From: Deltaproteobacteria bacterium
GTDB lineage: Bacteria > Desulfobacterota > JADFXK01
Reading direction: 5' to 3'
Assembly: GCA_015233355.1 (NCBI GenBank)
Contig: JADFXY010000003.1
Span: forward strand, 1-37,454
Length of the DNA: 37,454 bases
The notes under the pieces are model-generated. The model was not told the DNA's origin, ran no database searches, and was given only the letters and a program-made list of their open reading frames with translations. The position numbers were made by a program, and so were the translations under genes. Position 1 is the stretch's first letter. The number at the start of each line of letters is the position of its first letter. Positions 1-37,454 of this stretch are shown piece after piece.

Positions 1-1165
1 GAATAGGCCGAACAAAGGCATCATCAACCGTCCAAAGAACCCCGCGGTTTTGTTCTTCTTGACTTTTTTGGGCTGCCGCGCCGGGGCGGGAGGCTTTATC
101 CGGCTTTGATTTTTTCCGGCTGTCTGGAGCGATCTGGTCCGGTTTAGGCTCCCAACGCAAAGCCGCGTTGGGTATGAGCAGGACATCTTGGCGCCGGCTC
201 AGGTTGAACTTCACGTTTGCCGTTAAATAAGGCAGCAACTTGCCGTTGGAGTTATCCGTGATGACTTCCACTGTATAGTTAACCACGTTCTGGGTCATGT
301 TGGCGTTCAGCCGCACCTTGCCCACTTCGCCCTGGAATTTATCATTGGGGTAGGCGTCCACGGTAAAGGTAGCCTGTTGCCCCGGACGGATGTTGCCTAT
401 ATCCGCCTCATTCACGGAAACCCAAACTTGCATCCGCTTAAGATCCTTGGCCAGCAAAAAAAGGCTGGGGGCATTGAGGCTGGCCACGACGGTCTGACCA
501 ATATTCACCCGGCGGTCGATGATGACTCCTTTGACCGGAGAAGTGATGGTGCAATAGTCCAGGCTTTGTTGCGCCCGGACCAGGTTGGCTTTGCCCTCGG
601 AGACACTCTCTCTGGCCTGGACGATGGCCGCCCTACCGACTGCCACATTGGCTTTGGCCACCTCATAGGCCGATAAGGCCGCATCATAGTCACTCTGCGA
701 CAGGGCATCCGACGGCCCCAGTTTCTTGGCTCGATTCCAGTCACGCTCGGCTTGAAAGAGTTTGGCCTGAAGTTGTCCCAAATCCGCCTCGGACCGCAGC
801 AATGCAGCTTTGGTTTGCTCTAATTGGGCTTTGGCTCGGGCCACGTCTGACGCGTACAAGACGTCATCGATCCGGGCCAGGACTGTTCCGGCCTCTACCA
901 CAGAGCCGTAATCGACCGTTTTGCCGGCCTGATCCTTCCCGAAAGAGACTATTCTTCCGGCCACCTGAGCGCCGATATCGACCACTTCTTCAGGTTCCAC
1001 CGTGCCCGTGGCGCTGATGGTCGCCAACAAATCCCCTTTTTTCACCGGAATAGTCCGAAAATAAACCGGATTTGTATTGCTTCGATAAAGGAACCATGCT
1101 GCTGCGATGGCCGGCACAACCAACAGTAGGAGAATAAAAACACCACGCTGAACCAGACGATTCAT
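1..1165 (-). CDS. Efflux transporter periplasmic adaptor subunit (HlyD/MacA-like membrane fusion protein); 3' end cut by the window edge
   Basis: Absent from the ORF track because it runs off the left edge. My translation of the minus strand from ATG (1165-1163) stays open for 388 codons to base 2. It reads MNRLVQRGVFILLLLVVPAIAAAWFLYRS...VKKGDLLATISATGTVEPEEVVDIGAQVAGRIVSFG...DYCTITSPVKGVIIDRRVNIGQTV...MQVWVSVNEADIGNIRPGQQATFTVDAYPNDKFQGEVGKVRLNANMTQNVVNYTVEV. It has an N-terminal anchor helix, an Ala/Gln-rich coiled-coil hairpin, and the lipoyl/beta-barrel motifs typical of MacA-type adaptors. Confidence 0.85.
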   Translation of the reverse strand, partial: MNRLVQRGVFILLLLVVPAIAAAWFLYRSNTNPVYFRTIPVKKGDLLATISATGTVEPEEVVDIGAQVAGRIVSFGKDQAGKTVDYGSVVEAGTVLARIDDVLYASDVARAKAQLEQTKAALLRSEADLGQLQAKLFQAERDWNRAKKLGPSDALSQSDYDAALSAYEVAKANVAVGRAAIVQARESVSEGKANLVRAQQSLDYCTITSPVKGVIIDRRVNIGQTVVASLNAPSLFLLAKDLKRMQVWVSVNEADIGNIRPGQQATFTVDAYPNDKFQGEVGKVRLNANMTQNVVNYTVEVITDNSNGKLLPYLTANVKFNLSRRQDVLLIPNAALRWEPKPDQIAPDSRKKSKPDKASRPGAAAQKSQEEQNRGVLWTVDDAFVRPI

Positions 1166-1565
1166 GTAACTCCTTGTTCCTATCGGCTTGTAAGATTATC
1201 AGAAATGCCTTTATCCATACTGTCGGGCATAAGTTCTTTGATACAGGCGTCAAACCGTCTTTATAGTCTAATCATTTGTCATCATTACCTTTCATGATGA
1301 GTTCCCCGGAAAGAATATTGTCAAACATTTATTTAAAACATTTGTTTGAAACAGTCAAGTGTTTTTTCAGAAGCCGCAAAAAGGGACCATGATCAGGCCC
1401 GTTGAGAAGAACTGGATAGGGCCGGCAGCCCAAATAAACATGGCGATTAATCTCGGCAAACATACTGAGATGAACCGCCAGGTGCAAACAAAGAAGGTGC
1501 TTCATGTCCTCTGTCTATATTTTTTATATACAGACCCAACATGGTGGGAATGCCGAATAACCGCC

Positions 1566-2615
1566 CTATAAATCTATCCTAAAGACCGTCCCGGCCTGGT
1601 CTGACCGGTAGCTCAGCTTCCACCCATGCACCTTCTCCAAAATCAATTTGGCAGAATAAAGGCCCAGACCGGTGCCGCCTTTTTTGCCATGGGTCACATA
1701 GGGCTGGAATATCTCGTTTTGCACCTTAGTCGGGATTGGTTTACCACCATTACGCACTTCCAAAGCCAAAGCTCCTTTTGGGTCTTGTTCCAGGGCCAGC
1801 TTTACTTCACCCCCGGCGTCTTCCGCCTCAATGGCGTTCTTGACCAGGTTTTCCAGAACCCGCTCCATTAATTGCCTGTCTGCGGTAAGGACGGGATTAG
1901 CTCCACCGACGTGGTTAAGGACCTGAACCACAACGTGCTTGGTGGCCGCCAGGGTCTGCATGGCTTCCCTTACGCCCGACAAAAGCTCGACCAGATCGAC
2001 TTGATCTTCTTTTCGGTGATACTCCCCCGTCTCCAGGAGGATCAGTTCGCGAGTCGAGTCCAACATCTGCATTGACTTATGTAGTTCACCACGAAGAATA
2101 TCCAGATATTTCACGGCGCGGGGCTCATTGACCACGGCCGGCACCTCGGCCAATCTTCTAGCCGAAAGGCTGGCAATAATCAGTTTGTTCTTTAGATCGT
2201 GACGGGTAATCCGATCCAGCCGATTCCGCATCAACCGATACCGGCTATGCAAGGACAAATCACGGATAATGGCCGTAACATAGAATTCCTGGTCATTGAC
2301 CTTGAGTAGAGAATGGGTCAATTCCATCGGAAATAGTTCACCGTTCTTACGCATTCCCTCCAACTCCTTAACCTCGGACACGTAAGAAGACCGCGAGTCA
2401 ACATTTTGCATAAACCGATTATAGGCCGTCCGATGTCTCTCCAGGTAGGCCGGAGGAATGATGACCTCAAATCCCAGGGTCTCTATTTCCGACTTCTGGT
2501 AGCCGAAAATAGTCTCAGCCATCTTGTTCCAACTCACGATGGTCCGGTTTTTATCAATGGTAATCAGAGCATCGGAGAGAGAGTCAACAATCTGAGTGAC
2601 AAATCTGTCTTTCAT
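1566..2615 (-). CDS. Cytoplasmic PAS-domain sensor histidine kinase
   Basis: 349-aa ORF. The N-terminal PAS is LSDALITIDKNRTIVSWNKMAETIFGY...GELFPMELT...YVTAIIRDLS. An H-box-like RITRHDLKNKL follows. The HATPase_c N-box is LENLVKNAIEA and the G-boxes are GGTGLGLYSAKLI. A GAGGA RBS lies upstream of the ATG at 2615. Confidence 0.85.
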   Translation of the reverse strand: MKDRFVTQIVDSLSDALITIDKNRTIVSWNKMAETIFGYQKSEIETLGFEVIIPPAYLERHRTAYNRFMQNVDSRSSYVSEVKELEGMRKNGELFPMELTHSLLKVNDQEFYVTAIIRDLSLHSRYRLMRNRLDRITRHDLKNKLIIASLSARRLAEVPAVVNEPRAVKYLDILRGELHKSMQMLDSTRELILLETGEYHRKEDQVDLVELLSGVREAMQTLAATKHVVVQVLNHVGGANPVLTADRQLMERVLENLVKNAIEAEDAGGEVKLALEQDPKGALALEVRNGGKPIPTKVQNEIFQPYVTHGKKGGTGLGLYSAKLILEKVHGWKLSYRSDQAGTVFRIDL

Positions 2616-3027
2616 TCATTCCTCTTGGCTCACGATTTTTCGGAGCCGCCTTGGAGGCTATGGTAAGCAGGCCGGAGATGTACCCAGGGCCCAGGTTAGA
2701 TCAAAATAAATTATCACAAAGGCGCCTCTGGTGCAACCATATTAGTGCCTGATCAGGAGGGAAAATCGCTCTCACCGCGGCTGATTCGCATCTCATTCCT
2801 CAGCCTGCCTTAGGGAGCAAGCACGTTTTTCCGGGGCGCGGACGATGGAAATTCGAAGCAAGAAACCCAACTCGGGCCGACCGGGACCACCCGCTTTATT
2901 TTGATTGAAATTTGACCAAAGGTATGTTCTTATGCCCGACGGTAATGGGCCGGGACCGTTAGAAGCGGCCGGAAAACTGGAGTATTCTTTTCATAACAAA
3001 CATATCGGTTACATAGGGAGGCAAACA

Positions 3028-4188
3028 ATGAAGCGGACATTGATTAGTTTCTTGGCGTTCTTACTGATTCTACCATGTGCCGCCTGGGCTGCGGACGTGA
3101 TCAAAATCGGTTTAAATATAGAGCTCACCGGCGATATTCCTGAAGTTGGCGAATTCAGCAAGAATGTAGCCAAATTATTCGAGACCAAAATCAATGCCGC
3201 GGGCGGCTGGGACGTCGGCGGAAAAAAATACAAAATTCAATTCATCATCGAAGACAATGAATCCAAGGCCGAATCCGCCGTCACTGTGGCTACTAAATTA
3301 ATAACCAGCGATAACGTCCTGGTGATGGTCGGTCCCCAAGCCAGCAAGCAAGCCATTGCCGCCGGAGAAGTGGCCAACAATCTAAAGACGCCTATGATTT
3401 CTCCATGGTCCACCAACCCGGCCACCACCCTCAACCGTCCCTACGTCTTTCGAGGTTGCTTCCTCGATGACTTTCAATGTAAAGTAATTGCCAAATTCGT
3501 CACCGAAGAATATAAAGCCAAGAAAGCGGCCGTACTCTACGACATCGCCAGTGACGCGCCCAAAGGTCAGGCCGAGTTTTTCAAAAAGGCATTTGAGAGC
3601 ATTCATGGGCCCGGCTCGGTAACGGCTTTTGAGACTTTCACCACCAAAGACGTGGATTTCAGCGCCCAGTTGACCAAAATCGTCAAATCCGGGGCCGACA
3701 TTTTGTTCACGCCCCAATACTACAACGAAGTGCCTCTGATCATCAACCAGGCCAAACAACTGGGCTGGACTAAACCGATTGTTGGGTCGGACGCCTGGGC
3801 CGGCGGCGACCTGATGGGCATGTGCGGCAAAGACTGTAACGGGTATTTCTTTACCTGCCACTCGGTTTCCAAAGGCGCTAAGGGCATCACCAAAGAATTT
3901 GTCGATAGTTACAATGCAGCTTACCACAAGAACCCGGACAGCGTCGCCGCCCTGACCTGGGATTCGCTCAATATCGTCTTAGCCGCCATCCAAAAAACCG
4001 GCGGACTTACTGGAGACTTGAAAAAAGATCGCCAGGCCGTGACCGATCAAATCGGTAAGCTCAAGGATTTTCCCGGGGTCACCGGAGCATTCACCTACAT
4101 GCCCGGAGGAAACCCGTCTAAATGCGTTCCCATCACCAAAATCGACGCCAAAGAAGGCTTTGTCTTCTACAAGACTGTCTGTCCCTAA
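3028..4188 (+). CDS. ABC transporter substrate-binding protein, Leu/Ile/Val-binding (type 1 periplasmic binding protein) family
   Basis: The ORF track opens at 2905. I place the start at ATG 3028, which follows an AGGGAG RBS (3015-3020) and gives the signal peptide MKRTLISFLAFLLILPCAAWA. The mature part (IKIGLNIELTGD...GPQASKQAIAAG...) is typical of LivK/LivJ-like proteins. It is followed by livHMGF-type genes. Confidence 0.85.
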   Translation: MKRTLISFLAFLLILPCAAWAADVIKIGLNIELTGDIPEVGEFSKNVAKLFETKINAAGGWDVGGKKYKIQFIIEDNESKAESAVTVATKLITSDNVLVMVGPQASKQAIAAGEVANNLKTPMISPWSTNPATTLNRPYVFRGCFLDDFQCKVIAKFVTEEYKAKKAAVLYDIASDAPKGQAEFFKKAFESIHGPGSVTAFETFTTKDVDFSAQLTKIVKSGADILFTPQYYNEVPLIINQAKQLGWTKPIVGSDAWAGGDLMGMCGKDCNGYFFTCHSVSKGAKGITKEFVDSYNAAYHKNPDSVAALTWDSLNIVLAAIQKTGGLTGDLKKDRQAVTDQIGKLKDFPGVTGAFTYMPGGNPSKCVPITKIDAKEGFVFYKTVCP

Positions 4189-4190
4189 CA

Positions 4191-4421
4191 GATTGTTACT
4201 GGTTGCTCGTTGCCGGTTGCTCGTTGCCGGTTGCTGGTGTATAAAACGTTATGCGTGCGGTCCCTTTTGTCATTTCGAGCGAAGCGAGAAATCTTAAGAA
4301 TCCTCACATTCGTTCGGAATGACAGCAGCGTCCGTTCAGAATGATATTGGCTGCAACCCGTAACGCTCAACTCGGAACACACAACATGTAACAAACAACA
4401 AGTAACCTGTAACAAGCAACG
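4191..4421. repeat. Composite nested intergenic repeat: family-C GTTGC-heptad arms flanking a family-A 57-nt palindrome
   Basis: The left arm (4191-4237) contains the tandem 14-mer GGTTGCTCGTTGCC x2.5 (4201-4236). The right arm (4383-4421, ...ACAACAAGTAACCTGTAACAAGCAACG) is its imperfect complement, matching about 19/26 over the best stretch. The A palindrome (4268-4324) sits between the arms, followed by an extra half-site TCCGTTCAGAATGA (4331-4344). Confidence 0.7.
4268..4324 (+). repeat. Family-A 57-nt imperfect palindrome, copy A1 (REP-like element)
   Basis: Sequence is TGTCATTTCGAGCGAAGCGAGAAATCTTAAGAATCCTCACATTCGTTCGGAATGACA. It is 56/57 identical to the reverse complement of 29289-29345. 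The outer 16-nt arms pair as 14 Watson-Crick plus 2 G-T positions, and the centre is around CTTAAG. Confidence 0.85.
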
Positions 4422-4440
4422 TTTTTTGGAGTGCCCACCA

Positions 4441-5352
4441 GTGTTTGACGGTATCATTCAAAATATATTTAACGCCCTTCAATGGGGAAGCTTCTATTCC
4501 CTGATCGCTCTGGGTTATTGCCTGGTTTACGGGGTGCTCCTGTTAATCAATTTCGCCCACGGCGATGTCTTCATGGTTGGGGCTTACCTGGCCTTTTTTC
4601 TGGCCACTTTTTTTCTGGGCGCCGGGTCTCTGCCCCATTGGTTGATTCTGGTTTTGATTGTTCCTTTGACCATGATCTTAACCTCTTTAGTCGGGGTGAC
4701 CCTGGAACGGGTGGCTTATCGGCCCTTACGCCGCAAGGGCGCCAACAAACTATATGTGGTCATCACGGCTCTGATGTGCGGATTAATTTTAGAACATACC
4801 AACTTAGCCATACTTGGGGCCGGCCGGCGCAGCTTCCCCACTTTGGTGGACCAGGCGACAATCAACTTAGCCGGTCTCAGCGTGACCCACCTCAAAATAG
4901 CGGTTATTATAGTCGCCATCTTGGTATTTATTCTACTGGAATTGGTCATCTCCAAGACCAAAATCGGCATGGCCATGCGGGCCATTTCCTATGATCGTTT
5001 TGCCATCCCGCTCATGGGCATTCCTCCGGAAAATATCATTGTCTTCACCTTTGTTCTGGGTTCCGGTCTGGCCGGACTGGCCGGGTTGCTCTTTGCCATG
5101 AGTTATCCCGTGCTGGACCCGTATATGGGGGCGATGATTGGATGGAAAGCTTTTATTGCCGCCGTGGTCGGTGGGATCGGCGAGATCCGCGGGGCCTTGG
5201 TCGGCGGATTTCTCCTGGGCTTTGTTGAAATTATGGCCGTCGCGTTTTTCCCCTCCACCTTTCGGGATTTGATCGCCTTCACCATTTTGCTGCTCATTCT
5301 CTGGAAAAAACCCACAGGACTGTTCGGCGTGAGTCGATACCAAAAGATCTGA
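4441..5352 (+). CDS. livH: Branched-chain amino acid ABC transporter permease (LivH family)
   Basis: Multi-pass membrane protein with the LivH-like N-terminus ...NALQWGSFYSLIALGYCLVYGVLLLINFAHGD and C-terminal GGIGEIRGALVGG. I prefer the GTG at 4441, which lies 9 nt after GGAG. The ORF track uses TTG 4426. Confidence 0.85.
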   Translation: MFDGIIQNIFNALQWGSFYSLIALGYCLVYGVLLLINFAHGDVFMVGAYLAFFLATFFLGAGSLPHWLILVLIVPLTMILTSLVGVTLERVAYRPLRRKGANKLYVVITALMCGLILEHTNLAILGAGRRSFPTLVDQATINLAGLSVTHLKIAVIIVAILVFILLELVISKTKIGMAMRAISYDRFAIPLMGIPPENIIVFTFVLGSGLAGLAGLLFAMSYPVLDPYMGAMIGWKAFIAAVVGGIGEIRGALVGGFLLGFVEIMAVAFFPSTFRDLIAFTILLLILWKKPTGLFGVSRYQKI

Positions 5353-5410
5353 TCTCGATCTTGACTCGAGGACTTCACCAAATATTAAATACGTGGACGG
5401 CAATAACACC

Positions 5411-6487
5411 ATGAAACAATTTTCAATCCCGGCTGTTCTGGCCGTCACTCTGTTTATTCTCATGGGGATGTCCCTCGGTGAAGGGATAAACCTTTACTGG
5501 CAAGATGTGATTATGTTCATGGGCATAAATATCATCTTGTCGGCCAGCCTCAACCTGGTCAACGGCTATATGGGTGAATTCTCCTGCGGACATGCCGGAT
5601 TTATGGCTGTGGGGGCTTACGTCTCGTCATTGTCCAGCGTGGCTTTGTTTACCCGGAGCAGCCTCTTTGGGGCCCCTATTTTATCCGCCGGATGGGCCGT
5701 CCCCCTATTTCCTTTGTGTCTGCTGGCCGGTATGGCTGCCGCGGCTATTTCCGGCCTCCTGGTGGCCATCCCTTCTTTCAAAACCAGGGGAGACTATCTG
5801 GCCATCATCACTATCGCGGCCAGCTTTATAATCAAAAGTTCGATCGAGAACATCAAGCCCATCGGCGGGGCCAGAGGTTTCATGGGCATGGGGCAGGTCT
5901 CTGCAGCCATGTCTGAGACGGCTGATTTGCCCTGGATGATGTTTTGGATCTTTCTGGGCACGGTATTCACCATTTGGATACTGCGGCGATTTGTCTCGTC
6001 CACTTACGGGAAGGGCATCCTGGCCATTTCTCAAGACGAGATCGCGGCCGAAATAATGAGCGTCAATACCAATAAAATGAAGATCGTCGCCTTCATGCTG
6101 TCCTCGGGTTTAGCCGGTCTGGCCGGTGGTCTTTACGCCCACAAGCTGGGCTATGTCAACCCCGGCTCCTTCACTATTCTTAAGTCCACAGAATGCCTGG
6201 TTATGGTCTACTTAGGCGGCATGGGGTCTCTGTCCGGGGCGGTCCTTTCGGCCGTGGTCTATACCCTGATGTTGGAGATACTACGGTTTGTCATTCCCTG
6301 GATAAATGATCTCCTCCACTGGGCACAACTCATCCCGGCCGAATATCAGGTGACTCAAATCTGGAAATGGGTTTTAATCCCGTTGCTCCTGGTCCTGCTC
6401 ATGCAATTCAGACCTGAGGGGATCATGGGCCGGCACGAGTTGGACGACTATTTCCCCTGGATAAAAAAATTCTACCGGTTCAAGTAG
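5411..6487 (+). CDS. livM: Branched-chain amino acid ABC transporter permease (LivM family)
   Basis: The ORF has the LivM hallmark motifs NLVNGYMGEFSCGHAGFMAVGAY and GDYLAIITIA. ATG 5411 (MKQFSIPAVL) is preferred over the GTG at 5393. Confidence 0.85.
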   Translation: MKQFSIPAVLAVTLFILMGMSLGEGINLYWQDVIMFMGINIILSASLNLVNGYMGEFSCGHAGFMAVGAYVSSLSSVALFTRSSLFGAPILSAGWAVPLFPLCLLAGMAAAAISGLLVAIPSFKTRGDYLAIITIAASFIIKSSIENIKPIGGARGFMGMGQVSAAMSETADLPWMMFWIFLGTVFTIWILRRFVSSTYGKGILAISQDEIAAEIMSVNTNKMKIVAFMLSSGLAGLAGGLYAHKLGYVNPGSFTILKSTECLVMVYLGGMGSLSGAVLSAVVYTLMLEILRFVIPWINDLLHWAQLIPAEYQVTQIWKWVLIPLLLVLLMQFRPEGIMGRHELDDYFPWIKKFYRFK

Positions 6488-6497
6488 GTGAATTGTT

Positions 6498-7274
6498 TTG
6501 GCATTACTTGAAATAAAAGAGATGAATCATGCCTTTGGCGGGATTCAGGCCGTCGACCATTTTAATCTGCGTCTGAAAGGCGGGGAACTCAACGGGCTGA
6601 TCGGCCCCAATGGAGCCGGCAAGACGACCATCTTCAACCTGGTCAGCGGCTTTTATCAACCCACCAGCGGACAAATATTTTTTAGGAACACCAACACCGC
6701 CGGCCTCAAACCTCACCGGATCACCGGATTGGGCCTGGCCCGGACTTTCCAGAACATCCGGATATGGCCCGAAATGACGGTGCTGGACAACATCCGGGTG
6801 GCCCACCATCATAGTCTGGGCTATGGGTTCCTGGATTGCATTTTCCGCACCCCGACTTTTCTCCGTCGAGAGCGGGAAGTAACTACGGCCGCCTATGAGA
6901 TTCTGGAGTCGCTAAACCTGAAAGACTACGCCCAAGAGCTGCCGAAGAATCTGCCCTATGGCTTACGGCGGATTGTAGAGATCGCCAGGGCCCTGGCCAC
7001 CAGGCCGGCCCTCTTGATGTTGGATGAACCGGCAGCCGGTCTGACCTCCGCCGATCTGCAAGGACTTATCGATATGATCCGGATGATTCATCAGACTTTT
7101 CAAATCACCATCTGGATGATTGAACACCAGATGCAAGTGGTCATGGATCTTTGCCAATACATTCAGTGTATCGATTTCGGCGTGACCATCGCTGAAGGCA
7201 CTCCAGACCATATCCAGAATAACCCGGCCGTAATCAAGGCCTACTTAGGGGATGATACATTCCAATGCTGTTAA
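6498..7274 (+). CDS. livG: Branched-chain amino acid ABC transporter ATP-binding protein (LivG family)
   Basis: Walker A is GPNGAGKTT, the signature-like motif is LPYGLRRIVEIARAL, and Walker B is LLMLDEPAAGL. The C-terminus NPAVIKAYLG is typical of LivG. The TTG start lies 7 nt after AGGTGA. Confidence 0.9.
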   Translation: MALLEIKEMNHAFGGIQAVDHFNLRLKGGELNGLIGPNGAGKTTIFNLVSGFYQPTSGQIFFRNTNTAGLKPHRITGLGLARTFQNIRIWPEMTVLDNIRVAHHHSLGYGFLDCIFRTPTFLRREREVTTAAYEILESLNLKDYAQELPKNLPYGLRRIVEIARALATRPALLMLDEPAAGLTSADLQGLIDMIRMIHQTFQITIWMIEHQMQVVMDLCQYIQCIDFGVTIAEGTPDHIQNNPAVIKAYLGDDTFQCC

Positions 7275-7990
7275 CGGTCGAGGACCTTCACGCCAATTAC
7301 GGGACCATCGAGGCCCTGCACGGTATATCTCTCCATGTGGCGGAAGGAGAAATCGTCACCCTGATTGGAGCCAACGGGGCCGGCAAGACCACCACCTTGC
7401 ACAGCATCATGCGCCTACCGCCACCGGAAGCTCCCAAAACAGTCAAAGGAGACATCAGGCTTCAAGGAAAAAGTATCCTGGCCACCCCAACCTATGATGT
7501 GGTCAGAAAGCTGCATATGGCCCTGGTCCCGGAAGGCCGGCGCATCTTCGGCAACTTGAGTGTCATGGAAAATCTGACCCTGGCCACCTACGCCCGGAAC
7601 CGAAATGACGACCTGGAACAAGATCTGGACCGGGTATTCACCCTCTTCCCCCGGCTGGCCGAACGCCGAAAGCAACGGAGTGAATCCTTGAGCGGCGGGG
7701 AGCAACAAATGCTGGCCATGGGCCGGGCCCTCATGTCCAATTGCCGGTTTATCCTGCTCGACGAACCCAGCATGGGCCTGGCCCCTTTGCTCATGCAAGA
7801 GTTATTTAAGGCCATGCGAAAGTTAAATGAACACGGCATGACCATTCTACTGGTAGAGCAAAATGCCCGGGTGGCCCTCAGATTCGCCCACCGCGGCTAT
7901 GTCCTGGATACCGGGTCCATCGTGGCCGAAGGGGCTTCCGACCTGCTCCTGAATGATCCCGAAGTCAAACGGGCTTACCTGGGCGGGTAG
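7265..7990 (+). CDS. livF: Branched-chain amino acid ABC transporter ATP-binding protein (LivF family)
   Basis: Walker A is GANGAGKTT, the ABC signature is LSGGEQQMLAMGRAL, and Walker B is FILLDEPSMGLAP. The C-terminus is DPEVKRAYLGG. It overlaps livG by 10 nt, consistent with translational coupling. Confidence 0.9.
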   Translation: MLLTVEDLHANYGTIEALHGISLHVAEGEIVTLIGANGAGKTTTLHSIMRLPPPEAPKTVKGDIRLQGKSILATPTYDVVRKLHMALVPEGRRIFGNLSVMENLTLATYARNRNDDLEQDLDRVFTLFPRLAERRKQRSESLSGGEQQMLAMGRALMSNCRFILLDEPSMGLAPLLMQELFKAMRKLNEHGMTILLVEQNARVALRFAHRGYVLDTGSIVAEGASDLLLNDPEVKRAYLGG

Positions 7991-8074
7991 ATGCGGATAG
8001 ATGAAGAGGAAGCATGTCCCGACATATTGAATCAATGACGGCGGTTCAACACATTACCACAAGGAGTCAAGAAG

Positions 8075-8233
8075 ATGGGCAGATATGTATGCACGGTTTG
8101 TGATTATGTTTATGATCCGGCTGAAGGTGACCCGGAGAATGGTATCGCAGCGGGAACTAAATTTGAAGACTTGCCGGACGACTGGACCTGTCCCTTATGC
8201 GGGGTTCCCAAAAGCGACTTTCGACCTGAGTAA
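8075..8233 (+). CDS. rub: Rubredoxin (52 aa)
   Basis: Not in the ORF track because it is under 60 aa. My translation is [52 protein letters not shown]. It has the two CxxC knuckles (CTVC, CPLC) and the conserved rubredoxin core. An AAGGAG RBS (8061-8066) lies 8 nt upstream. Confidence 0.9.
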
Positions 8234-8238
8234 TTCTT

Positions 8239-8292
8239 CCGGGAAACTTAGGACGGCGCCGGTGCTATTATGGGCGGCGTAGTCTTTCCCGG
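8239..8292. terminator. Long imperfect hairpin between convergent rubredoxin and K+ channel genes (possible bidirectional terminator)
   Basis: The outer stem is CCGGGAAA...TTTCCCGG (8 bp) and the inner stem is ACGGCGCC/GGCGGCGT (7 of 8), with a 12-nt loop. There is no clear U-tract on either strand, hence the low confidence. Confidence 0.3.
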
Positions 8293-8369
8293 CGATCTTT
8301 CATCGGCCGGGCAGGTCAAAAGCTGAACGACTGGTGACACTAAATGGTAAGGCTGGTCAAGACGAGGCG

Positions 8370-9089
8370 TTAACTCGGGCCAGGGGCACTTTCTTTGGCT
8401 GATTTGCGTTTTTTGATTTGCCTGGCTTCGATTTCCATCGAGACCAGCCGGGCGAGCAAGATGGAGGGGAAAAGTTGCCCGATTACTGCCTCCAGCATAG
8501 CTGCCGTCTTAGCCGCGGCATGGACCGGAAAGATATCACCGTATCCGACTGAAGTTAGGGTCATGAAGCTGAAATAGATTAACTTCCCCTCGATGAAATC
8601 TATTCCCCCCGAAGGGTAAGATTGCGTGAAGTTGAACGCCTTTGGCGACAACATGGCCACTATCGAGTAGAGCTTTCCCCACAGCACCCCGATGAGTAAA
8701 TAAACGGCTACAGCCCCCGCAATTCGATGAGCATCAATATGACCTTCTCTAAATACATGGGTCAGGATCACAACGATAAGTAAGGCAATAAAGGCAACTT
8801 CAATAATTGTACTGGATACTTCCAGGCTCCGCCAGGGATACGCGAAGGTGATTACGCCACAGACCAGACCCGTGCCCCCTAAGGCCAGGACCAATCTGCC
8901 CCACACAGGGGTCTCCACGACCGCTCTAACACCGGATACAATGATCAGAAAAAAACAACCCTGGATCAAAATCTTGCCGAACGTGCCGGTTACTATCGGA
9001 TAAAATATAAATATATCCAAGAAAAGCAAGATCAGCAGGGCCGTCAGACCCGCATCACTAGACCAAAATCGCCTTGTAAGTCGGTGCAT
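8370..9089 (-). CDS. Potassium channel family protein (ion transport 2 domain)
   Basis: The selectivity filter TLTSVGYGD is preceded by several TM helices. I place the start at ATG 9089 (MHRLTRRFW), directly after a GGAGGAGGG RBS. The ORF-track start at 9128 has no RBS. Confidence 0.8.
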   Translation of the reverse strand: MHRLTRRFWSSDAGLTALLILLFLDIFIFYPIVTGTFGKILIQGCFFLIIVSGVRAVVETPVWGRLVLALGGTGLVCGVITFAYPWRSLEVSSTIIEVAFIALLIVVILTHVFREGHIDAHRIAGAVAVYLLIGVLWGKLYSIVAMLSPKAFNFTQSYPSGGIDFIEGKLIYFSFMTLTSVGYGDIFPVHAAAKTAAMLEAVIGQLFPSILLARLVSMEIEARQIKKRKSAKESAPGPS

Positions 9090-9405
9090 TGTTTCCCTCC
9101 TCCGTGGTTCAACATGGATCTTTAGCACGAACGGAGAGGAAAGACAACCTTGAATAGATGGACAGCCTCAATCAATTGGGGCGCTCCCCTGACATTAGGG
9201 ACGGATTAAAGCACGCAGCTCCCTCACACGTCCATTCAGAATGGTCCGTTCAGAAAAGGCTGAATAATCTGCATGAACTTTTCCGTGGGTGAAAGGTACT
9301 TGCCGGAAACACGGCAGCCGAACATCGGACCAGGCTTGCTCGATGCAGTACGACCGGGTCATGGGGGAGGAGTTGGGGCGGGTGATGGAGGAGCGATGAG
9401 TGTGT

Positions 9406-10044
9406 CTATTTTTTTGGTCGATAGTCACGAGGATCGAGACAGACGTCGTAAAGGAGTTTATCTAAGGGCAGCCAGTCGGTTTTGTTGATGCCACGTTTGG
9501 TGTGTTTCTGTGTCTGGTTGTGCGGAAAAGCTCAGGCTATTTTGATCCAACGGTTTTGCTCTTAGGCGATGGTTCGGATTTCATCGGCCACCTCGGAAAG
9601 GTCCTGGTCTTGGCTGTAGATGAGAGCGACATCATAAGCGTTTTTGTGCGCCAGTCGTATGGCGTCAATGGCGATACGAACATCAATGCCTTTTTCCTCG
9701 CCGACCAACACCTTGTGTTCATGTCCATCCGGGCAAAGAATAGTTCGGTTGCGGTAACGCAAAGGACGGGAAAAATTGTAGACTCCTTGTCTACTCATTT
9801 GTAACAATTTGGCAATCCAAAAGGAATTCCAAAATTGATCGTCTGCCGTGTCGGGAACACCGGTATAAAATCGAGTTTCGATTAATTGCCAGCCTTTTGA
9901 GCTGCAAATTGTTTGAGCAAGTTTTTGAGGGTCATAATTTGGAAAAGTATAGCCGAAAATTTCTTTTGCGGAGTGAAAAAGGTTTTGGCCGTCAAAAAAA
10001 GCAACGGCTCTGATGGTTGTCGGTGGAGTTGGATGAAAATTCAT
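9406..10044 (-). pseudogene. NYN-domain (LabA/DUF88-like) gene interrupted by two in-frame stop codons
   Basis: From ATG 10044 the frame reads MNFHPTPPTTIRAVAFFDGQNLFHSAKE...GEEKGIDVRIAIDAIRLAHKNAYDVALIYSQDQDLSEVADEIRTIA, then TAA (9564-9562). The same frame continues EQNRWIKIA, then TGA (9534-9532). It continues AFPHNQTQKHTKRGINKTDWLPLDKLLYDVCLDPRDYRPKK, ending at TAG (9408-9406). As I recall, intact family members read through this tail without interruption. Confidence 0.6.
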
Positions 10045-10141
10045 GACTTGAATTTCTTCGTATAAAAAAATAACCCCGCCCGGGCCTCTACACACGCACG
10101 AGGCGCTTTCGAGACGTGTCGAACGGGGAGCAAGTGTTTAT

Positions 10142-10170
10142 AATATAACTCATCATGAAAAATTTTGCAA
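10142..10170 (-). promoter_or_regulatory. Sigma70-like promoter upstream of the NYN gene
   Basis: The minus strand reads TTGCAA-17 nt-TATATT, about 95 nt upstream of ATG 10044. A near-palindrome TTCGAGACGTGTCGAA (10108-10123) lies in the predicted leader. Confidence 0.4.
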
Positions 10171-10288
10171 GCTAAATCATTTGGGAAAATCCCCGCCTTC
10201 GCTCCATCATCTTCTGACTTCCTAAGCCAATTCCCTGTCGTTTGTTTCATATCATAAAATGACGTCGGAACCCGTTGGTTATGACCGG

Positions 10289-12193
10289 TTACTGAATGGC
10301 GGCCATCTCCGCCCCTTTAACGTATGTCTCCAGTCCCTTAAGGATGGACTCGGCCAACTGCTCCAGATACCGGTCGTCTTTCATCCGGCGGCATTCTTCC
10401 TGATTGCTGATAAATGACGTCTCAATCAAAATACTGGGCATTTCGGCCCCGATCAAGACGTAAAAAGGAGCCTGCTTAACGCCCAAGTCGTTCACATTGG
10501 AATATTTTTTCTTTAGGCCGCGGACTAGCGCATTTTGGACGTGCCGGCCTAACCGGTTGGATTCGTTGATCTTGGAATTGAGCATCAAATCATTTAGCAG
10601 CGTATGCATGTCACTGATCTTCTTAGTCGTAGTGGCATTTTCACGAGCCGCCACCCGGACGGCCTCTTTGTCTGTGGCCAGGTTGAGGAAGTAGGTCTCC
10701 ACACCACGTTGGGATTCATTCGGAGATGCATTGGCGTGAATAGAGACAAACAAGTCCCCGCTCTGAGTGTTGGCGATGGCGGTTCTTTCTTCCAAGGGGA
10801 TAAACCGGTCGTCTGATCGGGTCAAGACGACTTCGCAGGCCAGTTTTTGGCGGACCATCCCGGCCAGCTTCTTAGCAATCTTCAAGGTGATGTCCTTTTC
10901 CTGGACCGACGAGTCATATCCGATGGCGCCGGGGTCTTTACCGCCGTGACCCGGATCTATGACGATCTTCTTCACCTTGAGCCCCAGTTGTTGGGCTAAA
11001 CATGATTCCGGATCATCCGCCGCCGTAGCTTTGCCCCTCGGCACACGTTTCCTCGCTTTGGATCGCTCTTTAAAACCTCTGTTGGACGAGGCGACAACCT
11101 TTTTCGGCGGCTCTTCGGTAGGAGCCGACTGCTTTCCCCAAACGTCGATCACGATCCCAAAAGGATTATCCAAGGTAAAAACCTTGTAATTTTGGATAGA
11201 TCCAATATCTAAGACCAGCCGCACCTTCTCCGGTGTAAACTGCCCCGCCCTGGCGTAGAGGAGCAGACCATCGTTAATGCTGATAGGTTCGGAAAGACGT
11301 TTAGATAGACTGGCCCCTTCCAAATCAATATAAATCCGCTCCGGCTTCTTATTCTCCGGGTCTTGCTTAATATTGTGCTTGGAATAGGGTACCGGCCGGT
11401 TCAGGTTGATGGCGATACGGGTATAGTTCTTATTGGACCAATGACGGATGGCCGTCACTGCAGCCTGACCGCCGGCCGGGACGGCATCTTCCCCGCCGGA
11501 CACCCTCCCGGAAGACCGGCCCATGGCGCCGCCGGAGTCAGCCGCCTCCCTGAAGTCCGCTCCAGTGCCGGCTTTAAGGATGGGGTCATGCGGCTCCGAC
11601 GAAATGGTTCCACCGGTGTTGTGGAAACCGGCTTTGTCTCCGGACAGGTAGCCGGACAACTCGGCCATTTTTTTGGATGCGGGGATGGCCAGATCACCTT
11701 GCGGAAATTGCCGCTGCACCCGGCCCAGTTCGGCATGGGCCTGTTTGTAGTCCCCCTTATATAAATACAGAAGCCCCAACCGATATTGCGCCTCAGCCGC
11801 CACACTCTTGCCGGGGAAGCGTTTGGTTACCCGGCGATAATAGTCCGTGGCCATGATGAAATCTGCCTCTTTTCGGTCGATGCGAAAGAGGGTGTCATAT
11901 ATCTTACCCAGCGCGTACAATGCGTTGGGGGCATTTGGACCTTCCGGATTGCCTTTGAATACTTCCTGGAAAATCTGAATACAGTTAGACCACCGGACGC
12001 GGGTTTGAGACGAGGCCGGAAGATTCTGCACGGCCGCGAGTTCTCTGGTCGCCTTATCATAAAGTTGTTGCAAGTCCACTTCCTGCGCCACCGTGACCTG
12101 GGCCAGAGCGATGAGGATAAGGACTATCAGAGTCATCTTGTATAATTTAGCCATAAGAGATTGTTTCCACTGCTTGTTTTTCGCACCGGCCAT
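10289..12193 (-). CDS. N-acetylmuramoyl-L-alanine amidase with N-terminal TPR-like region and AMIN domain
   Basis: The signal/anchor is MTLIVLILIALAQVTVAQ. TPR-like helices follow (YYRRVTKRFPGKSVAAEAQYRLGLLYLYKGDY). The AMIN-like segment is VTAIRHWSNKNYTRIAINLNRPV...RIYIDLEGA. The amidase_3 core is KIVIDPGHGGKDPGAIG...DLFVSIHANA...ILIETSFISN. Confidence 0.85.
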   Translation of the reverse strand: MAGAKNKQWKQSLMAKLYKMTLIVLILIALAQVTVAQEVDLQQLYDKATRELAAVQNLPASSQTRVRWSNCIQIFQEVFKGNPEGPNAPNALYALGKIYDTLFRIDRKEADFIMATDYYRRVTKRFPGKSVAAEAQYRLGLLYLYKGDYKQAHAELGRVQRQFPQGDLAIPASKKMAELSGYLSGDKAGFHNTGGTISSEPHDPILKAGTGADFREAADSGGAMGRSSGRVSGGEDAVPAGGQAAVTAIRHWSNKNYTRIAINLNRPVPYSKHNIKQDPENKKPERIYIDLEGASLSKRLSEPISINDGLLLYARAGQFTPEKVRLVLDIGSIQNYKVFTLDNPFGIVIDVWGKQSAPTEEPPKKVVASSNRGFKERSKARKRVPRGKATAADDPESCLAQQLGLKVKKIVIDPGHGGKDPGAIGYDSSVQEKDITLKIAKKLAGMVRQKLACEVVLTRSDDRFIPLEERTAIANTQSGDLFVSIHANASPNESQRGVETYFLNLATDKEAVRVAARENATTTKKISDMHTLLNDLMLNSKINESNRLGRHVQNALVRGLKKKYSNVNDLGVKQAPFYVLIGAEMPSILIETSFISNQEECRRMKDDRYLEQLAESILKGLETYVKGAEMAAIQ

Positions 12194-12251
12194 GGGCCTG
12201 ATACTGTTGGCTATGCACCTTCAGCCGCATCAGGCCGACAAGACGCCGAGT

Positions 12252-14918
12252 TCATATTGATTTTTTTAGATCATCTAGAATGTTAAGGGCATCAAGAGGA
12301 GTAAGCCGAGCGATATCCGCCTCCTTAATCCGATGTCGAATGGGGTCTTCCGGATGGTGGCCGAACAGGCTCAATTGCATCGATGTTCCCTTGGCCTGTT
12401 TAAAAGGTTGGGTGACCCGGTTGGGACGGCCAAAGTGGCCCAATTCAGTCTGTTCCAGACCACCCAAGATCTCTTTAGCCCGTTTGATCACCGTGGGAGG
12501 AAGCCCGGCCATTCTCCCAACGTGGATGCCGTAACTGCGGCTGACTCCACCGGGCAATAACTTCCGCAAAAAGATGACCTCATCATTCCATTCTTTCACC
12601 GCCACGTTATAGTTCTTGATCCTGGGGCAGCCTATGGCCAGGGAAATCAATTCGTGGTAGTGGGTTGCAAAAAGAGTTCTCACGCCTTTATCATCTAAAT
12701 TATGTAAATGCTCGGCCACCGCCCAGGCAATACTCAAGCCGTCAAAAGTGCTGGTGCCGCGGCCGATTTCATCCAAAATAACCAGACTGCGTTCCGTGGC
12801 CAGATTTAAGATGGTGGCCGTTTCGATCATTTCGACCATGAAGGTGCTTTGGCCGGCGGCCAGATTATCCATCGCCCCGACCCGCGTAAATATCCGATCC
12901 ACCAGTCCGATAACCGCGGTCGCGGCGGGAACGAAACTGCCGATCTGGGCCATCAAGGCAATCAGGGCTACTTGTCTTAGGATAGTGGATTTCCCAGCCA
13001 TATTGGGACCGGTAATAATCAGTATTTGATTATCATCCATATCCAGCTTAACATCATTTTCGACAAAAGACCCTTTTTTCAGCATCTGTTCAATGACCGG
13101 ATGCCGGCCGCCGGTGATTTCGATGGCATCGCCCTGGTCCACTTCCGGCCGGACGTAATCCTCATTATCGGCGACCTGGGCGAAGGCGGCCAGCACATCG
13201 ATTTCAGCCAACGCTTTGGCCGTAGCCAGGACCCGATCAGCCTGGTCGGCTACAGCTTGTCGGATCTGATTAAAAATGGAAAACTCTAAAGAGGCCCGTT
13301 TCTCCTCGGCCGAAAGAATAGTATCTTCGTATTTCTTCAGGTCCTCGGTAATGTACCGCTCGCCATTGACCAGTGTCTGCTTCCGGACATACTCTATCGG
13401 GGCCAGGGCCATATTGGTTTTGGATATCTCGATATAGTACCCGAAGACCCGATTAAATCCGACTTTTAGAGAATTGATTCCGGTTCGTTGTCGTTCTTTA
13501 ACCTCAAATTTGGCAATCCAGTCCTTCCCCCCCCGGCTGATGGAGATTATTTCATCGAGTTCGGGGTGATATCCTGTTTTGACCATGCCCCCTTCTTTGA
13601 TCGTCAAAGGAGGATCATCGACAATGGCGGCATCAATCAAATCAACCACATCCCGAAGCGGATCCAGCCGCTCCGTCAGGTAGACCAGCAAAGACGACCG
13701 AAACATATCCGCCTTCCGGATAATTGCCGGTAAGCGGGAGATGGATGCTTTTAAGGCATTGAGGTCGCGGGCATTTGCCCGGTCCATGGTGATTCGGGAG
13801 ATGAGCCGTTCCAAATCATACACTGCGGCCAGGTCGTCACGCAGGTCCTCGCGCCGGACTTGATCCTGTTTTAACTCTTGGACCGCGTCCAGCCGCTCAT
13901 TGATCTCACCGGGATCCAGCAACGGGTAGAGAATGATCTCTTTGAGCCGGCGCCCGCCCATGGGCGTGATGGTCTCATCAAGCACCCCCAGCAGTGAACC
14001 TTGTTTTGACCGTTCGAAGATGGTTTCGGTCAGCTCCAGATTCCGCCGGGTGGTCTCGTCGATGATCATGAAATCGGTCAAATTGTAAGGGACCAGGCGA
14101 TTGACATGGGATAATCCCGTCAACTGAGTGTCCCGCGCGTATTTCAGCACCGCCCCGGCCGCCTCCAGTCCAACGGTCAAATGTCCGCATCCGAACCCAG
14201 CTAAAGACGAGGTATTGAAGTGGCCGGTCAGGTCGTCCTGAGCCCGGTCAAGGGCAAAAAAATGATCACCGGGTGCATTCACGTAATACCGGCTGTCTTT
14301 TCCCAAAACATCCTGTAACCGGGGCTCTTCGAGCAAGGCCGCCGGCAGCAGAACTTCGGCCGGACCGACCCGGCCCAGCTCATTGACCAGCGTCTCTCGG
14401 CCGTTGAATTCCGTGACCCGGAATTCTCCCGTGGATACATCGAGGTAAGCTAAGCCCAGGACTCCGGTGACCGACCCGGATACCCCGGCCAGAAAGTTGT
14501 TTCTTTTTCCTTCCAGCGTATTGTCATCAGTCTTGGTGCCCGGAGTAATAATCCTGGTAATGGCCCGTTTGACAATCCCTTTGGCCGTCTTCGGATCCTC
14601 TATCTGCTCGCAAATAGCCGCCTTATATCCCTGATTGACCAGCTTGTACAGGTATGCGTCCACTGCGTGGTAAGGAATTCCGCACAACGGCACCGGGTCT
14701 TCGGCAGATTTGTTCCGGCTGGTCAGCGTGATTTGGAGGACTCTGGAAGCGATCTCCGCATCTCCATAAAACATCTCGTAAAAATCACCCATGCGGAAGA
14801 ATAGGATAGCGTCACCGACCCTTGATTTCATTTCCAGATACTGCTGGAGCATGGGAGTCAATTTAACCGGTCCCCCGGGATCGGCGGACTTGATGTTAGG
14901 CTTCTGCGGCTCATCCAT
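12252..14918 (-). CDS. mutS: DNA mismatch repair protein MutS
   Basis: 888 aa. The N-terminal mismatch-binding motif is TPMLQQYLEMKSRVGDAILFFRMGDFYEMF and the Walker A is ITGPNMAGKSTILRQ. Later motifs are STFMVEM...LDEIGRGTSTFDG...FATHYHEL. Confidence 0.97.
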   Translation of the reverse strand: MDEPQKPNIKSADPGGPVKLTPMLQQYLEMKSRVGDAILFFRMGDFYEMFYGDAEIASRVLQITLTSRNKSAEDPVPLCGIPYHAVDAYLYKLVNQGYKAAICEQIEDPKTAKGIVKRAITRIITPGTKTDDNTLEGKRNNFLAGVSGSVTGVLGLAYLDVSTGEFRVTEFNGRETLVNELGRVGPAEVLLPAALLEEPRLQDVLGKDSRYYVNAPGDHFFALDRAQDDLTGHFNTSSLAGFGCGHLTVGLEAAGAVLKYARDTQLTGLSHVNRLVPYNLTDFMIIDETTRRNLELTETIFERSKQGSLLGVLDETITPMGGRRLKEIILYPLLDPGEINERLDAVQELKQDQVRREDLRDDLAAVYDLERLISRITMDRANARDLNALKASISRLPAIIRKADMFRSSLLVYLTERLDPLRDVVDLIDAAIVDDPPLTIKEGGMVKTGYHPELDEIISISRGGKDWIAKFEVKERQRTGINSLKVGFNRVFGYYIEISKTNMALAPIEYVRKQTLVNGERYITEDLKKYEDTILSAEEKRASLEFSIFNQIRQAVADQADRVLATAKALAEIDVLAAFAQVADNEDYVRPEVDQGDAIEITGGRHPVIEQMLKKGSFVENDVKLDMDDNQILIITGPNMAGKSTILRQVALIALMAQIGSFVPAATAVIGLVDRIFTRVGAMDNLAAGQSTFMVEMIETATILNLATERSLVILDEIGRGTSTFDGLSIAWAVAEHLHNLDDKGVRTLFATHYHELISLAIGCPRIKNYNVAVKEWNDEVIFLRKLLPGGVSRSYGIHVGRMAGLPPTVIKRAKEILGGLEQTELGHFGRPNRVTQPFKQAKGTSMQLSLFGHHPEDPIRHRIKEADIARLTPLDALNILDDLKKSI

Positions 14919-14999
14919 AGAGACAAAAAATCAATGCGGGAGTTCCAGATAAAAGAAAAAGGTCTAGCCAAGCCCAGGTCGACTTCAAGAATGAAGCCC

Positions 15000-15392
15000 C
15001 TAGAATGGCTTCGCCACGGCACTGCCCCGAACTTCAGGTTGTTTTTTGGTTGCCGCGGCGGCTACGACCCGCTTTTCCTGGACGGCTGCGGCGGCTAATT
15101 TTTGGGTAAGTTGGTTGTTTTCATTTTTTAAAGAAGCTATTGTCTTTTCCAGGGATTTAGTCGCCAAACGGTGTTTTATCCGATCCTTCAAGCCAAAAAA
15201 TCCCATAAACACCACACAGGCCAGAAACGGGGCCAGGGTGAAGATGAATGTCGGGATATTGAAACTTGTTTCTAAAACCAATAAATTCATATTGATAACA
15301 ATGGGTTTGGTCAGAACTTCATGATTTTGCAGCACCAGCACCAACCCCACCACCGCTATCGAACAAAGAATAATCAGCTTAATATACTTCAT
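15000..15392 (-). CDS. LapA-like (DUF1049) inner-membrane protein
   Basis: 130 aa with two TM helices (IILCSIAVVGLVLVL and TFIFTLAPFLACVVFMGFFGL). A coiled-coil/Ala-rich tail follows. The size and topology are typical of LapA-domain proteins. The call rests on architecture only. Confidence 0.55.
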   Translation of the reverse strand: MKYIKLIILCSIAVVGLVLVLQNHEVLTKPIVINMNLLVLETSFNIPTFIFTLAPFLACVVFMGFFGLKDRIKHRLATKSLEKTIASLKNENNQLTQKLAAAAVQEKRVVAAAATKKQPEVRGSAVAKPF

Positions 15393-15408
15393 AAAATCCC
15401 CTTTAGGG

Positions 15409-15903
15409 CTAATCGAACAACGGCCTTAGTTTGGCATAGGTTTGTTGGAAGTGCTCTGGTATGACCCGAATATCGGCAAAAACGGTCATAAAATTGGTAT
15501 CGCCTTTCCATCTGGGGACGACATGAAAGTGCAGATGCTCTTCGACTCCGGCCCCGGCCACCAGGCCCAGGTTAAGGCCCACGTTGAACCCATCGGGGTG
15601 CATTACCTGCTTCAGGATAGTAATGGCTCTATCTACCTCAGCCAACAGATCCGCCCGCTCCTCTGAAGTCAGCCCCCCTAAGCCTCCGGTATGAGTACGC
15701 GGGGATACCAGCAAGTGACCGTTGATGTATGGATATTTGTTCATCATGACCATGGTCCGGTCTTTTATGGATAGTATCAGGCGCTCCTCCATGTCTTCAG
15801 GGCGGGGTGGGAGTCCCAGATCAGGGCAAAATATACAGCCCGCGGTCTTATCTTCACCTAAAATATAGGTCATCCTCCAAGGAGCCCACAAAGTCTCTGT
15901 CAT
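15409..15903 (-). CDS. HIT family protein (Ap4A phosphorylase / nucleotidyl hydrolase-like)
   Basis: The histidine triad is HLHFHVVPR and the N-terminus is MTETLWAPWRMTYI. I trim the 241-aa ORF to ATG 15903 (164 aa, GGAAGG RBS). The upstream 77 codons look like non-protein sequence. Confidence 0.85.
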   Translation of the reverse strand: MTETLWAPWRMTYILGEDKTAGCIFCPDLGLPPRPEDMEERLILSIKDRTMVMMNKYPYINGHLLVSPRTHTGGLGGLTSEERADLLAEVDRAITILKQVMHPDGFNVGLNLGLVAGAGVEEHLHFHVVPRWKGDTNFMTVFADIRVIPEHFQQTYAKLRPLFD

Positions 15904-16666
15904 GGTTGTACCTTCCGGTTTAGAGTTACAAGGGCCGGCCGGCCGGGGAGAGGTGCCCCGCCTCGCCAGGTTGTGATGATAGATCGGGATCGTTTGGTTG
16001 TGACCGCTGGTTGTGGCCGATAGATGTGACAAACCATTGCCCCGTACGCCGTCATAATCGAATAGTCCAGTTCTGGTCCATAGCAAAAAAAGCCTCGAAA
16101 GACAAGTACGGACTGTTGGAAAAAGTAGGCTCATTGGCTGACTAACGTGTTATATAAGTATGTTGATTCAAAATGCCGAAGAACCCAAATGATTTTTTTT
16201 TCTCGGCTATAGCCTTCAAGAGCCGAAATATTACTTTACCCTCCTCATTCAACAAGCTAACGCGAAGGTCATGACTCCTATCTCGTCAACCCGGAAAAAG
16301 CACTTGACAGTTTTGCCAAAATATGTTAGTGAGTCCGTATTATTATTACGCTCTCAATAACTTGGCTTTGATTTGCCCGTTTAGACAACCCTTCCGCAGG
16401 TGTTCTCTCATCTGCCAGTCATGATCGGCCGGCCCGACCCCGTCCGGTTAATTTAATATCAAGACTGTTTTTCCCACATTGCAGTGTTAATCCCGGATTG
16501 GCTTATTCCGGGATCCTAATCCGACTCTTTACGGCAATCAGAAGGCGGCAACATATTCGGCCCGTCCAATTCAACATGTGGCTTTTCTTTATCTGTTTTT
16601 TATGACCTTCATAGTTTTATATTACTTAATGATTATAATACACATCTTGTACTTGAGGGGGCTACC

Positions 16667-17575
16667 TTGATAGGTAAAAGATATACTTTTCTAGTTTTTT
16701 CCCGCCATGGCGATCATCAGGTCAAGACATTTACTTCGACTAAAATAATGATTGTCTTCCTCTTGCTCACTGCCGGCGGGTTGGTCCTATTCTCTGGATT
16801 TACCTTCAGTAAGTACCTGAAAGCGAAAAGCAGCTTAACGGAACTTCACCGTCTGTCCGATGAAAACGCCAGACAAAAAAAAGAATTATTCGAACTCACG
16901 CAAAAGGTAAGCAACTTTAGCCAACAATTACTCCAACTAAAAGAATTCAATCAACAGATCAGAACCACCGCGACTCAAGTCAAAAAGGATCAACGCCCGG
17001 CGGGCGGACAGGGTGGTTCCGATGCCAATGTCTTTGCCTCAAACTATCCTTTGATTCAACAGCATGAACTACTCATCCGCAAACTCAATAAAGACCTTGA
17101 TAGCTTCCAGTTGGAAGCGGCCTTGGAAAAACAAACCCAAGATGAGCTGCAACGATTCCTTTTAAAACAAAAATCCGTACTGGCCTCCACCCCTTCCATT
17201 TGGCCCACCAGGGGATGGGTCTCTTCGGGTTTTGGATACCGACGCTCGCCGTTTACCGGGGCCGTCGAATTTCACCACGGCCTGGATATCGTAAATGACC
17301 GCGGCAGCTCTGTTGTTGCCACGGCCGATGGAGTAGTTACCTCGGTCAGGCATGAAGGTTCCTTCGGGTTGCTCATGACCGTCAACCACGGCTATGGGTT
17401 GACCACCAGATATGCTCACCTCTCCGCCTCCTTGAAGGAGCCGGGGGACAAGGTCGCCCGGGGCCAAAAAATCGCGCAGGTCGGATCGACCGGGCGAAGC
17501 ACAGGACCTCACTTGCATTATGAAGTGATTATTAACGGCATCCCGGTTAACCCAGACCGGTATATCATGGATTAA
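16667..17575 (+). CDS. M23 family metallopeptidase (murein DD-endopeptidase, EnvC/MepM-like) with N-terminal anchor and coiled coil
   Basis: The TM helix is IMIVFLLLTAGGLVLF, followed by a Gln/Leu-rich coiled coil. The C-terminal LytM core is FHHGLDI...TRYAHLS...GSTGRSTGPHLHYEV. The TTG start lies 6 nt after GAGGGGG, and a perfect TATAAT sits at 16634-16639. Confidence 0.85.
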   Translation: MIGKRYTFLVFSRHGDHQVKTFTSTKIMIVFLLLTAGGLVLFSGFTFSKYLKAKSSLTELHRLSDENARQKKELFELTQKVSNFSQQLLQLKEFNQQIRTTATQVKKDQRPAGGQGGSDANVFASNYPLIQQHELLIRKLNKDLDSFQLEAALEKQTQDELQRFLLKQKSVLASTPSIWPTRGWVSSGFGYRRSPFTGAVEFHHGLDIVNDRGSSVVATADGVVTSVRHEGSFGLLMTVNHGYGLTTRYAHLSASLKEPGDKVARGQKIAQVGSTGRSTGPHLHYEVIINGIPVNPDRYIMD

Positions 17576-17622
17576 ATCGACGATTAAGTCGACCAGGCCA
17601 CGGCCTCATCCCGACGGTAAAC

Positions 17623-18972
17623 ATGACCGATCACACTGAAACCTGCCCCCCACGACAAAAACGCTTTGATCAGGCCGGCAGGTGCATAAAATGTGGTATG
17701 TGCCTGGCCGTGTGCCCTTCATACCGGGTGACCAGATTGGAAAGCCTGGGGGCTCGCGGGAGGATGGCCGCGGCCGGCGCCATTGACCTGGGTCAATCGG
17801 ACTTATTATCTCCCCATTTACGCGAGACAATCACCGCCTGTCTGCTTTGCGGGGCCTGCGGCCGGGAATGTGCCGGCGGGTTATCCGCCGATGTGGTTGT
17901 CCAGTCCCTGCGGCAGGAAACCGTGAAAGCCCAAGGGATGCCGTTGGTCAAGAAGTTGTTGCTTGAAGGGTTGCCTCCCCATGGTGCCGTGCCCCGGGCG
18001 GCATCAAAAACTATGTCCCGTGTGTCGGCCTGGCTGAACCAGTGTGTTCCGCCCGGCATAGGGCTCAGAGATCGGTTTCCCCTACCCGCCCTGCTCAACC
18101 GGATGTACTTTCCAGCCATCCCACGACGCTCTTTCCTCGACGCTATCTCCACATCTACACGGGACCGGATTATCCCGTCAACCCCACCTCCTGAATCCGG
18201 GAAACCAGGTCCGGCCGGGTTCCGGGTGGCCCTTTTTTTAGGCTGCATGGCGAATTACCTGCTGCCCGAAGTGTCCCAGGCCACGGTTGCCATTTTGAAC
18301 CGGTCAGGCTTTACCGTGACTATTCCCAAAAACCAGACCTGCTGCGGCTTGGCCGCCTGGAGCGCCGGCGACGTGGCCCGATCAGAAGCCTTGATCACCG
18401 CAAATCTGGCTGTTTTCAAGGATATCGAGGCGGATTACATTGTCAGCCCGTGCGATTCTTGTACCGCCTACCTAAAAACTGCGGCGGAACATACCCGGCA
18501 TCCCGACGCCCTGAAGTTGGCCGGAAAGGTTATGCCGCTGTCTGAGTTGTTAGTCAATATTGCCGGACTGGGACAAACCGGTTCTGCACCTTTCCCCGAT
18601 GAAGCCCGGCAACGGGAGGACGACCATCTCCCGGACTTATTAGTAACCTATCACGATCCCTGCCATCTCAAGAATAAACTCAAAATCACCGCCGCTCCCC
18701 GGCGTCTGATCGCCTCCAGGCCCCACGTCCGGCTGGTGGAACCGGGAGGTCAAGTGACGTGTTGCGGCCATGGCGGTCTTTTTTCCGTCACCCATCCCGG
18801 GTTGTCCCTTAAGATTTCGGAAGAACGAATCGACCGGATAGCGGGGACCATGGCCGATGCCGTGATCACCGGATGTATGGCCTGCGTACTTCAACTGAGA
18901 GATGGGGCGGCCCGCCGAGGGAATAGTCCGTTGGTGCTTCATCTGGCTGAATTCCTGCAATCACGCATTTAG
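17623..18972 (+). CDS. (Fe-S)-binding protein, GlcF/HdrD-like (two 4Fe-4S motifs plus two CCG domains)
   Basis: The cluster motifs are CIKCGMCLAVCP and CLLCGACGRECA. The cysteine-rich CCG repeats are ...CCGLAAW...PCDSC... and ...DPCHL...CCGHGG... Confidence 0.8.
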   Translation: MTDHTETCPPRQKRFDQAGRCIKCGMCLAVCPSYRVTRLESLGARGRMAAAGAIDLGQSDLLSPHLRETITACLLCGACGRECAGGLSADVVVQSLRQETVKAQGMPLVKKLLLEGLPPHGAVPRAASKTMSRVSAWLNQCVPPGIGLRDRFPLPALLNRMYFPAIPRRSFLDAISTSTRDRIIPSTPPPESGKPGPAGFRVALFLGCMANYLLPEVSQATVAILNRSGFTVTIPKNQTCCGLAAWSAGDVARSEALITANLAVFKDIEADYIVSPCDSCTAYLKTAAEHTRHPDALKLAGKVMPLSELLVNIAGLGQTGSAPFPDEARQREDDHLPDLLVTYHDPCHLKNKLKITAAPRRLIASRPHVRLVEPGGQVTCCGHGGLFSVTHPGLSLKISEERIDRIAGTMADAVITGCMACVLQLRDGAARRGNSPLVLHLAEFLQSRI

Positions 18973-19091
18973 ATTAACTTCCTGGTGGGTTAAAGATCTT
19001 AACCTGCCCAGGCGTAAGTCAATACCGGGTCTTCCGGGCTTCCTGTTTACTCCCCTGCCTCAGATTATTAGCGCCTGTCTGAATAAAGTTC

Positions 19092-19121
19092 TTGAAAGAA
19101 TCCTATCATTTTTGTTATCTT
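19092..19121 (+). promoter_or_regulatory. Sigma70-like promoter with extended -10 upstream of the GAF-PAS kinase
   Basis: TTGAAA (19092-19097), an 18-nt spacer ending TGT, then TATCTT (19116-19121). Confidence 0.35.
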
Positions 19122-19141
19122 GAATCATCAGCTATGAACAT

Positions 19142-20998
19142 TTGATCAGGGCCTTTACTGCACACCATATGGACTATGATAAAGTCGACCAGCCTGTCAA
19201 ACTTGAAAGTGAACTCCAACCTATGTCAGCCATTAAGACAGATTCACTTACTACTAATGATTTGGACCGATTCAAGACAATCGTCGGCACGGTATTAAGT
19301 CAGGCTTTGGATCATATCACCACCATCCAAGGCTGGGTGGGATATGTGGATCGTGACTCTAAACAGATGATCACTCTGGCCCAAAAAGGACTTGACCGGA
19401 TTCACCTGGAGAAGATGCGGCTTTCAACCCGCACCGGCTTCTTGAAAGACTTAATGGCCCGAAAAATACCCGGATTGGTTGAGAAAGAGGAGATCCCCCC
19501 ATCTACGGCCAAGAAGTTGCCCATAAAACCTCCTTTCTTTTTCGTTCCAATTATCGTGGGGGAGCGGACGGTCGGCATCATCCTTCTTTCCAGCGACTTA
19601 ACAGATATCAATTTCAACACGACCGATGCCCTGTTGCTTATTTCTTTGTCTGTCCAGGCGGGTGGGATGCTGGAAAGCATCCGGATCTACGACAACCTGT
19701 CGGCCAGGGAGAAAGAGCTGCTTCATCTGCACAATATGGTGTTGGAAAGCCGCAATAAACTCCTGTTTGTTTTTGACACTATCCCCGATTTCATCTTTAC
19801 CGTTGATCAACAACTAAAAATTATAAATATCAATAAAGCCATGGCCAAAAAGCTGGGCCGCCATCCCCGGGAATTAGTGGGGCAAGACTGCCACGGGATT
19901 TGTGCCGGAGTAACCTGTAACTTCTCCACCGATGACATTACTTGCCCGGTCAGACAAACCTTTGCCACAGGAAGGGGCCTGAACTGGATAAGTTCTTCAC
20001 CGGGTCCCGATGGGGAAGAGTTTTTTGCGGAAGCTTACACTACTCCCATGGCGGACGCCGACGGGCGAATAGTCCAGGTAATTATCGTCAGCCGGGACAT
20101 AACCGAGAGAAAACGTTTAGAGAAACAGATTAAGGATTATGCCGAGAAGCTGGAACAAATGGTCCAGGAACGGACGGCGGAACTAAACGAAGAAAAGATC
20201 CGGCTCAAACCAGCCAACGAAAGGCTGGTCGCGTTAGAAAAAGCTAAGGCCGATCTGACCAACATGGTGATCCACGATCTCAAAGGCCCGATCACCGTGA
20301 TTATGGCTAACCTTGACCTTATCGGCCTGGATGATTTAACCGCAGATCAGTTGGAATGCTTAGACTCCGCCCAGGTCGGTTGCCAGGACCTGTTTCGAAT
20401 GGTGACCAACCTGCTGGACATCAGCCGGATGGAAGAACGTAAATTGGTCATAAACGGAACTTCCTTTGATCTGGCCGAGGCTCTGTCGGAAGTGGCGGCT
20501 AAAGTAAAATCACTGGCAGATCTTAAAGAAATAAATATTGAGGTTATTGTCCCTGAAGATATTCCGGTAATCGTGGCGGATCGGCCTCTGTTTGATCGAA
20601 TAATCCTCAACTTGCTGCACAATGCCATCAATCATTCACCCGACAACCAGGTTATTCTGCTCCAAGGTCAACTTTCGGTCACAGACAACGCTTTCCGGAT
20701 CGATGTGATTGATCGGGGACCAGGCATCCCGGAGGACGTCCGGGAGCTCATCTTCGAGAAATTCGTTCAAGCCCGCGGTTCCGAATCCAAATTCGGTACC
20801 GGCCTGGGTTTAACCTTCTGCCGCATGGCGGTGGAGGCCCATGGGGGACACATCTGGGTTGACGGCCGGGTCAAAACCGGATCAACCTTTTCTTTTACCA
20901 TCCCGGTAGGGGTTGGCGATGATTTGAAACCAGGACCAGGATCTGACCCGGCACCCGTAAACAGCATAACAACGCGGCTGGGCGGCCACAGAAATTAG
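19142..20998 (+). CDS. GAF-PAS sensor histidine kinase
   Basis: The GAF-like N-terminus is QGWVGYVDRDSKQMITLA...VPIIVGERTVGIILL. The PAS domain is FDTIPDFIFTVDQQLKIININKAMAKKLG...IIVSRDITERKRLE. The HisKA motif is KADLTNMVIHDLKGP and HATPase_c is LLHNAINHSP...DRGPGIP...GTGLGLTFC. The start is uncertain: TTG 19142 as in the ORF track, or ATG 19169. Confidence 0.85.
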   Translation: MIRAFTAHHMDYDKVDQPVKLESELQPMSAIKTDSLTTNDLDRFKTIVGTVLSQALDHITTIQGWVGYVDRDSKQMITLAQKGLDRIHLEKMRLSTRTGFLKDLMARKIPGLVEKEEIPPSTAKKLPIKPPFFFVPIIVGERTVGIILLSSDLTDINFNTTDALLLISLSVQAGGMLESIRIYDNLSAREKELLHLHNMVLESRNKLLFVFDTIPDFIFTVDQQLKIININKAMAKKLGRHPRELVGQDCHGICAGVTCNFSTDDITCPVRQTFATGRGLNWISSSPGPDGEEFFAEAYTTPMADADGRIVQVIIVSRDITERKRLEKQIKDYAEKLEQMVQERTAELNEEKIRLKPANERLVALEKAKADLTNMVIHDLKGPITVIMANLDLIGLDDLTADQLECLDSAQVGCQDLFRMVTNLLDISRMEERKLVINGTSFDLAEALSEVAAKVKSLADLKEINIEVIVPEDIPVIVADRPLFDRIILNLLHNAINHSPDNQVILLQGQLSVTDNAFRIDVIDRGPGIPEDVRELIFEKFVQARGSESKFGTGLGLTFCRMAVEAHGGHIWVDGRVKTGSTFSFTIPVGVGDDLKPGPGSDPAPVNSITTRLGGHRN

Positions 20999-21231
20999 GC
21001 TTAACCGCGAGGAGAAGCTGTTTTTTCTGTTCACCGGCCACCCTTTATGTTATAGTTCGACTCGGGGTTTCAGCCCCAGGCTGGATCTCAGATGTTAAAG
21101 TAACTAAAACAGAATTTACGAATCTGAAGTTTTTCTTGTCAATCGCCTGCGTTAATGGCCCGGCCGTGGCCACTCACCTGGCCGAATTAACCTTTTTTTC
21201 AATTATTTTTTTTTACTTCGCCGGAGGCACC

Positions 21232-22497
21232 ATGAATTTCAGAAAACGACCCGAAAACCTTCCCGAGGACATGACCACCGAGCAACCGTCCGAGGAAATG
21301 ACGACGGAACAAGCTCCCGAGGAACTGGCTAAAGGTAAAAACTATAAACTATATGCGGTTGTAATCATTGCTGTCCTCTTCGTGATAGCCACCGCCATCC
21401 CCTTTTTCTTTTCCCACACCCCATCGTCTGATTCCAAGCTCGGGATGACGTCGTCTCTGTCGGATAAGAAACCAGATTTTAGGCCACCGTCAGACCTGGG
21501 GAAATCTTCTATCCCAATGGCTCCGTCGGCTTCATCGGGTTCTTCCGTGATTCCGCCCGATTCCAAAACAGCTCCTCAATTTAAAGCTCCCTCAATGCCG
21601 AGTTCAATGCCGGCCGTGCCACCAACCGCACCGTCAGCCATTTTGCCGGCAGATAAACTCGACAGCAAAGGCGCACCGGGAATGCAGCAAAAGACATTGC
21701 CTCCCCTGCCCCCTAGAGAAGCCTTACTGGGACTGACCTTTACTTCTGCCGTGATCGATGTCATGGACTACGAGCTAAATCAACGAATGTTCGGGTGGCG
21801 GCCCAGCAGCTTTTTCTTCGGCAAACTGGCCTTGACCGACAACGTGAACAATACGCAAATGGGAGTGCTGACGGTTGTCCGCCGGATACTGATTGTGTTT
21901 AACGACAAAATCGGCCGTTTCTCCGATTCATTTGAGGTTAATCCCCATATCAACAACGCCTTCAACAACTTCAACTACAGTGCGGATAAGTTTTGGTTCA
22001 CGGCCACCACGAGCATGTATAACGATGCAGTGAATCAATTAAAGACCTATCGAAAAGATTTAGAAGCCGGCAAGGCGGTGTTTAATAATTCCTCTGCGGC
22101 CATGGTCAATATCTTGGGCGGATGTCTCGAAGTGTTGGGCAACGCTCACAGCAACTTGATTAAACAAACGGAAGACGACGGCAGTCCGGTAAGCTGGTTT
22201 AGACAAGATGACTACTTCTATTATGCCAAAGGCGTGGCCGTGGCCATGTCCAAAATTCTGAACGCCGCGGTGGTTGATTTCCAAGATAAATTAGCCCGCG
22301 CCGGGACGACCGATGTCGTTCGAGGGGCCGCAGCCTCGCTCGATAAGGCGGCCAAACTACAGCCATTGATTGTTATGGACGGCGGATTGGATTCCTTTTT
22401 CCCCAACCACCGCGCTAACCTGAGTTCCTTATACAGTGACGCTTTCCAGAAATTGAGCGCCGCCAGAAGCAACATGGGCACCTACGACAGACTCTAA
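21232..22497 (+). CDS. DUF2333-like membrane-anchored protein with acidic tandem repeat and Ser/Pro-rich linker
   Basis: ATG 21232 follows a GGAGG RBS. The N-terminus has the repeat EDMTTEQPSE/EMTTEQAPEE, then the TM helix LYAVVIIAVLFVIATAIPFFF, then about 120 aa rich in S/P. The C-terminal domain has FGWRPSSFFFG...TDNVNNTQMGVLTVVRR and ...FPNHRANLSSLYS. As I recall, these resemble DUF2333 family proteins. Confidence 0.6.
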   Translation: MNFRKRPENLPEDMTTEQPSEEMTTEQAPEELAKGKNYKLYAVVIIAVLFVIATAIPFFFSHTPSSDSKLGMTSSLSDKKPDFRPPSDLGKSSIPMAPSASSGSSVIPPDSKTAPQFKAPSMPSSMPAVPPTAPSAILPADKLDSKGAPGMQQKTLPPLPPREALLGLTFTSAVIDVMDYELNQRMFGWRPSSFFFGKLALTDNVNNTQMGVLTVVRRILIVFNDKIGRFSDSFEVNPHINNAFNNFNYSADKFWFTATTSMYNDAVNQLKTYRKDLEAGKAVFNNSSAAMVNILGGCLEVLGNAHSNLIKQTEDDGSPVSWFRQDDYFYYAKGVAVAMSKILNAAVVDFQDKLARAGTTDVVRGAAASLDKAAKLQPLIVMDGGLDSFFPNHRANLSSLYSDAFQKLSAARSNMGTYDRL

Positions 22498-22699
22498 AGT
22501 CACCCCGGCACCGGTCGTCTTCAGACCAGGCCGCATGGTAGGTGACGTTCGACTCACCCTCGTACCCCGGACTCCGGTTTGGGGTGCGAGCCACACCACC
22601 CCAAGGCATTAAACACCGGCCACCACCCTGTCGCCCGCCGCTAAGGTTTCCCCCGATTCCACCGAAATTATTCTACCCTGACGACTAAGTGACTAAATT

Positions 22700-24490
22700 A
22701 TGTGCGGAATATTCGGACTCACCCACCCCCCTGGTGATCCCAAATCAATACTTCAGGCCATGGGGGAAGTCCTGGCTCATCGCGGGCCCGACGGAGAGGG
22801 TTATTTTATCTCCAACCAGGTGGCCCTGGGCATGCGGCGGTTGAGCATCCTCGACCCGGCGCGCGGCCGGCAACCATTCTATAACCGTGACCAGACCGTA
22901 GTGGTGGTCTGTAACGGTGAAATCTACAACTTTATCGAGTTACGAAGCCGGTTGGCGGAGAAGGGGTATCGCTTCCAGACCAATTGCGATGTAGAGGTCA
23001 TTCCCCATTTATATGAAGAATACGGCATCAACTTCATTCATCATCTGAACGGCATGTACGGCATGGCCCTTTATGACCTGGCCGAGAATACCCTGTACTT
23101 GATTCGGGATCGCCTGGGCATCAAACCATTATATTATTCCCTGGCCGGCCGTAACCTTATATTCGCCTCCGAAATTAAGGCCCTGTTCCAGACATCCCTG
23201 GTATCCAAAGAAGTCGATCTGGAATCGCTCAGCATCCTGCTTGACTTGATGTACATCCCGGCCCCGGCCACCCCCTTCACCCAGATCAAAAAGCTTCCTC
23301 CCGGCACGTATCTCCAATGGCTGGCCGGGGCTTTAAAACTAGTCCCATATTGGACGATGGCCTTGCCGGAGACGGACATTCAAGATGAGCCCAATCCGGC
23401 CGAGACATTAGAGGGCTTATTAGAGGATAGCGTTCGCCTGCAGATGCGGAGCGATGTCCCGGTTGGTTGCTTCCTGAGCGGCGGTATTGATAGTTCCGCG
23501 GTTACCGCCCTGGCCTCTCTCCAAACCAACCTGCCCATGACCACCTGGCACGTGCGCGGCACCGGCATGCAAGGTAAAATAGACGAAAGCCCTTTGGCCG
23601 CGGCCGTCTCCCACAGGTATGGCACCAGTCATTTCACCAAGAACCTGGCTGACGAAGATTTGATCATGGAGTTGCCCAAACTCATCTGGCACCTGGAGGA
23701 ACCTATCGGTGACGGCGCCTTTGTTTTGACTTACGGCCTGGCCAAGATGGCCGCGGAGCAAGTCAAAGTCATCCTGAGCGGGGCCGGTGGAGATGAGTTA
23801 TTCGGCGGCTATGCCCATTACCGGAACCTCTACTTTGGGGAATCCATCATAAAGCGACTTTTATTCGGCAAGCAGGTGAAATCTTCCTATTACGACCGAA
23901 TGGCTTCCCGGCAGGCCTCCCGTTGGCCGGAATATTTTCCCTGGCATGGGGTCTCTATTTCCCGGAAAGAAGAGTTCGATCAACCATTTAATGCAAATAA
24001 GCTCAAAGACCCTTTGAATGCCCTGATGTTGGCTGATCTGCATTGGTACTTGCCGGATAATATATTGTTTTTAACCGATAAAATGACCATGGCCGCCTCA
24101 TTGGAATGCCGGGTGCCCCTGCTGGATCACCGGATTGTCGAGTTGAGCCTAAGGACCGATTCCGGTCTCAAAATCCGGTCCGGCCAAAAGAAATACATCC
24201 TTAATCAGATAATGAAGAAGTACCTGCCTCGGGAAGTTATTTACCGTCCAAAAGAAGGGTTCGGGGCTCCGGTGGTGTACTGGGTCAATAACTACCGGAA
24301 AAAATACTTCGACCAGTGGTTGCTCTCGGGTTATCTCTGCCAGGAACGAATGATCAATCAGAAAAAACTACAGACCTTGCTGGCTCATGACCATCTCCAC
24401 GGCCTCCAGGCTTGGCGCTACTGGCAAATACTCATCCTGGAAATTTGGATGCAGCTATTCGTCGGCGACCGGCCAATGTCATTGATTTAA
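22700..24490 (+). CDS. asnB: Asparagine synthase (glutamine-hydrolysing)
   Basis: The N-terminal nucleophile is MCGIFG, in a GATase class II domain (RGPDGEG...RRLSILD...NGEIYN). The synthetase PP-loop is FLSGGIDSS. Confidence 0.9.
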   Translation: MCGIFGLTHPPGDPKSILQAMGEVLAHRGPDGEGYFISNQVALGMRRLSILDPARGRQPFYNRDQTVVVVCNGEIYNFIELRSRLAEKGYRFQTNCDVEVIPHLYEEYGINFIHHLNGMYGMALYDLAENTLYLIRDRLGIKPLYYSLAGRNLIFASEIKALFQTSLVSKEVDLESLSILLDLMYIPAPATPFTQIKKLPPGTYLQWLAGALKLVPYWTMALPETDIQDEPNPAETLEGLLEDSVRLQMRSDVPVGCFLSGGIDSSAVTALASLQTNLPMTTWHVRGTGMQGKIDESPLAAAVSHRYGTSHFTKNLADEDLIMELPKLIWHLEEPIGDGAFVLTYGLAKMAAEQVKVILSGAGGDELFGGYAHYRNLYFGESIIKRLLFGKQVKSSYYDRMASRQASRWPEYFPWHGVSISRKEEFDQPFNANKLKDPLNALMLADLHWYLPDNILFLTDKMTMAASLECRVPLLDHRIVELSLRTDSGLKIRSGQKKYILNQIMKKYLPREVIYRPKEGFGAPVVYWVNNYRKKYFDQWLLSGYLCQERMINQKKLQTLLAHDHLHGLQAWRYWQILILEIWMQLFVGDRPMSLI

Positions 24491-24524
24491 GGCGCAGTGT
24501 CATCGGATCATATTATAATAAATG

Positions 24525-24772
24525 GTCAATTCCGATTAAGCCCTGAAAGGGCGCTATAGGTTAGCCCAGCGGCAACGCCCTGGGTATAAGCGGCGGCTAT
24601 ATAAAAAAACCTATGATGCCCACATAAAATCGTTGGCAATTCAGCATCTCAGCCGTAGCCGGATATCCCATTCAAAGGAAATGGCTTTGAGGTTGGCCGA
24701 CCATCTGTATTACCCAGGGCGTTGCCGCTGGGCTAACCTAGAGCGCCCCGTTGGGGCTTATTCGGAATGGAC
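24525..24772. repeat. Family-B 248-bp MITE-like element with 62-nt terminal inverted repeats
   Basis: The left arm (24525-24586) and the reverse complement of the right arm (24711-24772) match at 55/62 positions, and the inner 30 nt are identical. Each arm keeps its own local hairpins: GCCC-TGAAA-GGGC versus GCCCC-GTT-GGGGC, and CCCAG-N10-CTGGG. The 124-nt centre has no ORF. Confidence 0.8.
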
Positions 24773-24866
24773 TATTTTAAAGAAGTCAGCACGATTGTTC
24801 GTCGCTTAAGCCAATTACATTGGCGACCGGCATCATCAAGATATGTTATAGTGAATAGAGAACGGC

Positions 24867-25802
24867 ATGACGAAACCAGAATTAGTTTCCATCATCATTC
24901 CCACCCATAACCGGGCGCGGTTACTGACTCGGGCGCTGGCCGGCGTCTTCAAGCAAACGTACCCGAACTGGGAAGCCATTGTCGTGGCCGATGGATGTAC
25001 CGACGATACCTTGGAGGTCCTAGAGCCCTATCTTGATGATCCCAGATTGGTGCTGATTGATCTCCCCCTGACCATTGGCGGAGCCGGGGCCAGAAATGAG
25101 GGACTGGATCACGCCACCGGGGAGTACGTGGCCTTCCTAGACGATGACGACGAGTGGGTCGCCGGCAAGCTTGAAAAGCAGATCCGATTCATCCAGAAAC
25201 ATCCCGACACGGCCGTTGTATCCTGCAACTATACATTTGACCGAGCCATGCCGTCCCGGCTCAAGCGCGTGGTCACCCTTCACGACCTTTTATACCACAA
25301 TTTTCTGGGCAGCTTCTCCTTTTGCCTGACCAGACGAAGTTACCTGGACGGCCTGCGGATCAACCCGGGCCTCCGGGGATGTCAAGATTGGGATCTCTGG
25401 CTGAAAGTGCTGCAAAAAACCGGCTGGCCGGGCCGCAACATCGGGGAGGTCCTGGTCCATTATTATACTGATGACGAACATCGTATGTCTCGTGACTTTC
25501 GACTAAGTTACGAAGCCTATATGATGCAGGTCGATTTGCTTTGGCCGCTCCTGGATCGGAAACACAGGATGTTTCATCGGATGAAGATGGAGGTGCTGAA
25601 AAAAATGGCCGAACCAGGACTGTTCGGTATCCCGGACCTGATCGATATTCTAAAACATCTCATCATTTTTCTTTATACCGGCCCTTACCGGGAGCCGCGT
25701 TTCCTGGCCGGGACCGTTTTGGCCCCCTATTTTAACTATCAAACCAAGAAAGCCATTAAGGACCGGCTGGGCAAACTGGTTGGCCCCGGCCGACGTACTT
25801 AA
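24867..25802 (+). CDS. Glycosyltransferase family 2 protein
   Basis: The GT-A fold N-terminus is VSIIIPTHNRARLL...VVADGCTDDT...GGAGARNEGL...YVAFLDDDDEW, which includes the DxD motif. Confidence 0.85.
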   Translation: MTKPELVSIIIPTHNRARLLTRALAGVFKQTYPNWEAIVVADGCTDDTLEVLEPYLDDPRLVLIDLPLTIGGAGARNEGLDHATGEYVAFLDDDDEWVAGKLEKQIRFIQKHPDTAVVSCNYTFDRAMPSRLKRVVTLHDLLYHNFLGSFSFCLTRRSYLDGLRINPGLRGCQDWDLWLKVLQKTGWPGRNIGEVLVHYYTDDEHRMSRDFRLSYEAYMMQVDLLWPLLDRKHRMFHRMKMEVLKKMAEPGLFGIPDLIDILKHLIIFLYTGPYREPRFLAGTVLAPYFNYQTKKAIKDRLGKLVGPGRRT

Positions 25803-25831
25803 CCTGGCTATAATTAATGTTCCCGAGAGCA

Positions 25832-25898
25832 CCTGTTGCGGATTGTCTGTTACGGTTGCTCGATTAAGACAACAAGTAACAAGCAACAAGCAACAAGG
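25832..25898 (+). repeat. Family-C hairpin with adjacent arms (no insert), downstream of the GT2 stop
   Basis: CCTGTTGCGGATTGTCTGTTACGGTTG - loop CTCGATTAAGA - CAACAAGTAACAAGCAACAAGCAACAAGG. It shares GATTG/TTAC/GGTTGCTCG with the left arm at 4191-4219. It also shares ACAACAAGTAAC and GTAACAAGCAAC with the right arm at 4383-4421. A T8 run follows at 25913-25920. Confidence 0.6.
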
Positions 25899-25922
25899 CT
25901 CTATGCCGACAATTTTTTTTAT

Positions 25923-25952
25923 TTGACATGATCAACGGTTGTGGGGTATTTA
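25923..25952 (+). promoter_or_regulatory. Possible sigma70 promoter for glyQS
   Basis: TTGACA (25923-25928), 18 nt, then TATTTA (25947-25952), preceded by a T-rich tract. The -10 is weak. If real, it gives a leader of about 325 nt filled with repeats. Confidence 0.3.
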
Positions 25953-26020
25953 AACGGGATAAACGTAAGCTGATGCCTTAACGCCCCGAAAGGGCAAATT
26001 ATGTAGCTCAGGGCGGACAG

Positions 26021-26189
26021 CCAATGTTGTTGAAATTAAGGATGCAATGTTAAGATTTCTCGCTTCGCTCGAAATGACAAGGAAGTGGGCCACCTAAAAT
26101 GACGATGTAAATTTGTCATTCCGAACGAATGTGAGGAATCTTATCACGTCCGAAGATGGTTAAGCCGTCCCTTAATTGAACAACATTGG
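26021..26189. repeat. Composite nested repeat containing a circularly permuted family-A copy (A2)
   Basis: The outer inverted repeat is CCAATGTTGTTGAAATTAAGG (26021-26041) with CCTTAATTGAACAACATTGG (26170-26189). Inside it, 26050-26079 equals the right 30 nt of copy A3 and 26114-26143 equals the left 30 nt of A3. Both matches are 30/30, the order is swapped, and a 34-nt spacer separates them. Confidence 0.75.
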
Positions 26190-26284
26190 GGCGCCCAGCT
26201 CTGAATGGCGGCCGAGGCCCATGCGGCCCTCAAAGCTTAATATGAACGCGGCAGGGTCTGAAACTCACCCTGAGAAGGACGGTT

Positions 26285-27157
26285 ATGTATTTCCAAGACT
26301 TAATCATGGCGTTACAAAAGTATTGGGCAGATCGGGGATGTATCATTCAGCAGCCCTACGATCTGGAGGTGGGTGCCGGCACTTTCAACCCCGCCACATT
26401 CTTGCGGGCCCTTGGACCGGAACCGTGGCGAGTGGCCTATGTGGAGCCTTCCCGCCGGCCGACCGACGGCCGCTATGGCGAAAATCCCAATCGGTTGCAG
26501 CATTACTATCAATTCCAGGTCATCCTCAAGCCATCCCCGCTGGATGTCCAGGAGCAATACCTCGATAGCCTCCGAGCCTTCGGCCTGGATCTGCTGGACC
26601 ATGATGTCCGCTTTGTTGAAGATGATTGGGAATCCCCCACCCTGGGCGCCTGGGGTCTGGGCTGGGAAGTCTGGTTGGACGGCATGGAGATCACCCAGTT
26701 CACTTACTTCCAGCAAGCCGGGGGGATCGATCTTTATCCCATTGCGGTGGAGTTGACCTACGGTCTGGAACGGATCGCCATGTATCTGCAGCAGGTGGAA
26801 AATGTTTACGATCTCAAATGGAACAAGCATGTCACCTATGGGCAGGTCCATCATCACAGCGAAGTGGAGTTCTCCACCTACAACTTTGAAAAAGCCGACG
26901 TGGCCATGCTCTTCGAATTATTTAATATGTATGAAAAAGAGAGTAAAGCCATGATAGCCCAAGGTCTGGTTCTGCCGGCTTACGATTATTGTCTCAAATC
27001 ATCCCACGTCTTCAACCTGTTGGAGGCCAGGGGGGCGATCAGCGTGACGGAACGGACGTCCTACATCGCCCGAGTCCGGGAGTTGGCCAAACTGTCCGCC
27101 CGGGGTTATGTGGACCAACGAGAAACCATGGGCTTCCCGCTACTTAATAACTCGTGA
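26285..27157 (+). CDS. glyQ: Glycine--tRNA ligase alpha subunit
   Basis: [48 protein letters not shown]...[32 protein letters not shown] is the highly conserved GlyQ sequence. Confidence 0.97.
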
Positions 27158-27169
27158 GGTCGGAGATAG

Positions 27170-29242
27170 ATGAATAAACACGATTTACTTTTTGAGATAG
27201 GCGTTGAAGAAATTCCGGCCGGGTTTATGGCTGGGGCACTGGACTCATTGAAATCCTTGACAGCCAAAGGTCTGGAGGAAAATCGGCTCGGTTTCGGGAG
27301 CATAACCGCCATGGGCACACCCCGGCGGCTAACCGTCCTGGCTACAGGTATTCCCGAAAAACAGGAAGACATGACCGAGGAGATCACCGGCCCACCCAAA
27401 AAGGTGGCCATGGGTGAGGATGGACAATACACCAAGGCCGGGCTGGGTTTCGCCAAAAGTCAGAACGCCGATGTAGCCGACCTGAAGGTGATCACTACTC
27501 CCAAGGGTGAATACCTGGCCATCTCCCGCATCCGGGCCGGCCGGGACACCGTCGATGTCCTGACCGAAATGCTGCCTAAGGTGATTACCACCCTGCCCTT
27601 TCCCAAGTCCATGCGCTGGGGTGAGATCAAAACGGCCTTTGTCCGGCCCATCCACTGGCTGGCCGCCCTTTACGGCACAAATATCGTCCCCTTTGAAACA
27701 GCAGGGATCACCAGCGGCCGGACCATCTACGGTCACAGATTCATGGCCTCGGCCCCGATCGAATTGGCTTCTCCGGCCGATTACCTGGAAAAAACAAAGA
27801 GCGCCTGGGTCATCGCCGATACTGAAGAAAGAAAACAAATGGTGGCGGACCAGGTGTCGGAAGCCGTGAAGGCGGTCGGCGGCTCCATCTTAACCGATCC
27901 AGGTCTGCTCGATCATGTGACCAACCTGGTTGAGTATCCTTATGCCGTCTGCGGCAGCTTCGACCCTAAATTCCTGGCCATCCCCGATGAAGTCCTCATT
28001 ACGGCCATGCGGGAACACCAAAAGTATTTCAGCGTGATCGGCCCGGACAAAAAACTTATGCCCCATTTCGTGGCGGTAAACAACACCAAACCCAAACATC
28101 CGGCCATAGTGACTAAAGGTCACGAACGGGTCCTTAAAGCCAGGCTGGCTGATGCGGCCTTCTTCTATAAGGAAGATACCAAGCTGCCCCTGTCTGACCG
28201 GGTGGACGCCCTAAAAAGAGTGACCTTCCATTCCGATTTGGGCTCGTCTTACGAAAAAATGGAACGGTTCCAAAAATTAGCCGTAGCCATCGCCGACAAG
28301 ATCGCCCCGCAGGCGATACCCTTGGTCGACCGCATCGCGTACCTGTCCAAAGCCGATCTGGTCACGGACATGGTTGGCGAGTTTCCCACCCTGCAGGGGA
28401 TCATGGGCCGGGAATACGCCCGGCTATCGGGTGAACAGCCGGAAGTGGCCGATGGGATTTTAGAACACTACCTGCCCCGGTTTGCCGGCGATGAATTGCC
28501 GAAAACTATTGGCGGCGCCATCGTCAGTATTGCAGATAAAGTAGACAGCGTAGTCGGATTCTTTGCCGTCGGTCAGAAGCCCACGGGCGGCGCCGACCCC
28601 TACGCCCTGCGGCGGCAATCCCTGGGGGTGATCAACATCCTGCTGGGACTGGACCTGCACCTGACCGTTGACGAGTTGATCACCATGAGCCTGGATCAGT
28701 TTAAACCGGGGCTGGTCCCGGACCCGGTAGCCACGGCCGCCGAGGTCAAAGCATTTTTCGAGGGCCGGTTGTTCAACCTGATGACCGGCCGGGGCTTCAG
28801 CCATGACGTGGTAGACGCGGTGCTGGCCGTGTTTGGGGCTAGCCCTACGGCCGCGGCGCCCCGTATCACAGCCTTGGAGGAATTCAAAAAAATACCCGAT
28901 TTCGAGCCATTAGCCGTGGCCTTCAAACGGGTTGTTAATATCATCAAGAAAACCAATGCGGTGGCTGCGGTAAAGGCCGAGCTGCTGACTGAAGCGGCGG
29001 AACAGGACCTGTTTCGGGCCTATTCCGGGCTTAACCAGGAAGTCGCGGCGCTGGTCGGCCAGGGTGACTACCAGGCGGCCCTAACTAAGGTGGCCGGGCT
29101 GAAAGGCGCGGTGGATGCCTTTTTCGACCGGGTCCTGGTCATGACCGATGACGAGGGAATCAAGAACAACCGCCTCGGCCTGCTCAAGCTAATCGCCGAC
29201 ATGTTCGCCCTGGTCGCCGACTTCTCACGTCTTTCCGCTTAA
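27170..29242 (+). CDS. glyS: Glycine--tRNA ligase beta subunit
   Basis: 690 aa, starting 12 nt after glyQ. The N-terminus is LLFEIGVEEIPAGF. Later motifs include GTPRRL...MRWG...FVRPIHW and GIMGREYA...ADKVDS..GFFA.G..PTG..DPYALRR. Confidence 0.97.
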   Translation: MNKHDLLFEIGVEEIPAGFMAGALDSLKSLTAKGLEENRLGFGSITAMGTPRRLTVLATGIPEKQEDMTEEITGPPKKVAMGEDGQYTKAGLGFAKSQNADVADLKVITTPKGEYLAISRIRAGRDTVDVLTEMLPKVITTLPFPKSMRWGEIKTAFVRPIHWLAALYGTNIVPFETAGITSGRTIYGHRFMASAPIELASPADYLEKTKSAWVIADTEERKQMVADQVSEAVKAVGGSILTDPGLLDHVTNLVEYPYAVCGSFDPKFLAIPDEVLITAMREHQKYFSVIGPDKKLMPHFVAVNNTKPKHPAIVTKGHERVLKARLADAAFFYKEDTKLPLSDRVDALKRVTFHSDLGSSYEKMERFQKLAVAIADKIAPQAIPLVDRIAYLSKADLVTDMVGEFPTLQGIMGREYARLSGEQPEVADGILEHYLPRFAGDELPKTIGGAIVSIADKVDSVVGFFAVGQKPTGGADPYALRRQSLGVINILLGLDLHLTVDELITMSLDQFKPGLVPDPVATAAEVKAFFEGRLFNLMTGRGFSHDVVDAVLAVFGASPTAAAPRITALEEFKKIPDFEPLAVAFKRVVNIIKKTNAVAAVKAELLTEAAEQDLFRAYSGLNQEVAALVGQGDYQAALTKVAGLKGAVDAFFDRVLVMTDDEGIKNNRLGLLKLIADMFALVADFSRLSA

Positions 29243-29288
29243 TGCTAAATCCTTCTTCGCCAAACTGAAGCGCCAATGATTACCATTT

Positions 29289-29345
29289 TGTCATTCCGAA
29301 CGAATGTGAGGAATCTTAAGATTTCTCGCTTCGCTCGAAATGACA
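29289..29345 (-). repeat. Family-A 57-nt palindrome, copy A3, abutting the stop codon of the REC-HK-REC kinase
   Basis: The plus strand reads TGTCATTCCGAACGAATGTGAGGAATCTTAAGATTTCTCGCTTCGCTCGAAATGACA. Its reverse complement differs from A1 at a single position. It ends at 29345, one base before the minus-strand stop codon at 29346-29348. It lies between convergent glyS and the kinase gene. Confidence 0.85.
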
Positions 29346-31031
29346 CTATTGAGCCGCGAAGTTCGGCGCACCCAAAACGAGACGGATTTTTTTGTGCAAT
29401 TCATCGATGACGATCGGTTTAGTCACATACTCATCCATGCCGGATTCTATGCACTTTTCGCAGTCATCCTTTAAAGAGTGAGCGGTTAAGGCGATAATGG
29501 GGATATGTTTTCCGGTTTTCTTTTCCCGGTCTCGAATTTCCATCGTGGCCTGCTGACCGTTCATAACGGGCATTTGGAGATCCATTAAGACCAGATCGAA
29601 GTCCTCGCTTTCCAGGATCTCAACCGCTTTTTGTCCGTTAGCCACTAATGTCACCTGATGGTCGTACTTGTTTAGAATAGCCTCAACCAGCTTCTGGTTT
29701 ATGATATCATCTTCGGCCACCAATATCCTTAACGGCGGTATCTCAGATTCGTTTTGTTTCAACTCCGCCGCCGTCAAATGCCGGCTCGGCCCCATATCAT
29801 TATTTGACAAGCCAAAAGGAAGGTCGAAGTAAAACTCGCTGCCTCGGCCGGCCTCACTCTCCAAACGAATCTCCCCACCCATCAGTTCCACCAACCGCCT
29901 GGAAATGGCCAATCCCAGACCCGTGCCGCCATATTGACGGGTGGTGGAGGTTTCAGCCTGGGTAAACTCCTCGAAGATGGCTTTTTGTTTGTCCAGCGGG
30001 ATGCCTATGCCGGTATCCTCCACCCGGAAGCTCAAGACCATGCTGTCATTATCCATGGTTTCGGGATAAATGCCGATCTTCACCTGACCTTGATCGGTAA
30101 ATTTTATGGCGTTGTTCATCAGGTTGAGCAGGACTTGTTTTAGCCTAAGACCATCCCCGCGAAGTTGGGTGGGTATCCGGGGGTCAATCTCATAGGTCAA
30201 CGACAGTCCCTTTTCTTGGACGTTGATTCCCAGAGTCTTTATTAATGTTGTAATCAGGTTATTAAGATCAAAGACGGAACTCTCCACTTCCAACTTGCCG
30301 GCTTCGATTTTTGACAAGTCAAGGATATCATTTATTAAATCCATCAGGATATCGCTGGAATATTTGATCATTTCCAGTTTTTCGCGCAGTCCTGATGGAA
30401 GGTTCGACTGCAATAAGAGATTACTCCAACCCACGATGGAGTTCATCGGCGTGCGAATTTCGTGGCTTATGTTCGACAGAAACGTGCTTTTTGCCCGGTT
30501 GGCCTTTTCCGCCGCGTCTCTGGCCATCTTCAGCTCTATTTCAGCCAGATTTCGTTCGATAATTTCATGGTTAAGTTGCCGGTTAGTCTCTTGCAGTTCT
30601 TTGACCAGTTTTTCCAAGTCACTCTTATTTCGTATTAGTTCTTGTTTCTGGCTGTGTAATTGCAAAAATACCATTATTTTTGAGAGTAGGATTTCAGGGT
30701 CAAACGGTTTGGTCACAAAGTCAACGCCACCCGCTTTGTAGCCTTTAAAAACATGAAATTCATCGGAGTAAACCGCTGAAAGAAATATGATAGGGATATT
30801 TTGTGTGTTATGTTCGTCACGTATCAGTTCGGCCAATTCGTATCCATCCATTTCCGGCATTTGAATATCCAGGATGGCCAGGGCCAGGTCGTGATTCAAG
30901 ACAGCTTTAAGGGCATCATTACCGTTACCGGCCTTGATCACTTCAACATCCAGTTCACTTAGAATCTTTTCCAAGGCAAACAAATTTTCCGGTTTATCAT
31001 CTACAAGCAGTATCTTCTGTCTCGATTCCAT
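29346..31031 (-). CDS. Hybrid sensor histidine kinase/response regulator (REC-coiled coil-HisKA-HATPase_c-REC)
   Basis: ATG 31031 gives MESRQKILLVDDKPENL...ILDIQMPEMDGYEL (REC1). HisKA is KSTFLSNISHEIRTPMNSI and HATPase_c is LLNLMNNAIKFT...DTGIGIP...GGTGLGLAISRRLVELMGG. The C-terminal REC is RILVAEDDIINQKL...LMDLQMPVMNG...ALTAHS. Confidence 0.85.
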   Translation of the reverse strand: MESRQKILLVDDKPENLFALEKILSELDVEVIKAGNGNDALKAVLNHDLALAILDIQMPEMDGYELAELIRDEHNTQNIPIIFLSAVYSDEFHVFKGYKAGGVDFVTKPFDPEILLSKIMVFLQLHSQKQELIRNKSDLEKLVKELQETNRQLNHEIIERNLAEIELKMARDAAEKANRAKSTFLSNISHEIRTPMNSIVGWSNLLLQSNLPSGLREKLEMIKYSSDILMDLINDILDLSKIEAGKLEVESSVFDLNNLITTLIKTLGINVQEKGLSLTYEIDPRIPTQLRGDGLRLKQVLLNLMNNAIKFTDQGQVKIGIYPETMDNDSMVLSFRVEDTGIGIPLDKQKAIFEEFTQAETSTTRQYGGTGLGLAISRRLVELMGGEIRLESEAGRGSEFYFDLPFGLSNNDMGPSRHLTAAELKQNESEIPPLRILVAEDDIINQKLVEAILNKYDHQVTLVANGQKAVEILESEDFDLVLMDLQMPVMNGQQATMEIRDREKKTGKHIPIIALTAHSLKDDCEKCIESGMDEYVTKPIVIDELHKKIRLVLGAPNFAAQ

Positions 31032-31164
31032 GTTTAAACCCTTATGATGGGTAATCGTTCCTGCCAAAACGTTTAAAAATTCTACGACAAGCGCCGGGTT
31101 TTGGGAAAACCATATACTTTGAACGGTTACAAAGGACGCACGTCAAAGAGTCAATTGTACCCGT

Positions 31165-31854
31165 TCAAAGTATAGTTTTTTCCAACAACGTAGTCTTTAC
31201 TCCGGCGCGATTTCCGTACCGCGTTGCCGTCTCCAATTCAATAAGCAGCCGGGTTATTCCCGGAATCGGCAGCACGTGATCAACCTTGGTCATGTCCAAT
31301 GCCGACCTGGGCATGACGGGATGCGCCGCATGGGCCGGATCCTGAACGATTGTCAATCCCCCACATTGCTTAATCAAATGCAATCCGTAGGCCCCGTCAT
31401 GGTTGGCGCCGGTCAAGATAATGCCGATTAGACCCGATCCATAAGCGTCCACGGCGCTCTCAAACAAAACATCGATGGACGGTCTGGCAAAGTTAACCTT
31501 TTCATCGACGGACAAAGAAAAGGTTTGATCCCTTTCAATCAACAGATGATAGTTGGGCGGGGCCAGGTAGATCCATCCGGGCTGAATCTTCTCTTTTTCA
31601 TCGGCTTCTTTAGCCTTGACCGCACATCTTCGGCAAAGTAATTCCGCCAGATAATCACCCTGGGTGGGGTGCAAGTGTTGAACGATGATGATCGGCCATG
31701 AAAATTCGACGGGCAGAGGGGGGAGCAGGTCGCTCAGCGCTTCCATACCGCCGGCAGAGACGCCGATCACTACCGACTGATACTGCTCATGAATTTTGTC
31801 CCGGTCCTGTAAACGCATGTTCGGTTCTAACCCGCTTTGCGAAAAATTTTCCAT
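31165..31854 (-). CDS. cheB: CheB-type protein-glutamate methylesterase, catalytic domain only (no receiver domain)
   Basis: 229 aa. Candidate catalytic residues are the Ser in VIGVSAGG, the His in IIVQHL and the Asp in TGANHDG. The protein starts directly with the esterase domain. The ATG at 31854 overlaps cheR by 28 nt, and the alternative ATG 31818 lies 8 nt after the cheR stop. Confidence 0.85.
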   Translation of the reverse strand: MENFSQSGLEPNMRLQDRDKIHEQYQSVVIGVSAGGMEALSDLLPPLPVEFSWPIIIVQHLHPTQGDYLAELLCRRCAVKAKEADEKEKIQPGWIYLAPPNYHLLIERDQTFSLSVDEKVNFARPSIDVLFESAVDAYGSGLIGIILTGANHDGAYGLHLIKQCGGLTIVQDPAHAAHPVMPRSALDMTKVDHVLPIPGITRLLIELETATRYGNRAGVKTTLLEKTIL

Positions 31855-32645
31855 TTCTCGTCAACATCCTTAAAGTACTTCTCCACCCAGGAAAATTTCA
31901 AGCTTTCCTTACTCCCCAGAGCCAGAATGCCGCCATGGATGAGGCTTTCATAAAAGAGTTTGAGGACATGGTCTTGAAGAGCCTTATCGAAATAGATGAG
32001 GACATTTCGGCAGAGCACAAAGTGCATTTCGCTGAAGACCGTATCCGTAACCAGGTTGTGGTGGGCAAAGGTAATATTTCTCTTCAATGATTGATTTATA
32101 ATAACCGAGTCGTACCGGGCGTGGTAGTATTCCGAAAAGGACCAGCTTCCTCCCGAGCGTTGATAGTTGGCGGTAAAATCCTTCATCCGGTCGAGGCGGT
32201 ATACCCCCTGGCGGGCTTTGTCTATGGCCACCTGGTTGAAATCGGTCGCGAAAATAGTGGCGCGGTCATAAAATCCCTCTTCCTGGAGGACAATGGCCAG
32301 GGAATAGACCTCCTCCCCGGTAGCGCATCCGGCATGCCAGATCTTGACAAAGGGATAGGTTTTGAGATGGGGTATGACTTTTTCCCTCAACACCTTAAAG
32401 AACTCGGCATCGCGAAACATCTCTGTCACGGTGATGGACATATCCTGGACAAGTTTTTCGAAAAACAATTCATCATACAGCAGTTGCGGAATCATTTCAC
32501 TAACTTTTTTGAAACCGGACTTGGCCAGAAAACTCTTGACCCGCCTGGTCACCGATGCCCGGGCGTATTGCCTGAAATCATAACCATAGCGGAGAAAAAC
32601 GGCTTCCAGCAGCAGGTCGATTTCGATGTCTTGAACTTGTTGCAT
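31827..32645 (-). CDS. cheR: CheR-type protein-glutamate O-methyltransferase
   Basis: 272 aa. The N-terminal helical domain is LLLEAVFLRYGYDFRQYARASVTRRV. The SAM-binding fold is VKIWHAGCATGEEVYSLAI...IFATDFNQVAIDKAR...HNLV...CRNVLIYF. Confidence 0.9.
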   Translation of the reverse strand: MQQVQDIEIDLLLEAVFLRYGYDFRQYARASVTRRVKSFLAKSGFKKVSEMIPQLLYDELFFEKLVQDMSITVTEMFRDAEFFKVLREKVIPHLKTYPFVKIWHAGCATGEEVYSLAIVLQEEGFYDRATIFATDFNQVAIDKARQGVYRLDRMKDFTANYQRSGGSWSFSEYYHARYDSVIINQSLKRNITFAHHNLVTDTVFSEMHFVLCRNVLIYFDKALQDHVLKLFYESLIHGGILALGSKESLKFSWVEKYFKDVDEKWKIFRKAG

Positions 32646-32692
32646 GGGATAAGATCCTTTACCAGGATGGTGAGACTTCTTCCTCGTCGTAC

Positions 32693-35600
32693 TTACTTAT
32701 ATAACCAGACCCGCATCATCGACAGCAACCGGTCCACGTCCACCGGTTTAGACAGGTAATCGCTGGCTCCGGCTGCGATGCACTTCTCCCGGTCATCTTT
32801 CATGGCCTTGGCCGTCAGGGCGATAATCGGCAGCCTGGTAAATCGTGCTTGTTCTCTGATTTTTTTGGTGGTTTCATATCCATCTAGAACCGGCATCATG
32901 ATATCCATCAAAACTAAATCCACATCAGGATGTTCATTTAATAAACTCAATGCTTTTTTACCATCCTCCGCCTTGATCACGTTCATCCCCTTATCTTTTA
33001 AAACCCGGGCCAGGGCAAAGACATTCCGCATATCATCATCCACCACCAGAATCTTTTTAGCGGTGAAAATATTTTCCCGGTCATGGAGACTAATAATCAT
33101 TTTCTGCTTTTTTTCCGGCATAGTCTTGACCATCCGGTGCAAGAACAGGGCAGTTTCATCCAGGAGCCGTTCTTCAGACTTCACGCCCTTAATGATAATG
33201 GAGTCGGCAAATCTCCGCAATTCTGCTTCATCTTCCCGGCTTAATTCTTTTCCGGTGTAGACGATCACCGGCGGCAAGCTGATATGCCTTTCCTTCTCCA
33301 GTTGATTCAACAACTCGAACCCGGTCATGTCCGGCAATCCCAGGTCCAGGACCATACAGTCAAACCCGGCTTGCCGAAGCGCGGTTAAGGCTTCCCGGCC
33401 GGTGGCCGCTTCGGTGATTTTCACATCCTCTTCCCCGACCAGGTCAACAATGGCGCGCCGCAATGTTTCATCATCTTCCACGATCAACAGATCTTTTATT
33501 TTCTTATCAAGGACCTCTTCAATCTTGCCGAAGGCGTCTTCCAACTGCTCTTGTTGCACCGGTTTGGTTAAAAAACCGATCGCGCCACGCTTGAAGGCGT
33601 CCAGCGAAGTTTCTGAGGCGGAAATAATATGAACCGGGATATGCCTGATTTTAGAATTTATTTTAAGGGCGTCCAACACCTCCCAGCCGTTAATTCCAGG
33701 CAGGCTCAAGTCTAAAATAACGGCCTCCGGGATATGTTTCTCCGCCAGGCGCAAGCCGCCTTCACCTGTAGCCGAGACAAGAGCCTTAAAGCCCTTTTCA
33801 TGGCACTGGTCGCGCAATATGCGGGCAAAATTCGGATCATCTTCGATAATCAGGATACACCTGTCATCTTTAGAAATATCGGCCCGGTCATCGCTGACTG
33901 GTTCAGCCTCGAACCGTTGAGGGAAAACTTTCGATCCGGATGCTTGAACGTCTCCAGGCAAAGCGGCCCGGGCCGATTCCTCGGACGGCGACACGCCCGG
34001 CCCAACGGGTCTGACCATCTGCCGGTCAGGGCAACCCCCGGCCTCTATGGGCAGAAACAGGGTAAACGTCGAACCTAGACCAACCCGGCTATGGAGCTGC
34101 AACTCTCCACCCAGCAGCTTGGCCAGTTCTTTCGAAATAGACAAGCCCAATCCCGTTCCGCCGTATTTCCGGGAGGTGCCCCCGTCCACTTGATGAAAAG
34201 CCTGAAATACCTCGAACAGCTTCCCTTGAGGTATGCCCACCCCCGTGTCCGTCACAGATATGGCCACGGCCTCGGCCGTTCTTAAACCTATGGCCGAAAG
34301 GTCGGCGTCCGCCCGAGGCAGGGAAAAATCAACCGTGACACTCCCCTGATGAGTAAATTTAACCGCGTTGGCCACTAGATTCTTGAGAATTTGCTCCAGC
34401 CGTTGTTGATCGGTTTTGATCGCGGCCGGCAGCCCGGCATCTAAATTCAGGTTAAAGATCAATCCCTTTTCCTCAAAAACATGTTTGAAATTGGACTTAA
34501 GATTATCGGCTAGTTCGGTCAATATGACTTCCCCCACATTAATCGTCATCTTGCCGGCTTCTATTTTAGACAGATCCAGTATCTCGTTGATCAACAACAA
34601 CAGATCTGCGCCGCTCTTATAGATGACCCGGGCGGCCTCGACCTGGTCCGGGGTCAGATTTTCCTTCTTGTTGTCCGATAAGTTACGCGCTAAAATAAGC
34701 AGGCTGTTCAATGGCGTACGTAATTCGTGTGACATATTGGCCAGGAATTCAGACTTGTATTTTCCGGTTATCTCCAGTTCTTTGGCCTTCTTTTCTAAAT
34801 CTTGACCTATTATCTCCAAATCCAGATTCTTCTGCTGGATCTGTGACTTCTGTTCTTCCAGGTAGTTGTTTTTTTCTTCCAACTCTTCATTCACCACTTG
34901 TAGTTCTTCCTGCTGCTGCTTCAATTGTTGTTCCGACATCTTCAACGCCATCGTCTGCTCTTCCAATTCCTCATTGGAGGCCGCCAGTTCTTCCTGTTGC
35001 ATCTGAAGTTCCTCAGCCTGACGACTGGTTTCAGTTAGCAATTCTTGGAGTTTTTGCCGACTGGCGGCGGTGTTGAAGGCCACGGCCAAAGTACCGCCGA
35101 CCACGCTCAGAAAATTCAACACTTGATCGGAAAACTCGTTCACCGCCCCCAATTCCAGCACGCCTTTGACCTGATTGTCATAAAGAAAAGGAACCACCAC
35201 GATATTCCTGGGGAGGGTGTCGCCAAAGGAAGAGTTGATCCGGATATAATCTTCGGGGACGTTGGTGACGGAAATGATCTCCCGTTCCAGCGCGGCCTGG
35301 CCCACCAACCCTTGACCAAGTTCATAGACATTGGCCAAGCTTTTCCGTTTATTAAAGGCATAACTCCCCACAAGTCCCAGCCGCTGGTCATCCTTAGCGA
35401 TATAAACGCTCCCGATCTGGGCGTTCAGGTACTTGGCCAAAAAGCTGATGATATTTTTGCCCAGGGAATAAATGTCCTGTTCTCCGCTGATCTTCTCGTT
35501 TAATTCGGTTTGGCCGGTTTTGATCCAGTTCTGGCGCTGATTCTCGGCAGTAGTATTGCGCAGGGATTGAGTCATGTTATTGAGGGCCTGGCCCAGTTGA

Positions 35601-36694
35601 TCGTTTGGCCCCTTAATTTCAATAGATCTGCTGTAATCTCCCCGGCTGATACTCAGTGCGATATCCGACACCTCCCGCAGGGTATCGGTTTTTTTGCGGA
35701 GCGCCAAGCCCAGTTCATCCTCTTCCGAGCGGGGGGCGACGATTCCCCGAAAGTCACCAGCCGCCACAGCCTCAGACTGTTTCACTACTTCTCTAAAGTT
35801 AGTCACGATTTGATTCAGTGACAAAGCGACCAGATCATATCTGCTTTTTACCTCAACCGTCCGGGTGAAATTTCCCAACGCAATCTTTTCAGCTAGATTT
35901 GCCTTTTCCTGCAAATTCGACTGCATTTCCCGAAATGAGTTGGCTAACTCACCTATTTCATCCCTTGAATGAATGTCGATTTCCTTTCTAAAATCTCCTT
36001 CAGCCATGCTCAACATGGTGGCTACAATCTTTTTCAGCGGTATGTTTATGCTCCGGGTAATCACCAGGGCGATTAATGCTCCGGCCAGGAAAGTCGAGAT
36101 AATAACCAGGAGCATAAAAATCAAAGTTCGATTTTTAACCATTTCGGCGTCGGCATAAAAAGCTTCCGCTTTATTATTGGAGAATTCTCTGACATACCTC
36201 ACTTTTTTAATCAGGTCTTCGACAAGTTTTATACCTTTATTCTGAACCAATTCTGCTGCCGCTTCTCCTTTGCCCTCACGCATCAGCTGAATTATCTCGG
36301 TCCGAATCGGACGCCAGTCGAGAAAAAGTTGATAGGCATCCTGGGCTATTCTCTTTTCCCCCAAAAACCGGTCCAAGACTATGTCAAATTGCTCTCGTGT
36401 TTCTTGATCATGTCGATTTATCCTTATTGATGACTCCATAACATGTTTCTGGTCCGCATGTTCCACCATGTCTCTGATCAATTCATCCATAAGGATTATG
36501 TTGGCCCTGATATCCCTGATGGCCCGCCCCACCATCAGAGGATGACGGTACATATTGCCCGTCATACCGGCAATGGAGTGAATTTCAACCATGGCCAGGA
36601 CACCAACCGCGACGGTTAATGCGACCACTATGGAAAATCCCAGCAGTAGACGGGAACCTATTTTCAAACTGGACAAACCTATTTTCATCGTCAT
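32693..36694 (-). CDS. Large hybrid sensor histidine kinase: TM-helical sensor (4HB_MCP-like)-TM-four HAMP-like units-GAF-coiled coil-HisKA-HATPase_c-three REC domains
   Basis: 1333 aa with two TM helices (about aa 14-36 and 190-212). Four tandem HAMP-like units have AS2 segments (E/L/A/R)G(D/N)(F/Y)...(EIGEL / LVALSL / ELGLAL / QLGQAL). The GAF segment is NAQIGSVYIAKDD...VVVPFLYDNQVKGVLELG. The coiled coil spans aa 545-645. The H-box is FLANMSHELRTPLNS (His656). HATPase_c is LVANAVKFT...DTGVGIP...GGTGLGLSISKELAKLLGG. The REC domains begin ILIIEDD, LLIVEDD and ILVVDDD. Confidence 0.9.
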   Translation of the reverse strand: MTMKIGLSSLKIGSRLLLGFSIVVALTVAVGVLAMVEIHSIAGMTGNMYRHPLMVGRAIRDIRANIILMDELIRDMVEHADQKHVMESSIRINRHDQETREQFDIVLDRFLGEKRIAQDAYQLFLDWRPIRTEIIQLMREGKGEAAAELVQNKGIKLVEDLIKKVRYVREFSNNKAEAFYADAEMVKNRTLIFMLLVIISTFLAGALIALVITRSINIPLKKIVATMLSMAEGDFRKEIDIHSRDEIGELANSFREMQSNLQEKANLAEKIALGNFTRTVEVKSRYDLVALSLNQIVTNFREVVKQSEAVAAGDFRGIVAPRSEEDELGLALRKKTDTLREVSDIALSISRGDYSRSIEIKGPNDQLGQALNNMTQSLRNTTAENQRQNWIKTGQTELNEKISGEQDIYSLGKNIISFLAKYLNAQIGSVYIAKDDQRLGLVGSYAFNKRKSLANVYELGQGLVGQAALEREIISVTNVPEDYIRINSSFGDTLPRNIVVVPFLYDNQVKGVLELGAVNEFSDQVLNFLSVVGGTLAVAFNTAASRQKLQELLTETSRQAEELQMQQEELAASNEELEEQTMALKMSEQQLKQQQEELQVVNEELEEKNNYLEEQKSQIQQKNLDLEIIGQDLEKKAKELEITGKYKSEFLANMSHELRTPLNSLLILARNLSDNKKENLTPDQVEAARVIYKSGADLLLLINEILDLSKIEAGKMTINVGEVILTELADNLKSNFKHVFEEKGLIFNLNLDAGLPAAIKTDQQRLEQILKNLVANAVKFTHQGSVTVDFSLPRADADLSAIGLRTAEAVAISVTDTGVGIPQGKLFEVFQAFHQVDGGTSRKYGGTGLGLSISKELAKLLGGELQLHSRVGLGSTFTLFLPIEAGGCPDRQMVRPVGPGVSPSEESARAALPGDVQASGSKVFPQRFEAEPVSDDRADISKDDRCILIIEDDPNFARILRDQCHEKGFKALVSATGEGGLRLAEKHIPEAVILDLSLPGINGWEVLDALKINSKIRHIPVHIISASETSLDAFKRGAIGFLTKPVQQEQLEDAFGKIEEVLDKKIKDLLIVEDDETLRRAIVDLVGEEDVKITEAATGREALTALRQAGFDCMVLDLGLPDMTGFELLNQLEKERHISLPPVIVYTGKELSREDEAELRRFADSIIIKGVKSEERLLDETALFLHRMVKTMPEKKQKMIISLHDRENIFTAKKILVVDDDMRNVFALARVLKDKGMNVIKAEDGKKALSLLNEHPDVDLVLMDIMMPVLDGYETTKKIREQARFTRLPIIALTAKAMKDDREKCIAAGASDYLSKPVDVDRLLSMMRVWLYK

Positions 36695-36741
36695 GTTTTC
36701 TTCCTAATCATCCTCAGCTGTTTCATTCCACTCCAGTCCAC

Positions 36742-37454
36742 CTAAAAGGCCGCGCTCTTAGGCGTTCGAGGAAATGGAATAACATCTCTAATATTGGCCA
36801 TTCCAGTGACAAACTGGACCAGCCGGTCAAACCCTAAGCCGAACCCGGCATGGGGGGCGCTGCCGAATTCCCGCAGCTCTAGATACCACCAGTAGGTATC
36901 AAGGCTTAATCCCGCTTCAAGCATCCGGTCTTGCAATGTCTGATACCGCTCTTCCCGCTGGCTGCCGCCGATAATCTCCCCAATCTTAGGCACCAGGACG
37001 TCCATGGCGGCCACAGTCCGGCCGTCGTCGTTCAGGCGCATATAAAACGGCTTAATCTCTTTGGGATAATCGGTGACCACCACCGGCTTCTTAACCCATT
37101 TCTCGGTCAGGTAACGCTCATGTTCGGTGGCCAAATCAGCGCCCCAACTGACTGGAAAGGCGAAATTTTCATTTGACCTGGTCAGTATCTCCACGGCCTC
37201 GGTGTAGCTAATCCGTTCAAAATCGCTTTGAATAATCTTCTCCAAAGTCTCGATCACCGTTGGGTCAATCAACTTGTTGAAGAAGCTCATGTCTTCCGGG
37301 CAGTGTTGCAGGATGTGGCTGAATACGGCCTTAAGGAACTCCTCGGCCAGATCGACGTCGCCGGCCAAGTCACAAAAGGCGCATTCCGGCTCGACCATCC
37401 AGAACTCCGACAGATGTCTGGATGTATTTGAATTTTCCGCCCGAAACGTGGGGC
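36742..37454 (-). CDS. asnS: Asparagine--tRNA ligase, C-terminal part (5' end outside the window)
   Basis: The frame is open to the right edge. It contains ...[22 protein letters not shown] (class II motif 2 context). The C-terminus is [40 protein letters not shown], which closely matches the AsnRS C-terminus as I recall it from E. coli (...[15 protein letters not shown]). Confidence 0.92.

Follow-up and report, generated by a model that had tools for sequence, protein, structure and literature searches.

The cheR and cheB genes of the window (the whole 37,454-nucleotide stretch of DNA analysed) lie between two hybrid histidine kinase genes. We consider it probable, at roughly 0.6, that the four genes form a module of the RsbK/CfcA class, in which kinase output is set by glutamate methylation of the kinase's own signalling helix and not of a separate chemoreceptor. 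The link to RsbK and CfcA is drawn from architecture, gene order and the literature rather than from sequence alignment or a tree. A re-check of the ORFs of the window confirmed four genes:

36694-32693, minus strand: HK1, 1333 aa, a membrane hybrid histidine kinase and the proposed CheR/CheB substrate (ORF check, Pfam, hydropathy, His/Asp positions)
32645-31827, minus strand: cheR, 272 aa, SAM-dependent protein-glutamate O-methyltransferase type, with CheR_N and CheR domains (Pfam)
31854-31165, minus strand: cheB, 229 aa, methylesterase/deamidase type, catalytic domain only (Pfam CheB_methylest)
31031-29346, minus strand: HK2, 561 aa, a soluble REC-HisKA-HATPase-REC kinase with D55, His190 and D484 (Pfam, residue positions)

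The coordinates and successive spacings (47, 47, -28 and 133 nt) given by the first-pass annotation all hold, and Pfam analysis bears out its identification of the kinases, CheR and CheB. It had counted four receiver domains; the operon has five (D995, D1117 and D1264 in HK1, D55 and D484 in HK2). The cheB start is uncertain: initiation at M13 (31818) would give a 217-aa protein and an 8-nt gap after cheR in place of the 28-nt overlap. The mechanically called HK2 ORF opens at TTG 31067, and an RBS-like AAGGG lies 8 nt ahead of the ATG at 31031. Domain analysis confirmed glyQ and glyS and identified the upstream fragment as a class II tRNA synthetase of the Asp/Lys/Asn type, a sequence assignment consistent with asnS. 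As had also been claimed, no CheA, CheW or MCP signalling hairpin was found among the other large ORFs of the window; nor does the window contain a CfcR-like gene.

HK1 combines a chemoreceptor-like sensor region with a hybrid kinase. Its Pfam domains are, in order, 4HB_MCP_1, two HAMP domains, GAF, HisKA (647-714), HATPase_c (761-884) and three Response_reg domains, and hydropathy places transmembrane helices at residues ~12-42 and ~189-216, bracketing the periplasmic 4HB_MCP_1 sensor. This MCP-type sensor (4HB plus HAMP) was overlooked in the first-pass annotation; the MCP signalling hairpin itself is absent from HK1 by Pfam. The parts of HK1 that matter here are as follows:

36143-36667, minus strand: 4HB_MCP_1 four-helix-bundle extracytoplasmic sensor, residues 10-184 (Pfam PF12729, E=6e-18; TM-like windows on both sides)
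35075-35479, minus strand: GAF domain, residues 406-540 (Pfam GAF_2, E=1e-16)
34757-35062, minus strand: coiled-coil signalling helix between GAF and HisKA, residues ~545-646 (sequence, family alignment, register analysis)
34958-34999, minus strand: motif copy 1, QQEELAASNEELEE, residues 566-579 (motif search, Tsr comparison)
34874-34915, minus strand: motif copy 2, QQEELQVVNEELEE, residues 594-607, its first Glu exactly 60 residues ahead of His656
34727-34729, minus strand: codon of the predicted phospho-accepting His656, in the H-box SHELRTP (HisKA match)

The signalling helix carries heptad-spaced Glu-Glu pairs (E561/562, E568/569, E575/576, E596/597 and E603/604). Residues 567-577 (QEELAASNEEL) are identical at 7 of 11 positions to residues 302-312 of the chemoreceptor Tsr (LEETAASMEQL), whose sequence and numbering we checked against PDB chains. 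In this alignment E569 and E576 fall on Tsr E304 and Q311, methylation sites of the first MCP methylation helix. Across related loci, the QQEELxxxNEELEE motif is present one to three times in the coil of the large kinase, as a rule at a constant heptad register. The distance from motif to phospho-accepting His is 60 residues in 46 of 65 family members, and in the remainder it is 53, 67, 88 or 95, each offset from 60 by a multiple of 7. A Gln-Gln is conserved immediately ahead of each Glu-Glu pair. Glu/Gln/Leu-rich heptads are also typical of generic coiled coils.

A strict form of the motif, EE[LM]xxxNEE[LMFI], occurs in 64 of 67 HK1-type kinases, in none of 87 HK2-type kinases and in none of 796 other neighbouring ORFs; a six-frame translation of the window contains it only twice, both times within HK1. 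Because the motif is missing from all 87 HK2-type kinases, HK1 is the probable methylation substrate and HK2 is probably not, a reading drawn from sequence. The proposal that both flanking kinases are substrates is thus supported for HK1 but not for HK2. HK2 has no transmembrane segment by hydropathy, and the linker before its H-box (KELQETNRQLNHE) is a coiled coil with no Glu-Glu pair in its translation. Its receiver-first architecture is typical of its family, in which some members have PAS domains, some lack a recognisable HisKA and the C-terminal receiver is optional. We propose that HK2 is a second-tier kinase gated through its N-terminal receiver.

Both enzymes have the folds of their chemotaxis counterparts, and alignment with 1CHD shows the catalytic Ser, His and Asp of CheB to be intact (GVSAGG starting at residue 31, VQHL at 58 and NHDG at 151). 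CheB lacks the N-terminal receiver typical of chemotaxis CheB (Pfam), a feature missed previously; the median ORF among its homologues is 196 aa long, and just 1 of 68 is longer than 300 aa. The CheR shares 31% identity with its B. subtilis counterpart (5FTW) and 30% with that of Salmonella, versus 50-70% with kinase-linked CheRs from other phyla. It scores 93.5 bits on the NCBI CheR equivalog model, which has a cutoff of 435, and CheR and CheB both fall far below the NCBI curated chemotaxis cut-offs. No C-terminal pentapeptide tether was found.

We surveyed the neighbourhoods of related CheRs in 80 species-representative genomes and 3 long contigs, which yielded 59 loci with sufficient flanking DNA. 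A receiver-less CheB is present in 52, a large motif-bearing kinase in 52, an HK2-type kinase in 55 and all four genes in 46, whereas CheA or CheW, for which the probes were validated, occurs within ±10 kb of none of the 59. Only 4 of the 59 have an MCP-signal match inside the locus, and across all loci such matches adjoin the module in just two (L056 and L074). The observations therefore support a CheR/CheB pair that stands outside any local MCP-CheA-CheW system. The module occurs in Desulfobacterota, Geobacter, Paenibacillus, Leptospira, Bacteroidales, Chloroflexi, Planctomycetes and Vibrio, among others; recurrence of the four-gene arrangement in dozens of species from many phyla is beyond chance. 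GAF, coil, kinase core and three receivers form the invariant core of the large kinase, and the sensors in front of it vary. No further gene family recurs in the neighbourhoods, and neither an Hpt gene nor an output gene is conserved in cis, in agreement with the earlier description of the operon.

Two characterized systems resemble the module. B. cereus RsbK has a CHASE3-HAMP-GAF-S-helix-HK-REC architecture, and the CheR-type enzyme RsbM methylates its signalling helix in vitro with 14C-SAM, which represses signalling (PMC4574943). About 127 RsbK-like kinases from 10 phyla have been reported (PMC4574943), and PMC12848376 cites de Been and colleagues for the genomic association of RsbK with CheR. 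HK1 shares with RsbK an extracytoplasmic sensor, HAMP, GAF, S-helix, kinase core and receiver, and a CheR-type gene adjoins in both. However, HK1 has three receivers where RsbK has one, B. cereus lacks the paired CheB and the second kinase, and the RsbY and sigma-B genes adjacent there are absent from the window locus.

In the cfcABCDE cluster of P. putida, the hybrid kinase CfcA is followed by CfcB and CfcC (CheR3 and CheB3) and then CfcD (PMC4951495). The order of large kinase, CheR, CheB and receiver-containing second protein is thus the same in both. CfcA has a CHASE sensor, a GAF domain and three receivers (bioRxiv 10.1101/2024.11.25.625174); like HK1, it places a periplasmic sensor between two transmembrane helices, followed by GAF, kinase core and three C-terminal receivers, although HK1 has 4HB_MCP_1 and two HAMP domains in place of CHASE/CHASE3. 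The diguanylate cyclase activity of CfcR genetically requires CfcA, including CfcA His496 (PMC4951495), and phosphorylation of CfcR by CfcA is the proposal of its authors (PMC4951495; bioRxiv 10.1101/2024.11.25.625174). CfcR is an orphan, so that here too the output regulator is encoded outside the cluster. The fifth gene, cfcE, is not conserved in the module, and the host of the window is a Deltaproteobacteria MAG.

Sensor kinases of the KEGG K13924 type join CheB and CheR to PAS, HisKA and HATPase domains without CheA or CheW and probably have NEEL-rich coiled-coil segments; the window enzymes differ in being separate proteins. As in chemoreceptors, the sites proposed for HK1 are Glu/Gln pairs at heptad spacing, borne on a coiled coil that follows HAMP. 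The module differs from chemotaxis systems in lacking CheA, CheW, the MCP hairpin, the CheB receiver and the pentapeptide tether, and in that the regulated kinase shares a polypeptide with the candidate methylation sites. The HK1 coil, moreover, most probably forms a parallel dimer of two helices that runs into the DHp helix, rather than an antiparallel four-helix bundle.

CheR and CheB could instead be an ordinary adaptation pair for MCP-CheA-CheW arrays whose genes lie at other sites in the genome, their position between kinases being a regulatory or historical accident. Complete catalytic domains with intact CheB residues would suit such a role, as would the MCP-type genes lying within 10 kb in a few related loci (9 ORFs). 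We nevertheless regard it as improbable, given the two-kinase linkage in most loci from many phyla with no nearby CheA or CheW, the lack of the receiver through which CheA controls CheB, the low chemotaxis-model scores and the closer identity of CheR to kinase-linked enzymes; P. putida CheR3 and CheB3 are likewise described as having no chemotaxis role in work by Garcia-Fontana (2013) as cited in PMC4951495. We assign a lower probability still to the proposal that modification falls on both kinases, or on HK2 or a receiver domain and not on the HK1 helix. HK2-type kinases are linked to CheR/CheB as tightly as HK1-type kinases, and a coiled coil precedes the HK2 H-box, but HK2-type kinases lack the motif and vary in architecture, the window HK2 linker has no Glu-Glu pairs, and the sole experimental precedent is the S-helix of a large kinase (PMC4574943).

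The repeats might also be a mere structural signature of the kinase family, with CheR and CheB acting on something else. Paralogues without neighbouring CheR/CheB have similar heptads, and several retain the first Glu-Glu pair. Kinases not linked to CheR/CheB can carry the motif as well: when metagenome loci were sampled reciprocally, with the kinase as anchor, motif and CheR/CheB were associated in the raw counts (13/17 versus 3/18, p=6e-4), but significance was lost on de-replication at 70% identity (7/10 versus 2/5, p=0.33). The residue-level match to the Tsr methylation helix with modified positions aligned, the methylation of the RsbK S-helix in experiment (PMC4574943) and the lack of any other conserved candidate substrate in the module make this very improbable, and it is the reading to which we give least weight. 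A larger share, though one that still leaves it unlikely, goes to methylation as a static set-point or licensing mark: CheR would hold HK1 off, in the manner of RsbM on RsbK, CheB would be mainly a one-time deamidase or redundant, and receiver phosphorylation rather than demethylation would release signalling. In B. cereus methylation represses, and its authors judged relief by demethylation unlikely (PMC4574943). A CheB without a receiver offers no obvious activity feedback, and the conserved Gln-Gln ahead of the Glu-Glu pairs could serve as deamidation sites. In unpublished work cited in PMC4951495, the CfcA-dependent phenotype reportedly persisted when the remaining cfc genes were mutated; the contribution of CheR and CheB may therefore be subtle. 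On the other hand, retention of CheB beside CheR in 52 of 59 loci argues for a lasting need for the reverse reaction. In models of chemotaxis, too, activity-dependent demethylation can proceed without phosphorylation of CheB.

For methylation of the HK1 helix, our preferred reading, we infer the modified residues, the reversibility and sign of the modification and the phosphotransfer route as follows. The 4HB domain would sense an extracytoplasmic cue, and GAF may bind a cytoplasmic ligand. The signal would pass through HAMP, HAMP and GAF into the parallel coiled coil and on, in heptad register, to the DHp helix bearing His656. CheR would methylate the second Glu of each pair in the QQEELxxxNEELEE repeats (candidates E562, E569, E576, E597 and E604), and charge neutralization would shift the on/off equilibrium of HK1, as precedented by RsbK. 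The receiver-less CheB would remove the methyl groups and may deamidate neighbouring Gln residues; with no phospho-control of CheB in cis, any feedback could act only as it does in MCPs, with the sites becoming more or less accessible according to conformation. Phosphoryl groups would flow from His656 to the HK1 receivers; the next acceptor would be the receiver at the HK2 N terminus, a response regulator whose gene lies elsewhere, or both. By analogy with CfcR (REC-GGDEF-EAL) in P. putida and RsbY (REC-PP2C) in B. cereus, the output would be an unlinked regulator.

The first-pass annotation held that this wiring had not been characterized experimentally. That remains apt for CheB-dependent reversibility and for the role of HK2, but not for the module as a whole, since RsbM methylates RsbK and cfcABCDE has the same gene order. 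On our reading, the locus is a member of a module type already partly studied in B. cereus (RsbK/RsbM) and P. putida (cfcABCD).

Four minus-strand genes make up the locus, and ORF calling placed them where the first-pass annotation had put them:

36694-32693, minus strand: HK1, a large hybrid histidine kinase of 1333 aa; Pfam domains 4HB_MCP_1 (residues 10-184), two HAMP, GAF (406-540), HisKA (647-714), HATPase_c (761-884) and three receivers
32645-31827, minus strand: cheR, encoding a 272-aa protein; Pfam domains CheR_N and CheR
31854-31165, minus strand: cheB, encoding a 229-aa protein; Pfam domain CheB_methylest alone
31031-29346, minus strand: HK2, a smaller kinase of 561 aa, counted from the ATG at 31031; Pfam architecture REC-HisKA-HATPase-REC

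The spacings in that annotation were also reproduced (47 nt, 47 nt, a 28-nt overlap and 133 nt), the HK1 stop lying 47 nt from the cheR start. The Pfam search that it had proposed recovered the kinase, CheR and CheB domains and so upheld the protein identities, but the annotation had missed both the MCP-type sensor and HAMP domains of HK1 and the lack of a receiver in CheB, and it had counted four receivers where we find five (HK1 D995, D1117 and D1264; HK2 D55 and D484). These five aspartates and the phospho-acceptor histidines (HK1 His656 and HK2 His190) are all intact.

The HK1 sensor matched 4HB_MCP_1 with E=6e-18, and no CHASE3 match was found in HK1 at E<=0.01. Because two hydrophobic segments (residues ~12-42 and 189-216) bracket the 4HB domain, it is predicted to be extracytoplasmic; hydrophobic segments of this kind are absent from HK2, CheR and CheB. 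The start of cheB is ambiguous. The ATG at 31854 gives the 28-nt overlap with cheR, and the ATG at 31818 (M13) leaves an 8-nt gap and yields a product nearer in length to the homologues; neither is preceded by a clear ribosome-binding site. A promoter and terminator scan of the operon returned counts equal to the shuffled expectation and is uninformative on sub-operon structure. The GC content of the four-gene block (0.46-0.50) is below that of the neighbouring glyQS genes (0.54-0.57), and GC skew is negative over nearly all of the 37 kb and strongest over the HK1 gene (about -0.13).

As the first-pass annotation had remarked, no CheA, CheW or MCP is found among the large ORFs of the 37-kb window. 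The other large ORFs encode two PAS kinases, a Liv-type ABC transporter, an amidase, MutS, an M23 peptidase, an Fe-S oxidoreductase, an asparagine synthase, a glycosyltransferase, GlyQ and GlyS, besides a truncated class II tRNA synthetase. Both PAS-domain histidine kinases (1566-2615, minus strand, and 19142-20998, plus strand) are orphans without an adjacent response regulator, and both lack the Glu-pair motif described below for HK1. An NYN-domain protein that is a predicted RNase (9562-10095, minus strand), a small two-TM ion-channel protein (8370-9128, minus strand) and a DUF2333 protein (21136-22497, plus strand) are seemingly unrelated to the four-gene module.

We compared the two modification enzymes with those of chemotaxis. 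The window CheR is 31% identical to the B. subtilis chemotaxis CheR and 30% identical to Salmonella CheR, and it scores 93.5 bits against the NCBI CheR equivalog model, below the cutoff of 435. It comes from a very large group of proteins: its best 120 database matches are all of ~275 aa and 60-70% identical, with names that include Deltaproteobacteria, Anaerolineae, Chloroflexi, Desulfobulbaceae and Syntrophobacteraceae; the CheR locus itself is ~98% identical to a Deltaproteobacteria MAG contig (L006). Whereas CheB of canonical chemotaxis carries a CheA-controlled N-terminal receiver, the 229-aa ORF in the window does not, and the median ORF length among its homologues is 196 aa, with only 1 of 68 exceeding 300 aa. 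CheB also falls below two NCBI curated models (162.7 against a cutoff of 342, and 156.9 against 293), in part because the receiver is missing, and no dedicated NCBIfam model was passed by the proteins. Alignments to 1CHD and 3SFT match the CheB Ser-His-Asp residues to the 1CHD triad, and alignments to 5FTW and 1BC5 recover the SAM-binding fold of CheR; both enzymes are thus predicted to be catalytically competent. The best structural match of the window CheR is the pentapeptide-independent B. subtilis enzyme, and the alignment lacks the Gly-rich loop of the Salmonella protein, which is suggestive of a CheR that may lack the pentapeptide-binding beta-subdomain.

To place the locus among its relatives, we carried out a survey anchored on CheR, with one genome per species, which gave 80 loci. 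Their ORFs were scored with the window proteins and with E. coli probes (CheW, CheA and Tsr) that had been validated against Pfam and PDB. The HK-cheR-cheB-HK quartets without cheA that the first-pass annotation had suggested looking for recur widely.

Composition of the 59 surveyed loci with enough flanking DNA
CheB adjoining CheR: 52/59
Large motif-bearing kinase in the locus: 52/59
HK2-type kinase in the locus: 55/59
All four genes: 46/59
At least one kinase: 57/59
CheA or CheW within ±10 kb: 0/59
MCP-signal match anywhere in the locus: 4/59

Among the taxa represented are Syntrophobacter, Desulfosarcina, Geobacter, Paenibacillus, Clostridium, Leptospira, Bacteroidales, Chitinophagales, Planctomycetes, Chloroflexota, Vibrio, Gallionella, Nitrospinia and Spirochaetales. 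In three long contigs annotated with Pfam the set is the same: a hybrid kinase with 4HB_MCP_1, HAMP and GAF domains, a CheR, a CheB of ~190-205 aa and a REC-kinase, in one case in the order CheR-CheB-kinase-kinase. In more than 60 linked large kinases the GAF-coil-kinase-REC-REC-REC core is invariant and the N-terminal sensors vary; the small kinases are REC-first, with the C-terminal REC present or absent. Clustering of the other neighbouring ORFs, in which Hpt, output regulator and cfcE genes were sought, revealed no further recurrent family, and hence no Hpt or output gene that is conserved in cis. What is shown directly is the anatomy of the locus and its conservation.

Two Desulfovibrionaceae MAG loci (L047 and L050) have tandem motif-bearing kinases of ~950 and ~1450 aa upstream of CheR and no called CheB after it, an arrangement resembling the CheB-less B. 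cereus layout. Three other loci (L112, L113 and L130) have the order kinase, kinase, REC protein, CheR, CheB, REC protein, and their large kinase bears the relaxed motif QQEEL[ML]Q[AS]N[AQ]ELEE, from which it follows that the second Glu pair is not strictly needed for linkage to CheR/CheB.

Two experimentally studied systems resemble the locus. In B. cereus, RsbK is a CHASE3-HAMP-GAF-S-helix-HK-REC kinase whose gene adjoins that of the CheR-type methyltransferase RsbM; with 14C-SAM in vitro, RsbK is methylated by RsbM, the RsbK S-helix must be methylated for sigma-B to be kept off, and ~127 RsbK-like kinases in 10 phyla were reported (PMC4574943). The genomic association of RsbK-type kinases with CheR has also been credited to de Been and colleagues, as cited in PMC12848376. 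In P. putida, the cfcABCDE cluster begins with the gene for the hybrid kinase CfcA, followed by cfcB and cfcC, one of the three CheR/CheB pairs of that organism (CheR3/CheB3), and by cfcD, whose product has the receiver that is the closest paralogue of the CfcR receiver (PMC4951495). The diguanylate cyclase activity of CfcR requires CfcA His496; the same source reports no role in chemotaxis for the cfcB and cfcC products, and describes the phenotype as retained in mutants of the other cfc genes (PMC4951495). In CfcA, two TM helices flank a periplasmic CHASE domain, and GAF, kinase-core and three receiver domains are also present (bioRxiv 10.1101/2024.11.25.625174); the protein is described as a salt sensor in PMC12421958, citing Tagua 2022.

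The window shares with both systems the GAF-signalling helix-HisKA-HATPase-REC core and a CheR-type gene directly beside the kinase gene. With cfc, on comparison of the descriptions, it further shares the order kinase, CheR, CheB and REC-containing second kinase and the three receivers on the large kinase. The sensors differ, being CHASE3 in RsbK and CfcA but 4HB_MCP_1 in HK1. Sensor type apart, the four genes correspond to the cfc description gene for gene, and architecture and gene order point to orthology. A CfcR- or RsbY-like response regulator is neither present in the 37-kb window nor conserved in the related loci; because CfcR is unlinked in P. putida too, a missing cis regulator is no argument against membership of the module. 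The finding is a real one, and the window module is a member of a known, partly characterised class. The first-pass annotation had taken this wiring to be experimentally uncharacterised, which is only partly right.

We looked for methylation sites in the HK1 signalling helix by aligning the 125 residues ahead of the H-box in 67 large kinases. A nearly invariant motif, QQEEL-x-x-x-NEELEE[QK]T, recurs in these in one to three copies. The strict pattern EE[LM]xxxNEE[LMFI] is present in 64/67 large kinases and in none of 87 HK2-type kinases; it is also absent from the 796 other neighbouring ORFs and from every CheR and CheB. In a six-frame translation of the window it occurs only twice, both times in HK1, where it starts at residues 568 and 596. 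In 46 proteins the last motif is 60 residues away from the phospho-accepting His, and in the rest 53, 67, 88 or 95; the deviations are multiples of 7, indicating a coil that runs in heptad register into the DHp helix. Assigning Leu to heptad position d would place the invariant Asn at a, where a parallel dimeric coil would be expected to have it. The first HK1 block, A-EE-LQMQQ-EE-LAASN-EE-LEE, has Glu-Glu pairs at 561/562, 568/569 and 575/576, and the second has pairs at 596/597 and 603/604. HK1 567-577 (QEELAASNEEL) is identical at 7 of 11 positions to Tsr 302-312 (LEETAASMEQL; sequence and numbering checked against PDB chains), and HK1 E569 and E576 align with Tsr E304 and Q311, known methylation sites in the first methylation helix. 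By precedent and resemblance, rather than by proof from covariation, the motif is a strong candidate for a methylation site. A 71-aa helix query for motif-bearing CheB-CheR fusions gave only two matches, probably owing to its low complexity.

Several alternatives, each less likely, have to be weighed against reversible methylation of HK1. CheR and CheB might serve distant MCPs, and a few loci do contain an MCP-signal match; CheA and CheW are absent within ±10 kb of the loci, and at least one kinase gene accompanies CheR in nearly all of them. None of the kinases ends in the xWxx[FYW] form of the chemotaxis pentapeptide tether (0/66 large, 0/82 small). The large kinases do have a conserved tail, ...LLS[LM]xRVWL[YFS][KRQ], with Trp ~4 residues from the C-terminus (loci L001-L085; MMRVWLYK in HK1, window 32696-32719), and Trp is found in the last 8 residues of 54/66 large but 5/82 HK2-type kinases. 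We considered RVWL[YF][KR] as a docking tether for CheR/CheB and rejected it: the tail is kept in paralogues without CheR/CheB, and it looks instead like a feature of the third receiver domain. HK2 could also be proposed as the substrate, since it too adjoins the pair, and the first-pass annotation had nominated both flanking kinases. The motif distribution separates them: HK1 is probably the CheR/CheB substrate, and HK2-type kinases are motif-less. Methylation might also be a static licensing modification, as the B. cereus system, in which the authors note no methylesterase paired with RsbM (PMC4574943), would allow; most of the surveyed loci retain a CheB next to CheR.

The motif could, finally, be purely structural. 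Because the survey was anchored on CheR and the large kinases had been chosen by similarity to the HK1 helix, we turned the search around and scanned metagenome contigs with the helix and H-box as the anchor, using kinases flanked by 2 kb or more on each side. CheR/CheB lay near 13/17 strict-motif kinases compared with 3/18 motif-less ones (raw counts, Fisher p=6e-4), and the three motif-less exceptions bear near-motifs. However, after de-replication at 70% identity the counts were 7/10 and 2/5 (p=0.33), significance being lost because roughly a dozen of the kinases that lack the motif are near-identical ~2100-aa proteins; we therefore do not use this association as support. The first Glu-Glu pair is moreover kept in several kinases without CheR/CheB, as a structural role would allow, and the resemblance to the Tsr sites speaks for methylation. 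The near-identical soil-metagenome kinases of ~2100 aa (L142-L165, for example L144 10001-10255) have a KYKSEFLANMSHE H-box and a homologous coil, with QQKELQQTNEQLAQ where others have QQEELxxxNEELEE, and are followed by a second kinase and no CheR/CheB. They may be a natural methylation-free branch of the kinase family.

The best-supported reading of the locus remains a methylation-tuned hybrid kinase, for which we infer the chemistry, its reversibility and the route of phosphotransfer. Sensor input would pass through HAMP, GAF and the coiled coil to His656. In each of the heptad-spaced pairs CheR would methylate the second Glu, a modification that CheB would reverse, with the conserved Gln-Gln ahead of each pair a possible target of CheB deamidation. 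The resulting change in coil charge would shift kinase output; in RsbK, methylation is inhibitory (PMC4574943). Because CheB has no receiver, any feedback would run through conformation-dependent access to the sites. The REC-first HK2 would most simply be a downstream kinase gated by phosphotransfer from HK1, and the final output would be an unlinked response regulator. In its full form the reading would make the four genes a self-contained, widespread adaptive two-component module, in which a hybrid histidine kinase would gain MCP-like sensory adaptation from CheR and a receiver-less, constitutively active CheB through Glu pairs held at the 60-residue register and HK2 would act as a second tier or feedback arm; we give this a probability of about one in three (0.35).

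In chemotaxis, reversible glutamate methylation is the textbook mechanism of memory. To our knowledge, the one experimental demonstration of glutamate methylation outside chemoreceptor arrays is that of B. cereus RsbK, in a system with no demethylase. The window module belongs to a much larger, multi-phylum family that retains both CheR and CheB, has a conserved second kinase and offers precise candidate sites (E562, E569, E576, E597 and E604 in HK1). The P. putida cfc system controls biofilm formation and c-di-GMP and the B. cereus system controls the general stress response, and both organisms are tractable. If the loop is reversible, sensory adaptation would extend to many ordinary two-component pathways and, if the module reading is correct, chemotaxis-style integral feedback would act on an ordinary phosphorelay in at least eight phyla.
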